Shown: positions 1 through 4,925 of the stretch, one piece after another | Layout of the letters: every line of letters begins with the position of its first letter | Position numbering within the stretch: the first letter of the stretch is position 1 | Origin: Escherichia coli | Lineage (GTDB): Bacteria > Pseudomonadota > Gammaproteobacteria > Enterobacterales > Enterobacteriaceae | Assembly: GCF_003334255.1 (NCBI RefSeq) | Contig: NZ_QOWU01000106.1 | DNA length: 4,925 nt | Direction: 5' to 3' (one strand) | Program-made: the position numbers and the translations under genes | Notes under the pieces: generated by a model | Database searches by the model: none | What the model was told of the DNA's origin: nothing | The model's input: only the letters and a program-made list of their open reading frames with translations

Positions 1-244
1 CCGGATGCCGCCAGGCAGCCGGGAGCCGAAGGTGCGCCCGGCAGACAGGACAACACTGCAGTAGTCAGAATCAGAGCAGGAAGAAAAAGAGAATAATCAC
101 AGGGAAGGTGATGTGATTTCTGACAGGCCATAACCAGAGAAGGCGGGGGAAAAGAACGGGCGCCGCAGGCGCGCGTTCATCCCCGTTCCTGAAGGGAAAC
201 GACCTTCCTGAAGTCAGGTTGTTCATGCCCGTACAACATCAGCA

Positions 245-280
245 AGGAGAAAGGGGCTACCGGCGAACCAGCAGCCCCTT
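245..280 (-). terminator. Second hairpin downstream of hok (8-bp stem, 14-nt loop) followed by a U/C-rich tract; candidate 3'-terminal structure of full-length hok mRNA
   Basis: Plus-strand aaggggct (251-258) and agcccctt (273-280) are perfect reverse complements. On the minus strand the hairpin is followed by UCUCCUUGCU. Confidence 0.3.
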
Positions 281-316
281 TATAAAGGCGCTTCAGTAGT
301 CAGACCAGCATCAGTC

Positions 317-341
317 CTGAAAAGGCGGGCCTGCGCCCGCC
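317..341 (-). terminator. GC-rich hairpin plus U-tract about 10 nt downstream of the hok stop; hok mRNA 3' structural element or terminator
   Basis: Minus-strand stem GGCGGGC/GCCCGCC (plus coordinates 324-330 pairing with 335-341, 4-nt loop) followed on the minus strand by UUUU (complement of 320-323). Confidence 0.4.
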
Positions 342-350
342 TCCAGGTTG

Positions 351-509
351 CTACTTACCGGATTCGTAAGCCATGAAAGCCGCCACCTCCCTGTGTCCGT
401 CTCTGTAACGAATCTCGCACAGCGATTTTCGTGTCAGATAAGTGAATATCAACAGTGTGAGACACACGATCAACACACACCAGACAAGGGAACTTCGTGG
501 TAGTTTCAT
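351..509 (-). CDS. hok: Hok toxin (type I toxin-antitoxin, small membrane-depolarising peptide, 52 aa)
   Basis: Manual translation of the minus strand from ATG (complement of 507-509) to TAG (complement of 351-353) gives [52 protein letters not shown]. From memory this matches Hok of plasmid R1 / FlmA of F essentially residue for residue. It has a hydrophobic N-terminal transmembrane segment, lies wholly inside the overlapping mok frame, and sits immediately downstream of psiA as in IncF plasmids. Confidence 0.92.
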
Positions 510-567
510 GGCCTTCTTCTCCTTGCGCAAAGCGCGGTAAGAGGCTATCCTGATGTGGACTAGACAT
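355..567 (-). CDS. mok: Mok (modulation of killing) leader ORF overlapping hok; its translation is coupled to hok translation
   Basis: 70-aa ORF in the track that overlaps the hok CDS in a different frame, the defining arrangement of hok/sok-family loci. ATG at complement of 565-567 with GAGG about 8 nt upstream on the minus strand. Mok has no known independent function. Confidence 0.7.
523..551 (+). promoter_or_regulatory. Candidate sok promoter (-35 TTGCGC, -10 TATCCT, 17-bp spacer), located inside the hok/mok coding region
   Basis: Hexamers read directly from the plus strand; the position gives a transcript of Sok-like length ending at the hairpin/U-tract near 612-623. Match to the sigma-70 consensus is moderate (4/6 and 4/6). 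Confidence 0.4.
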
Positions 568-623
568 AGGGATGCCTCGTGGTGGTTAATGAAAATTAAC
601 TTACTACGGGGCTATCTTCTTTC
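558..623 (+). ncRNA. sok: Sok antisense RNA (about 65 nt), antitoxin of hok; boundaries approximate
   Basis: Plus-strand transcript predicted from a candidate promoter (TTGCGC 523-528, 17-bp spacer, TATCCT 546-551). It is antisense to the mok SD/start region (mok ATG at 565-567). It ends in a long imperfect hairpin (about 574-612, apical stem GUUAAU-GAAA-AUUAAC at 585-600) followed by a U-rich tract (613-623). Length and position match what is known of Sok; the exact 5' and 3' ends are not determined. Confidence 0.55.
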
Positions 624-685
624 TGCCACACAACACGGCAACAAACCACCTTCACGTCATGAGGCAGAAAGCCTCAAGCGCCGGG

Positions 686-720
686 CACATCATAGCCCAT
701 ATACCTGCACGCTGACCACA
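686..720 (-). promoter_or_regulatory. Candidate hok/mok mRNA promoter (minus strand: -10 TATGAT at complement of 689-694, weak -35 TGGTCA/GGTCAG around 712-718)
   Basis: Best sigma-70-like -10 on the minus strand between the psiA stop (789) and the mok start (567). A start near 682 would give a full-length mRNA of about 400 nt if the 3' end is near 285. The -35 is weak, which fits a weak constitutive hok promoter, but the assignment is uncertain. Confidence 0.25.
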
Positions 721-788
721 CTCACTTTCCCTGAAAATAATCCGCTCATTCAGACCGTTCACGGGAAATCCGTGTGATTGTTGCCGCA

Positions 789-1508
789 TCACGCTGCCTC
801 CCGGAGTTTGTTCGGCACCATCCACCGCTCCATCTCACGGACAGCGTGACCGGCCTCTCTTGCTGCAAGACTGGCTTCCGCAATAACCTGCCAGAACGGC
901 ATATCCTGCCACTGCCAGCGTTCCATTCCGGCCAGTGACGGAAAACGCTCGCCCCACTGCCAGAACAGGGTTTCCAGGTCATGCTCTGCCACCCGGTCAC
1001 TCCAGCGTGCATGCCAGCTTCCGACTGTTTCCGGCGAATGGAATGCCAGTTCGATTTCAGCCTGAGCGACCAGCGCCTGGTACGCACGGGCTTTCTGCTC
1101 TGCCTCCCTCGCCTGCTGGCGGCTGTACTTCTGCATGACCAGCGCGGATTTATGGCGACTGCGTTCCCTGACACGAAACCGCACCGACGGGAACAAGCGC
1201 TCTGCTGCATCACCGGGAAGGGGAAGGAGGCAGACCTCGCCCTGTGTTTCAATCAGCACATCGATGGCATACAGCCACTGAAGACGGTTGCCGTGCAGTT
1301 CTTCTGCGGTCAGGGACGGCATGAAAAATCGCAGGTCAGACAGCGATATCCTGCGGCTTCCGTTCAGACAGCGGAAAAACGCACCCGCATACGGATATTC
1401 AGCCAGCGTGTTACCCTGATGGCGGCGTTTTTCGGTCTCCGCCACCGCCCGCCATGCGGCCTGTTGCTCTGTGCTGAGAGGAACCAGTGCCTGTGAACGT
1501 GCGCTCAT
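789..1508 (-). CDS. psiA: PsiA, plasmid SOS inhibition protein A (239 aa)
   Basis: 239-aa ORF beginning [19 protein letters not shown], recognised as PsiA of IncF plasmids. ATG at complement of 1506-1508 is preceded on the minus strand by GGAAGGAGG with a 6-nt spacer. The start overlaps the psiB stop (ATGA). Stop TGA at complement of 789-791. Confidence 0.95.
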
Positions 1509-1939
1509 GCCTGACCTCCTTCCGCCATCAGGATATGAATGATGTCGTTAACGCTGTACCCCTGCGCATCCAGTGACGCCGCCAGTGCCAGTGAATGGCT
1601 GACAGCTTCCGGTGCAAACCGCCGCTGCACCTGAACCACCGCAAACGGCTCACCACCGGCATTCACCAGAACCAGCACCCAGACCTGAGAGACGTCTCCC
1701 GGCGAACATAATGCCAGGTGGAAACGTTCGTGGGCTGGCGTGAAACGAACCTGGACGGGGAAAAAGCCCCCGAACTCACTGCCATACTCGCCATTCATCA
1801 TCCAGTTAGCCGGTGCGTCCACTTCACGCATCACCTCGTGAGTGAGATTACGGCGCATATCGCTTCCCGCAGCACGGATATCTTCATATTCCTGTGCGTT
1901 CATGGACTGCAGGGCATTCAGGGTCAGTTCAGTTTTCAT
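1505..1939 (-). CDS. psiB: PsiB, plasmid SOS inhibition protein B (144 aa); binds RecA and limits SOS induction in the recipient during conjugation
   Basis: ORF translating [32 protein letters not shown]..., recognised as PsiB. The track ORF begins one codon earlier at a GTG (complement of 1940-1942); I call the ATG at complement of 1937-1939, which has AAGGGAGA 7 nt upstream on the minus strand. Confidence 0.95.
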
Positions 1940-1958
1940 CACGGTATCTCCCTTGCTG

Positions 1959-1981
1959 CCGCCCCGTCTCCGGCGGGGCGG
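1959..1981. other. Intercistronic GC-rich hairpin between the ParB-like gene and psiB (stem ccgccccg/cggggcgg, 7-nt loop)
   Basis: Perfect 8-bp inverted repeat 1959-1966 / 1974-1981. It lies between the ParB-like stop (1994-1996) and the psiB SD/start (1939). Confidence 0.45.
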
Positions 1982-1993
1982 TGTGGTTGTTCA

Positions 1994-3952
1994 TCAGGCG
2001 GCATCAGCCAGGTTATCGGTGCGTTCAGTGGCATCTGTCTGTGGATGTGGTGCACACATCCAGCCTGGAACCCAGCGGTTGTCTTTCATATGGTGCTCTG
2101 CATGTTCAGCCGCATCACCTTTCTTCATCTTCTCCGCGTCCCGTGCGGCACCGGACAGTCCGGCCTCATTCAGGGCTGCGATAATCTGCGGCTTTTTCAG
2201 GTGTCCGAAGAAGTTTGCTTTTGTCGGCTGCCACCAGTCGCGCATGTGGAATCCGATAGCGCTTTCCAGCGAGTCAAGCGGACTGCGTGACGTGTGACCA
2301 CACTCACGGGTCTGGACACCGTTAAGGCTGCATGCGGTGCAGAAACTGAGCAGGGATAACAGCACCTCCTGACTGAGGGACAGGAATGTCGTCATGTCCC
2401 GTGACCATCCCTCCGGCAGCAGGGCTGCAAGACGGGATTTTTCTGCCATCAGCGCCATGAATGCGGCACCTTCCTTCCCCGATGGCGCATCGCTGGTCAG
2501 CGAATAATGTTCACATTCCAGGCTGATTTGTGCTGGTTTACTGTACGCCCCGCTGCCAAACACATTCAGGCAGAGCGTCCATGCCAGCAGTGCCAGAGAT
2601 TTGTCCGGCTGCTGCATGAGTGCCGCCTGGACTGCCAGCGTGCGCTCTGAGGACATTTTCGTCAGCAACGGCAGGCTGATTTCCTCCACTGACGCTTTCT
2701 CCTGCACCTGTTCCGTGCGGTCAGCGTCGTCAGTCGCGTCATCTTCACTGCGCAACTGCACACCACGCTGGACACATACGTTGCCATAACGCCAGGACAC
2801 CACCACACCGCTTCCGGCACGTATCTCCGGCGTCCACGCTCTGACCTTCGCCATGCAGCGCATCAGCTTCATTTCTGCTTCCAGCAGGTCGGATTCCTCA
2901 CACTGGTTTTCCAGCGCGTCGTAACGCGTCATCAGTTCGTTCAGGCGTTCGTCTTCCGCCTCCGTCAGCACCGCTTCCGGCTCCGGCAGACAGCGGTATG
3001 TTCCGGCATCCTCACGGCACTCACCGACAGGCTCCATGCGCCCGGCGCACCATTCCCAGCCTTCGGCTTCCCGAAGGTGTTCAGCGACAGCCTGGAGTTT
3101 TTCCAGCAGGGCGGCATCGAGCGCCACGCGGTCGACATAACCGTCCCCGTCATCGCTGAACAAATCGGTGCGCAGTTCGTCTGGCGAGAAGGCATCAGCC
3201 CCCACGAAGCGGAATTTACTGTTCCCAGCCACCGCCACTTCACTTTCGGTCACCAGACGACGAATGGTCTGTACTTCCGGTTTACCGCCCCATCCCGACT
3301 GACAGGCGGCTTCAAACACCTGCACCTGACGCGCGGTGTCGTTCTCCAGCGCCAGCGCCTGACAGTGTTCGGTGGTGATGCGGTCTTCTGCCAGCGCATC
3401 GAGGATGACAGGCGCAAGGTCAGCCAGTTTCAGCATTCGCTGAACGTGGCGGGGTGAATAGCCCAGCAAATCACCGATGTGTGCAGGTGTTTTGCCTTCC
3501 TGCGCCATTGCGCGGAATCCGGCAATCTGTTCGGCAGGGTGCATATCCCGACGATGACCGTTCTCGGTCATTGATGCGGCAGTCGCCAGCTCCTGCGGAA
3601 TAATTTTTACGCGGACAGGCCAGTCAGCCGGAATGATGTCACGCTCTGCCAGCATGTTGAGTGCTGCCAGTCGGCGACCACCTGCGGCGACACCGTAACG
3701 GTCACCTGGCAGGGCATGAACAACCAGATTCTGCAGCAGGCCGACTCCCTTAATGGAATCAGCCAGTTCACTGACGGACTCCGCAGAATACGGCACCGTG
3801 CGCACATTCAGCGGTGATTTAATCAGTGAATCCAGCGGCACGCTCACTTCCTCCGTCTGCGCCAGCAGGGCAGACAGTGCAGTTTCCTGCGTTTTTACAG
3901 ATTTACGGCTTGCTTTGCGGGTGGTTTCTGGTTCACACTTCGTTACAGGCAT
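1994..3952 (-). CDS. ParB/Srx N-terminal-domain protein (652 aa) with HTH and a long uncharacterised C-terminal region; leading-region ParB-like protein
   Basis: The N-terminal roughly 200 aa shows ParB N-domain hallmarks: box-I-like LIKSPLNVRT, arginine-rich box-II-like VAAGGRRLAALNMLAE, and a downstream HTH-like segment TPAHIGDLLGYSPRHVQRMLKLADL. The remaining roughly 430 aa has no motif I recognise (no DPPY/NPPY methyltransferase motif, no obvious nuclease motif). Start called at the second ATG (complement of 3950-3952), which has AAGGGG with a 6-nt spacer; the track's first ATG (3958) abuts the SD. Confidence 0.88.
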   Translation of the reverse strand: MPVTKCEPETTRKASRKSVKTQETALSALLAQTEEVSVPLDSLIKSPLNVRTVPYSAESVSELADSIKGVGLLQNLVVHALPGDRYGVAAGGRRLAALNMLAERDIIPADWPVRVKIIPQELATAASMTENGHRRDMHPAEQIAGFRAMAQEGKTPAHIGDLLGYSPRHVQRMLKLADLAPVILDALAEDRITTEHCQALALENDTARQVQVFEAACQSGWGGKPEVQTIRRLVTESEVAVAGNSKFRFVGADAFSPDELRTDLFSDDGDGYVDRVALDAALLEKLQAVAEHLREAEGWEWCAGRMEPVGECREDAGTYRCLPEPEAVLTEAEDERLNELMTRYDALENQCEESDLLEAEMKLMRCMAKVRAWTPEIRAGSGVVVSWRYGNVCVQRGVQLRSEDDATDDADRTEQVQEKASVEEISLPLLTKMSSERTLAVQAALMQQPDKSLALLAWTLCLNVFGSGAYSKPAQISLECEHYSLTSDAPSGKEGAAFMALMAEKSRLAALLPEGWSRDMTTFLSLSQEVLLSLLSFCTACSLNGVQTRECGHTSRSPLDSLESAIGFHMRDWWQPTKANFFGHLKKPQIIAALNEAGLSGAARDAEKMKKGDAAEHAEHHMKDNRWVPGWMCAPHPQTDATERTDNLADAA

Positions 3953-3981
3953 AATCATCCCCTTATAATTGCTTATGTCCT

Positions 3982-4003
3982 GCCGGACGTTCGCGCGTCC
4001 GGC
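3982..4003. other. Intercistronic GC-rich hairpin between the DUF905 gene and the ParB-like gene (stem gccggacg/cgtccggc, 6-nt loop)
   Basis: Perfect 8-bp inverted repeat 3982-3989 / 3996-4003. It lies between the DUF905 stop (4011) and the ParB-like SD/start (3952). Confidence 0.45.
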
Positions 4004-4010
4004 ACCTCTC

Positions 4011-4244
4011 TTACTTAAGAATCCCGAAATCCCTGATGTACCGGTTCATCCAGTACCCGGCACAGTCCTCAAAATTCCAGGAGCGCCAGATCAACGTGCC
4101 ATCCTGACGGACAACCAGGCGAAAATGCGTTCCCTGATCATCCTCGATAAAGACATTCCGGTACTGTGCGGCAACGGCTTCGGCCTGTTTGCGGGTAAAA
4201 GGACCGTCCGGCAGTCCCTGAAGTATTCTGAAATATTCGCTCAT
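4011..4244 (-). CDS. DUF905 family protein (YkfF-like), 77 aa, function unknown
   Basis: Translation [77 protein letters not shown] shares the GPFTRxQAxAV...EDDQGxHFRLVVR...WRxWNFE...NRYIR core with E. coli cryptic-prophage YkfF, as I recall it. The track ORF starts at a GTG (4271); I call the ATG at complement of 4242-4244, preceded by GGAGAG on the minus strand. Confidence 0.8.
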
Positions 4245-4262
4245 CCTCATCTCTCCGGTGAT

Positions 4263-4281
4263 GCCCCGCACTGGACGGGGC
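4263..4281. other. Intercistronic GC-rich hairpin between ssb and the DUF905 gene (stem gccccg/cggggc, 7-nt loop)
   Basis: Perfect 6-bp inverted repeat 4263-4268 / 4276-4281, read directly. It lies between the ssb stop (4300) and the DUF905 SD/start (4244) and is not followed by a U-tract in mRNA sense. Confidence 0.45.
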
Positions 4282-4299
4282 GGTTGTCACTGTCTTTCG

Positions 4300-4827
4300 T
4301 TAGAACGGAATGTCGTCATCGAAGTCATACGCGGGTTCAGACGGCTGCTGAGGCTCCGGCTGCGCGGCCTTACGTCCACGGCCTTTCGTTTTCGCGCCTC
4401 CTTTTTTCGGTTCCGGCTGTGATTCCGGCTGAGGCTGACCGCTGAACTGTTGCGCCTCTTCCGGCTGAGTCTGAGTACCTGCGGCACGTCCCAGCATCTG
4501 CATGGTGCCCGTGGTCTTAACAAGAATTTCGGTGACGTAACGGGTGATACCGTTATCCTCCCAGCTACGGGTGCGAAGCTGACCTTCGATGTAGACCTGC
4601 GCGCCCTTGCGCAGATACTCACCAGCCACTTCCGCGAGCTTGCCGAACAGCACCACGCGATGCCATTCTGTCTGCTCCCGTATCTCCCCCGTCTGTTTGT
4701 CGCGCCAGCTTTCTGACGTGGCCACCTGCAGGTTTGCCACTGCGCCCCCGTTTGGGATGTAACGGACTTCCGGATCTTTTCCCAGACGACCGACAAGAAT
4801 GACCTTGTTAATGCCACGAACTGCCAT
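4300..4827 (-). CDS. ssb: Plasmid-encoded single-stranded DNA-binding protein SSB (175 aa)
   Basis: Translation [48 protein letters not shown]... is a canonical OB-fold SSB N-terminus. The C-terminus has a Gly/Pro/Gln-rich linker and the acidic tip [11 protein letters not shown] at complement of 4825-4827 is preceded on the minus strand by AAGGAGA with a 7-nt spacer. The track's extra 13 N-terminal codons (to 4866) have no SD and are rejected. Stop TAA at complement of 4300-4302. Confidence 0.95.
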
Positions 4828-4925
4828 GATGTGTCTCCTTCTGTTGATGTTTTCAGCCCCCATCATCTGTTGAGTTTCGGGAGCCGCGGTTTTGACGTTT
4901 TGCGGGGACCTGCTCTTTGTTCCCT

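Follow-up and report, generated by a model that had tools for sequence, protein, structure and literature searches.

Single-stranded DNA promoters have been shown to time the expression of anti-defence genes during conjugation as well as the conversion of single- to double-stranded DNA, and the studies describing them treat these promoters as hairpins of ~330–350 nt (PMC9849209; PMC11541004; PMC12672017; bioRxiv 10.64898/2026.01.09.698686). Two of them, Frpo1 and Frpo2, lie upstream of ygeA and ssb, respectively, and share 92% identity; about 5 kb separate them, with the flm/hok system in between (PMC9849209). Regarding hok, three mRNA isoforms of 441, 398 and 361 nt have been reported (PMC1635323). 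The full-length RNA is blunt-ended and its 3' trimming is blocked by a stem-loop after 39 nt, a hairpin roadblock that leads to the 361-nt mature hok mRNA (PMC1635323, Figure 1 and Figure 4 legends). In the fold-back inhibition model, the tac and fbi elements of this mRNA pair with each other (PMC9841398). The locus described here lies where these two systems, the toxin mRNA and the single-strand promoter, meet.

The stretch of DNA analyzed (hereafter the window; 4,925 nt) belongs to an F-like conjugative plasmid, of which it represents the leading region, with every gene carried by the minus strand: ssb (4827–4300), a DUF905 gene, a ParB-like gene, psiB (1939–1505), psiA (1508–789), the hok leader with sok (507–683; Rfam RF01794, 88.9 bits for a gathering score of 59) and the 52-aa hok coding sequence (351–509 in the list of open reading frames, a Hok family toxin being annotated at 351–476). 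At E ≤ 1, sok was the sole Rfam match over the whole window. To the left of the window, complete plasmids related to this one have traM and oriT; with oriT on this side and all genes on the minus strand, it is thus the plus strand that is transferred and that serves as template for the leading genes. More than 1400 plasmid records match positions 1–350 with 100% identity, and a second allele (the F-type allele), 90–95% identical to these positions, is present in ~3200 further plasmid records. Our study concerns positions 1–320, which do lie downstream of hok as the original prediction had it, and the features it listed, including a GC block at 157–176 (cgggcgccgcaggcgcgcgt, with a ggcgcc core), are all found at the coordinates it gave. 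This region is not a single element, since it spans two known modules, the hok mRNA tail and the Frpo1 flank, and a consensus scan identified no sigma-70 promoter within 1–320. It is largely ordinary, comprising the already known 3' end of an mRNA, a spacer that behaves as dispensable, and incidental repeats and open reading frames. As a whole, it is probably best described as a composite junction, in which the hok mRNA tail is followed by a spacer with putative back-up termination and then by the end of an element of the transferred strand.

Positions 242–350, about a third of the region, are the textbook 3' end of the hok mRNA and, as such, already known. The suspicion that the end of the hok transcript would fall in this region was therefore well founded, fbi and the terminator hairpin both being located in 242–320, but for these same positions the qualifier "uncharacterised" was wrong. 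Indeed, with +1 at position 682, the 441-, 398- and 361-nt isoforms end at 242, 285 and 322, that is, directly past a hairpin (hairpin 2), directly past fbi and at the foot of another hairpin (hairpin 1). Moreover, homology of the hok module ends at 215–245 in pO157 and in Klebsiella and Enterobacter plasmids. From the published isoform lengths and these homology limits, the 3' UTR of the primary transcript was placed at 242–350 on the minus strand. On this same strand are found hairpin 1, which is the processing stop (8 pairs at 324–343, or 321–343 with its UUUU), the fbi element AAGCGCC (287–293), whose partner is the tac sequence GGCGCUU at the mRNA 5' end (676–682), and hairpin 2, the terminator hairpin (250–281), a stem of 14 bp capped by a UUCG loop, after which comes UUUCUCCUU. 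When the hok RNA, that is, the minus strand from 683 down to 286 or 240, was folded, tac–fbi pairing was present in the minimum-free-energy folds of the 398- and 444-nt RNAs (z = -8.4 and -9.8, respectively) and, for the RNA with z = -8.4, in the centroid fold also. The fbi element is invariant in 9/9 sequences, and all 22 pairs of hairpins 1 and 2 are formed in each of nine plasmids, Klebsiella and Enterobacter relatives included, with compensatory changes at one pair in each hairpin. Several of the substitutions in these hairpins pair only as G-U, and do so on the minus-strand RNA only.

The hok/sok systems of R1 and F (flmA/flmB) have the same parts, in the same order and at the same distances as 242–350: they share the pairing of the mRNA ends by tac and fbi, the GC hairpin followed by U4 that defines the 361-nt form, and the second hairpin that defines the 441-nt form. 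No substantive difference was found, the allele of the window merely being devoid of 2 nt that are present next to fbi in the F-type allele. By analogy, the UUCG hairpin at 250–281 would terminate the 441-nt primary transcript, pairing of fbi with the mRNA 5' end would silence the full-length hok RNA, and slow 3' trimming up to hairpin 1 would activate the hok mRNA.

At the opposite end of the region, the relevant system is that of the single-strand promoters, of which several names are in use: we take F ssiD, Frpo1 and ssp1a to be one element, Frpo2 and ssp1b to be another, and ssi1–3 to be the counterparts on ColIb-P9. Using as a query F ssiD, the original Frpo of Masai and Arai (sequence from the supplement of PMC11541004), we located this element at positions -543 to -194, negative numbers denoting DNA to the left of the window, while the first 70 nt of the query also matched 4857–4925 and none of it matched 1–320. 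The window hence covers almost exactly the segment between both single-strand promoters. F ssiE mapped outside of it, between the SLT and DUF932 genes, and the exact -35 and -10 of Frpo were not located from sequence. Positions 1–90 recur upstream of ssb within the same plasmids and constitute the right end of a ~640-bp repeat, which occurs two or three times per leading region and is the unit bearing Frpo1 and Frpo2. In plasmid p1658/97, the 250 nt from -173 to 77 are 100% identical to the Frpo2 flank, the hairpins being only about 87% identical, and a weaker repeat homology continues to about 90. We read -173 to 77 as a recent gene-conversion tract, with 1–77 apparently copied from the Frpo2 flank. 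In F and most other plasmids, positions -95 to 41 are replaced by a different, shorter flank.

The flank found in the window (-129 to about 35) also occurs beside ssi2 and ssi3 of ColIb-P9 with 95–97% identity, and more distant copies were found in Klebsiella (four copies, one of them partial; 68–76%) and in Enterobacter (one copy; 82%). With the motif GCCCGAAACC-N(3-12)-GGTTCGGCGGAG searched in a single genome from each species, we retrieved 46 copies of a conserved element, named here block B, from 39 loci in at least 15 enterobacterial genera. Block B extends over ~135 nt of the plus strand, from about -100 to 33, so that only its 3' end, at 1–33, is in the window, with the tail motif GGGAGCCGAAGG at 21–32. 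The alignment of 29 non-redundant copies revealed a helix that closes the structure, two short helices without variation and two hairpins that vary, amounting to 26 pairs, of which 97.7% are formed, with 88 double-change cells across 11 pairs; the search pattern had imposed one hairpin motif, which is consequently uninformative for covariation. Not one of 500 shuffles matched the alignment for the paired percentage, the double-change cells, the further pair types or the covariation score, 6 of the 500 matched it for the number of pairs with a double change, and the paired share dropped to 27–52% in slid controls. Within the window, hairpin P5 (1–22, plus strand; CCGG-A-TGCC-GCCA-GGCA-G-CCGG) has three of its five pairs covarying, for example CG in 17 copies, UA in 9 and UG in 3, or GC in 17, AU in 6, GU in 4 and CG in 2. 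The proposal that the plus strand of this region might hold single-strand structural sites is thereby borne out by 1–33, where a covarying structured element ends. With folding as single-stranded DNA, which had been put forward as a check, P5 was predicted by a single-sequence fold; the 700-nt flank folded whole gave an uninformative global structure. For the element itself, nothing credible was retrieved from Rfam with a 1300-nt stretch at E ≤ 10.

Compared with the Frpo and ssi promoters, this flank element is likewise on the transferred strand, rich in hairpins and found only in leading regions, and, like Frpo, it keeps one orientation relative to the leading genes. Unlike Frpo, it is a separate domain located to the right of the ssiD hairpin, which is upstream in the transcription sense, it displays no evident -35/-10 mimic, and it is not part of the 326–351-nt sequences listed as Frpo/ssi (PMC11541004). 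Neither the element nor the purine tract discussed below appears in the Frpo/ssi literature that defines these 326–351-nt promoters, although Masai and Arai 1997, Bates 1999 and Nasim 2004 may describe the element. At several loci, it lies ~490 nt upstream of ssb, with space for a Frpo-sized hairpin between them; for the distant genera, adjacency to Frpo is taken from the distance to ssb and from gene orientation, the search for an apex motif being too crude. Conserved clusters of single-strand hairpins are also found in PriA sites of the phiX174 type, in G4-type primase sites and in ssoA, which share with block B conserved unpaired motifs and variable covarying stems, this likeness being architectural only. 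Many block B copies carry a TAGCG motif, which resembles the CS-6 TAGCGT of ssoA from rolling-circle plasmids.

Next to block B, positions 66–117 of the plus, transferred strand form a purine-rich tract (at least 80% purine per 40 nt). The original prediction had delimited such a tract at 81–110, which is 83% purine, and it proves to be real in a wider sense, as a recurrent companion of block B. Indeed, 20 kb of one plasmid contain only three such tracts, each to the right of a Frpo copy, and plasmid F has two, both likewise to the right of Frpo. A purine tract accompanies two of the four Klebsiella flank copies and none of the ColIb-P9 ssi copies. Overall, one is present within 300 nt of 38% of the block B copies versus 2% of control windows (odds ratio 30), with the proviso that these tract counts are not independent events, the flank copies counted being paralogues and relatives of one another.

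Between the two modules, the spacer (~36–241) contains no gene and is confined to F plasmids of the E. coli type. Klebsiella and Enterobacter plasmids have both of its neighbors, the hok module and the Frpo flank, with other DNA in between, including two genes; by tblastn, the proteins of these intervening genes gave no match to the window, and the spacer was hence rejected as their remnant. In individual plasmids, homology to the spacer breaks next to an insertion sequence, at ~129 for IS26 and at ~65 for IS66; in another plasmid it breaks at 58, IS21 being located ~180 bp farther left, and in pO157 the spacer is replaced from 215 leftward. In every plasmid with an interrupted or replaced spacer, hok is intact. 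Identity to F over 42–249 is 89.4%, with about 95% for 91–185 and 86% for 186–249, divergence being about 14–16% in 42–90 and 186–249, while the hok coding sequence, the hok 3' UTR and psiA are 97–99% identical. Since third codon positions of neighboring genes diverge by 3–19%, the divergence of the spacer is within a range where neutral evolution is possible. The original prediction had considered a decayed remnant, and had named poor conservation among otherwise near-identical plasmids as the sign of a non-functional spacer. Positions 36–241, which behave as dispensable and are restricted to one lineage, come close to this description.

Two features of this spacer are suggestive of termination on the minus strand. 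The GC palindromic block is where it had been placed, but a minus-strand hairpin with T4 after it is the better reading: this hairpin 3 with its UUUU (150–178; stems 154–158/174–178 and 160–164/168–172, with a mismatch at 159/173) was picked up by a terminator scan and, like hairpin 2, has the GC-rich hairpin and U run by which intrinsic terminators are recognized in sequence. None of its paired positions varies among nine plasmids, and the mismatch position 173 is the sole variable site inside it; hairpin 3 is consequently without covariation support. Beyond it, the minus-sense RNA is C-rich and G-poor over 39–169, thus resembling by composition a Rho loading site, and its C/G ratio, computed over 78 nt at a time, rises to 2.89 at 79–156, the maximum of the 4925 nt, for which the median is 0.84. 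On these grounds, we consider hairpin 3 a putative back-up intrinsic terminator and 39–169 a putative tract of the Rho-loading type. As in intrinsic and Rho-dependent terminators, a hairpin with U4 is followed by ~130 nt of G-poor, C-rich RNA past the last gene of a transcription unit. Unlike in inter-operon terminators, hairpin 3 is preceded by a terminator that is good in itself (hairpin 2), and its U tract is short. The role we infer would be one of insulation: hairpin 3 with its U4 would act first and Rho-type termination in the C-rich tract next, thereby keeping read-through from the Frpo2/psi/hok unit from entering and melting the Frpo1 hairpin. The Frpo1 promoter, at a distance of ~200 nt from the left edge of the window, would indeed have to remain folded in order to work.

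Both parts of this composite reading, the structured single strand and the spacer with back-up termination, have to be weighed against other interpretations. Regarding the former, positions -100 to 33 might instead act as RNA, either as the structured 3' end of the mRNA of the upstream operon or as a plus-sense antisense RNA. Most covarying pairs are Watson–Crick on either strand and, in several genera, the element starts no more than about 25 nt from the stop codon of the upstream gene, two observations that suit such an RNA. However, the plus strand has 19 G-T cells versus 4 A-C cells, so that a minus-sense RNA would hold mismatches, the loops of the variable hairpin (P4) are T-rich on the plus strand, and the alignment fold is more stable on this same strand, above all with DNA parameters (-60.6 versus -50.5). 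Moreover, no credible promoter was seen for a plus-sense RNA: TTGACC was considered as its -35 and rejected, since it is not accompanied by a usable -10, its spacing is ~15 nt and the E. coli/ColIb type does not carry it. No Rfam match supports an RNA either, and we hold this explanation to be improbable. At the new loci, all 76 of the 76 matches to leading-region proteins (ssb, psiA, psiB, ParB-like, ArdA, KlcA-like, DUF932 and others) are encoded on the strand opposite to the structured one, which is therefore the transferred strand everywhere. Together with the G-T excess, the T-rich loops and the fold stability, this gene orientation points to the plus strand as the structured one and indicates that block B is a structure on the transferred single strand. 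Regarding the spacer, it could be purely neutral filler over 36–241, the hairpin with its T4, the C-rich tract and the purine richness being leftovers of microsatellite decay or recombination. Its confinement to one lineage, its interruption by insertion sequences, its absence from Klebsiella and Enterobacter relatives and a divergence similar to that of nearby synonymous sites all agree with neutrality, as do the (CAGTAG)n and (GAAGAG)n microsatellites at equivalent places. Against it, purine-rich tracts are ~30-fold enriched beside the flank element relative to control windows and no others exist in 15–20 kb of two plasmids, and the paired positions of hairpin 3 have stayed invariant while the flanking 186–249 diverged by 14%. 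Mere filler is thus a rather unlikely account of the spacer, albeit one that deserves more weight than the RNA interpretation of block B.

Far less credit can be given to the repeats and the open reading frames of the region as functional features. An 11-mer, cagtagtcaga, occurs in exact copies at 59–69 and 294–304 of the plus strand, and a 9-mer, ttcctgaag, at 186–194 and 205–213; both could be taken for iteron-like protein-binding sites, all the more as an exact repeat of at least 11 nt arises by chance in only 1.45% of 2000 dinucleotide-preserving shuffles. However, a repeat of at least 9 nt arises in 26% of them, which leaves the 9-mer at chance level, and one 11-mer copy is within the hok mRNA 3' UTR, next to fbi, where it is constrained by RNA pairing. 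CAGTAG is, moreover, the microsatellite unit at the equivalent site upstream of Frpo2. Comparison with homologous plasmids did not bear out the repeats as conserved sites: in the F-type allele, which is the allele of most related plasmids, the first 11-mer copy has a substitution, the second a 2-nt insertion and both 9-mer copies are altered. Being not conserved, the direct repeats are not credible as binding sites, and such a function is very improbable. It is just as hard to believe that the region codes for a small protein, whether from a 231-bp coding sequence annotated by RefSeq (76 aa; WP_071587244 / WP_001426396), from a 51-aa frame or from a 27-aa frame. The RefSeq coding sequence starts at 131 on the minus strand and passes beyond the left edge, overlapping block B, so that the absence of any open reading frame of 60 aa or more, true inside the window, ceases to be so across its edge. 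This coding sequence is annotated across thousands of RefSeq plasmids, and the 27-aa frame (97–180, minus strand) is present as predicted, with AGGA 6 nt upstream of its start, but the start codon of the latter is lost in plasmid F (A179T). The F-type allele further has the sequence of the 76-aa frame replaced, as judged by tblastn, and the 51-aa frame frameshifted. In addition, the 76-, 51-, 27- and 26-aa frames had zero matches in NCBIfam, and the 76-aa frame has no codon periodicity over 29 homologues (entropies of 0.53, 0.61 and 0.58). The C-terminal 62 residues of the 76-aa product recur in a second open reading frame, which has a translated (CAGTAG)n microsatellite as its N-terminus. The RefSeq "hypothetical protein" is thus probably an annotation artefact, propagated in thousands of plasmid records, and we regard the direct repeats and the small open reading frames alike as incidental.

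With block B placed on the transferred single strand, several roles can be considered for it. As a structured element of this strand, it could be a barrier delaying conversion to duplex, a boundary for SSB or a priming site. For ssp2, such a barrier, by which the promoter is converted to duplex with a delay, has been shown (bioRxiv 10.64898/2026.01.09.698686). We tentatively propose, as a possibility a little short of even, that class-1 single-strand promoters are part of a larger unit, in which the promoter hairpin is joined by a separate functional element of ~135 nt and often by an unstructured purine tract (66–117 in the window). Within such a unit, the element could restrain complementary-strand synthesis or the spreading of SSB or RecA, thus keeping the promoter hairpin single-stranded and active, or else be a site where priming is assembled.

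For most of the region, the value of this analysis mainly lies in clarification, namely of a known hok tail, of incidental repeats and open reading frames and of a probable RefSeq artefact. The unexpected part is that an element with wide conservation and covariation, mostly located outside of the window, includes positions 1–33 and, by association, the purine tract. If the larger unit proposed here is real, past deletions and reporter constructs may unknowingly have kept or omitted a functional part of these promoters. It would then also represent a new and directly testable cis element in the spread of resistance plasmids.

The right edge of the window (4857-4925) corresponds to the first 70 nt of Frpo2, the ssiD-like single-stranded DNA promoter hairpin located upstream of ssb, and shares 94% identity with F ssiD. 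The window thus extends from the flank of Frpo1, the other hairpin of this class, to the start of Frpo2. Within the Frpo1 hairpin of two other sequences, short ORFs have been annotated as 'single-stranded DNA-binding protein' (L015:656-772, 38 aa; L005:832-1104, 90 aa), which are likely annotation artefacts inside a long inverted repeat.

Regarding the surroundings of Frpo2, p1658/97 carries upstream of this hairpin a (CAGTAG)n hexanucleotide microsatellite (L001:6010-6110), at the counterpart of the site just right of window 90, whose unit is also the core of the 11-bp direct repeat cagtagtcaga (window 59-69 and 294-304) noticed in the original prediction. The RefSeq ORFs covering this microsatellite translate into poly-Leu or (Ala-Thr)n and are probably artefacts. 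Tracts of the (GAAGAG)n type, 98-100% purine on the transferred strand, are present in the Frpo2 flank of plasmid F (L004:5995-6095) and in a further plasmid (L003:17356-17438), at the same relative position as the purine-rich tract of the window (66-117). In plasmid F, the tract is spanned, on the opposite strand, by an annotation for a 118-aa 'hypothetical protein'.

Elsewhere in the window, and besides the spacer tract, the C/G ratio of the minus-sense RNA reaches 2 or more within 78 nt only at 1972-2054 and 534-613, one being at the junction between the ParB-like gene and psiB and the other in the hok leader. Among relatives, the hok leader/sok region just upstream of hok is interrupted by IS150 in two plasmids (L002:6707-8076 and L003:7797-9166) closely related apart from this insertion. 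The psiA gene of L015 is annotated as frameshifted.

In plasmid F and most other plasmids, window -95 to 41 is replaced by a shorter flank, called type A (L004:11400-11590, the Frpo1 flank of F; L004:6100-6200; L003:17270-17350), which is composed successively of a GCCCGCC-AGG-GCGGAG hairpin, CACGAC, a CCCC-GCCA-GGGG hairpin and CCGGAAAAG. Judging homology by eye, type A looks like a shortened and diverged form of the structured flank element of ~135 nt found here at about -100 to 33. Near-identical copies of this E. coli-type element also occur in assemblies assigned to unrelated phyla, namely in a Streptomyces contig (L020), a Bacillus contig of 259 bp (L039) and an Erysipelotrichaceae MAG (L031), and most likely derive from contamination with enterobacterial plasmid DNA.

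Finally, the two copies of the flank element in the IncI1 plasmid ColIb-P9 (L016:12338-12505 and 19371-19529) are 95-97% identical to that of this IncF plasmid, whereas between the Frpo/ssi hairpins of ColIb and IncF only short stretches are matched by BLAST, with 74-80% identity. This difference in sequence conservation suggests either that plasmid groups have recently exchanged the flank or that a stronger constraint acts on it.

Follow-up and report, generated by a model that had tools for sequence, protein, structure and literature searches.

Does the DNA that follows psiA in the 4925-nt stretch of Escherichia coli sequence analysed here (the window) carry a complete toxin-antitoxin locus? 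Are its parts intact? To which allele do they belong? Could transcription of the psi genes continue into the toxin gene? The original prediction described a complete hok/mok/sok type I toxin-antitoxin module, and the evidence from proteins, primers, nucleotide numbering and RNA folding agrees in supporting that description, each element of which occurs within 2 nt of the position first given for it. On the basis of the sequence the locus is almost certainly an intact R1-type hok/mok/sok (parB) post-segregational killing module, placed at the end of the ssb-psiB-psiA block nearest to oriT, in an IncF leading region. The family was also said to be well known and this is so, hok/sok of R1 being the textbook type I toxin-antitoxin system; the module is already known at this exact position and is ordinary there. 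We now consider these issues in turn, beginning with the surroundings of the locus.

The window aligns in one piece and with 100% identity to many IncF plasmids of E. coli, among them p1NQ3 (NZ_CP024721), and at least 5000 plasmid records match it. Of 5426 complete E. coli genomes, 3163 carry the 476-nt region that holds the module (245-720), and at least 5000 plasmid records contain it as well. All the genes of the window are on the minus strand, in the order ssb, a DUF905 gene, a ParB-like gene, psiB (1505-1942), psiA (789-1508) and then the hok region. Past the low-coordinate end of the window the plasmid record shows oriT and traM; the window is therefore leading region with its genes transcribed toward oriT. 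PsiA comprises 239 amino acids, scores 422 bits with NF010258 and has the length and C-terminus of F PsiA. Its stop codon is 106 nt before the first nucleotide of the hok mRNA on the same strand, so the locus is, as had been proposed, directly downstream of psiA. The order psiB-psiA-hok recurs in F, examined as NC_002483, and in plasmids of Escherichia, Klebsiella, Enterobacter and Salmonella, and the occurrence of hok/sok beside psiA in IncF leading regions is already documented (PMC9849209, PMC11541004, bioRxiv 10.1101/2025.08.07.668861).

The entire block from ssb to psiA and hok is bracketed by a 638-bp direct repeat, the two copies being 99.4% identical. In window coordinates they span -547 to 90 and 4849 to 5486, of which 1-90 and 4849-4925 are inside the window (3001-3638 and 8397-9034 of the plasmid record). 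In F their counterparts are the single-strand promoter regions Frpo1 and Frpo2 (PMC9849209). The low-coordinate copy contains a long inverted repeat, at 3091-3277 of the plasmid record and so outside the window.

The hok toxin gene occupies 351-509 on the minus strand, encodes 52 amino acids and is preceded by a Shine-Dalgarno (SD) sequence, AAGGAG, at about 516-521. The peptide matches Pfam family PF01848 over residues 8-48 (E = 1.3e-21) and the NCBIfam model NF007279 over its full length (residues 1-52 of 52; 126.4 bits, cut-off 73), and it is identical to HOK_ECOLX in UniRef, a sequence present on at least 1000 contigs. The comparison with the Hok family that had been suggested for this peptide was thus passed at both models and by an exact match. 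The leader gene mok, at 355-567 on the same strand, encodes 70 amino acids and overlaps hok in another frame, beginning upstream of the toxin gene and terminating within it. Mok scores 151.6 bits with NF010277 (cut-off 110), which upholds the overlapping frame of the original description, and is identical to FLMC2_ECOLX in UniRef, again on at least 1000 contigs. Both frames are intact. Translation of mok is needed for translation of hok. The coordinates first given for the 52-residue frame were exact, as was the remark that it falls below the size cut-off of the open reading frame track: read from the first TTG the hok frame extends over 351-530 and gives 59 amino acids, just short of the 60-residue cut-off, and hok was not listed for this reason, the 70-residue mok being long enough.

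That such a module is easily missed by automated annotation is borne out by RefSeq, whose annotation we examined on identical DNA in NZ_CP023850. There Hok is truncated to 41 amino acids (351-476), 11 residues short, and mok is given as an incomplete pseudogene at 418-567 though the DNA is intact. Sok has no feature in the RefSeq annotation of this DNA. RefSeq also presents psiA as frameshifted (746-1508), an assignment that we reject given the 239-residue frame, which ends as F PsiA does and matches the full model. A hypothetical plus-strand reading frame is placed at 589-777, where it overlaps the 3′ end of Sok and the leader and promoter of hok; it is probably spurious.

The promoter scan placed the hok promoter on the minus strand with a -35 element TGGTCA at 713-718 and a -10 element TATGAT at 689-694, separated by an 18-nt spacer. 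The promoter (718-689) is weak and starts the hok mRNA at 682. TATGAT is the -10 box of R1 hok, in which mutations at T-12, A-11 and T-7 cause loss of function (PMC9841398). The ends of the transcripts were fixed with four published R1 primers (Faridani et al., PMC1635323), all of which find exact matches in the window. The hok forward primer matches 664-682, which sets the 5′ end (+1) at 682, and the hok reverse primer matches 322-335, which sets the 3′ end of the processed mRNA at 322, nucleotide 361 of the transcript. With +1 at 682 the numbering was then checked against the nucleotides named in the mutational study of R1 by Le Rhun et al. (PMC9841398). All 15 agree with the window, namely the three in the -10 box (T-12, A-11, T-7) and the full 12 out of 12 in the mRNA (G4, C5, T6, G64, A70, G71, C72, C74, G105, A106, G345 and C358). 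The full-length hok mRNA extends over 285-682 of the minus strand and so measures 398 nt, which we take from the Gerdes-laboratory literature to be the size of the full-length species. This length is consistent with a processed form of 361 nt and the removal of about 39 nt (PMC1635323). The primary hok transcript probably extends beyond this, as far as the terminator at about 245-250.

The minimum-energy fold of the 398-nt RNA (682 to 285) has a free energy of -175.9 kcal/mol (z = -8.25) and its 5′ and 3′ ends are paired. The pairing joins the translational activator element, tac, at the 5′ end of the mRNA (672-682, minus strand), to the fold-back inhibitory element, fbi, at the 3′ end of the full-length molecule (285-296, minus strand), with nucleotides 1-7 opposite 390-396 and nucleotides 9-10 opposite 387-388. 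Mutations of G4, C5 and T6 in tac of R1 abolish toxicity (PMC9841398). An internal hairpin at 571-616 on the minus strand buries the mok SD sequence, GAGG (578-575), against an upstream complementary box, the anti-SD, around 613-609. This hairpin is also the Sok target region; it lies within the match to the Rfam family RF01794 and carries A70, G71, C72, C74, G105 and A106. As modelled, the 398-nt fold is the published closed, untranslatable form of the mRNA (PMC9841398, PMC1635323).

Hairpins at the 3′ end were part of the original description and two were recovered by folding, at 343-322 and 281-250 of the minus strand. The first (322-343) is the terminal stem-loop of the processed 361-nt mRNA; it ends precisely at the processed 3′ end, contains matches to G345 and C358, and has compensatory changes in its stem among homologues (alignment columns 399-418). 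By analogy it would act as a roadblock against 3′ exonucleases. The second (250-281) is the intrinsic terminator of hok, with 14 bp, a UUCG loop and a U-rich tail to about 245 (-25.3 kcal/mol, z = -3.86), and its hairpin is conserved across homologues with one-sided G-U changes. Both this terminator and that of Sok went unlisted in the terminator scan of the window, their stems having bulges or extending into the U-tract, and both were confirmed by folding.

Nine homologues with 80-100% identity, from plasmids of Escherichia, Klebsiella, Enterobacter and Salmonella, were aligned. In these tac is invariant, as is fbi, including CTGAAGCGCC, and compensatory changes occur at 12 predicted pairs, several of which belong to the terminal stem-loop. 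The consensus fold retains all nine tac-fbi pairs. Since these pairs are invariant the tac-fbi helix itself carries no covariation evidence. For the 361-nt processed RNA the minimum-energy fold does not include the published tac/ucb ‘open’ stem, and has an ensemble frequency of 0.0014; we treat this model result as a limit of prediction and not as evidence.

Sok is encoded on the plus strand at 558-621. The two R1 Sok primers both match exactly and delimit an RNA of 64 nt, and R1 Sok is 64 nt in length with an 11-nt tail (PMC1635323). An antisense RNA at about 558-623 had been proposed; its start and strand are correct and its 3′ end is to be moved to 621. Sok begins with an 11-nt single-stranded 5′ tail (558-568) over the mok start codon, followed by a long hairpin and a 3′ end rich in U. 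Nucleotides 115-125 of the hok mRNA, among them the mok AUG at 116-118, are complementary to this tail. Folding returns the tail and the hairpin at -26.5 kcal/mol (z = -5.6).

The position of the Sok promoter was derived from the 5′ end at 558. It would comprise a -35 element TTGCGC at 523-528, overlapping the hok SD, and, after a 17-nt spacer, a -10 element TATCCT at 546-551, all on the plus strand (523-551). It agrees with the consensus at 7 of 12 positions, a poor match, and for that reason is not listed in the promoter scan of the window; nevertheless TTGC of the -35 element and the A2 and T6 of the -10 element are kept in all nine homologues. The proposal of a promoter inside the hok/mok coding region is correct with respect to mok but not to hok, as the promoter is upstream of the hok reading frame.

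The only Rfam match in the window is to RF01794 ‘sok’, with 88.9 bits (gathering score 59; E = 1.2e-19) over the full model (1-157) and 683-507 of the minus strand. The consensus of RF01794 begins with the tac sequence and finishes at the hok AUG. Judged from that consensus, the family models the leader of the hok mRNA in the sense orientation and not the antisense RNA, and the search of the window gave no plus-strand match because RF01794 is built in this orientation. An Rfam search had been suggested as support for Sok; it yields a match above the gathering score, but on the hok-sense strand and not on the plus strand. The match supports the locus and is not usable as the position or strand of Sok. 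Pipelines that rely on RF01794 would put ‘sok’ on the wrong strand and at the wrong length. One practical use of the present analysis is in correcting annotation (hok, mok, psiA and Sok in RefSeq, and the strand of RF01794), and it carries little weight as discovery.

How would the module work? Sok transcription and Hok killing have been shown experimentally for the R1 locus (PMC9841398, PMC1635323), as has killing upon inactivation of the Sok promoter for the R1 sequence (PMC9841398). By analogy with R1 the full-length hok mRNA would be stable and untranslated. Slow trimming of about 39 nt from its 3′ end, to nucleotide 361 (322 in the window), would then lead to refolding, and the refolded mRNA would expose the Sok target and the ribosome-binding site of mok. 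As long as a cell carries the plasmid, Sok, abundant and very short-lived (half-life about 30 s), would pair with the processed mRNA to block translation of mok and therefore of hok, the duplex being cut by RNase III. In plasmid-free cells Sok would decay, Hok would be made and the cell would be killed by damage to the inner membrane.

The psiA-hok intergenic spacer (683-788, minus strand) is 106 nt in length and contains the weak 760-774 hairpin of the original description, which also noted the lack of an obvious strong terminator between the two genes. Both observations stand, as scanning and folding disclose no terminator on the minus strand between them. The terminator scan of 683-788 gave no terminator-like site on that strand and, from ssb to the hok terminator, nothing terminator-like on the minus strand except two weak intragenic matches. 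The hairpin at 760-774 exists, with 5-6 bp, but on the minus strand its stability does not exceed that of shuffled sequence (z = +0.92), and only on the plus strand does it have a T-rich tail. We considered it as a psiA terminator and rejected it, on the grounds of a stability close to that of shuffled sequence and of the absence of a minus-strand U-tail. A Rho-dependent stop in the spacer was also rejected, since the spacer RNA is rich in G (C/G = 0.59) and so does not resemble a Rho loading site.

Because there is no terminator between psiA and hok, read-through from one to the other is plausible. Such read-through is probably harmless according to the models, and when the start is placed 148 nt upstream, within psiA, the RNA adopts the same closed hok fold in silico. 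The point bears on what restrains the toxin gene during the single-stranded stage of the plasmid, when the antitoxin cannot be transcribed. In F, Couturier et al. count flmC with the genes that lie downstream of Frpo2, a single-strand promoter (PMC9849209), and given that work read-through from psi or Frpo2 into hok is not a new idea. Nor is it required for function, as the minimal R1 locus (parB) functions on its own promoter (PMC9841398). The tight 106-nt spacing that the window shares with F is not universal, since psiA and hok are separated in several related plasmids by one or two further small hypothetical reading frames (77-172 amino acids).

Comparison with R1 hok/sok (parB, GenBank X05813) reveals Hok and Mok proteins identical to those of the window, and identity also in the Sok sequence with both its ends, the 5′ end and processed 3′ end of the hok mRNA, the -10 box and the 15 named nucleotides. 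No difference was detected in the parts of the 580-bp parB region that were compared, namely the proteins, the four primers and the 15 nucleotides. The more distant relatives, srnB of F, pnd of R483 and R16 and the chromosomal hokA-E, belong to the same toxin family (PF01848) and share the logic of a leader reading frame, an antisense RNA and an mRNA with paired ends (bioRxiv 10.1101/2025.08.07.668861), but they are far more diverged and occur in other genomic contexts. The NCBIfam HokA model gives 44.6 bits with the Hok of the window, below its cut-off of 89.

The flm locus of F (flmA/flmB/flmC, also called stm) is nearer. It has the same position just downstream of psiA, where PMC9849209 describes flmAB, the same organization and the same tac and fbi. 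Might the module then be an F-type flm allele and not R1 hok/sok? Since flm and hok/sok are the same system the question is one of allele and not of kind. Identity to the window is roughly 94%, judged from the flm-type plasmid pSTEC388. Residue 39 is tyrosine in FlmA and histidine in the Hok of the window, and the N-terminus is MLRQHQ... in Mok/FlmC of F and MSSPHQ... here. The antisense hairpin of flm is shorter, being without 4 nt and 3 nt in its two arms, and there are several differences in the antisense tail and in the target of that tail. Such allelic differences in the Sok 5′ tail and its target may set antisense specificity. Primers and numbering of R1 fit the window exactly and the F allele differs, from which we conclude that the locus is the R1 allele. 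The protein, antisense-region and primer comparisons refute flm at the level of the allele, and we regard that assignment as highly improbable. Several chromosomal hok loci of E. coli K-12 are decayed or silent; could this copy be another such case, kept by hitch-hiking only? The RefSeq flags, an incomplete pseudogene for mok and a shortened Hok, could be taken that way, but they are annotation artefacts on identical DNA. Both reading frames are full length and score above curated cut-offs, and the promoter, tac, fbi, SD sequences, Sok and terminator are identical to those of the functional R1 locus. Decay is scarcely credible on this evidence, and an intact R1-type module, with which no feature of the sequence conflicts, remains our reading of the locus.

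A further explanation accepts the mechanism and concerns the role for which it has been selected. The module might guard the segment between the 638-bp Frpo repeats from recombinational deletion, or serve early establishment, with hok RNA made also by read-through from psiA or Frpo2. The nearly identical repeats that bracket the block from ssb to hok are in keeping with such a role, and PMC9849209 proposes that flmAB safeguards the inter-Frpo segment in addition to listing flmC downstream of Frpo2. The minus strand free of terminator-like sites from ssb to the hok terminator, but for the two matches mentioned, the spacer unlike a Rho site and the closed fold retained in silico by the read-through RNA point in the same direction, as does the enrichment of toxin-antitoxin genes in plasmid leading regions (PMC11541004). 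Against this, minimal parB of R1 works on its own promoter outside the leading-region context (PMC9841398), and the reading frames that intervene between psiA and hok in several relatives indicate that tight coupling to psiA is not conserved. Such a role is possible, and we judge it unlikely. Still more tentative is the suggestion of an ‘armed’ recipient. As there is no terminator between psiA and hok and the entering strand is not a template for Sok, Frpo2 could yield hok RNA ahead of Sok during conjugative entry. From the incoming single strand ssb, psiB, psiA and hok could be transcribed but Sok could not; the inert fold and the slow 3′ processing would buy time for second-strand synthesis and Sok expression, and a cell that fails to establish the plasmid might be killed. 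This outcome is doubtful. Post-segregational killing by an intact R1-type module is the reading to which we adhere.

Some structural features of the locus and its surroundings may be recorded here. Relative to the F-type and most other alleles, the allele of the window has paired insertions of 4 nt and 3 nt in the arms of the Sok/mok-SD hairpin (570-617; alignment columns 121-163), and similar paired insertions, of 4 nt and 5 nt, are present in the allele of an Enterobacter RHB15 plasmid. The paired insertions lengthen the Sok/mok-SD stem. In the gap between the stop codon of the ParB-like gene (1994) and the start of psiB (1942) there is a strong, GC-rich hairpin at 1957-1983, with 12 bp of which nine are G-C, and with a T-rich tail on the plus strand only. 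Finally, a second terminator-like hairpin, GCGCCTGCGGCGC and then a T-rich tail, is found at 160-172 of the minus strand, some 80 nt past the hok terminator; it is on the same strand as hok and lies between hok and the repeat on the Frpo1 side.

Follow-up and report, generated by a model that had tools for sequence, protein, structure and literature searches.

The question raised by this locus is whether the mRNA of a hok-like toxin gene is closed end to end by its own two termini. In a stretch of Escherichia coli DNA of 4,925 nucleotides (contig NZ_QOWU01000106.1; hereafter the window), two short complementary segments lie far apart on the minus strand, on either side of a toxin reading frame. 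The earlier note on this DNA read them as tac/fbi-like elements that pair across a hok mRNA of about 400 nt. We conclude, with a probability of about 95%, that window 682 to 285 on the minus strand is a full-length R1-type hok/mok/sok mRNA and that the two heptamers are its tac (5') and fbi (3') elements. The reading is supported by the Hok and Mok protein profiles, the Rfam family RF01794, the predicted fold, the homologues and the literature on plasmid R1. The caution attached to the original observation, that it was suggestive rather than decisive, was reasonable from the letters alone and is now unneeded. Inhibition of hok mRNA by the tac/fbi fold-back is already known, and nothing about it is new at this locus.

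The complementary segments

On the minus strand, GGCGCUU (window 682-676) is fully complementary to AAGCGCC (293-287), which lies 389 nt further downstream. All seven pairs are Watson-Crick, confirming the complementarity first claimed, and the measured distance fits the estimate of about 390 nt. The 3' element is within 286-295, as proposed. The 5' heptamer is not within 671-680, the interval originally assigned to it: that interval has only CGCUUGAGGC, and the heptamer begins 2 nt further 5', at 682, the outer limit of the observation as a whole. A word search finds each sequence once on the minus strand, GGCGCTT at 682 to 676 and AAGCGCC at 293 to 287. Extension beyond the heptamers is limited, again as first described: the seven pairs are followed by a mismatch, G8/G389, and then by just two pairs, A9-U388 and G10-C387. 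The energy of the tac/fbi duplex is -17.0 kcal/mol.

What exceeds chance is the position of the complementarity, not its length. Within the 398-nt RNA we count 6 complementary 7-mer pairs, compared with 3.5 +/- 2.4 in shuffled sequences. In 30,000 shuffles, the first 7 nt find a perfect complement among the 7-mers of the last 15 nt in 0.06% of cases. When any 7-mer from the first 12 nt is allowed to match the last 20 nt, the figure is 0.4%.

Identity of the cassette and its surroundings

This is a type I toxin-antitoxin cassette, hok/mok/sok of the R1 type, located in the leading region of an IncF plasmid. The 52-aa Hok reading frame matches profile NF007279 over residues 1-52 (126.4 bits; cutoff 73) and the 70-aa Mok frame matches NF010277 (151.6 bits; cutoff 110). 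The two frames overlap, and translation of hok may be coupled to that of mok, as expected of the family. On the hok strand, RF01794 aligns to window 683-507 over model positions 1-157, with 88.9 bits (gathering score 59) and E = 1e-19. Copies with 100% identity to the 398-nt segment occur in great number (thousands) on IncF plasmids from Escherichia, Klebsiella, Salmonella and Shigella. The identical copies are annotated as Hok family toxin and Mok and are positioned downstream of psiA, upstream of the traM side. By its gene content, the rest of the window (789-4866, minus strand) is a typical IncF conjugative leading region. The features are collected in Table 1. At the junction of psiB and psiA, the two genes overlap by 4 nt (1505-1508).

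Table 1. Features of the window. Numbers given as nt count along the hok RNA, with nt 1 at window position 682.
Feature	Window position	Strand	Remarks
ssb	4866-4300	-	
Small ORF	4271-4011	-	DUF905 according to the annotation of an identical copy of the region
ParB-like (ParB/RepB/Spo0J-like) protein, 654 aa	3958-1994	-	
psiB	1942-1505	-	
psiA	1508-789	-	
hok promoter-like site	689-718	-	-35 TGGTCA (718-713), 18-nt spacer, -10 TATGAT (694-689)
tac, nt 1-7, GGCGCUU	676-682	-	Pairing extends to nt 9-10 (window 674-673); named in PMC9841398
tac-downstream region, nt 18-29	654-665	-	Can pair with tac as a 5' hairpin; candidate metastable nascent structure
ucb (upstream complementary box, anti-SD), nt 68-75, AUAGCCCC	608-615	-	Partner of the mok Shine-Dalgarno sequence in the full-length RNA
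mok Shine-Dalgarno (SD) sequence, GAGG, nt 105-108	575-578	-	Sequestered by ucb in the predicted full-length fold
mok reading frame, 70 aa	355-567	-	Overlaps hok; NF010277
hok toxin gene, 52 aa	351-509	-	ATG at 509, stop included; NF007279; Hok family toxin in identical records
GC-rich hairpin, GGCGGGC-GCAG-GCCCGCC, nt 342-359 (window 341-324), and the nt-361 3' end	322-341	-	
fbi, nt 390-396, AAGCGCC	287-293	-	Pairing extends to nt 387-388 (window 296-295); 398-nt form ends at 285
Terminator-like hairpin, AAAGGGGCUGCUGG-UUCG-CCGGUAGCCCCUUU, and U-rich tail	242-281	-	Fits the 441-nt primary transcript
Candidate Sok antisense RNA, approximate	557-620	+	Ends placed from the published 64-nt Sok (PMC1635323)

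Transcript ends

The sigma-70-like site TGGTCA-18-TATGAT puts +1 about 7 nt downstream, at about 682; it is among the three sites returned by a promoter consensus scan, for which 0.3 are expected in shuffled sequence. Position 1 of the RF01794 model aligns to window 683/682. The numbering can also be compared with individual nucleotides of R1 hok, in which U6 pairs with A70, G71 and C72 are in the anti-SD, and G105 and A106 are in the GAGG of the mok SD (PMC9841398). With nt 1 at window 682, all eight of the landmarks G4, C5, U6, A70, G71, C72, G105 and A106 fit. The initial mRNAs of R1 hok are 441 and 398 nt long and the mature, truncated isoform is 361 nt (PMC1635323; PMC9841398). These three lengths map to window 242 (682-441+1), 285 and 322, that is, to the terminator, to a point just past fbi and to a point just past the GC-rich hairpin. 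By likeness to R1 hok, the transcript at this locus would run from 682 to 285. The ends near 682 and 285 that had been proposed from the complementarity agree with the promoter, with model position 1 and with the landmark numbering. For annotation, the gain is a probable start at 682, full-length ends at 285 and 242, and an active end near 322.

Two hairpins mark the 3' region. The GC-rich hairpin has an energy of -19.8 kcal/mol; in R1, the GC-rich stem-loop is the road-block that stops exonucleolytic trimming and gives the 361-nt isoform (PMC1635323, Figs. 1 and 4). Just downstream of fbi, the terminator-like hairpin spans window 281-250, with 14 bp and -25.1 kcal/mol; the list from a simple terminator scan does not include it. 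On the opposite strand, hexamers resembling a promoter for Sok are present, TTGCGC (523-528) and TATCCT (546-551) with a 17-nt spacer, and the consensus promoter scan does not flag this candidate site. A long hairpin at about 570-616 on the Sok strand (-26.5 kcal/mol) is followed by a U-rich tail.

Predicted folds of the full-length and truncated RNAs

Folding of the whole transcript, the check that the earlier note had suggested, pairs nt 1-7 with nt 390-396 at a probability of about 1.0. The 398-nt RNA has a minimum free energy (MFE) of -175.9 kcal/mol, compared with -127 +/- 5.9 kcal/mol in shuffled sequences (z = -8.25). Pair probabilities in the closing helix are 0.98-1.00 in both the 398- and the 441-nt forms, and a constrained fold that keeps nt 1-7 unpaired costs 12.8 kcal/mol. 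The 441-nt form additionally folds a terminator-like hairpin on the 3' side of the closing helix. The MFE structures of both forms pair the mok SD with ucb (nt 71-75) through G105-C75, G107-C73 and G108-C72.

The truncated RNA behaves differently at its 5' end. In the 361-nt form, cut at window 322, this end is without a dominant partner (p <= 0.36), and the MFE structure contains a local 5' hairpin between nt 2-12 and nt 18-29. In the published metastable structure of the nascent RNA, tac pairs immediately downstream (PMC9841398); nt 18-29 may be the corresponding tac partner here. Plain MFE folding of the 361-nt RNA does not return the published tac-ucb refolding, and the mok SD is still paired with ucb. 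Enforcing the tac-ucb fold raises the energy by only 1.7 kcal/mol over the MFE and gives the mok SD a dcb-like partner, nt 116-121. Since tac-ucb is not the MFE structure of the 361-nt form, the activation step is not reproduced in silico; the fold that it requires is energetically close.

Conservation in close homologues

We compared this locus with eleven homologues, 80-99% identical to it, on plasmids of Escherichia, Salmonella, Klebsiella, Enterobacter and Kosakonia, which gives a close set of 12 sequences (80-100%). The tac GGCGCUUGAGGC and fbi AAGCGCCUUUA sequences are invariant in 12 of 12. Variation occurs in the leader, in the coding region and in the part of the 3' UTR between the hairpin and fbi. 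Unguided RNAalifold retains the end helix in all 12 sequences and the ucb-SD helix likewise in 12/12; it also recovers the road-block hairpin, five pairs of which show compensatory changes. Because the end helix is invariant among close relatives, this set shows conservation and yields no covariation.

Covariation in distant homologues

The distant loci comprise pnd, srnB, hokE and loci from Proteus and Vibrio plasmids, with 5' ends set by the Rfam model. In each, a 5' element can be matched to a 3' element: GGGCGC (plus GAGG) with GCGCCC (plus CCUC) in pnd (IncI), GGGUGUCUG with CAGACACCC in srnB, GGGUGCUUG with CAAGCACCC in the Proteus plasmid, GGGAGCUU with AAGCUCCC in the Vibrio plasmid, and GGUGCCU with AGGCACC in hokE. 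The end of the 3' element is 359-403 nt from +1 in all lineages. MAFFT misaligned the 3' ends of pnd and srnB in the full-length mRNAs; therefore an ungapped mini-alignment of the tac, ucb and fbi segments was used.

In this alignment, double changes are found in 3 of the 9 tac-fbi pairs. The first is C-G in 8 sequences, U-A in 3 and A-U in 1; the second is C-G in 11 and U-A in 1; the third is U-A in 8 and C-G in 2. The tac-fbi covariation score was reached by none of 500 shuffles. The tac-fbi columns are 82% paired, compared with 31-57% when the register is slid. G-U pairs are present at the helix end in pndK and hokE. The tac-ucb columns are 94% paired and contain two compensatory changes, both from the single srnB lineage, where ucb changes together with both tac and fbi. 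Coupled covariation of this kind was described by Gultyaev et al. (1997), as cited in PMC1635323. Loss of the complementarity in homologous loci, which would have spoken against a functional pairing, is not what we find: the elements are either invariant or changed together.

The 3' segments of the distant loci were picked by eye for complementarity to the 5' end, which introduces a selection bias, and a shuffle and cross-locus control was therefore added. In this ungapped 8-mer control, in which the 3' window is shuffled, srnB, Proteus and Vibrio each give an 8/8 match with P = 0.0004-0.005. R1 and hokE are marginal (7/8, P ~0.04-0.05). By this crude measure pnd is not significant alone (6/8, P ~0.4).

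The comparison set was also shaped by the state of the loci. In a blastn search of E. coli genomes, the chromosomal hokA-D loci fell outside it, and one chromosomal match is cut by IS421 and lacks the 3' end. The IncHI2 loci L015, L016 and L024, which are without the 5' leader, and an insertion-disrupted Providencia locus were left out of the end-pairing comparison. A scan of viral contigs with a four-sequence alignment gave three loci. Two were false positives without a leader match; the third is a true pndA whose leader is replaced by relE-linked sequence, and no extra lineage was gained.

Comparison with known systems

The hok/sok (parB) locus of R1 (X05813 / KY749247) likewise encodes a 52-aa Hok and a 70-aa Mok, and has the same order of leader, ucb, mok SD, road-block hairpin, fbi and terminator. 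The fit extends to all eight landmark nucleotides and to the 398-, 441- and 361-nt lengths, a comparison made by published landmarks. By these landmarks no difference is detected; the context here is the IncF leading region, next to psiA.

The flm system (flmA/B/C) of F and other IncF hok/sok variants share the architecture, have identical tac GGCGCUUGAGGC and fbi AAGCGCCUUUA and are also downstream of psiA. They differ in nucleotide sequence (80-94% identity), with substitutions and indels in the leader, in the mok/hok coding region and in the stretch of 3' UTR that separates the hairpin from fbi. The F' copy in XL1-Blue, which we take to be flm, is 93.3% identical.

More distantly, srnB of F, pnd of IncI/IncK(B) plasmids, the chromosomal hokE and the Proteus and Vibrio plasmid loci belong to the same leader family (RF01794, 69-134 bits). 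Their 5'-terminal GGGNG... has its complement in a 3' element that follows 359-374 nt further on, just past a GC-rich hairpin. They differ from the present locus in that both arm sequences are changed and covary. Helix length is 8-9 bp for srnB, Proteus and Vibrio; pnd has 6 bp and a separate GAGG/CCUC helix. The toxins of this group are just 26-36% identical to Hok.

The aapA/IsoA system of Helicobacter pylori also produces an inactive full-length toxin mRNA under the control of folding, and its processed form is translatable and sensitive to the antitoxin (PMC9841398; PMC5416894). As judged from these papers, its toxin, RNA sequences and host are unrelated to those of hok, and it has no mok-like leader ORF.

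A mechanism adopted from R1

Because the R1 isoform lengths land on window 242, 285 and 322, we adopted the published mechanism for this locus. The present results themselves bear on the terminal complementarity and its weight in the predicted ensemble, the ucb-SD pairing, conservation and covariation, gene content and landmark spacing; processing, refolding in vivo, Sok action and killing come from published work on R1. In R1, the tac/fbi stem stabilizes a full-length mRNA that is closed and has its mok SD sequestered by ucb (PMC9841398). The full-length mRNA is inaccessible to ribosomes and to Sok, and truncation triggers its refolding (PMC1635323; PMC9841398). PNPase and RNase II are slowed by the blunt-ended structure that the paired termini create; they remove about 39 nt, up to the stem-loop road-block (PMC1635323). 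The refolded truncated mRNA permits translation and Sok binding, the latter leading to cleavage by RNase III; toxicity is lost upon substitution at G4, C5 and U6, which destabilizes the tac stem of the truncated form (PMC9841398). Earlier work cited in PMC1635323 includes Franch & Gerdes 1996, Thisted et al. 1995, Franch et al. 1997 and Gultyaev et al. 1997, and the hok literature, as cited, reports compensatory rescue of the end pairing at the RNA level.

Transferred to this locus, the closing helix (7 bp, a mismatch and 2 bp) would hold the 5' end away from ucb. With tac held by fbi, away from ucb, ucb would stay paired with the mok SD. The closed mRNA would escape both translation and Sok binding, and exonucleases would be kept from its 3' end. 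Slow 3' trimming by about 37-39 nt, to the GC-rich hairpin (about nt 361, window 322), would remove fbi. The freed tac could then pair with ucb, which would uncover the SD of mok together with the target of Sok. As long as a cell contains the plasmid, Sok would bind and RNase III would destroy the duplex. In plasmid-free cells, Sok would decay, and translation of mok and hok would kill the cell.

Alternative explanations

Could a 7-bp complementarity be a functionless chance match? A 7-mer match as such is unremarkable here, with six pairs against 3.5 +/- 2.4 in shuffles, and the helix is short and little extended. Its terminal placement is not, however, being reproduced in just 0.06% of shuffles. 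The pair probability of about 1.0, the 12.8 kcal/mol that the pairing is worth, the invariance of tac and fbi in the 12 homologues despite varying 3'-UTR flanks, the compensatory changes in distant loci, and the published genetics and structure probing of R1 hok (PMC9841398; PMC1635323) all argue against chance, which we consider to have virtually no likelihood. The same holds for the idea that GGCGCTT and AAGCGCC are not an RNA helix at all and instead form a DNA-level inverted repeat flanking the cassette, for example a site of recombination or protein binding at the borders of a mobile hok module. The 5' arm falls exactly on the transcription start that the promoter and the Rfam model predict, the 3' arm is inside the transcript, upstream of the terminator hairpin, and homology between loci runs beyond both arms. 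A covarying inverted repeat is formally compatible with a palindromic DNA site, but the G-U pairs at the helix end in pndK and hokE fit RNA and not DNA. Rearrangements by IS elements or fusions are frequent at the ends of hok loci, yet in none of the rearranged loci does the break fall at the repeats. A DNA site is thus a negligible prospect.

A closer competitor accepts that the end pairing is real and assigns it purely to protection of the 3' end from exonucleases, as a matter of stability, with no block on translation or on Sok. The predicted truncated RNA lends this some support, as ucb is still paired with the mok SD after fbi is gone. Against it stand the reports that the full-length form is closed to ribosomes and Sok and refolds upon truncation (PMC1635323; PMC9841398), and that substitutions at G4, C5 and U6 abolish toxicity via the tac stem of the truncated form (PMC9841398). 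Moreover, the tac-ucb fold is just 1.7 kcal/mol above the MFE and covaries in srnB, which points to a switch and not to a simple cap. A role confined to stability is highly improbable, and the tac/fbi fold-back of a full-length hok mRNA is the reading that we retain.

Significance

The hok/sok system, on which plasmid addiction rests, is the textbook example of alternative long-range folds programming the activity of an mRNA. Its tac/fbi element is recognizable by reading the sequence without tools; no new question is opened by it here.

The leading region is the first DNA to enter the recipient during conjugation. An extra role of the tac/fbi lock in this region, as a timer during plasmid establishment, seems to us quite unlikely. 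If it existed, early full-length hok mRNA would be inert until Sok accumulates, or would kill recipients in which establishment is aborted. The location of hok/sok in the leading region has been noted previously, in work cited in bioRxiv 10.1101/2025.08.07.668861.

Rearranged homologues and additional reading frames

Several homologues have lost part of this organization. In two loci, a hok-like locus on an IncHI2 plasmid (L016, 1-345) and pndA on an IMG/VR contig (L020, 150-447), the same relE-linked upstream sequence replaces the leader. Both are without tac, ucb and Sok and keep the 3' fbi-like element. The arrangement resembles that of chromosomal relBE-hokD. Other hok homologues are interrupted by insertion sequences: IS150 in L015 and L024, IS421 in L023 and an IS1-like element in L025. 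The insertion sites are in the leader or just past the road-block hairpin, and one arm of the end pairing is lost.

Two further reading frames accompany the cassette. The ORF at 589-777 on the plus strand is antisense to the hok promoter and leader and overlaps the Sok region. Identical RefSeq copies list it as a hypothetical protein, WP_001299721.1, and one record has "protein sok" at this place; the annotated protein is probably an artefact, laid over a region of non-coding antisense RNA. The hok terminator is followed by the other, a 51-aa ORF at 71-226 on the minus strand; this region also has a GC-rich hairpin (172-160) and, after it, a T-run. In an identical plasmid copy (L027), a hypothetical protein is annotated downstream of hok, at 5152-5382.

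Follow-up and report, generated by a model that had tools for sequence, protein, structure and literature searches.

The 4,925-nt stretch of Escherichia coli DNA analyzed here (the window) is the ssb–yfjA–yfjB–psiB–psiA early operon region of an F-like conjugative plasmid, a locus that is already published and offers nothing new. We are highly confident that it represents an F-like (IncF, MOBF) leading-region segment lying between two class 1 single-stranded DNA (ssDNA) promoter elements of the Frpo/ssiD type, and that its operon is driven by a Frpo2-type element. Earlier work has established the mechanism in F and in IncI1 plasmids; at 92% identity the window is a variant of the F locus, and the main finding admits no novel reading. 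The mechanism is relevant to the establishment of resistance plasmids, in that SOS is suppressed, host defences are countered and the host is reprogrammed within minutes of entry.

Locus identity and gene content

The window is 92.3% identical to F (reference record NC_002483) over 4914 nt, with the same gene order, and many IncF plasmids of E. coli match it at 100% identity. Its flanking context was read from such 100%-identical plasmids, for example NZ_CP023850.1 (L001), rather than from the window's own source; L001 17422-17737 maps to window-equivalent 4874-5189. The plasmid leading region proposed in the original prediction is borne out by at least 5000 matching plasmid records, with 4327 of the best 5000 typed as conjugative, and by the presence of the hallmark genes ssb, psiB and psiA and a hok/flm toxin-antitoxin locus (NCBIfam matches above curated cut-offs; Rfam sok, the sole match in an Rfam scan of the window). 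That the segment is instead a chromosomal island or a degenerate remnant unlinked to a working oriT has next to no probability. The window itself contains no oriT and 379 of the best 5000 matching records are typed as non-mobilizable, yet the 100%-identity matches listed are all plasmid records, all of them carry an extra 548-nt repeat piece at the left, which marks copy 1 of a direct repeat, and the six open reading frames of the window are all intact.

The five operon genes were described correctly from the outset, apart from the starts of psiB and yfjB, which had been placed 3-6 nt off the annotated ATGs, an immaterial shift. They are spaced as predicted, with gaps of 55 nt (ssb-yfjA), 58 nt (yfjA-yfjB) and 54 nt (yfjB-psiB) and a psiB/psiA overlap of 4 nt (ATGA). 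Each is preceded by an AGGAG-type ribosome-binding site: AAGGAG, 7 nt upstream of the ATG, for ssb, GGAGAG..GAGG for yfjA, AAGGGG for yfjB, AAGGGAG for psiB and GGAAGGAGG for psiA. A sequence scan of the minus strand flagged no terminator-like site in any gap between cistrons. The ParB-like gene no longer counts among the uncharacterised genes at this position, YfjB having been renamed HerB in a 2026 preprint (PMC13370423).

Features of the window and their coordinates (L001, NZ_CP023850.1)
Feature	Position	Strand	Evidence or remark
Direct-repeat copy 1, tail	1-86	.	L001 12001-12634; Frpo1-type, drives next operon towards oriT
hok toxin gene	351-509	-	NF007279, 126 bits
hok and hok/sok regulatory region	351-683	-	Downstream of psiA, between the two repeats
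sok	507-683		Rfam RF01794, 88.9 bits
psiA	789-1508	-	NF010258, 422 bits; start overlaps psiB stop
psiB, conjugation SOS inhibitor	1505-1939	-	NF010255 equivalog, 274 bits
GC-rich stem-loop, yfjB-psiB gap	1959-1981	-	RNA fold, 8 bp, gap dG -19.4; identical in F
yfjB, ParB-like protein, 652 aa	1994-3952	-	TIGR00180 ParB domain, 63 bits (cut-off 58)
GC-rich stem-loop, yfjA-yfjB gap	3980-4003	-	9-bp stem invariant in 10 plasmids; loop sequence and length variable
yfjA, DUF905 protein, 77 aa	4011-4244	-	Pfam PF06006, E 4.7e-36; DUF905 annotation in identical plasmid
GC-rich stem-loop, ssb-yfjA gap	4263-4281	-	7 bp; stem conserved across 10 plasmids
ssb (first cistron), plasmid single-stranded-DNA-binding protein	4300-4827	-	NCBIfam NF010292, 366 bits (cut-off 265); ATG start
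ssb upstream region, no sigma-70 consensus	4828-4925	-	Probable transcribed leader
Direct-repeat copy 2, head	4849-4925	.	~630 nt, L001 17397-18030; repeat families D2-D4
Frpo2-type (class 1) hairpin, 5' arm, first 52 nt	4874-4925	+	Remainder beyond window, equivalent 4926-5189

The ends of the window match each other's repeat copy in L001: positions 4849-4925 are 100% identical to L001 12001-12077 (blastn), and positions 1-90 are 96.7% identical to L001 17945-18034. Copies 1 and 2 show a single difference in their first 625 positions, whereas Frpo1 and Frpo2 of F are 81% identical over their alignment. Further, two features of the L001 lineage are absent from F: a third copy of the class 1 repeat, and a DUF3560/SAM-methyltransferase module of 3.3 kb upstream of copy 2.

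Transferred strand and the hairpin upstream of ssb

The 49-nt TraI substrate with nic (PMC5422253) has an exact match on the plus strand at L001 9827-9875, which places nic after L001 9853, 2695 nt to the left of window position 1. In NZ_CP023850.1, traM, traJ and the tra operon as far as traC lie further left of nic, and the leading region adjoins oriT on the side opposite to them. Since the nic sequence is on the plus strand, it is this strand that is transferred, hok side first; oriT had been predicted beyond the left edge in just this orientation. The transferred strand is the template for the five operon genes and hok, all of which are on the minus strand. The annotated genes of L001 from DUF932 to sopA also lie on the minus strand, with the SLT gene adjoining oriT as the sole exception.

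Consensus scans, which can overlook weak or non-canonical promoters, found no sigma-70-like site on either strand of 4828-4925, as anticipated, nor in the 1 kb rightwards of ssb in the identical plasmid, and no minus-strand match from 789 through that same 1 kb. Most likely 4828-4925 is a transcribed leader, which is why no promoter is visible there. These results bear on the possibility that a conventional double-stranded promoter, either internal to the operon or preceding ssb, is the main driver, with the orientation to oriT being incidental. Such a promoter might be of the kind that scans miss, and the hairpin region, read as dsDNA, contains AGGACA-N17-CAGTGA, which may be weakly active. 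We nevertheless consider it very unlikely, given that nearly all leading-region genes share the orientation of the operon, that the main leading-enriched gene classes are all so oriented relative to oriT (PMC11541004), and that leading-region fusion proteins were undetectable in F donors and required Frpo2 to appear in transconjugants (PMC9849209). For F, inactivity of upstream fusions as dsDNA and loss of early expression without the hairpin have already been reported.

The preferred driver, a Frpo2-type element, was found by extending the sequence to the right in the identical plasmid, where the original prediction expected a Frpo-like inverted repeat. A DNA fold of L001 17390-17740 yields a 316-nt imperfect hairpin with its outer pair at L001 17422-17737 (dG -108.1 kcal/mol, z -10.9), and 0 of 100 shuffled sequences fold as well. 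The complement folds at -98.6 kcal/mol, a difference of ~10 kcal/mol, so that folding energy alone fails to single out the strand. The promoter had been expected just beyond the right edge; the -35-like block does lie ~140 nt past it, but the element begins inside the window, the repeat running from 4849 and the 5' arm from 4874 onwards. Strand, entry direction and promoter position had all been deduced correctly from sequence alone.

By the hairpin criterion of Wen et al. (300 nt, -75 kcal/mol), the sites that qualify are just the three class 1 repeats and another near the DNA methylase gene. Between the repeats inside the window no rival ssDNA-promoter hairpin reaches -75 kcal/mol; the best, at 3313-3612 in GC-rich yfjB coding sequence, was rejected at -72.4.

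The hairpin is 93% identical to F Frpo2 (391 columns) and 83.5% identical to F Frpo1 (aligned columns), with a mean column identity of 91% when aligned with both, and it can also be aligned with published ssiD, ColIb, Serratia and insect-metagenome Frpo sequences. In an alignment of 10 sequences, 14 of 44 consensus pairs stay paired despite changes on both sides; as the sequences are mutually related and the count carries no formal significance test, we regard this covariation as supportive. The CCCTGGAC block and its pairing partner are invariant in this alignment. In the 3' arm, TGGACA (5/6 to the -35 consensus) is invariant and TGTATCAG sits within a conserved internal loop. The -10 candidate TGTATC is a poor match to TATAAT (3/6), and spacer length ranges over 17-21 nt in the homologues. 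The exact hexamers at -35 and -10, the start of transcription on the template at window-equivalent 4957-4967 and the F-like behaviour of the present variant are our inferences. Two promoter candidates in the 5' arm, TTGAGA-N17-CATCAC and TTGACG-N18-TTTGTT, were rejected, neither being conserved in the ColIb elements. Samuel et al.'s functional Frpo2-acrIIA4 construct moreover lacks the partner of TTGAGA, as its 3' arm is cut just below the TGGACA...TGTATC segment.

Among known systems, the closest is F Frpo2 (ssp1b) with ssb-yfjA-yfjB-psiB-psiA(-flmC), where genes, order, spacing and orientation to oriT are all the same and the upstream hairpin is 93% identical, with full identity through the ribosome-binding site. 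Differences are a spacer that is 3 nt shorter here and a diverged ssb C-terminal linker and yfjA-yfjB gap. F Frpo1/ssiD, characterised in vitro (Masai and Arai 1997), belongs to the same hairpin family, sharing the AT-rich apex and CCCTGGAC block as well as a lower stem of 97% identity. Its upper stem, however, is only ~79% identical, its -10-like sequence is TGTCTT instead of TGTATC, and it drives ygeB and ygeA, whereas the present element precedes ssb. The class 1 elements ssi1-3 of the IncI1 plasmids ColIb-P9/pESBL share the apex, the -35-like block and, with compensatory changes, the upper-stem geometry, and IncI plasmids, too, carry genes in the order ssb-DUF905-ParB-like. In contrast, the lower stems of ssi1-3 cannot be aligned with the present hairpin, and the relaxase of those plasmids is of the MOBP type, not MOBF. 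Class 2/3 ssDNA promoters, which precede klcA/ardA and M.EcoGIX (Wen et al. 2025), follow the same principle of a transferred-strand hairpin reconstituting a promoter, but lack sequence homology to the element before ssb. None lies inside the window; a candidate site of this type occurs elsewhere in L001, at 25221-25520.

Proposed expression in the recipient

During conjugation, the plus strand would be nicked at oriT, 2.7 kb leftwards, and enter the recipient 5' end first, bringing in hok, psiA, psiB, yfjB, yfjA and ssb in this order. The Frpo2-type element would follow ssb, ~7.6-7.9 kb from nic, and fold as ssDNA into the ~316-nt imperfect hairpin. Its 3' arm, with the AT-rich apex, the invariant -35-resembling CCCTGGACA and TGTATCAG in the conserved internal loop, may serve as the non-template face of the promoter. 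Host RNA polymerase would then initiate on the 5' arm, leave through the base of the hairpin and proceed along the transferred strand towards oriT, producing a single ssb-yfjA-yfjB-psiB-psiA transcript, until complementary-strand synthesis removes the hairpin and thereby switches the promoter off.

For F, Frpo2-dependent early expression in transconjugants has been documented by others, in keeping with the prediction of early expression from a Frpo/ssi-type ssDNA promoter. Without Frpo2, early production of Ssb and YfjA in transconjugants is abolished (Couturier 2023, PMC9849209). RNA-seq showed transcripts of Frpo1- and Frpo2-controlled genes to be enriched in transconjugants (Wen 2025, PMC12672017), and the Frpo2-dependent early expression is transient (PMC9849209, PMC12672017). 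An anti-CRISPR gene under Frpo2 protected the plasmid only when located in the leading region and carried on the strand that is transferred (PMC11541004). Activity solely as ssDNA, early and transiently in recipients, is demonstrated for F (PMC9849209, PMC12672017); for the present locus, the missing dsDNA promoter consensus is consistent with it.

The operon's proteins might also reach the recipient chiefly through the type IV secretion system, with early transcription being secondary. We judge this improbable. Delivery of SSB, ParB2, PsiB and PsiA into recipients by the type IV secretion system of pED208 is reported (PMC8406263), but translocation leaves the strand bias and the conserved hairpin unexplained, and according to Couturier et al. 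(PMC9849209) the quantities found in transconjugants call for Frpo-dependent new synthesis. The two routes may coexist.

A further view holds that the chief role of the hairpin is to prime complementary-strand synthesis as a single-strand initiation site, mRNA being a by-product. Frpo is the same element as ssiD, Frpo/ssiD transcripts prime DNA synthesis in vitro (PMC7690428), and early conversion at psiA and ygeB is rifampicin-sensitive in vivo (bioRxiv 2026.01.09.698686). Still, the hairpin is directly followed by a strong ribosome-binding site and ssb, and protein production is lost on deletion of Frpo2 (PMC9849209), so that we find priming as the main role unlikely. Both functions are documented together and are mutually compatible.

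Stem-loops between cistrons

Separately from the promoter, we observed a conserved GC-rich stem-loop in all eight leading-region intercistronic gaps tested (46-76 nt), three of which are in the window. We found no published account of such leading-region stem-loops in the literature searched. It is a doubtful, though conceivable, notion that they adapt the operons to being transcribed from a template that is single-stranded. If so, they might peel the nascent RNA from the template and so favour translation over a lasting RNA-DNA hybrid; alternatively, they might set stable processed mRNA ends in the short single-stranded phase. In the ssb-yfjA stem, one plasmid (L008) carries a compensatory change from G-C to A-U.

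Gene content and plasmid setting of the operon

The full-length window is 100% identical to many E. coli IncF plasmids and matches at least 5000 plasmid records. A chromosomal or oriT-less setting of the segment is improbable, as 4327 of the 5000 best-matching records were typed as conjugative. Plasmid F has the same gene order, with 92.3% identity over 4914 nt. As extended context we used the identical plasmid NZ_CP023850.1 (L001); subtracting 12548 from an L001 position gives the window position.

All six minus-strand genes have intact open reading frames, each start codon being preceded by an AGGAG-type ribosome-binding site. The five co-directional genes of the original prediction, with short gaps and strong Shine-Dalgarno sites, are borne out by profile matches and by intergenic distances of 55, 58 and 54 nt, with a 4-nt overlap of psiB and psiA. 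On the minus strand, a consensus scan detected no terminator-like sites in the intercistronic gaps and nothing resembling a sigma-70 promoter between psiA and the right edge; in 4828-4925, where no convincing promoter upstream of ssb had been seen originally either, both strands were free of such sites. Gene order, spacing and promoter scan thus confirm the original observation as written; its interpretation, early expression from incoming single-stranded DNA, is supported.

Coordinates of genes, repeats and stem-loops (window positions unless marked L001)
Feature	Position	Strand	Match
hok	351-509	minus	NF007279
hok/sok regulatory RNA	507-683		Rfam
psiA	789-1508	minus	NF010258, 422 bits
psiB	1505-1939	minus	NF010255, 274 bits
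ParB-like yfjB	1994-3952	minus	TIGR00180
DUF905 yfjA	4011-4244	minus	Pfam PF06006, E 4.7e-36
ssb	4300-4827	minus	NF010292, 366 bits
Intercistronic stem-loops	1959-1981, 3980-4003, 4263-4281		
Other stem-loop gaps	L001 18809-18854, 20217-20267, 22144-22189, 23809-23858, 25213-25288		
Class 1 element, copies 1, 2, 3	L001 12001-12634, 17397-18030, 20716-21349		
Second module of the repeats	L001 17740-18030, 12342-12634 (includes window 1-86), 21050-21349		

Among sigma-70-like matches in the window, GTTACA-16-TATAAT (10/12; plus strand, 3942-3969) scores best; it lies across the start codon of yfjB (3950-3952), reads antisense into the gap between yfjA and yfjB and may be fortuitous. Many substitutions and two 6-nt indels separate the strongly diverged C-terminal linker of ssb (4300-4420) from that of F; the acidic tip of the product (...DDIPF) and the hairpin just downstream are conserved. 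YfjB is characterised as HerB in a 2026 preprint (PMC13370423).

Transferred strand and position of oriT

The TraI substrate of Ilangovan et al., a 49-nt ssDNA with 27 nt 5' and 22 nt 3' of nic (PMC5422253), has an identical counterpart at L001 9827-9875 on the plus strand, flanked by traM and SLT. This places nic directly after L001 9853, 2695 nt to the left of window position 1. As predicted, the plus strand is the transferred one, its 5' to 3' direction running rightwards, oriT lies to the left and the hok side enters the recipient first. Since transfer proceeds rightwards from nic, the promoter enters later than the genes under its control.

The tra operon runs leftward from traM, and from DUF932 through sopA all annotated genes are on the minus strand, with SLT beside oriT as the sole exception. 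Samuel et al. showed that leading-region genes generally share one orientation with respect to oriT and that this orientation is functionally important (PMC11541004). As annotated, the reading frame of SLT (orf169; L001 9807-10454), the only plus-strand gene of the leading region, begins far enough upstream to span nic; a start at the internal ATG (L001 9946), which gives exactly 169 aa, is more plausible.

A probable single-stranded DNA promoter upstream of ssb

Three direct copies of a class 1 ssDNA-promoter element, each of ~630 nt, are present in L001; the left end of the window (1-86) lies within copy 1 and its right end (4849-4925) is the beginning of copy 2. The plus strand of copy 2 forms a long imperfect hairpin (outer pair L001 17422-17737; dG −108 kcal/mol with DNA parameters, z −10.9), matched in stability by 0 of 100 shuffles. 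The window contains no more than the first 52 nt of this hairpin (4874-4925), in agreement with the predicted promoter just beyond the right edge. In alignments it is 93% identical to Frpo2, the hairpin promoter upstream of F ssb, and 83.5% to F Frpo1, which a published reference list equates with ssiD. Further alignment with Frpo sequences from ColIb-P9, Serratia and an insect metagenome showed that the upper stem is preserved, with 14 of 44 pairs altered on both sides, and that the 3'-arm block CCCTGGAC and its 5'-arm partner TGTCCnGGG are invariant. When we applied the threshold used by Wen et al. (< −75 kcal/mol in 300-nt windows) to the whole leading region, four sites passed: one near the DNA methylase gene and each of the three class 1 repeats. 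None lay within the window between the repeats.

Transcription of the operon requires the plus strand as template, read from right to left, so that the 3' arm has to supply the non-template face of the promoter. This arm has an AT-rich apex, followed by TGGACA (L001 17613-17618), its first base unpaired, and, 18 nt further on, by TGTATC(AG) (L001 17637-17644), mostly in a conserved internal loop. The double-stranded form reads AGGACA-N17-CAGTGA at these positions, which fits a promoter present only in the hairpin. The candidate placement is supported by a functional construct from Samuel et al. (Frpo2-acrIIA4; PMC11541004), in which the 3' arm stops just below the TGGACA...TGTATC segment. Transcription would start near L001 17505-17515 (window-equivalent 4957-4967), making window 4828-4925 putative leader RNA. 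For the homologous promoters of IncI1, Wen et al. mapped the start sites (PMC12672017).

The operon is unlikely to be driven mainly by a conventional promoter, given the lack of a sigma-70 consensus upstream of ssb in the scan and the finding that deletion of Frpo2 in F abolishes early production of sfGFP fusions in transconjugants (PMC9849209). Leading-region fusions were undetectable in donors (PMC9849209), and Wen et al. found transcripts of Frpo1- and Frpo2-controlled genes of F enriched in transconjugants (PMC12672017). SSB, PsiB and PsiA are indeed translocated by the type IV secretion system (PMC8406263), but this route leaves the anatomy seen in the window unexplained. A priming role of the hairpin is documented as well (PMC7690428; bioRxiv 2026.01.09.698686), but beside transcription, not in its place; the reporter in the 2026 preprint is psiB under “ssp1b/Frpo2”. 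In light of this published work, the early leading-region operon under a hairpin promoter is a correct rediscovery of an already known system.

Promoter repeats and intercistronic stem-loops

In the lineage of the window, a single difference separates copies 1 and 2 over their first 625 positions, whereas the corresponding Frpo1 and Frpo2 of F are ~81% identical in alignment; this near-identity suggests recent gene conversion. The direct repeats bracket the window, with hok/sok between copies 1 and 2, a placement discussed for F by Couturier et al. (PMC9849209), and make the 5.4-kb unit, hok/sok included, a substrate for deletion. In a comparison of F 6255-6643 with L001 17376-17760 and 20695-21080, F Frpo2 looks like a mosaic, its left arm resembling copy 2 and most of its right arm copy 3, which a 3-nt TCA insertion in that arm also follows. 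F lacks the 3.3-kb module of DUF3560 and SAM-methyltransferase genes found between copies 2 and 3, and both features are consistent with recombination between promoter repeats.

A further GC-rich module, ~290 nt long and 96-99% conserved between copies, forms part of each repeat and, with respect to the direction of transcription, precedes the promoter hairpin. As ssDNA it folds moderately well (dG −82, z −3.5); its only annotations are doubtful hypothetical ORFs.

Across the leading-region operons of L001, we surveyed eight intercistronic gaps of 46-76 nt. All eight have the same layout: a stop codon, a GC-rich stem-loop without U tract (stem 7-12 bp), a ribosome-binding site and a start codon. 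Six fold better than dinucleotide shuffles, in contrast to control gaps of the tra operon, where only the traM-traJ gap does so. We found no published description of these stem-loops in the literature searched. Two of the stems, compared across ten IncF/IncI plasmids, are conserved, with loops variable in sequence and length and one compensatory change from G-C to A-U.

Follow-up and report, generated by a model that had tools for sequence, protein, structure and literature searches.

A conserved ATGA overlap with an intragenic Shine-Dalgarno sequence at the psiB-psiA junction of plasmid leading regions, and its probable role in partial translational coupling

Genes whose stop and start codons overlap can be translationally coupled, and two models have been put forward for such pairs: termination-reinitiation, and the unfolding of a masked ribosome site by translation of the upstream gene (PMC12548453). 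The -4 spacing, in which the two codons form the sequence NTGA, is the commonest junction across prokaryotes (PMC12548453). Strict coupling was reported for 13 of 14 overlapping pairs, with 4 of 5 for Escherichia coli (Huber et al., 2019; PMC6728339). In the same study a Shine-Dalgarno (SD) sequence aided reinitiation in four of the five E. coli pairs tested, and local structure was proposed to block de novo starts in the E. coli pairs that were strictly coupled (PMC6728339). The junction between psiB and psiA, two genes of the leading region of conjugative plasmids, has the architecture of these pairs and is considered here.

The window that was analysed is a stretch of 4,925 nucleotides of E. 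coli DNA (RefSeq assembly GCF_003334255.1, contig NZ_QOWU01000106.1). Its genes lie in the order ssb, a DUF905 gene, a ParB-like gene, psiB, psiA, and hok/mok/sok (flm), all on the minus strand. PsiB (PF06290/NF010255) is followed directly by PsiA (PF06952/NF010258) within this synteny, and the window is the classical leading region of F-like (IncF) plasmids, containing the psiB-psiA SOS-inhibition module. Across the psiB-psiA junction, a stretch of 1301 nt agrees with E. coli plasmid NZ_CP024281 at 100% identity, and the plasmid records with a match number more than 5000. The two genes were sequenced around 1988-1990, and their overlap is annotated in thousands of records; the original sequence note for psiA is reportedly that of Loh et al. 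in 1990. Examples of public annotations that already carry the 4-nt overlap are CP056877 and an IncI-gamma/K plasmid.

The psiB coding sequence occupies positions 1505..1939 of the minus strand and encodes 144 amino acids, from an ATG at 1939 to the stop codon TGA at 1507-1505. A GTG lies one codon upstream of this ATG, and the listed open reading frame is 1505..1942 if the GTG is taken as the start and ends at 1939 if the ATG is taken. The product scores 274 bits against the NCBIfam model NF010255 (conjugation system SOS inhibitor PsiB; cutoff 100), with profile positions 1-144 matching residues 2-145 of the GTG-started frame. Because the profile aligns from residue 2 of that frame, ATG 1939 is taken as the true start, which agrees with GenBank, where the same 435-nt coding sequence is annotated. 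PsiB also matches the solved structure PDB 3NCT ("Protein psiB"; E 8e-87).

The psiA coding sequence (789..1508, minus strand; 239 amino acids) runs from the ATG at 1508-1506 to the TGA at 791-789. Its product scores 422 bits against NF010258 (plasmid SOS inhibition protein A; cutoff 243), and residues 1-238 align with profile positions 1-238; a structure search for PsiA found no solved structural relative. The start assignment is unambiguous, since this ATG is the first possible start past an in-frame stop and no other is plausible for 62 codons, the next in-frame methionine being residue 63; CP056877 annotates the same start. Both proteins exceed curated NCBIfam cutoffs, and psiB and psiA are genuine, adjacent, same-strand members of their families. 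The gene names proposed in the earlier note, made from the sequence by eye, are correct.

Upstream of psiB, the ParB-like gene (3958..1994, minus strand) encodes 654 amino acids. A GC-rich 12-bp inverted repeat with nine G-C pairs and a 3-nt loop (1957-1983) sits in the 54-nt gap between the stop codon of this gene, at 1994, and the psiB SD. The repeat is not an obvious terminator, because no T-run follows it on the transcribed minus strand; it might form an mRNA hairpin that affects the translation or stability of psiB. The family-consistent start of ssb is ATG 4827 (minus strand), which is preceded by a good SD, GAAGGAGA, and SSB profiles align from residue 14; the mechanically delimited reading frame has 13 extra codons upstream, to ATG 4866. 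On the other side of psiA is the hok/mok-type toxin locus (flm; 351-683, minus strand), with a Hok family toxin (125.8 bits), a mok-like reading frame on the minus strand that overlaps hok (355-567), and the sok antitoxin (507-683; Rfam RF01794, 88.9 bits). The Rfam scan returned no match other than sok.

A second stop/start overlap lies at the far end of psiA, where the stop codon TGA (791-789) and an ATG (789-787) form TGATG on the minus strand, a -1 spacing. The ATG opens a putative gene of 45 amino acids (789..652, minus strand) that has GGGAGG ahead of it, within the codons CGG GAG GCA GCG of the psiA tail. The same TGATG is present in F (locus L002, near 10688), and in other lineages unrelated reading frames overlap the psiA stop codon by 1, 4, 8 or 11 nt.

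At the psiB-psiA junction the minus strand reads, in the psiB frame, CTG ATG GCG GAA GGA GGT CAG GCA TGA, giving the protein tail L-M-A-E-G-G-Q-A before the stop; in the psiA frame it reads ATG AGC GCA CGT (MSAR). The psiA ATG at 1508-1506 and the psiB TGA at 1507-1505 have two bases in common and together form the ATGA at 1505..1508, a -4 spacing. The psiA SD, GGAAGGAGG (1515..1523, minus strand), consists of the psiB codons GAA GGA GGT (E140, G141, G142) and the last base of the preceding GCG. Its AGGAGG core occupies 1520-1515 and is separated from the ATG by a 6-nt spacer, TCAGGC (1514-1509). The earlier note had described both elements, the stop/start overlap and an SD embedded in the codons for the PsiB tail MAEGGQA; the overlap proves exact to the base on direct reading, and the SD GGAAGGAGG lies where it was said to be, at the complement of 1523-1515.

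Published work places the two genes in one transcription unit. The single-stranded promoter Frpo2 of F drives an early operon that comprises ssb, yfjA, yfjB, psiB, and psiA (PMC9849209), and ssi3 drives the equivalent IncI operon (PMC10104558). A search of the minus strand between 1500 and 2000 found no sigma-70-like site and no internal psiA promoter inside psiB; nor was a terminator-like site found between psiB and psiA on the coding strand. Given these publications, and with no promoter-like site found inside psiB, we infer that psiB and psiA are co-transcribed.

The junction was compared across psiB loci from three sources: F itself (NC_002483) together with one IncI/K plasmid; contigs encoding distant representatives of PsiB clusters (33-55% identity); and one genome per species, scanned for a peptide pattern of PsiB that yielded 36 loci in Enterobacterales genera. 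A single pattern, drawn from a 10-sequence alignment, was used for the scan, and the survey is thereby limited to Enterobacterales-type PsiB; an alignment of 27 PsiB sequences contained no stretch conserved enough to serve as a genome-scan pattern. In a tblastn search of plasmids with PsiA, the matches listed were IncF and IncI records, and among them distant lineages were not reached.

In 45 of the 49 loci psiA lies directly downstream of psiB. The junction is ATGA in 39 of these 45, GTGA in five, and TGATG (-1 spacing) in one, so that the -4 spacing is found in 44 of 45 loci, which comprise 39 distinct junction sequences and PsiB identities down to about 33%. NTGA and a GGAGG-type SD occur alike in F, in IncI/K, and in the distant lineages. 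When the 39 distinct junctions are anchored on the psiA start, upstream conservation is strong in one block alone, GGAGG(G) at positions -12 to -7, which holds 1.1-2.0 bits per position. Nearby third codon positions mostly hold 0.15-0.95 bits; the exception is position -18 (1.83 bits), which is the third base of a conserved CTG/ATG codon for Leu/Met. Judged by these alignments, the junction and the position of the SD hardly vary across PsiB lineages, even at identities as low as about 33%.

Some database entries probably have other origins than their labels suggest. Of three psiB-psiA contigs labelled as Streptomyces morookaense and as an Oscillibacter metagenome-assembled genome, two are 92-93% identical to the window (L014 and L016) and one is more distant (L028); plasmid DNA of enterobacterial origin has most likely contaminated the assemblies concerned. 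Two PsiB "homologues" (P0127 and P0182) differ systematically from the family (A>V, R>C/W, P>L/F, H>Y); these are artefacts of the protein collection that look like translations of C-to-T converted (bisulfite-like) reads, and were left out of later alignments.

The psiA SD is also strong. Pairing of the 20 nt before the psiA start with the 3' end of 16S rRNA gives a duplex of -12.4 kcal/mol, the strongest among the gene starts of the window, compared with -8.4 to -8.8 kcal/mol for ssb, the ParB-like gene, psiB, and hok. A GGAGG-type SD with an anti-SD energy of -9.1 kcal/mol or lower is present at all 39 of the distinct junctions, while only 3.3% of control 20-nt windows, taken within the psiB and psiA bodies of 39 related loci, reach -9 kcal/mol, and 0.2% reach -12. 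As a word, AGGAGG shows no enrichment in the window, with 4 occurrences where 2.2 are expected. The placement of the psiA SD is far from random.

Codon usage within the SD bears on whether the bases or the encoded residues are maintained. Outside the F/IncI group, all 33 distinct junctions spell the glutamate of the SD as GAG, a codon that accounts for 54% of glutamate codons in psiA bodies; the codon before it always ends in G, though the residue varies (M, Q, S, A, R, L, G, V, E). In the F/IncI group the AGGAGG is built from GAA GGA GGT, which includes GGA, the glycine codon that psiA bodies use least. The E-G motif at the C-terminus of PsiB falls on the psiA SD, and these codon choices are signs of selection for the SD bases; as the sequences share ancestry, selection at the codon level is given no formal probability.

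The E-G motif may be kept also for PsiB itself, which would count against reading the conservation at the level of bases. Four psiB loci lack psiA: two of them (L011 and L013) have lost the motif together with the ATGA, and the other two (L007, 2501-2935; L008, 1192-1629) keep E-G-G with GGAGG-like bases; these last two reflect either a recent loss of psiA or a role of the PsiB tail at the protein level. In L008 the ATGA is retained and is followed by a reading frame of six codons. The AlphaFold model of PsiB has a pLDDT of 94.8, with low confidence limited to the final four residues, and E140 is the end of the last predicted helix. As E140 ends this helix and L007 and L008 keep E-G-G, the tail may be constrained twice over, by its role in the protein and by its role as a ribosome site.

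The second of the two general coupling models, RNA unfolding, would have the psiA SD and AUG buried in a hairpin that is opened only by ribosomes translating psiB; the SD could, for example, pair with UUCCUCU at psiA codons 9-11. A local fold of 76 nt does pair GAAGGAG with this UUCCUCU stretch, and in most lineages the AUGA is followed by runs rich in pyrimidines (UCCC...). However, local folds show no extra stability relative to shuffled sequences (z = -1.28 for 76 nt and z = -0.03 for 161 nt), and in a longer context the SD is located in a loop. The mean probability of being unpaired is 0.46 for positions -15..+3 of psiA, compared with 0.41 for the transcript background and 0.44-0.61 for the other gene starts, which puts the accessibility of the site at the 65th percentile of the transcript. 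Minimum free energy structures vary between the nine lineages folded, and RNAalifold found 0 conserved pairs over 21 diverse junctions. Since folds, accessibility, lineage comparison, and RNAalifold are all null, a conserved mask over the psiA site is unsupported and coupling by unfolding is very improbable; this leaves SD-assisted reinitiation and direct binding of 30S subunits to a strong, accessible SD.

An SD close to a stop codon may also have a different role, as in prfB or dnaX, where such a site stimulates programmed frameshifting; here the product would be a PsiB-PsiA fusion. The internal SD lies near the end of psiB, and a few database proteins contain both PsiB and PsiA domains. Against this, the sequence GGU CAG GCA UGA offers no slippery heptamer (no X XXY YYZ and no site of the CUU UGA type), psiA lies in the -1 frame, these codons do not allow tRNAs to re-pair, and the PsiA family profile begins at the ATG. 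A frameshift fusion, as judged from these codons and the family profile, can be regarded as excluded for practical purposes. The dual-domain proteins themselves (P0005, P0039, and P0113, each single-contig) were considered as frameshift or read-through products and rejected: they are in-frame deletions far from the junction, joined at microhomologies of 1-3 residues (AE, SLA, P).

The probable mechanism at psiB-psiA is SD-assisted termination-reinitiation accompanied by some independent initiation, with coupling that is partial and not absolute. psiB and psiA would act as neighboring cistrons of the leading-region operon ssb, yfjA (DUF905), yfjB (ParB-like), psiB, psiA, whose early transcription in the recipient comes from the single-stranded-DNA promoter Frpo2/ssi. 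A ribosome completing psiB would stop at the UGA, where the psiA AUG begins one base earlier and has AGGAGG upstream of it at a distance of 6 nt, and pairing of the SD with the anti-SD would hold the small subunit or the whole ribosome until it restarts on psiA; this reinitiation step is one that we infer. Free 30S subunits probably also initiate at psiA directly. The net result would be synthesis of PsiA at the same times and places as PsiB, at a roughly fixed ratio, in the short burst of zygotic expression. De novo initiation at psiA is to be expected alongside reinitiation because the SD is very strong, the site is not less accessible than others, and no occlusion is conserved; partial rather than absolute dependence is expected because the local structure that would block such starts is absent here. 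An experimental test of psiB-psiA coupling was not found in the searchable literature.

The same features weigh against this combination of reinitiation and direct initiation, since de novo initiation is favored by a strong SD at a site of ordinary accessibility (0.46, with the background at 0.41). Taken to its end, that argument gives an overlap without dependence: free ribosomes would translate psiA through its own SD, the ATGA would represent compact packing that is hard to mutate, and blocking the translation of psiB would, mRNA polarity aside, leave PsiA output unchanged. The psiA SD is the strongest in the window at -12.4 kcal/mol, its ribosome site is not sequestered, and no structure is conserved in 21 lineages. 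Independence of this kind is documented for bioF (PMC6728339), pvuIIC/R (PMC2997769), and atpB/atpE (PMC3241655), and the overlap of the psiA stop codon by unrelated downstream genes in several registers suggests general compaction. The ATGA is moreover mutationally "sticky" and of the spacing most common in all prokaryotes; its conservation is partly expected without selection for coupling, since a change of the T or G destroys start and stop together. On the other hand, the sole systematic test found most overlapping pairs to be coupled, including 4 of 5 from E. coli, and a ribosome terminating directly on the psiA start, with the SD in register, makes some reinitiation hard to avoid. Full independence of psiA is a serious alternative, though less likely than partial coupling.

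The earlier note had concluded that the junction implies coupled expression of the two proteins. That some coupling exists is a reasonable inference, given that 13 of 14 overlapping pairs were strictly coupled (PMC6728339) and that the architecture is conserved family-wide. The word "implies" goes too far where dependence of PsiA on PsiB translation is meant: the SD is very strong, accessibility is ordinary, and no occluding structure is conserved.

A more specific reading would give the arrangement a purpose. The fixed -4 junction and SD would be selected for a strict proportion of PsiA to PsiB during the minutes of single-stranded-DNA expression, PsiA, as partner or antagonist, might adjust the block of RecA by PsiB, and the E-G tail would be kept mainly as RNA and not as protein. 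This reading is speculative and, on balance, unlikely. We know of no function for PsiA, so its synthesis being tied to that of PsiB would give a modest clue to joint action in plasmid establishment. Deletion of psiA lowered the mating-induced SOS signal in pED208 (PMC8406263). The overlap also matters for how mutants are built: deletions of psiB and C-terminal fusions to it remove or displace the psiA SD and start codon. As such constructs disturb this site, published phenotypes of ΔpsiB strains or psiB fusions may include altered PsiA levels.

The psiB-psiA junction is real, conserved, ordinary, and already known, a textbook -4 overlap with an intragenic SD. What is new is limited to the family-wide survey, in which the junction and SD position are near-invariant and the E-G motif of PsiB falls on the psiA ribosome site. 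Overlapping pairs that are translated independently (E. coli bioF, PMC6728339; pvuIIC-pvuIIR, PMC2997769; chloroplast atpB-atpE with its AUGA, PMC3241655) resemble psiB-psiA in combining a stop/start overlap with a ribosome site of the downstream gene's own; their independence has been tested experimentally. The -4 (NTGA) pairs coupled by termination-reinitiation (PMC6728339, PMC12548453) resemble psiB-psiA in being same-strand neighbors in an operon setting, a probable one for psiB-psiA, with ATGA and an intragenic SD at canonical spacing. psiB-psiA differs from these coupled pairs in that its SD is unusually strong and no structure blocking de novo starts is predicted or conserved. The closest relatives are the psiB-psiA pairs of F (NC_002483), R6-5, R100, and the IncI1 plasmids ColIb-P9 and R64, in which gene content, gene order, and junction are unchanged. 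The F junction differs from that of the window at two bases no more than 15 nt away from the ATGA; the PsiB tail ends in EGGQA in the window, as in IncI-like plasmids, and in EGGQV in F, and residue 3 of PsiA is A in the window and V in F. Nothing material distinguishes the window from these plasmids.

Follow-up and report, generated by a model that had tools for sequence, protein, structure and literature searches.

What do the short GC-rich hairpins do that occupy the gaps between ssb, a DUF905 gene, a parB-like gene and psiB, and do they act in RNA or in DNA? The window (the whole stretch of 4,925 bases that was analysed) is the IncF leading-region block ssb–DUF905(yfjA)–parB-like(yfjB/herB)–psiB–psiA–hok/sok. 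All of its genes are encoded on the minus strand. The leading region is the segment of a conjugative plasmid that arrives first in a recipient. The initial annotation had taken the plus strand to be the template and, in a leading region, also the transferred strand (T-strand), and this is borne out by the matching plasmid, whose plus strand carries the F-type nic motif GTGGGGTGT/GG upstream of the leading region. Genes of leading regions form operons that are transiently expressed from ssDNA promoters (PMC9849209, PMC12672017), and ssb has been placed as the first cistron of an operon driven by Frpo2 (PMC9849209). Frpo2 lies just upstream of ssb; Frpo-like repeats also occur elsewhere (locus L001, 9369-9837, and others). 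The genes and their Shine-Dalgarno (SD) sequences are as follows.

4300..4827, minus strand: ssb, first cistron of the Frpo2-driven operon (annotation and Pfam PF00436)
4251..4256, minus strand: SD of the DUF905 gene, GGAGAG (start codon 4242-4244)
4011..4244, minus strand: DUF905 gene, probably yfjA of F (PF06006 and annotation)
3959..3964, minus strand: SD of the parB-like gene (yfjB/herB), AAGGGG (start codon 3950-3952)
1994..3952, minus strand: ParB-like gene of 652 aa, yfjB/herB of F (PF02195 and annotation; PMC13370423)
1947..1952, minus strand: SD of psiB, GGGAGA, read from the sequence, 6 nt 3' of hairpin H1 (start codon 1937-1939)
1505..1939, minus strand: psiB (PF06290 and PF06952, psiB/psiA pair)
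789-1508, minus strand: psiA (PF06290 and PF06952, psiB/psiA pair)

The block has only three intercistronic gaps, at 1940-1993, 3953-4010 and 4245-4299. The psiB and psiA genes overlap via ATGA, with neither gap nor hairpin between them, so that there is no fourth gap. Each of the three gaps holds one perfect, GC-rich hairpin, at the place where the initial annotation had seen it.

1959..1981, minus strand: H1, in the gap from the parB-like gene (yfjB) to psiB; mRNA sense CCGCCCCG-CCGGAGA-CGGGGCGG; stem of 8 bp, G:C throughout, loop of 7 nt
3981..4004, minus strand: H2, in the gap from DUF905 (yfjA) to the parB-like gene; mRNA sense UGCCGGACG-CGCGAA-CGUCCGGCA; stem of 9 bp, including one internal A:T and a closing T:A pair
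4263..4281, minus strand: H3, in the gap from ssb to DUF905; mRNA sense GCCCCG(U)-CCAGU-(G)CGGGGC; stem of 6 bp, G:C throughout, with a 7-nt loop, or in mRNA sense 7 bp including a U.G pair, with a loop of 5 nt

The first description of the stems as 6-8 bp long and made of G and C only fits H1 and H3 but not H2, which has 9 bp, extends one base further on each side and contains two A:T/T:A pairs. H3 is in addition flanked by a short outer helix (4258-4261 paired to 4287-4290). All three lie between a stop codon and the next SD, as had been noted: in mRNA sense they start 9-21 nt past the stop codon and end 6-16 nt ahead of the SD. RNA folding of the gaps, a check proposed at the outset, gave predicted stabilities of -19.4, -17.8 and -15.2 kcal/mol, and the folds leave the SD unsequestered in all three cases.

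Hairpins of this kind are rare in the window. All 4,925 bases were scanned for perfect stems with a minimum of 6 bp, 6 or more G:C pairs and a loop of 3-8 nt. Four matches were returned, namely H1, H2, H3 and, at 323-342, the hok terminator. In 20,000 random 55-nt coding windows the same criteria gave no hairpin at all, and dinucleotide shuffles of the three gaps gave one in 2.4%, 0.23% and 0.27% of cases. A chance origin of H1-H3 is excluded.

With a short GC-rich stem-loop (about 5-10 bp) past a stop codon, H1-H3 share their form with intrinsic terminators, of which the hok terminator is an example. The stems are terminator-like, but the U-tract is missing: on the mRNA strand the tails are CAGCAAGGGA, GGACAUAAGC and AUCACCGGAG, with 0-2 U in the 10 nt after each stem, and a minus-strand scan for Rho-independent terminators lists none of the three. 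They are not classical intrinsic terminators, in agreement with the initial annotation. Antisense terminators were rejected as well, as only H1 has a T-rich tail on the plus strand, a weak one that its orthologue in locus L099 lacks.

Conservation and covariation, on which the initial proposal had been staked beforehand, were found in related plasmids. The comparison covered the 80 closest metagenome loci and divergent loci reached via representatives of 50%-identity clusters; a scan of the genome collection for distant PsiB loci yielded five loci, close or contaminant. Across the plasmids compared, the stems persist beside loops and spacers that change freely, and a GC hairpin is still present in the orthologous gaps of plasmids with only 40–55% PsiB identity. 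No plasmid examined, even at 40% PsiB identity, departs from the H1 arms GCCGCCC/GGGCGGC, and the psiB SD spacing is also kept in relatives. H1 shows sequence conservation alone, without covariation; its invariance could reflect a sequence-specific partner rather than mere stability. In H2, which has at least eight loop variants, 99.1% of cells are paired, and compensatory changes affect two pairs in three cells (A-U to G-C; G-C to A-U), a result reached in 0 of 500 shuffles. Between plasmid lineages H2 stays, whereas the stretch linking it to the SD is wholly different. In H3, all cells (100%) are paired in mRNA sense, with C-G, U.G or U-A as the top pair. Its compensatory pairs are C-G to U-A in L099 and G-C to A-U in L072; the shuffle test reached the observed values in 4-5 of 500 shuffles. 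Because conservation of the stems reaches down to plasmids with 40% identical PsiB, and compensatory changes are seen in H2 and H3, H1-H3 are, on this comparative sequence evidence, selected structures.

The same evidence bears on the idea that the hairpins are junctions between gene modules, either terminator relics or recombination linkers, with little present function. Sequence diverges abruptly beside them (3' spacer of H2, 5' spacer of H1), and a psiB allele of only 67% identity sits between near-identical parB, H1 gap and psiA. IS and slippage events cluster near the hairpins, and one duplex, GCCGCCCC/GGGGCGGC, recurs in non-homologous gaps in either orientation. However, compensatory changes and invariant stems beside varying loops show that pairing is still under selection, and the hairpins come with no recombinase, attC-like core or bulged bases. 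We regard mere junctions as very unlikely.

Integron attC sites are likewise palindromes at gene boundaries that fold in ssDNA delivered by conjugation, and true attC sites are present elsewhere in the same plasmid. They are defined by R/L cores (GTTRRRY), bulges, a length of 55-140 nt and an integrase, whereas H1-H3 are perfect short stems without cores or extrahelical bases. The intI1 gene of the plasmid is far off, in the resistance region, and no integrase is associated with the hairpins. A dispersed palindrome of the REP/BIME type is ruled out for H2, for which a search of 5,426 E. coli genomes gave 4,444 plasmid and 55 chromosomal sites (median 1 copy per genome); unlike REP, it is single copy per replicon and belongs to no dispersed repeat family. 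Rfam covariance models run over the whole window (E <= 1) matched sok (507-683) only and left H1-H3 unmatched.

The pattern is not special to the block in the window, but extends over entire leading regions in IncF, IncI and IncW plasmids. In the IncF plasmid RCS28_pI, GC hairpins are present in 8/8 short leading gaps and 3/22 elsewhere (Fisher p = 3e-5), with none in the short gaps of the tra operon; in the IncI plasmid pESBL the corresponding numbers are 8/8 and 1/12 (p = 7e-5), the two comparisons sharing about six homologous gaps and thus not being independent. Most leading gaps of the IncW plasmid R388 also have a GC hairpin. Nearly all cistrons have such a hairpin after their stop codon, and this includes most operon-final ones: most last genes without a near downstream gene have it within about 30 nt of the stop. 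First genes of operons have none beside their SD, and the region upstream of the ssb SD likewise folds without an adjoining GC hairpin. The hairpins are confined to the leading region and absent along the remaining transferred strand, which argues against the general priming role that had been considered for incoming ssDNA. In the literature searched, this regular hairpin-per-cistron design of leading regions is not described.

Some of the related hairpins do carry U-tracts. This applies to several leading-gap hairpins of R388, to both gaps flanking ykfF, a chromosomal DUF905 paralogue in the CP4-6 island, and to some operon-final hairpins of the same plasmids, which are true terminators. Together with the terminator-like position after the stop codon, these cases might suggest that H1-H3 are partial transcription attenuators, possibly more efficient on a single-stranded template, that create a falling dosage ssb > yfjA > yfjB > psiB/psiA. 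This seems unlikely to us, given the scarcity of U residues past all three stems and a terminator consensus scan that flags H1 only, and on the opposite strand. Moreover, the two genes at the distal end, psiB and psiA, are expressed early from Frpo2 (PMC9849209). Because the intercistronic hairpins lack the U-tract that some operon-final ones have, they appear instead to be built for read-through.

Where the hairpins stand relative to stop codons and SDs also bears on translation. In almost every gap the hairpin ends 2-16 nt ahead of a strong, AAGGAGA-like SD, and its start is so near to the preceding stop that a ribosome terminating there must open it. They could accordingly insulate the SD from upstream RNA, or couple or uncouple termination and re-initiation between neighbours. 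Yet the SDs of first cistrons are equally strong with no hairpin beside them, in most last cistrons the hairpin has no SD after it, the spacer between H2 and its SD is freely replaceable, and the SD is not sequestered by any of H1-H3. Control of translation is therefore improbable. Since the hairpins mark the 3' ends of cistrons and not the SDs of first cistrons, their position favours mRNA stability or processing, among the mechanisms listed initially, over control of re-initiation.

Intercistronic stem-loops are known to stabilise upstream mRNA, as with the REP element of malE-malF, in phiX174 and in the puf operon. These stabilisers, too, are stable GC-rich stem-loops 3' of an ORF that do not terminate efficiently, and their expected effect is to shield the upstream segment from 3' exonucleases. 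In contrast to these cases, the leading-region hairpins occur one per cistron all through operons transcribed from ssDNA, and their role is a predicted one. In structure they agree with the class, being stable stem-loops kept by selection, each past an ORF inside a polycistronic message (for operon status, see PMC9849209 and PMC12672017); a longer half-life of the upstream segment would be the functional counterpart.

Our preferred, still tentative explanation, which we rate at somewhat below an even chance, is that H1-H3 may act in RNA, as stem-loops by which each cistron is stabilised at its 3' end, in operons briefly transcribed from ssDNA. The ssb-yfjA-yfjB-psiB-psiA operon would be transcribed from Frpo2 for only a few minutes, until the incoming strand turns double-stranded. 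RNA polymerase would read through the stable GC stem-loop a few nt past each stop in the absence of a U-tract. Once the transcript is cut in a single-stranded spacer, the stem-loop would stop 3'-to-5' exonucleases (PNPase, RNase II), so that each cistron would outlast the short transcription window and yield more protein. As a secondary effect, the strong downstream SD may be kept clear of upstream pairing. Transient expression from ssDNA promoters would provide a reason for selection on mRNA lifetime. In dsDNA contexts, namely the ykfF gaps and several R388 gaps, the form of the hairpins at equivalent positions argues for action at the transcript level. The hairpins are established as real and selected structures that are specific to leading-region operons and lie at cistron 3' ends without U-tracts; RNA as the site of action and stabilisation as the effect are the two parts that we infer.

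A palindrome folds on both strands, however, and most of the supporting evidence fits a DNA-level element almost equally well. H1-H3 might act in the incoming single-stranded T-strand as small islands of duplex without bound SSB or RecA, which might slow complementary-strand synthesis and prolong the ssDNA-promoter phase, or otherwise organise the ssDNA. A structural role in incoming ssDNA, as raised in the initial annotation, remains a rival to action in RNA. The plus strand is the T-strand, and the hairpins are limited to the plasmid segment that works in ssDNA form. As DNA, the three gaps are also predicted to be stable (-12.8, -12.0 and -10.0 kcal/mol, z = -2.8, -4.9 and -2.4). The T-strand sense folds slightly better than the mRNA sense for H1, H2 and H3 alike. 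Of 39 distinct leading-region gaps, 17 fold better in mRNA sense and 19 in T-strand sense. Some variants, about three, keep a G.T wobble only on the T-strand, against about 5-6 that keep a wobble only in RNA; neither comparison points clearly to one strand. On the other side, H3 often has U.G as its top pair, which becomes a mismatch (C.A) on the T-strand, and the sole leading-region gap between opposite-strand genes, at 68368-68400 of pESBL, has no GC hairpin (n = 1). Hairpins are also found in R388 operons with apparent sigma-70-type promoters, and those at homologous positions in the chromosomal island carry U-tracts.

Precedents for T-strand structures come from the same region. The leading-region T-strand stem-loop ssp2 affects the conversion of ssDNA to dsDNA; it has been proven to block replication, and UvrD resolves the block (bioRxiv 10.64898/2026.01.09.698686). 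But ssp2 is a large promoter hairpin, the single discrete stall mapped in that study is at ssp2, and no stall is reported at small intercistronic hairpins (bioRxiv 10.64898/2026.01.09.698686). The ssDNA promoters of the Frpo/ssi/ssp type share the region and the strand logic, in that the structure is formed by the T-strand. Frpo-type elements are long imperfect hairpins (>100 nt) that rebuild -35 and -10 boxes upstream of operons, whereas H1-H3 measure only 19-24 nt, contain no promoter hexamers and lie inside the operon, so that they are not such promoters. With stems of 6-9 bp, far smaller than ssp2 or Frpo, we consider action in the T-strand rather unlikely, though less so than the attenuators discussed above.

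Both strands would matter if the hairpins were an adaptation to the single-stranded template that breaks the RNA-DNA hybrid ahead of each ribosome-binding site. Frpo transcripts serve as RNA-DNA hybrid primers. In the absence of a non-template strand, nascent RNA would tend to remain annealed to the T-strand; at a GC palindrome the hybrid arms could resolve into an RNA hairpin and a DNA hairpin, and the next cistron would become translatable while the DNA is still single-stranded. Such a dual role would explain the absence of bias in the strand tests, but we give it a low probability, no higher than that of translational control.

Protein and primase signals were considered as well and set aside. 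A loading site for ParB (HerB) at H2 does not fit the palindrome, which differs in every gap, and HerB foci form without the plasmid (PMC13370423). Loops with GGA, as in CsrA sites, are those of H1 and of several H2 variants; the divergent orthologues lack the motif. For a primase signal of the G4 type (a T-strand CTG by a hairpin), CTG is present beside H1 and H2, a motif too short for meaning, and the hairpins are missing from the rest of the T-strand.

The genes of leading regions, among them those for SSB, PsiB, anti-restriction proteins and YfjB/HerB, decide whether a resistance plasmid becomes established in a new host. They are expressed as a burst from ssDNA, and recent work has centred on the large promoter hairpins. 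If the small hairpins are ordinary mRNA stabilisers, the result is a useful annotation and no surprise. As conserved elements, one per cistron, they form a second regular layer, which would give a simple design rule for these operons, common to IncF, IncI and IncW plasmids. This layer could set the protein yield of the short transcription window, or the handling of the incoming strand.

IncF plasmids match the window at 99.8-100% identity (e.g. RCS28_pI, NZ_LT985227.1), and the window is a classical leading-region block with every gene on the minus strand. A matching plasmid carries an F-type nic motif (GTGGGGTGT/GG) on the plus strand beside traM; the plus strand is therefore both the transferred strand (T-strand) and the template for the window genes, as the initial annotation had supposed. 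The genes ssb, yfjA, yfjB, psiB and psiA form a single operon under the ssDNA-type promoter Frpo2, and its expression is limited to the single-stranded phase of the incoming plasmid (PMC9849209; PMC12672017).

Genes and strong GC hairpins of the window
4300-4827, minus strand: ssb
4263-4281: hairpin H3, 6 G:C pairs, plus a U.G pair in mRNA sense
4011-4244, minus strand: DUF905 gene, probably yfjA
3981-4004: hairpin H2, 9 pairs including two A:T, 6-nt loop
1994-3952, minus strand: ParB-like gene, 652 aa, yfjB/herB
1959-1981: hairpin H1, 8 G:C pairs, 7-nt loop
1505-1939, minus strand: psiB
789-1508, minus strand: psiA, overlapping psiB
323-342: hok/flm mRNA terminator, UUUU after the stem on the minus strand
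Minus strand: hok/mok/sok, part of the leading-region block

The three hairpins are present where they had been described, and they fill the only three intercistronic gaps of the block (54-58 nt each). With strong hairpins defined as perfect stems of at least 6 bp with at least 6 G:C pairs and a loop of 3-8 nt, there are four in the whole window: H1, H2, H3 and the hairpin at 323-342, which is followed by UUUU on the minus strand and is therefore the hok/flm mRNA terminator, a useful contrast. Such hairpins occurred in 0 of 20,000 random coding windows and seldom in shuffled gaps (2.4%, 0.23% and 0.27%). Predicted folding energies lay between -15 and -19 kcal/mol for RNA and between -10 and -13 kcal/mol for DNA.

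Across roughly 100 related loci drawn from metagenomes and genomes, the stems were nearly invariant, the loops varied freely (at least 8 variants for H2) and the adjoining spacers were wholly replaceable. Even where PsiB identity was only 40-55%, orthologous gaps kept a GC hairpin of altered sequence. Both H2 and H3 had both-sided changes at two pairs; all combinations in H3 were paired, and the covariation score of H2 was reached in 0 of 500 shuffles. H1 kept its sequence (GCCGCCC/GGGCGGC) and offered no informative variation; its duplex turned up in unrelated gaps as well, in either orientation. The stems are thus kept and, in H2 and H3, covary, so that the loss of conservation which would have counted against the hairpins was not seen. 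That they are module junctions or relics appears the least probable of the readings considered.

Several other features of these loci were noted. The 5' arm pentamer of H3, CCCCG, occurs in 2-3 tandem copies in L024/L047-type loci, L054 and L082 (window ~4276-4286), an expansion that looks like slippage and would give alternative pairing registers. The psiB allele of loci L008-L014 is only 67% identical in protein to window 1505-1939, while the flanks are near those of the window (parB-like 91-94%, psiA 96%, the H1 gap 100% in L008); judged from these identities, this is an allele swap with its apparent breakpoint directly after hairpin and Shine-Dalgarno sequence (SD). In locus L079 an IS26 end (TTTGCAACAGTGCC) upstream of parB, a few bases 3' of the expected H2 site, takes the place of H2 and the upstream genes, and in RCS28_pI an IS66 element breaks the region downstream of hok (window ~217-225). 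The best sigma-70-like match of the window (3942-3969, plus strand, GTTACA-16-TATAAT, 10/12) is directed antisense into H2 and the DUF905 gene, in a spacer unconserved in other lineages. Window ends 1-93 and 4849-4925 are copies of units present three times in the leading region (locus L001, 1283-1359, 9938-10027, 12729-12782 and 13266-13356) and associated with Frpo-like ssDNA promoter repeats, which include hairpins CATCCCGGC..GCCGGGATG and GCGACCGGAACGGTCGC. Several related plasmids carry a sense-oriented 2.66-kb group II intron (ltrA) within the ssb 5' end, at a common site (window 4788|4789, codon 13/14; L002 7789-10449, also L010 and L011); splicing could restore ssb.

The pattern is far wider than the three gaps originally noted. 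In the complete IncF plasmid RCS28_pI, hairpins were found in 8/8 short co-directional leading-region gaps (46-76 nt) versus 3/22 comparable gaps elsewhere (Fisher p = 3e-5); the three exceptions were an integron attC site, a mer-operon gap and a 134-nt tra-operon gap, and no tra gap below 100 nt had one. An annotation-free scan placed 19 of 34 strong hairpins within the leading 18% of this plasmid. In the IncI plasmid pESBL, whose early operons are experimentally defined, the counts were 8/8 versus 1/12 (p = 7e-5), with 24 of 40 strong hairpins within the leading 19%; about six homologous gaps are common to both plasmids, which are thus not independent replicates. The rule also holds in non-homologous gaps, and most leading-region gaps of IncW R388 have hairpins. 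In R388 (L097 18394-22590) a motif, GGCGGCAAC, recurs at the hairpin tip and resembles GGGGCGGCAA of IncF and IncI gaps; the plasmids may share a preferred sequence or a recognition motif here. A psiB homologue of 49% identity (L104/L105, 8001-8435) lies after an ABC-transporter gene, not in any leading-region context, with a 239-nt AT-rich upstream gap lacking a GC hairpin.

Within the gaps the order is stop codon, 4-21 nt, hairpin, 2-16 nt, strong SD and start codon, which bears out the placement first proposed. A GC hairpin, with a U-tract in some cases and without one in others, also lies no more than about 30 nt past the stop codon of most genes that close an operon; in both plasmids the last gene of the psi operon departs from this. 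Genes that open an operon (ssb, the antirestriction gene, ardA) have no GC hairpin beside their SD. Therefore, the hairpin is part of the cistron 3' end and not of the next ribosome-binding site; translational insulation or coupling is improbable as its role.

Ordinary terminators have a U-tract after the stem, whereas none follows H1, H2 or H3 on the mRNA strand, in agreement with the earlier view that they are not classical intrinsic terminators. U-tracts are present at several R388 hairpins and at those flanking ykfF, a DUF905 paralogue in the CP4-6 island of E. coli K-12 (L107, 7208-7304 and 7545-7620), each of which is then followed by an SD; junction hairpins thus grade into ordinary terminators. 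Weak attenuation is a rather unlikely function, if slightly less so than translational insulation. Paralogous genes neighbouring ykfF have 8-22-nt gaps without hairpins.

Since a palindrome forms on both strands, we looked for asymmetry between them. About 5-6 single changes kept a wobble pair in mRNA sense only: those at the top pair of H3, which is U.G, C-G or U-A but never C.A, and others in loci L093, L005, L043 and L044; about 3 did so on the T-strand only. Among 39 distinct gaps, 17 folded better in mRNA sense and 19 in the complementary sense (p = 0.19). We detected no convincing strand asymmetry. The hairpins might instead act structurally in the incoming T-strand, for instance by slowing its conversion or by forming islands free of SSB. 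The roadblock at ssp2, a large leading-region stem-loop, makes such a role plausible, and we rate it as unlikely but as the strongest of the rival readings. It is also conceivable, at long odds, that an RNA hairpin and a DNA hairpin arise jointly and break the RNA-DNA hybrid that single-stranded-template transcription tends to leave, which would free each ribosome-binding site.

The original interpretation is borne out in part, in that the hairpins are not classical terminators. In full-text searches covering the leading region, Frpo, ssDNA promoters, hairpins and intergenic regions, only the large promoter hairpins were treated in detail, and one preprint that examined how densely palindromes occur across leading regions reports no trend. 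We found no description of a one-hairpin-per-cistron rule there, although older subscription-journal papers that describe the F and ColIb-P9 leading-region sequences, outside the search, may note it. By form, H1-H3 fit a familiar class, the stabiliser or terminator-like hairpins found between cistrons; the novelty lies in a regular and conserved deployment specific to leading regions, for which we propose a mechanism. Tentatively, and ahead of the other readings, we suggest that they are intercistronic RNA stem-loops shielding each cistron's 3' end from exonucleases, the missing U-tract letting transcription read through. With promoters active only in the brief single-stranded phase, mRNA lifetime would limit protein yield, which may be why the hairpins are confined to leading-region operons.

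Follow-up and report, generated by a model that had tools for sequence, protein, structure and literature searches.

What does the small gene do that conjugative plasmids carry between ssb and a ParB-like gene? The window, the whole 4,925-nucleotide stretch of Escherichia coli DNA analysed here, contains one such gene on the minus strand (positions 4011..4244). It encodes a DUF905 (UPF0401) protein of 77 amino acids (9.2 kDa, pI 6.55), the orthologue of F yfjA (= yubL) and a paralogue of the chromosomal ykfF. SSB, HerB and PsiB, which are encoded in the same early operon, have roles, and DUF905 is one of the conspicuous remaining gaps in plasmid establishment. Thousands of resistance plasmids, IncF-type and related, carry the family. 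An earlier note on this DNA recognized the gene as DUF905, described it as tightly linked to ssb and suggested a role in establishment or anti-defence. This recognition is a correct annotation of a known family and not a discovery. Earlier papers describe the family with its neighbours, its enrichment in the leading region and its early expression, and they also state its linkage (PMC11541004, supplementary table 3; PMC12826799; PMC10104558; bioRxiv 10.1101/2021.12.17.473221). The additions made here are modest: the constant partner on plasmids is the ParB-like gene and not ssb, a role as DNA mimic is unlikely, and conserved hairpins flank the gene.

We observed a single well-delimited open reading frame on the minus strand, with its ATG at 4244, 77 codons and a TAA stop at 4011-4013. 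A Shine-Dalgarno sequence (GGAG, 4253..4256, minus strand) could be read from the sequence 8 nt 5' of the ATG. In other loci of the plasmid type (defined below), an equivalent AGGAG is found ahead of the start codon. The ssb stop codon lies at 4300-4302, which leaves a 55-nt spacer (4245-4299) between ssb and DUF905. These coordinates, the gene's own Shine-Dalgarno sequence and the spacer length agreed with the earlier reading. RefSeq holds the same 77-aa form (WP_000006004.1, ‘DUF905 domain-containing protein’). An 86-aa reading from a GTG at 4271 was rejected; it would cross the intercistronic hairpin, and RefSeq has the 77-aa form. On the other side, 52-58 nt separate the DUF905 stop from the start of the ParB-like gene at 3952 (3958 according to the mechanical ORF list). 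Across 79 homologous loci the median pairwise dN/dS of DUF905 was 0.18 (1393 pairs, <0.5 in 99.8%), a crude figure with dS near saturation. The RefSeq form, this dN/dS value and the Pfam and structure matches given below show that the ORF is a real protein-coding gene under purifying selection.

A profile search placed the protein in DUF905 (Pfam PF06006, E = 4.7e-36; residues 10-76, model positions 2-69 of 70), so the family assignment stood. The only PHROG match was family 8779 (E 5.3e-35), which is without known function, and NCBIfam holds no DUF905 family model. The protein also matched the NMR structure of E. coli YkfF (2HJJ, E 4.9e-24). Its fold is that of this solved member: a helix, three antiparallel strands and a second helix. 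We found no structural relatives of DUF905 other than YkfF in the PDB or AFDB. The motifs that had been singled out as a conserved core (FTR, EDDQG.HFRLVVR, WR.WNFE and NRYI) fall on columns that the family alignment shows to be conserved. Eight positions never vary among 79 DUF905 sequences (N30, E34, D35, D36, F41, W53, R54 and F58), and the window protein has all eight.

The whole window is 100% identical to positions 76908-81832 of the IncFIA/FIB/FII plasmid p1NQ3 (NZ_CP024721.1). The best plasmid matches seemed at first to differ from the window by 548 bp, but this came from the joining of separate BLAST pieces; window positions 1-700 correspond to NZ_CP024721.1 76908-77607. All genes in the window lie on the minus strand, in the order hok/sok, psiA, psiB, the 652-aa ParB-like gene, DUF905 and ssb. 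The sok element of hok/sok matched Rfam at 507-683. psiA (789..1508; an ORF matched as PsiA across loci) overlaps psiB by 4 nt, and psiB, the conjugation SOS inhibitor, spans 1505..1939 (annotation and ORF). The ParB-like gene (1994..3952; annotation and ParB domain matches) is F yfjB (= yubM) and IncI yfhA, and its product is named HerB in a 2026 preprint (PMC13370423). Plasmid ssb (4300..4827; ORF and annotation) is the first cistron of the array and encodes the C-terminal tip DFDDDIPF. On p1NQ3 the array lies, all on one strand, between the oriT-proximal end with traM/SLT/DUF932 and a block made up of antirestriction, DUF1380 and methylase genes. From these flanks, the ssb-DUF905-ParB-like-psiB-psiA array is in the leading region, with the transferred strand as template. 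A scan of the minus strand at 3800-4925 found neither promoter-like nor terminator-like sites, and the DUF905 gene is therefore read as an internal cistron, the second in ssb - yfjA - herB - psiB - psiA. Neighbours of DUF905 were co-oriented with it in all of 77 loci.

The F plasmid (NC_002483) has the same order as the window (ssb, DUF905, ParB-like gene, psiB). F YfjA (YubL in UniProt) is equal in length to the window protein, 83% identical to it and in the same slot between ssb and the ParB-like gene. The two differ by 13 substitutions, including H37/E39/Q40 in F versus Q37/T39/H40 in the window. The F DUF905 gene is yfjA by position, an identification that rests on gene order in the paper and on the RefSeq record and not on a named annotation. 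The earlier description of the gene as ‘inserted’ between ssb and the ParB-like gene is misleading, as it is a resident member of the array in F and many other plasmids.

Expression data are available for this orthologue. YfjA-sfGFP, like SSB, YfjB and PsiB, was present before the plasmid had become double-stranded, peaked at ~5 min and ceased to be produced after 25-35 min (Couturier et al. 2023, PMC9849209). YfjA was undetectable in donors, and its production in transconjugants was Frpo2-dependent (PMC9849209). RNA-seq after donor elimination likewise showed transcripts to be enriched in transconjugants (PMC12672017). The expectation of early expression on incoming DNA is thus borne out by published work on F. 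Deletion of Frpo2 silenced the whole array and left F transfer frequency between K-12 strains unchanged (PMC9849209). In IncI, mutations truncating ykfF and the ParB-like gene raised transfer in one host (PMC10104558).

In F, Frpo2 is located upstream of ssb-yfjA-yfjB-psiB-psiA (PMC9849209). A region of ~470 nt 5' of ssb, of Frpo2 type by its fold, begins at the end of our window (4867..4925, minus strand); 59 nt lie in the window and the rest beyond it. Folded as ssDNA, the p1NQ3 region (L001 17376-17850) gave a single long, imperfect hairpin (dG -143.5 kcal/mol, z -13.5), and 0/100 shuffles folded as well. By analogy, this hairpin fits the Frpo2 single-strand promoter of F.

DUF905 is abundant on plasmids. 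It was present in at least 5000 PLSDB plasmids, and 4522 of the matches listed were conjugative. It is enriched in leading regions, where it ranks second of the 300 largest families, with 4709 members at a median of the 12th ORF from oriT (FDR p = 0; Samuel et al. 2024, PMC11541004, supplementary table 3). It has been reported near psiB/psiA and as enriched in narrow-host-range plasmids (PMC12826799), within the IncI ssi3 operon (PMC10104558), and, on the Shigella plasmid pKSR100, in the gene cluster with ssb, psiA and psiB. Of 5426 complete E. coli genomes, 3980 (about three quarters) had a match, with 4526 of the places on plasmids and 2932 on chromosomes. When one genome was scanned per species (100,044 species), 92 loci emerged, and only 168 clusters at 50% identity matched among 1.84 billion representatives (E ≤ 0.001). 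All credible genomic matches were in Enterobacterales; the others were contigs resembling enterobacterial contamination in non-enterobacterial assemblies. Only one of 50,697 phage records had a match, a 125-aa ORF amid small hypothetical genes of a Cronobacter phage, and the chromosomal ‘cryptic prophage’ homes of the family are therefore not phage-like in this respect.

To survey the neighbourhoods, we predicted the ORFs of 80 loci and compared them with a set of 25 reference proteins drawn from the window, p1NQ3 and one island; 79 loci were scored. Two architectures covered 77 of the 79 (plasmid type, 32; island type, 45). The plasmid-type order is [methylase ... antirestriction ... ssb or ardA] - DUF905 - ParB-like - psiB - psiA. 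The ParB-like gene was directly downstream of DUF905 in 30 of 32 plasmid-type loci, at a spacing of 60-85 nt, and ssb was directly upstream in 17 of 32. Elsewhere ArdA or other genes precede DUF905, with ArdA a few hundred bases upstream in at least four plasmid-type loci without ssb. The claim of tight linkage to ssb thus stood for the 17 loci and failed for the remaining plasmid-type loci and for all islands, and the near-invariant neighbour is the ParB-like gene.

Island-type loci have the order GTPase - [DUF932] - HTH - variable secreted/lipoprotein genes - DUF905 - [DUF932] - ArdB/KlcA-like antirestriction - RadC/JAB - DUF987 - CbeA - CbtA. Directly downstream of DUF905 we observed an antirestriction gene in 23 and DUF932 in 21 (44/45 loci, different species), with RadC/JAB usually next. 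E. coli K-12 shows the pattern in its CP4-6 cryptic element (yafZ(DUF932)...ykfB-ykfF-yafX-ykfG(RadC-like)-ykfH-yafW-ykfI). There, ykfF follows ykfB and precedes the antirestriction-like yafX, and the neighbourhood lacks ssb, a ParB-like gene and psiB. The island pattern recurred in two other E. coli chromosomes and around one divergent metagenomic DUF905 member. These loci confirmed that chromosomal homologues sit beside antirestriction-like and RadC-like genes. A canonical intrinsic terminator followed DUF905 in 42 of 42 island-type loci examined, unlike the window gene. Adjacency to the antirestriction genes there does not prove co-transcription with them. ssb, a HerB-like gene and psiB occurred in 0/45 island-type loci. 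In a rarer third setting, on P1-like contigs, a DUF905-domain protein with an N-terminal extension adjoins the DarA/DdrB antirestriction operon. The antirestriction link of DUF905 is real in every setting, and its ssb link is looser than had been described.

We compared the proteins of the two main settings. In the core alignment, 25 of 65 positions were at least 90% conserved in plasmid-type and island-type DUF905 alike, including N30, E34-D35-D36, H40, R42, R46, W53, R54 and F58. No residue fixed in one type and different in the other was found in the same alignment. Judged by this conservation, the island-type and plasmid-type proteins would be functionally equivalent. Some family members are longer: the extra regions of four DUF905 proteins (P0179, P0135, P0141 and P0154) matched no PHROG family, and Pfam gave no match to the P0179 N-terminal extension. 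A protein joining DUF905 to a 55-residue DnaE finger fragment (P0160) was set aside, as it sits on a lone metagenome scaffold of 625 bp and is a probable chimera.

A role in anti-defence found no direct support. F transfer was unchanged by the Frpo2 deletion, and comparisons with known anti-defence proteins were negative. The window protein matched 0 PADLOC families, and according to Samuel et al. DUF905 matches no known anti-CRISPR or antirestriction protein in sequence or structure (PMC11541004). Our literature search found no published assay of defence inhibition by DUF905. ArdA and Ocr-type DNA mimics and ArdB/KlcA are the natural comparison: Ard proteins are recurrent neighbours of DUF905 on plasmids and islands, and are also early leading-region products. 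The ArdA/Ocr-type mimics are strongly acidic, whereas the window protein is near neutral, with 10 acidic and 10 basic residues (pI 6.55; family median pI 5.7, net charge -1), and has no sequence or structure match to Ard proteins. From this composition, DUF905 is unlikely to be a DNA mimic. The same literature search found no function assigned to DUF905, YkfF, YubL or YfjA, in agreement with the earlier statement that no function is established.

We consider that DUF905 may work during establishment by binding a host factor stoichiometrically, and give this reading a probability of roughly 40%. In this mechanism, a Frpo2-type promoter on the incoming strand would drive brief YfjA synthesis in the new transconjugant and stay silent in established donors, as in F. 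The protein would then bind, through its conserved mixed-charge and aromatic patch, a host protein common to every Enterobacterales recipient. This binding would help the new element to establish by host subversion or counter-defence, much as PsiB acts via RecA. PsiB, the leading-region SOS inhibitor that binds host RecA, is like DUF905 in being small, non-enzymatic and a product of the same array with the same early burst. It differs from DUF905 in having no sequence or fold relation to it, and in being absent from the chromosomal islands that bear DUF905.

Several observations point to this reading. At 9 kDa and with a single domain, DUF905 appears too small and featureless for an enzyme, and seems to be neither an acidic mimic nor a basic nucleic-acid binder. 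Stoichiometric binding would be the most economical activity, because the domain has ~65 residues, is near neutral and has no enzyme-like relatives. The function is probably independent of SSB, HerB and PsiB, since the same residues are conserved in islands without ssb, herB or psiB. The target is probably a host factor of Enterobacterales, because the family is confined to this order while its plasmid neighbours range wider; a mere passenger gene of one lineage would show such a narrow range as well. The antirestriction genes found beside DUF905 in every setting also favour this reading. Against it stand the unchanged F transfer after Frpo2 deletion, the raised transfer of the IncI truncation mutants and the negative comparisons with anti-defence proteins. 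The conserved charged residues could, moreover, serve the fold as salt bridges and need not form a binding surface. In a fuller and more tentative version, DUF905 would be an Enterobacterales-specific small early effector, made in the first minutes after a plasmid, and perhaps a mobilised P4-integrase island, enters as ssDNA. Via the E-D-D / Arg / Trp patch it would neutralise a host factor, for example a defence or DNA-processing protein, without SSB, HerB or PsiB. If true, this would add a new member to the leading-region establishment functions.

Four other explanations were weighed against host-factor binding, and the nearest at hand concerns HerB. HerB, which shares the zygotic induction of DUF905, is a CTP-binding, clamp-like ParB-like protein that reprograms host transcription, according to a July 2026 bioRxiv preprint in which YfjA goes unmentioned (PMC13370423). 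DUF905 could be its accessory, for example a loading partner or a modulator of the CTP switch, co-translated just before it. Such a partnership would account for the constant spacing of 60-85 nt in 30/32 plasmid-type loci. It would also suit the 34-nt overlap of the two genes reported in IncI plasmids (PMC10104558), the room that the HerB authors leave for a loading partner (PMC13370423) and the DUF905-domain protein near a DdrB-ParB gene in P1-like contigs. Yet co-occurrence was not strict (30/32 plasmid-type, 0/45 island-type loci), and the 45 island-type loci carry DUF905 with the same conserved residues and no HerB-like gene. HerB, an unrelated 652-aa protein, works without DUF905: expressed alone and ectopically in plasmid-free cells, it forms foci at normal levels (PMC13370423). 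Its homologues are spread over Alpha-, Beta- and Gammaproteobacteria and further afield (PMC13370423), a far wider range than that of DUF905, which is confined to Enterobacterales. We consider a HerB accessory unlikely. The looser partner, SSB, offers a different explanation, in which DUF905 binds the acidic C-terminal tip of plasmid or host SSB and tunes which SSB partners reach the incoming strand. The conserved Arg and aromatic residues are like those of SSB-tip pockets, and ssb is directly upstream in 17/32 plasmid-type loci; it is not upstream in about half of the plasmid loci, nor in any island locus. A fused AlphaFold model (DUF905-(GGS)10-SSB tail) gave the tip a pLDDT of 50-60 versus 37-40 for the linker, but docking was not confident, with tip pLDDT <70 and no secondary structure. 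Database fusions of SSB and DUF905 turned out to be frameshifted or read-through ORFs. Those rejected as functional hints were two frameshift-fused translations (P0175, P0195) and a read-through UniProt entry (A0A220SXH4, 274 aa, ‘SSB’). Binding of the SSB tip is the least probable of the explanations considered, and we regard it as very unlikely.

The topology of the domain and its exposed Arg and Trp residues would suit a small nucleic-acid binder, which could use an exposed sheet face (R42, V44, R46, W53) to hold ssDNA or RNA stem-loops. It could act on the incoming strand, or on the intercistronic hairpins and so on mRNA stability or read-through. The charge of the protein argues against this, as does the finding of no hairpin motif in common, and we judge it about as improbable as the HerB accessory. 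A role outside establishment was weighed too, with DUF905 as a lineage-specific passenger or as a regulator in the resident double-stranded state, and its leading-region position historical. The absence of a transfer phenotype when the F operon promoter was deleted is in its favour (PMC9849209). So is the arrangement in islands, where DUF905 closes a unit containing variable lipoprotein genes at its 3' side, before a terminator. A sliding 240-nt DNA fold also gave no clear outlier, and no clear Frpo-like hairpin, near 7 island copies, in a scan that made the known region clear in only 1/5 plasmid loci. Against this stand the strong purifying selection, with 25 positions conserved across both settings, and the extreme conservation of position, orientation and spacing in thousands of conjugative plasmids. 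YfjA was, moreover, seen in transconjugants only and not in vegetatively growing donors (PMC9849209). A purely passenger or resident role thus seems to us no likelier than nucleic-acid binding.

The DUF905 gene is bracketed by conserved hairpins, and any deletion of it should spare both. In the ssb-DUF905 spacer we observed a GC-rich stem-loop on the minus strand (4263..4281; 7 bp, CCCCGUC..loop..GCGGGGC region) without a U-tract. Its RNA fold of -15.2 kcal/mol (z -0.98) was not exceptional versus shuffles by itself, and a GC hairpin precedes DUF905 in 17 of 17 plasmid-type loci with ssb. Directly 3' of the DUF905 stop lies a second stem-loop on the minus strand (3981..4004; 9 bp, UGCCGGACG/CGUCCGGCA; no U-tract), which folds at -17.8 kcal/mol (z -2.69). 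A hairpin was present after the stop in 29 of 29 plasmid-type loci. In a 10-sequence subset of one stem type, compensatory double changes occurred at 4 of 10 pairs, 97.9% of cells were paired, and 0/500 shuffles reached the covariation score. The ParB-like-psiB spacer holds a further GC stem-loop on the minus strand (1959..1981; 8 bp, no U-tract; -18.2 kcal/mol, z -2.19). The hairpins in plasmid-type spacers downstream of DUF905 fall into two stem types, which differ in length. The spacer hairpins of the array could protect mRNA 3' ends, take part in processing, or give structure to the transferred strand.

Each spacer of the ssb, DUF905, ParB-like and psiB array carried a GC-rich stem-loop without a U-tract. 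On the minus strand of the window, these stem-loops were located at 4263-4281 (between ssb and DUF905), 3981-4004 (between DUF905 and the ParB-like gene) and 1959-1981 (between the ParB-like gene and psiB). We observed the stem-loop 5' of DUF905 in all 17 plasmid-type loci with ssb, and the stem-loop 3' of DUF905 in all plasmid-type loci compared (29/29). Within a 10-sequence subset representing one stem type, four of the 10 pairs of the 3' stem-loop showed compensatory changes. The spacer stem-loops may protect mRNA 3' ends, act in processing or give structure to the transferred strand.

In chromosomal islands, the DUF905 stop codon was directly followed by a GC stem and T-run forming a canonical intrinsic terminator in 42/42 loci (L018-L086). 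DUF905 therefore closes a transcription unit there, and any read-through towards the DUF932, antirestriction and RadC genes would have to get past the terminator.

Four plasmid-type loci that have no ssb directly upstream (L019, L028, L032 and L034) carried a co-oriented ArdA antirestriction gene (Pfam, E = 6.2e-34) at ~600-800 nt 5' of DUF905. Three further loci encoded a 161-aa protein with an unassigned N-terminal extension and a C-terminal DUF905 domain (L006, 8001-8486; L007, 1612-2097; L008, 706-1191). This protein was encoded ~600 nt from a DdrB-ParB, DarA and LydB block that lies on the opposite strand and is known from P1-like phage-plasmids as the Dar antirestriction operon.

Upstream of ssb, the single-stranded DNA was predicted to fold into a single long imperfect hairpin (positions 17376-17850 of locus L001, from the identical plasmid p1NQ3; ΔG = −143.5 kcal/mol, z = −13.5), of which only the edge lies inside the window (4867-4925). 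This structure is consistent with the single-strand promoter Frpo2 described for F.

The 77-aa form of the DUF905 protein is the one called by RefSeq. Database versions of 79 to 90 aa, including P0003 and C7SA20 (86 aa each), arise because there are in-frame upstream starts at ATG 4250 and GTG 4271; this region (4245-4271) overlaps the spacer hairpin. On the plus strand, a promoter-like site (GTTACA-16-TATAAT, 3942-3969; 10/12 matches) is directed from the spacer between DUF905 and the ParB-like gene antisense into DUF905, with ~0.5 such sites expected by chance across the region scanned.

Database entries in which SSB and DUF905 appear as one protein (P0175, P0195 and UniProt A0A220SXH4) were rejected as frameshifted or read-through translations. 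Such joined entries are likely the source of the "SSB" label that the supplementary table of Samuel et al. 2024 (PMC11541004) gives to the DUF905 family. The plasmid SSBs of the plasmid-type loci had two versions of the C-terminal tip, ...DDDIPF/...DDSIPF and ...DDDAPF, the latter differing from the canonical host SSB tip in the residue preceding Pro-Phe.

Gene arrays typical of enterobacterial leading regions or islands also occurred on contigs in assemblies of non-enterobacterial organisms: Streptomyces morookaense (L010, L030), Acinetobacter idrijaensis (L012), Chryseobacterium sp. 18061 (L038, L053) and Clostridia MAGs (L011, L013, L027). The DUF905 proteins on these contigs were 63-86% identical to the window protein. 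These occurrences most likely reflect contamination or mis-binning and not a broader host range.

Window 351-683 (minus strand) is the flm/hok-sok post-segregational killing locus, which marks the end of the array nearest oriT. Here a toxin ORF of the hok family begins its span at 351, and the sok antisense RNA occupies 507-683 (Rfam RF01794, 88.9 bits).

What the first reader, a model, noticed from the sequence alone, without database searches (positions are those of the whole stretch)
4300..4480. Plasmid SSB with a repetitive Pro/Gln/Glu-rich linker and a conserved acidic tip
The C-terminal third is low complexity ([24 protein letters not shown]), encoded by repeated ccggctg-type DNA motifs (about 4350-4460), and ends in DFDDDIPF, the SSB protein-interaction tip. 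The plasmid SSB is therefore expected to engage host replication and repair partners through the same tip while differing from the host SSB in its linker.
Basis: partly seen in the sequence, partly recalled or inferred. Interest (0 to 1): 0.2.

Follow-up and report, generated by a model that had tools for sequence, protein, structure and literature searches.

The report
Ordinary IncF plasmid SSB tail
This stretch encodes the disordered tail and partner-binding acidic tip of a well-known single-stranded-DNA-binding protein carried by F-type conjugative plasmids; it is ordinary, except that a strictly conserved basic patch in the middle of the tail is unstudied in the literature I could search.

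Summary
Window 4300-4480 (minus strand) encodes residues 116-175 of a 175-aa SSB (CDS 4300-4827). The quoted peptides are present and the last eight residues, DFDDDIPF, are identical to E. coli SSB. CCGGCTG occurs four times in 4356-4467, each time in frame as Gln-Pro-Glu. The copies are dispersed, not tandem, and there is no excess nucleic-acid structure.

The gene is the ssb of the IncF plasmid leading region (ssb-DUF905-parB-like-psiB-psiA-hok/sok). The identical protein occurs on at least 1000 contigs and passes NCBI's plasmid-SSB subfamily model. OB-fold residues are conserved, and the tail is predicted to be disordered.

- The linker is not simply Pro/Gln/Glu-rich. It has a Lys/Arg/Gly core, [15 protein letters not shown], that is gap-free and nearly invariant across 80 allelic tails.
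- The flanks of this core are mosaic, and their indels map to the QP(E) repeats.
- A comparable basic patch 22-25 residues from the C-terminus occurs in two other leading-region SSB lineages, but it is rare among SSBs in general.

The function of the patch is unknown.

Verdict: already known, low interest.

The parts
4300..4827 (-). ssb coding sequence: 175 codons plus a TAA stop at 4300-4302. This is the plasmid leading-region single-stranded DNA-binding protein.
   Evidence: ORF and translation. RefSeq CDS WP_000290793.1 lies at the same coordinates in L001. NCBIfam NF010292 scores 366 bits against a cut-off of 265. The identical protein cluster P0032 has 930 members on at least 1000 contigs.
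4835..4840 (-). Shine-Dalgarno sequence AAGGAG, 7 nt upstream of the ATG at 4827.
   Evidence: Read directly from the sequence. It supports the start at 4827 rather than 4866.
4492..4827 (-). OB-fold ssDNA-binding and tetramerisation domain, residues 1-112.
   Evidence: Pfam PF00436 matches residues 6-108 (E 3e-37). The domain is 77.9% identical to E. coli SSB residues 1-113, with all key aromatic and basic residues conserved. AF2 pLDDT is 91-96 with a beta-barrel plus one helix. PDB hits reach 1e-63.
4408..4491 (-). N-terminal part of the disordered linker, residues 113-140 ([28 protein letters not shown]). It is Q/P/E-rich with net charge -3, and it is the hypervariable, indel-prone part.
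   Evidence: Composition. Gaps occur in 10-38% of 80 unique allelic tails, and there are two deep allele types. pLDDT is 43-51 with no secondary structure.
4363..4407 (-). Basic core of the linker, residues 141-155 ([15 protein letters not shown]). It has 7 K/R and no acidic residue, and it is invariant across alleles.
   Evidence: The core is gap-free and 88-100% conserved in 80 unique tails. Synonymous differences between alleles are present. It is absent only from the pO157 deletion allele.
4402..4407 (-). A6 run (codons K141 and K142), a homopolymer frameshift site.
   Evidence: L010 has A8 here and reads into another frame, losing the tip. P0143 shows a frameshift at the same place.
4330..4362 (-). 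C-terminal part of the linker, residues 156-166 ([11 protein letters not shown]).
   Evidence: Translation. The segment has alternative alleles, QPEPQPQPPEGDD and QPEPQPPSEPE.
4303..4329 (-). Acidic tip, residues 167-175 (YDFDDDIPF), the motif that binds SSB-interacting proteins.
   Evidence: The last 8 residues are identical to E. coli SSB. Y167, F169, D171, D172, I173, P174 and F175 are invariant or nearly so (99-100%) in 80 allelic tails. Its role as the partner-binding peptide in E. coli comes from PMC7145534.
4356..4362 (+). CCGGCTG copy 1, the complement of CAG CCG G, i.e. Q156-P157-E158.
4413..4419 (+). CCGGCTG copy 2, i.e. Q137-P138-E139.
4425..4431 (+). CCGGCTG copy 3, i.e. Q133-P134-E135.
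4461..4467 (+). CCGGCTG copy 4, i.e. Q121-P122-E123.
4849..4925 (.). First 77 nt of a 638-nt repeat that lies upstream of ssb. By position it corresponds to the Frpo2-type single-stranded-DNA promoter region, but only its edge is in the window.
   Evidence: Window 4849-4925 matches L001 3001-3077 at 100%. The whole repeat, L001 8397-9034 against 3001-3638, is 99.4% identical. PMC9849209 describes Frpo2 upstream of ssbF and Frpo1 about 5 kb away.

Best explanation
The interval encodes the C-terminal tail of the SSB of an IncF conjugative plasmid, of the Ssf/SsbF type.

The protein has three parts: an N-terminal OB fold that binds ssDNA and (inferred) forms homotetramers, a ~54-residue disordered linker, and a 9-residue acidic tip. 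The tip's last eight residues equal those of the host SSB.

The gene lies in the leading region, just downstream of an Frpo-type repeat. In F, the ssb gene is transcribed from the incoming single strand directly after transfer (literature). [quoted passage not shown] It also speeds the first plasmid duplications (shown for F). Through the host-identical tip it can recruit the host's SSB-interacting proteins (inferred for this allele).

The repeated ccggctg DNA motif is the antisense of CAG-CCG-GAA/G. It is a by-product of a recurring Gln-Pro-Glu tripeptide, using what I recall to be preferred E. coli codons. Its main consequence is evolutionary: these short direct repeats are where in-frame deletions and duplications of the linker arise.

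The linker is a charge-blocked polyampholyte with three segments: acidic Q/P/E-rich, a +7 Lys/Arg/Gly core, then acidic Q/P/E-rich plus the tip. Because charged linkers abolish high cooperativity in E. coli SSB chimeras, this SSB is predicted (inference) to bind ssDNA less cooperatively than the host protein.
For: Identity and context:
- The window is 100% identical to IncF plasmids, with annotated neighbours DUF905, ParB-like, psiB and hok.
- sok RNA is found by Rfam.
- The identical protein occurs on at least 1000 contigs.
- The plasmid-SSB subfamily model NF010292 scores 366 bits (cut-off 265), while the related subfamily model NF006533, whose profile closely matches E. coli SSB in length and which I take to be the chromosomal type, falls below its cut-off (252 against 260).

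Domain evidence:
- Pfam SSB matches, and PDB E. coli SSB matches at 1.3e-63 with full-length alignment including the tip.
- Key OB residues are conserved.
- AF2 gives a confident OB fold for residues 1-112, and no secondary structure with pLDDT 43-64 for residues 113-175.

Repeats:
- The four CCGGCTG copies are all in frame as QPE.
- There is no tandem array and there are no inverted repeats.
- There is no excess folding of the T-strand DNA (z +1.57) or the mRNA (z +0.89).

Indels at the repeats:
- The pO157 allele lacks 87 nt, with CAGCCG at both junctions.
- P0043 has an extra QPES, P0082 lacks 12 aa, P0092 has a 12-aa duplication, and P0064 and P0149 lack PEPQQ.

Function, from the literature:
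- PMC9849209: Frpo2-dependent early expression, colocalisation with host Ssb, delayed first duplication in the ssbF deletion, and cited complementation of ssb mutants.
- PMC8406263: SOS suppression and T4SS translocation of the pED208 SSB.
- PMC7145534: the tip is the partner-binding site, and a charged IDL abolishes high cooperativity.
Against: - Nothing in the sequence contradicts this reading.
- The functional experiments cited were done on the F and pED208 alleles, not on this allele.
- Deleting ssbF has no measurable effect on conjugation frequency in isogenic matings, so the selective benefit is subtle.
- Reduced cooperativity is inferred from linker charge only.
- Only 77 nt of the upstream Frpo-type repeat lie inside the window, so promoter function cannot be judged here.
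Confidence: 0.93

Rival explanations
1. The conserved Lys/Arg/Gly core of the linker ([15 protein letters not shown]) is a plasmid-specific functional module. On this reading the tail is more than a tether plus tip. Candidate roles are a positively charged signal that recruits SSB to the conjugative type IV secretion system for transfer into the recipient, an electrostatic partner that masks or tunes the acidic tip and inter-tetramer contacts, or an extra nucleic-acid contact.
For: - The core is gap-free and 88-100% conserved in 80 unique allelic tails, while both flanks vary, recombine and carry indels.
- Synonymous differences exist within the core.
- The core is retained across two deep N-linker types and three tip types.
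- Among 70 diverse SSB representatives that end in PF, only 5 have at least 6 K/R in a 13-residue linker window, and 3 of those belong to this family.
- One other such representative (P0205), and a Klebsiella protein from the close-relative search (P0087), both lie in conjugative-plasmid leading regions with ParB_N, PsiA and/or PsiB genes (plus T4SS genes next to P0205).
- In all three lineages the patch ends 22-25 residues from the C-terminus (hand count from the tails).
- The pED208 SSB is translocated through an F-type T4SS.
- T4SS signals are often C-terminal positively charged motifs.
Against: - No experiment bears on this patch.
- F-type T4SS signals characterised so far (TraI TSA/TSB) are internal structural domains, and many chromosomal proteins are also translocated.
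- The patch is followed by a strongly acidic C-terminus, unlike classical VirB/D4 signals.
- The pO157 family allele lacks the core altogether. The one pO157 record examined is typed non-mobilizable; how widespread this allele is was not measured.
- The alleles sampled are closely related, so conservation is partly due to shared ancestry.
- Only two outside lineages could be placed in genomic context, and P0237 sat on a 1.1-kb contig.
- I could not retrieve the pED208 sequence to see whether it has the patch.
Confidence: 0.3
2. The clustered CCGGCTG motifs are a functional DNA or RNA element in their own right, such as protein-binding sites or a structure in the transferred single strand or the mRNA, and the coding sequence accommodates them.
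For: The motif is significantly enriched: 7 in the window against 1.08 expected, with 4 within 112 nt. The leading region is known to use structured ssDNA elements (Frpo).
Against: - All four copies are in the same codon phase and encode the same tripeptide.
- There are no inverted repeats and no tandem array.
- The T-strand DNA and the mRNA fold no better than shuffles (z +1.57 and +0.89).
- The number and spacing of copies vary freely among alleles through in-frame indels.
- The other N-linker allele type (GSAPQQNAQ...) lacks most of the copies.
Confidence: 0.03
3. The gene is a decaying, functionally redundant copy of ssb whose tail is drifting. On this reading the low-complexity linker reflects relaxed constraint.
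For: - The ssbF deletion does not change conjugation efficiency.
- The linker shows frequent indels.
- Frameshifted or truncated variants occur in databases (L010, P0143, P0125, P0146).
Against: - The ORF is intact, and the OB residues and the tip are conserved.
- The identical protein occurs on at least 1000 contigs.
- A match covering at least 80% of the gene, which chromosomal ssb1 does not reach in the rows shown, is present in 2978 of 5426 complete E. coli genomes.
- Nearly all indels are in frame.
- Measurable phenotypes exist for SOS suppression and duplication timing.
- Some frameshifts sit at a homopolymer and may be sequencing errors.
Confidence: 0.03

Closest known systems
F plasmid SSB (Ssf / SsbF), and the same protein family on IncI1-type plasmids such as ColIb-P9
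   Same: - Same gene, position and neighbours (ssb-DUF905/yfjA-parB-like/yfjB-psiB-psiA) downstream of an Frpo-type repeat.
- The OB domain is nearly identical across the IncF alleles sampled.
- Identical basic core [15 protein letters not shown].
- Same NCBIfam subfamily, NF010292.
   Different: The 179-aa allele that I take from memory to be F's own (cluster P0084, and L007-like) ends in ...QPQPPEGDDYGFSDDIPF. This window's allele ends in ...[16 protein letters not shown], the host-identical tip. The window allele is also 4 residues shorter in the N-linker (SQPEP against PQAEAGT). At the DNA level the two tip modules differ at many synonymous sites. The window allele is therefore a mosaic of modules, not a point variant.
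E. coli chromosomal SSB (ssb1; PDB 1eqq, 4mz9)
   Same: - OB fold is 78% identical, with all ssDNA-binding and tetramer residues conserved.
- Tail length is similar (63 against 65 residues).
- The last 8 residues, DFDDDIPF, are identical.
   Different: - The host linker is Gly/Gln/Pro-rich (26% Gly) with only 3 charged residues of 56. The plasmid linker is 11% Gly, has 14 charged residues of 54 (charged-residue counts by hand) and carries the +7 core.
- DNA similarity stops at nt 338 of the gene (73% identity over nt 13-338).
- The tip codons differ at three synonymous sites and the stop codon, so the shared tip is not a recent gene conversion.
- The score on the related subfamily model NF006533, which I take to be the chromosomal type, is below its cut-off.
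SSBs of Klebsiella IncFII(K)/IncFIB(K) plasmid leading regions (e.g. pGR-1870, WP_004152644.1)
   Same: - Leading-region location with DUF905, psiB, psiA and hok.
- OB domain about 70% identical.
- A Lys-rich patch (AKSPKAKGGKKGRQ) in mid-linker, about 25 residues from the C-terminus.
   Different: - The linker sequence is otherwise unrelated (Ala/Pro/Gln-rich).
- The tip is PPMDDEAPF or PPMDDDAPF rather than YDFDDDIPF.

Membership tests
Bacterial homotetrameric SSB (Pfam PF00436 / TIGR00621) | N-terminal OB-fold domain matching the family profile | tested here: met
   PF00436 matches residues 6-108, E 3e-37. TIGR00621 scores 187 bits against a cut-off of 54. AF2 gives a confident OB fold for residues 1-112.
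Bacterial homotetrameric SSB (Pfam PF00436 / TIGR00621) | Conserved ssDNA-stacking and tetramer residues (E. coli W40, W54, F60, W88, H55, G15) | tested here: met
   All are identical in a pairwise alignment with E. coli SSB. The list of residues that define the family comes from my own knowledge.
Bacterial homotetrameric SSB (Pfam PF00436 / TIGR00621) | Intrinsically disordered linker between the OB fold and the tip | tested here: met
   Residues 113-175 have no predicted secondary structure and pLDDT 43-64, with low-complexity composition. This is a prediction only.
Bacterial homotetrameric SSB (Pfam PF00436 / TIGR00621) | C-terminal acidic tip ending in D-D-(D)-I-P-F | tested here: met
   YDFDDDIPF; the last 8 residues are identical to E. 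coli SSB. PMC7145534 gives MDFDDDIPF as the partner-binding peptide.
Bacterial homotetrameric SSB (Pfam PF00436 / TIGR00621) | ssDNA binding, tetramer formation and tip-dependent binding of partner proteins | not testable with these tools
   These need biochemistry. Papers cited report complementation of ssb mutants by the F allele.
Plasmid leading-region SSB subfamily (NCBIfam NF010292 / PRK13732; F Ssf type) | Score above the curated subfamily cut-off over the full length | tested here: met
   366 bits against a cut-off of 265, covering 1-175 of a 175-position profile. The related subfamily model NF006533, which I take to be the chromosomal type, scores 252 against 260, below its cut-off.
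Plasmid leading-region SSB subfamily (NCBIfam NF010292 / PRK13732; F Ssf type) | Location in a conjugative-plasmid leading region with psiB and psiA, on the strand templated by the transferred strand, downstream of an Frpo-type repeat | tested here: met
   Gene order and strand are shown in L001, with traM and oriT to the left. A 638-nt repeat starts 22 nt upstream of the ATG. The Frpo2 description comes from PMC9849209.
Plasmid leading-region SSB subfamily (NCBIfam NF010292 / PRK13732; F Ssf type) | Early (zygotic) expression from ssDNA, SOS suppression and faster first duplication | not testable with these tools
   Shown for the F and pED208 alleles, not for this allele.
Type IV secretion substrates with a C-terminal positively charged signal (considered for the basic core) | Demonstrated T4SS- and coupling-protein-dependent translocation that depends on the basic residues | not testable with these tools
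   Only the translocation of the pED208 SSB as a whole is reported. No signal was mapped, and I could not fetch pED208.

The most novel reading that the evidence does not exclude
The invariant Lys/Arg/Gly core of the linker ([15 protein letters not shown]; window 4363-4407) sits 22 residues from the C-terminus. It has counterparts at the same distance in two other leading-region SSB lineages. On the most novel reading it is a functional module specific to conjugative-plasmid SSBs. It could be a recruitment signal for co-transfer through the T4SS, or an electrostatic switch that pairs with the acidic tip and flanks to change cooperativity, condensation or partner access on the incoming strand. 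That would explain why plasmids keep their own SSB despite an abundant host one.
Probability: 0.3. Interest if true: 0.45.

Novelty: already known. Interest (0 to 1): 0.14.

Why it matters
Plasmid SSBs with a host-like tip have been known since the 1980s, and this exact protein is annotated on hundreds of plasmids.

The useful residue is descriptive. The tail is modular: a hypervariable Q/P/E segment that grows and shrinks at QP(E)-coding repeats, an invariant basic core, and three interchangeable tip modules that differ at two positions next to the invariant F-x-DDIPF.

The basic core and the tip alleles may tune which host partners are engaged, or whether the protein is exported with the DNA. 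If so, that would bear on the open question of what plasmid SSBs are for (raised in PMC9849209).

Tried and rejected
- A linker-only homology search returned just 30 short E. coli fragments and said nothing about how widespread the linker is.
- Fetching the reference F plasmid (AP001918) and pED208 (AF411480) failed, because neither is in the collection. The F allele is therefore inferred from the 179-aa clusters plus memory. Whether the translocated pED208 SSB carries the basic patch is unknown.
- Tandem Repeats Finder found no array in the linker, and there are no inverted repeats.
- Folding the T-strand DNA and the mRNA of 4300-4480 showed no excess structure.
- The promoter and terminator scan of 4000-4925 found nothing.
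- Three plus-strand ORFs (3969-4445, 4258-4422, 4450-4716) and the alternative minus-strand frame (4287-4817) hit no NCBIfam family. None is annotated in RefSeq, so I treat them as spurious.
- Recent gene conversion of the tip from the chromosome is rejected, because the codons differ and the DNA is not alignable beyond nt 338.
- The context of P0237, one of the other basic-patch SSBs, could not be read because its contig is only 1.1 kb.

Full report
**What is at the coordinates**

The window's longest ORF at its right end runs on the minus strand from 4866 to 4300. The real start is the ATG at 4827. It is preceded by AAGGAG at 4835-4840, and RefSeq annotates exactly this 528-nt CDS on identical plasmids. 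The product has 175 residues and ends in ...[20 protein letters not shown].

The finding's interval 4300-4480 covers residues ~116-175. This is the whole region after the OB fold, which ends at ...GTMQML (residue 112).

**Checking the observation**

CCGGCTG occurs 7 times in the 4925-nt window against 1.08 expected, and none of 200 shuffles reached 7. Four copies lie within 112 nt, at 4356, 4413, 4425 and 4461. All four are in the same codon phase and read, on the coding strand, CAG-CCG-GA(A/G) = Gln-Pro-Glu at codons 156, 137, 133 and 121.

They do not form a tandem array. The direct-repeat families are 11-16 nt long and there are no inverted repeats. Neither the transferred-strand DNA nor the mRNA of this stretch folds better than shuffled controls (z +1.57 and +0.89).

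The DNA repetition is therefore real and non-random, but it follows from a recurring tripeptide using what I recall to be preferred E. coli codons.

The tail composition is Q 16%, P 16%, G 11%, A 11%, E 10% and K 8%. 'Pro/Gln/Glu-rich' fits the two flanks. The centre (residues 141-153, [13 protein letters not shown]) has seven K/R and no acidic residue.

**What it is**

The window is 100% identical to many E. coli IncF plasmids. In the annotated plasmid p1NQ3 the order of genes, starting from traM/oriT, is:
- SLT-domain gene
- DUF932 gene
- hok/sok
- psiB (with the psiA ORF upstream of it)
- a 652-aa ParB-like gene
- DUF905 gene
- ssb
- a methyltransferase gene

All leading-region genes lie on the strand templated by the transferred strand. 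Rfam finds sok at 507-683.

The protein evidence is as follows:
- It matches Pfam SSB (E 3e-37) and E. coli SSB structures at 1.3e-63 over its full length.
- It matches NCBI's plasmid-type SSB subfamily NF010292 at 366 bits (cut-off 265). It falls just below the cut-off of the related subfamily model NF006533, which I take to be the chromosomal type (252 against 260).
- The OB domain is 77.9% identical to E. coli SSB, with G15, W40, W54, H55, F60, W88 and the basic DNA-contact residues conserved.
- AlphaFold2 with a 26-sequence alignment gives a confident OB barrel for residues 1-112 (pLDDT 91-96). Residues 113-175 have no secondary structure and pLDDT 43-64.
- The identical protein forms a cluster of 930 member sequences on at least 1000 contigs, named 'MULTISPECIES: single-stranded DNA-binding protein [Gammaproteobacteria]'.
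- A match covering at least 80% of the gene is present in 2978 of 5426 complete E. coli genomes. In the rows shown, chromosomal ssb1 aligns over at most 62% of it, so these are plasmid-type copies.

**How it works, from the literature**

- In F, ssbF is expressed within minutes of entry from the single-stranded promoter Frpo2, which lies just upstream.
- SsbF colocalises with host Ssb.
- Deleting ssbF does not alter conjugation frequency but delays the first plasmid duplications.
- Earlier work showed that it complements chromosomal ssb mutations (PMC9849209).
- In E. coli SSB the last nine residues, MDFDDDIPF, are the binding site for SSB-interacting proteins.
- The linker governs cooperative ssDNA binding, and a more highly charged linker abolishes high cooperativity (PMC7145534).

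Here the tip is identical to the host's over eight residues. The linker is 26% charged (14 of 54), against 5% (3 of 56) in the host; I counted these by hand from the tail sequences.

My reading has two parts. First, this SSB recruits the same host partners. This is inferred for this allele; the supporting experiments cited above were done on the F allele. Second, it binds ssDNA with lower inter-tetramer cooperativity, which is inference only.

I aligned nine IncF alleles and the tails of the 120 closest 90%-identity clusters. Among 80 unique tails:
- The N-linker (residues 118-140) is variable, with gaps in 10-38% of sequences. It has two deep allele types, GRAAGxQTQPEE... and GSAPQQNAQ....
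- The basic core K141-A155 has no gaps and is 88-100% conserved.
- Among the 101 tails that end in IPF (81 unique; one is a chromosomal E. coli-type tail, dropped to leave the 80 above), the main tip forms are YDFDDDIPF (41, including this window), YGFSDDIPF (30) and YNFDDDIPF (25).
- Y167, F169, D171, D172, I173, P174 and F175 are invariant or nearly so (99-100%).

N-linker type and tip type occur in several combinations, so the alleles are mosaics.

The indels sit at the QP(E) repeats:
- P0043 has an extra QPES.
- P0082 lacks 12 residues.
- P0092 has a 12-residue duplication.
- P0064 and P0149 lack PEPQQ.
- The pO157 allele lacks 87 nt, with CAGCCG at both junctions. This deletion removes the basic core.

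The A6 run that encodes K141-K142 (4402-4407) is a frameshift site. L010 has A8 there and loses the tip.

The chromosomal ssb gene aligns to the plasmid gene only over nt 13-338, at 73% identity. The tip codons differ at three synonymous positions and at the stop codon. The shared tip is therefore maintained by selection and not by recent gene conversion.

**How unusual is the basic core?**

I took the 150 best 50%-identity cluster representatives. Seventy of them end in PF. Only five of those have at least 6 K/R in any 13-residue linker window, and three of the five belong to this family.

Of the other two:
- P0205 lies beside ParB_N, PsiA, SLT, TrbC and VirB4 genes, so it is on a conjugative plasmid.
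- P0237 is on a 1.1-kb contig with no readable context.

A Klebsiella IncFII(K)/FIB(K) leading-region SSB also carries a patch, AKSPKAKGGKKGRQ. In all three lineages the patch ends 22-25 residues from the C-terminus (hand count from the tails).

This suggests a feature specific to leading-region SSBs, but the sample is small, it is not phylogenetically corrected, and no control set of plasmid SSBs without patches was placed in context.

None of the nine open-access papers that met my search terms on plasmid SSBs contains the word 'linker'. The classical sequence comparisons of plasmid SSBs from around 1990 are not in the searchable library, so the patch may have been noted there.

**Rivals**

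- A functional DNA or RNA element made of the CCGGCTG copies is unlikely. The copies share one codon phase, there is no excess structure, and copy number varies freely among alleles.
- A decaying redundant gene is unlikely. The ORF is intact, the OB domain and tip are conserved, indels are in frame, the gene is very widespread, and phenotypes have been published.
- The only reading with some novelty is that the basic core has a plasmid-specific role, as a T4SS recruitment signal, an electrostatic partner of the acidic tip, or an extra nucleic-acid contact. I put this at about 0.3.

**Verdict**

The gene is a standard IncF leading-region ssb, and interest is low. The conserved basic core and the repeat-mediated length polymorphism are the only points that go beyond the textbook picture.

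Noticed in passing
window 1-90 and 4849-4925 (L001 3549-3638 and 8397-8473): Both ends of the window lie inside two copies of a 638-nt direct repeat (L001 3001-3638 against 8397-9034, 99.4% identical) that contains an internal inverted repeat. By position these are the Frpo1- and Frpo2-type single-stranded-DNA promoter regions. In F they are reported as 92% identical; here they are almost identical. The window is essentially the segment between them.
   Followed up: partly
window 351-530 (-) and 507-683 (-): A hok/flmA-type toxin ORF ([52 protein letters not shown]) and a sok antitoxin RNA (Rfam RF01794, 88.9 bits, E 1.2e-19) lie at the left end of the window.
   Followed up: partly
L008 401-853 (pO157, NZ_CP018244.1): The pO157 ssb allele (150 aa) has an in-frame 29-codon deletion that removes the whole basic core while keeping the OB fold and the tip. 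Its junctions have CAGCCG microhomology. It is a natural core-less variant, on a plasmid typed as non-mobilizable.
   Followed up: partly
L010 401-985; database proteins P0143, P0125, P0146: Frameshifted ssb variants replace the acidic tip with a long basic tail read from another frame. In L010 the cause is A8 instead of A6 at the Lys-Lys codons. These could be real mutants or homopolymer sequencing errors.
   Followed up: partly
L014 65-880 and 1664-2206 (Klebsiella contig FLWJ01000024.1): A Klebsiella plasmid leading region carries two tandem ssb-DUF905 modules, followed by parB-like, psiB, psiA and hok genes. Both SSBs have the Lys-rich mid-linker patch.
   Followed up: no
database proteins P0093, P0098, P0125: Some predicted proteins fuse the SSB tail to PsiB (P0093; Pfam PF06290 + PF00436) or to the DUF905 protein (P0098 and P0125; PF06006 + PF00436). 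They presumably arise from deletions or frameshifts in the leading region.
   Followed up: no
H60, NZ_CM165891.1 4117662-4118151: A plasmid-type ssb (93.9% DNA identity over 92% of the gene) sits on an E. coli chromosome. This agrees with the plasmid-to-chromosome transfers of ssb reported in PMC8297927.
   Followed up: no
window 4287-4817 (-): A second reading frame of ssb on the same strand is open for 176 codons. It hits no NCBIfam family, and it is the frame into which the frameshift variants read. It is most likely a compositional accident.
   Followed up: partly

Follow-up and report, generated by a model that had tools for sequence, protein, structure and literature searches.

The end of the sequence examined here raises the question of how a plasmid gene is expressed when no recognisable promoter precedes it. 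The gene is ssb, and its start codon lies 98 nt from one end of a 4,925-nt stretch of Escherichia coli DNA (contig NZ_QOWU01000106.1; in the following called the window). We observed homology of the upstream sequence to an element of the F plasmid, a long hairpin on one strand, conservation and covariation of this hairpin, a bias in stability between the two strands and the absence of a duplex promoter. Positions 4828–4925 are very likely the ~100 nt nearest to the gene in a class-1 single-stranded DNA (ssDNA) promoter, a homologue of Frpo2 (= ssp1b; Frpo/ssi family). The element is already described as Frpo2/ssp1b, and our analysis adds no new biology to it.

Plasmid and gene context

Over its whole length, the window is 99.9% identical (4922/4925) to the IncF plasmid p1658/97 (NC_004998), and the 626 nt surrounding the region of interest match many E. 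coli IncF plasmids at 100%. The p1658/97 record (called L001 below) was used to read past position 4925. Its plus strand is the ssb sense strand, and the coordinates convert as window position = 9926 − L001 position.

The minus strand of the window carries ssb, a DUF905 gene, a gene for a 654-aa ParB-like protein, psiB, psiA, and hok with the sok RNA. In identical or near-identical plasmids, genes in this order are transcribed towards SLT/oriT/traM, and plasmid typing yielded MOBF/MPF_F. This gene set makes up the leading region of a conjugative plasmid of the IncF type. In F, the genes ssb, DUF905/yfjA, ParB-like/yfjB, psiB and psiA constitute the Frpo2 operon (PMC9849209). The transferred strand is the template for the leading genes and corresponds to the plus strand of the window (strand assignment after PMC11541004). 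Between the last upstream ORF and ssb, ~470 nt are free of annotated genes in the p1658/97 record.

At the other side of the window, a hok-family toxin ORF (351–530, minus strand) and a sok antisense RNA (507–683; Rfam RF01794, 88.9 bits) form a module at positions 351–683. To this flm/hok module a stabilising effect on the stretch between both Frpo copies has been ascribed (PMC9849209). In an Rfam scan of the window, sok was the sole match, and no RNA family was assigned to 4828–4925.

The features referred to below are, in window coordinates:

4300–4827, minus strand: plasmid ssb, first gene of the Frpo2 operon
4828–4860, minus strand: variable leader between the repeat and ssb, with the Shine-Dalgarno (SD) sequence AAGGAGA (4834–4840); 52% column identity
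4846–4914, minus strand: repeat tail, family D6, with three copies in p1658/97 (repeat search and BLAST)
4861–4873, plus strand: motif X1, CCATCATCTGTTG on the plus strand; 91% column identity and 9/14 invariant columns in 18 copies
4874–4925, plus strand: predicted 5′ arm of the basal stem of the Frpo2-type hairpin, cut by the window end (MFE and pair probabilities, DNA parameters)
4884–4889, no strand assigned: ccgcgg palindrome, an invariant part of the basal stem arm, in which CCGCG is predicted to pair with CGCGG at L001 4744–4748

The ssb start codon and the 98 nt upstream

Read as the ssb sense strand (window minus strand), the 98 nt ahead of the start codon are AGGGAACAAAGAGCAGGTCCCCGCAAAACGTCAAAACCGCGGCTCCCGAAACTCAACAGATGATGGGGGCTGAAAACATCAACAGAAGGAGACACATC. 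The preliminary description, made from the window alone, had placed the start at the ATG at 4825–4827 on account of its SD; AAGGAGA indeed lies at window 4840–4834, and the same ATG is the RefSeq start (WP_000290793.1). Two in-frame upstream ATGs (ATGATG, 4866–4861, minus strand), from which the ORF would comprise 188 aa, had been described as lacking an SD, and none is present in the 20 nt ahead of them (CGGCTCCCGAAACTCAACAG). They are not the ssb start, as they sit in a conserved non-coding repeat motif that is also found ahead of unrelated genes. A function of ATGATG as true start or uORF was rejected on the same grounds and because it reads GTGATG in other copies; it is further disfavoured because at least one copy (Kp37_c) has it in a different frame from the gene that follows.

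Only the final ~33 nt before the ATG, including the SD, are specific to ssb, and the rest belongs to a repeat. Accordingly named the variable leader, positions 4828–4860 differ between copies that precede different genes (18-copy alignment) and are the last part of the presumed 5′ UTR. Folded as RNA, the presumed leader showed no unusual structure (z = +0.24), and an RNA-level regulatory fold was dropped for this reason.

A short palindrome with flanking T-runs had also been pointed out. The palindrome ccgcgg is present at 4884–4889 (plus strand), and the T-runs (TTTT GACG TTTT) lie on its 3′ side on the plus strand, with just TTT on the 5′ side. A 6-nt palindrome is expected by chance within 98 nt. 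As a local hairpin of interest ccgcgg was rejected, since the 98 nt alone, folded as ssDNA, gave z = +0.44. The features of the 98 nt are by themselves no better than chance, so that their significance appears only when the sequence past 4925 is added.

Search for a duplex promoter

A good −35/−10 pair upstream of ssb had been reported missing, and a consensus scan of 3900–4925 likewise detected no promoter-like site on the minus strand. Under relaxed criteria, the best match within these 98 nt of the ssb sense strand scored 7/12 (TCAACA-18-CATCAA). About 0.3 promoter-like sites are expected by chance per kb scanned, and the absence of a promoter from 98 bp is itself expected by chance. In the extended sequence (L001 3600–5200, about 1.5–1.6 kb), no sigma-70-type duplex promoter was found on either strand. 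The preliminary description had named an ordinary upstream gene, with a terminator and promoter accounting for ssb expression, as the finding that would speak against a special element; no duplex promoter was found in the ~1.5 kb upstream, and such an arrangement was thus not observed.

The best sigma-70-like site in the scanned window, GTTACA-16-TATAAT (10/12), lies at 3942–3969 on the plus (transferred) strand, where it runs antisense to the beginning of the ParB-like gene. By chance, the scanned region should hold about 0.3 sites of this quality.

A leading-region repeat homologous to Frpo2

Reading past position 4925 in the 100% identical plasmid record revealed a ~450-nt repeat with a long imperfect palindrome. 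Three direct copies of it occur within the p1658/97 leading region, at L001 ~1271–1721, 4628–5080 and 10027–10479, and window positions 4846–4925 are the gene-proximal tail of the copy ahead of ssb. In the repeat search, the tail (family D6, L001 5012–5080) was 80–84% identical to L001 1653–1721 and 10411–10479; by BLAST, the whole element was 91% identical to the two other p1658/97 copies.

In comparison with F, the element shows 94.5% identity over 471 nt with the sequence directly upstream of ssb (Frpo2/ssp1b) and 89.9% identity over 454 nt with the second copy, upstream of ygeA (Frpo1/ssiD). The ssiD sequence (GenBank D90178, as listed in Samuel et al. 2024) starts at the equivalent of window position 4857, inside the region of interest, and the functional Frpo2-acrIIA4 fusion (PMC11541004, supplement 11) includes the region of interest up to the same junction and ATG. 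This homology, together with the hairpin described below, bears out the earlier suspicion that the window boundary cuts off a larger structured element, possibly a single-stranded promoter. The full element is not contained in the window, which holds only its last ~80–100 nt (4846–4925); the loop, both promoter candidates and the entire 3′ arm lie beyond 4925. The element was found in at least 5000 plasmid records, with about four copies each.

The repeat family is cut by both window ends. Positions 1–90 (L001 9836–9925) belong to it as well; they open a 300-nt flank (family D2, 97% identical to L001 4437–4736) on the upstream side of the next Frpo-type copy, which is situated downstream of hok. 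This flank is itself strongly structured as ssDNA, with about −75 to −87 kcal/mol per 300 nt in windows overlapping the copy at window 1–90 and down to −92 kcal/mol per 300 nt in the homologous flank before ssb. Further upstream, between the methyltransferase gene and the Frpo2-type element, two overlapping ORFs annotated as hypothetical, whose coding status looks doubtful, contain a (CTGCTA)n / CTG-rich tandem repeat about 570–660 nt past the window end (L001 4346–4435).

A long hairpin on the transferred strand

Folding of the extended region as ssDNA predicted a ~320-nt imperfect hairpin on the transferred strand. For the 221 nt around the palindrome, which is centred at L001 ~4897, the free energy was −68.4 kcal/mol compared with −33.8 ± 3.4 for shuffles (z = −10.1), and for 501 nt of the transferred strand it was −142.9 kcal/mol (z = −11.5). 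The complete hairpin comprises 319 nt with −101 kcal/mol; the length of the Frpo hairpin has been quoted as 328 nt (PMC7690428). In the 501-nt fold, window positions 4874–4925 form 42 pairs with L001 4734–4787. When a published screen using 300-nt windows and a threshold of dG < −75 kcal/mol was applied to 10.5 kb of L001, only the three repeat copies stood out.

RNAalifold with RNA parameters proposed a small local hairpin within the region of interest, at alignment columns 44–76, with a shorter basal stem. This structure was not adopted because it depends on G-T wobble pairs, shows no covariation, and DNA parameters prefer the long-range basal stem.

Conservation and covariation among 18 copies

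We aligned 18 copies of the element from E. coli, Klebsiella, Raoultella, Enterobacter, Serratia and an insect-gut metagenome (alignment A2). With the tested structure derived from one of these 18 sequences, the 123 pairs of the full hairpin were 83.9% paired across the copies versus 41–47% in slid controls, and in the basal stem, of which the window holds the 5′ arm, 83.4% of cells were paired versus 41–51%. Pairs changed on both sides numbered 30 of the 123 in the full hairpin (11–21 in slid controls) and ten in the basal stem, counts that do not represent independent events, because the copies are related and those within a plasmid may homogenise each other. The mean pair probability over the 18 copies (DNA parameters) was 0.8–0.9 at window ~4909–4914 and 0.4–0.6 at 4874–4907. 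In all 18 copies the transferred strand was more stable than its complement, by 8–26 kcal/mol (mean 15.5 kcal/mol), a pattern that selection acting on the transferred DNA in its single-stranded form would create.

The most conserved block of the element lies inside the window, at 4861–4914, with 91% column identity and 35/56 invariant columns, compared with 46–69% identity in the upper hairpin. At its gene-proximal edge, motif X1 holds the complement of both in-frame ATGs and lies outside the predicted stem; by contrast, 4874–4914 pair in the basal stem. X1 is a near-copy of the lower-stem motif CACCyGTTTGAG. The 12–15-nt motif occurs as a direct repeat, at window 4861–4873 and at L001 ~4975–4990, reading CTCAAACAGGTGATGG and CTCAACAGATGATGG on the sense strand. 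Although unpaired in the predicted stem, the motif copy outside it is nearly invariant in the 18 element copies from several genera, and an alternative pairing with the 3′ arm is conceivable for it.

Going by sequence conservation, the block 4861–4914 may have a separate, undescribed function beyond pairing, although we regard this as unlikely. Possible roles would be a transcript-fate signal in the template or nascent leader (mRNA versus hand-off as primer to DNA polymerase III), an alternative-pairing switch or a protein-binding site.

Four copies from Klebsiella and Enterobacter (Kp45_a, Kp45_c, Ecl_a and Ecl_b; L004 and L006) have lost the AT-rich top of the hairpin. In these, ~60 nt are replaced by a short GCGCGG-TTTA-CCGCGTGC tip, and CATTTACCCTGGACAG is retained together with the whole lower and basal stem. 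Such copies constitute a natural deletion series that could reveal which parts of the element are needed.

Promoter candidates and a possible mechanism of expression

By linear spacing, the sole conserved sigma-70-like pair on the transferred strand is TTGAGA-17/19-CATCAC/TAAACC. It is weak (8/12), is located on the 5′ arm and would read towards the loop. The candidate on the 3′ arm consists of a conserved CCCTGGACA and an AT-rich tract near the loop, with no recognisable −10. We prefer a 3′-arm promoter that would run from loop to base, because CCCTGGAC(A) and the AT-rich tract at the loop are also conserved in IncI1 elements that have no TTGAGA, and because UP, −35 and −10 elements have been described (Samuel et al., PMC11541004) and the only AT-rich tract lies at the loop. 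TTGAGA-N17-CATCAC on the 5′ arm ranks second, as the functional Frpo2 construct does not contain the pairing partner of TTGAGA and ColIb-P9 does not contain the motif.

Promoter activity of the single-stranded element, its requirement in vivo and its capacity for priming would apply here by analogy with the F homologues, for which they are documented in the literature. The two F copies were named Frpo2 and Frpo1 by Couturier et al. 2023 (PMC9849209). Wen et al. 2025 (PMC12672017) grouped Frpo1/2 with ssi1–3 of ColIb-P9 as class-1 ssDNA promoters, determined start sites by 5′ RACE for six pESBL promoters, including the class-1 elements ssi1–3, and reported that F genes located downstream of Frpo1 and Frpo2 were enriched in RNA-seq. 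Under the name ssp1b/Frpo2 the element also appears in a 2026 preprint, according to which ssp1/Frpo transcripts prime conversion in vivo (bioRxiv 10.64898/2026.01.09.698686).

In the mechanism that we propose from these studies, the transferred strand (the window plus strand and the ssb template) would enter the recipient single-stranded during conjugation. The ~320-nt imperfect inverted repeat would then snap back, with positions 4874–4925 providing the 5′ arm of its basal third, and the stem duplex would mimic a sigma-70 promoter. RNA polymerase would most probably start mid-stem, ~30–50 nt past the window edge, the positions of boxes and start being inferred. Transcription would proceed down the 5′ arm, across 4828–4925, into ssb, yfjA, yfjB, psiB and psiA, so that 4828–4925 would become the 5′ UTR carrying the SD AAGGAGA. 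The transcript could also prime synthesis of the complementary strand. Once made, the complementary strand would remove the hairpin and leave a linear duplex without a usable −35/−10 pair, upon which expression would stop, resulting in a transient “zygotic induction”. Finding no duplex promoter is consistent with an element that would be silent as duplex and active, with stimulation by SSB, only as ssDNA.

Through ssDNA promoters, SSB, SOS inhibitors and anti-defence genes are expressed before the incoming DNA becomes double-stranded, which makes these elements central to the establishment of resistance plasmids in new hosts.

Alternative explanations

Transcription of ssb might instead come mainly from read-through of the upstream operon (hypothetical, DUF3560 and methyltransferase genes, with its own repeat copy ~3.4 kb upstream), the inverted repeat then acting as an attenuator, RNA processing site or stabiliser. 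The upstream genes are co-oriented with ssb, and directly before it there is no strong intrinsic terminator on the sense strand but only a weak 5-pair candidate (L001 4763–4776). The extra upstream repeat copy is moreover present in p1658/97 and R100-type plasmids (L003) and was not found in the 15.5 kb of F examined. However, it is in F that deletion of Frpo2 alone, with an element 94.5% identical to the present one, abolished the early production of Ssb-sfGFP and YfjA-sfGFP in transconjugants (PMC9849209), and a functional anti-CRISPR was expressed from a truncated Frpo2 fragment that had been moved to another site of the transferred strand (PMC11541004). Roles of the repeat at the RNA level are opposed by the strand bias in 18/18 copies, which fits a structure at the DNA level, and by the leader RNA (z = +0.24). 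We consider read-through as the main source of ssb mRNA quite improbable.

Even less probable is that the element primarily serves as a single-strand initiation site (ssi) for priming the complementary strand, with the ssb mRNA being incidental. The homologous F sequence (Frpo1) was in fact first isolated as ssiD, and according to later accounts of the work of Masai and Arai 1997 it supported sigma-70 RNA polymerase-dependent transcription and priming on ssDNA in vitro, including the production of primer RNA (PMC9849209, PMC7690428, PMC8406263). An early, rifampicin-sensitive conversion near ssp1/Frpo has been observed in vivo (bioRxiv 10.64898/2026.01.09.698686). Such a role is, however, compatible with that of a promoter. 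Behind each copy, no more than about 35 nt away, come an SD and the start codon of a leading gene, and deletion of Frpo2 removes protein production whereas the transfer frequency is not reduced (PMC9849209).

A non-functional, promoter-less spacer with ccgcgg by chance would agree with the unremarkable folding of the 98 nt alone and with a missing promoter expected by chance in 98 bp, but can practically be dismissed, given the high conservation of 4861–4914 across genera, the threefold occurrence of the sequence in the plasmid and its pairing with sequence 250–320 nt away.

Comparison with known systems

The closest known element is Frpo2/ssp1b of F, which also lies directly upstream of ssb in an IncF leading region and shares the downstream operon, the predicted hairpin and the SD/ATG junction. 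The two differ in about 5% of the sequence, and the element described here is one of three copies, whereas F has two. The difference in number results from an extra upstream module (hypothetical, DUF3560, methyltransferase) that brings its own copy. This third class-1 copy, at L001 1271–1721, lies ahead of the hypothetical gene, the DUF3560 gene and the gene for a class I SAM-dependent methyltransferase; it was not found in the 15.5 kb of F examined (L002). Recombination seems to add or remove the modules that separate the repeats, which has been proposed for IncI plasmids as well (PMC3817090). Within the leading region of Klebsiella plasmid pKPC2_020037 (L003 14202–15869), a group II intron reverse transcriptase/maturase gene (ltrA) is inserted between the antirestriction module and the Frpo-type copy upstream; it occupies the opposite strand.

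Frpo1/ssiD of F is alike over ~450 nt (~90%), and the published ssiD starts inside the homologue of the region of interest; it precedes other genes and shows several compensated differences in the upper stem and loop.

The IncI1 plasmids ColIb-P9/R64 (L007) carry ssi1–3, which match the present element in role and in being placed upstream of ssb. Common to both are also the upper stem GTCCGGGG...CCCTGGAC, an AT-rich tract close to the loop and the 3′ flank, and the hairpins are equally stable (z = −8.6). In the ColIb-P9 element upstream of ssb, however, the gene-proximal basal block CCGCGGTTTTGACGTTTTGCGGGG... is absent, and the base is different and branched.

The class 2 and 3 promoters (ssp2 and ssp3; F, pESBL) resemble class 1 in that a hairpin on the transferred strand of the leading region drives zygotic induction, but, as the authors state, share no sequence homology with class 1 (PMC12672017). 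Unlike class 1, ssp2 is additionally a replication roadblock that is resolved by UvrD (bioRxiv 10.64898/2026.01.09.698686). No class 2 or class 3 ssDNA promoter was found in the window.

The general principle extends to filamentous phages with RNA polymerase-dependent minus-strand origins and to rolling-circle plasmids with ssoA-type single-strand origins. In the minus-strand origins of M13/f1 and in ssoA-type origins, folded ssDNA mimics a sigma-70 promoter, and the RNA made by the host RNA polymerase primes the complementary strand. Their sequences are unrelated to the element described here, and they yield a short primer only, with no downstream mRNA. Frpo/ssi elements have been called functionally comparable to sso (PMC7690428).
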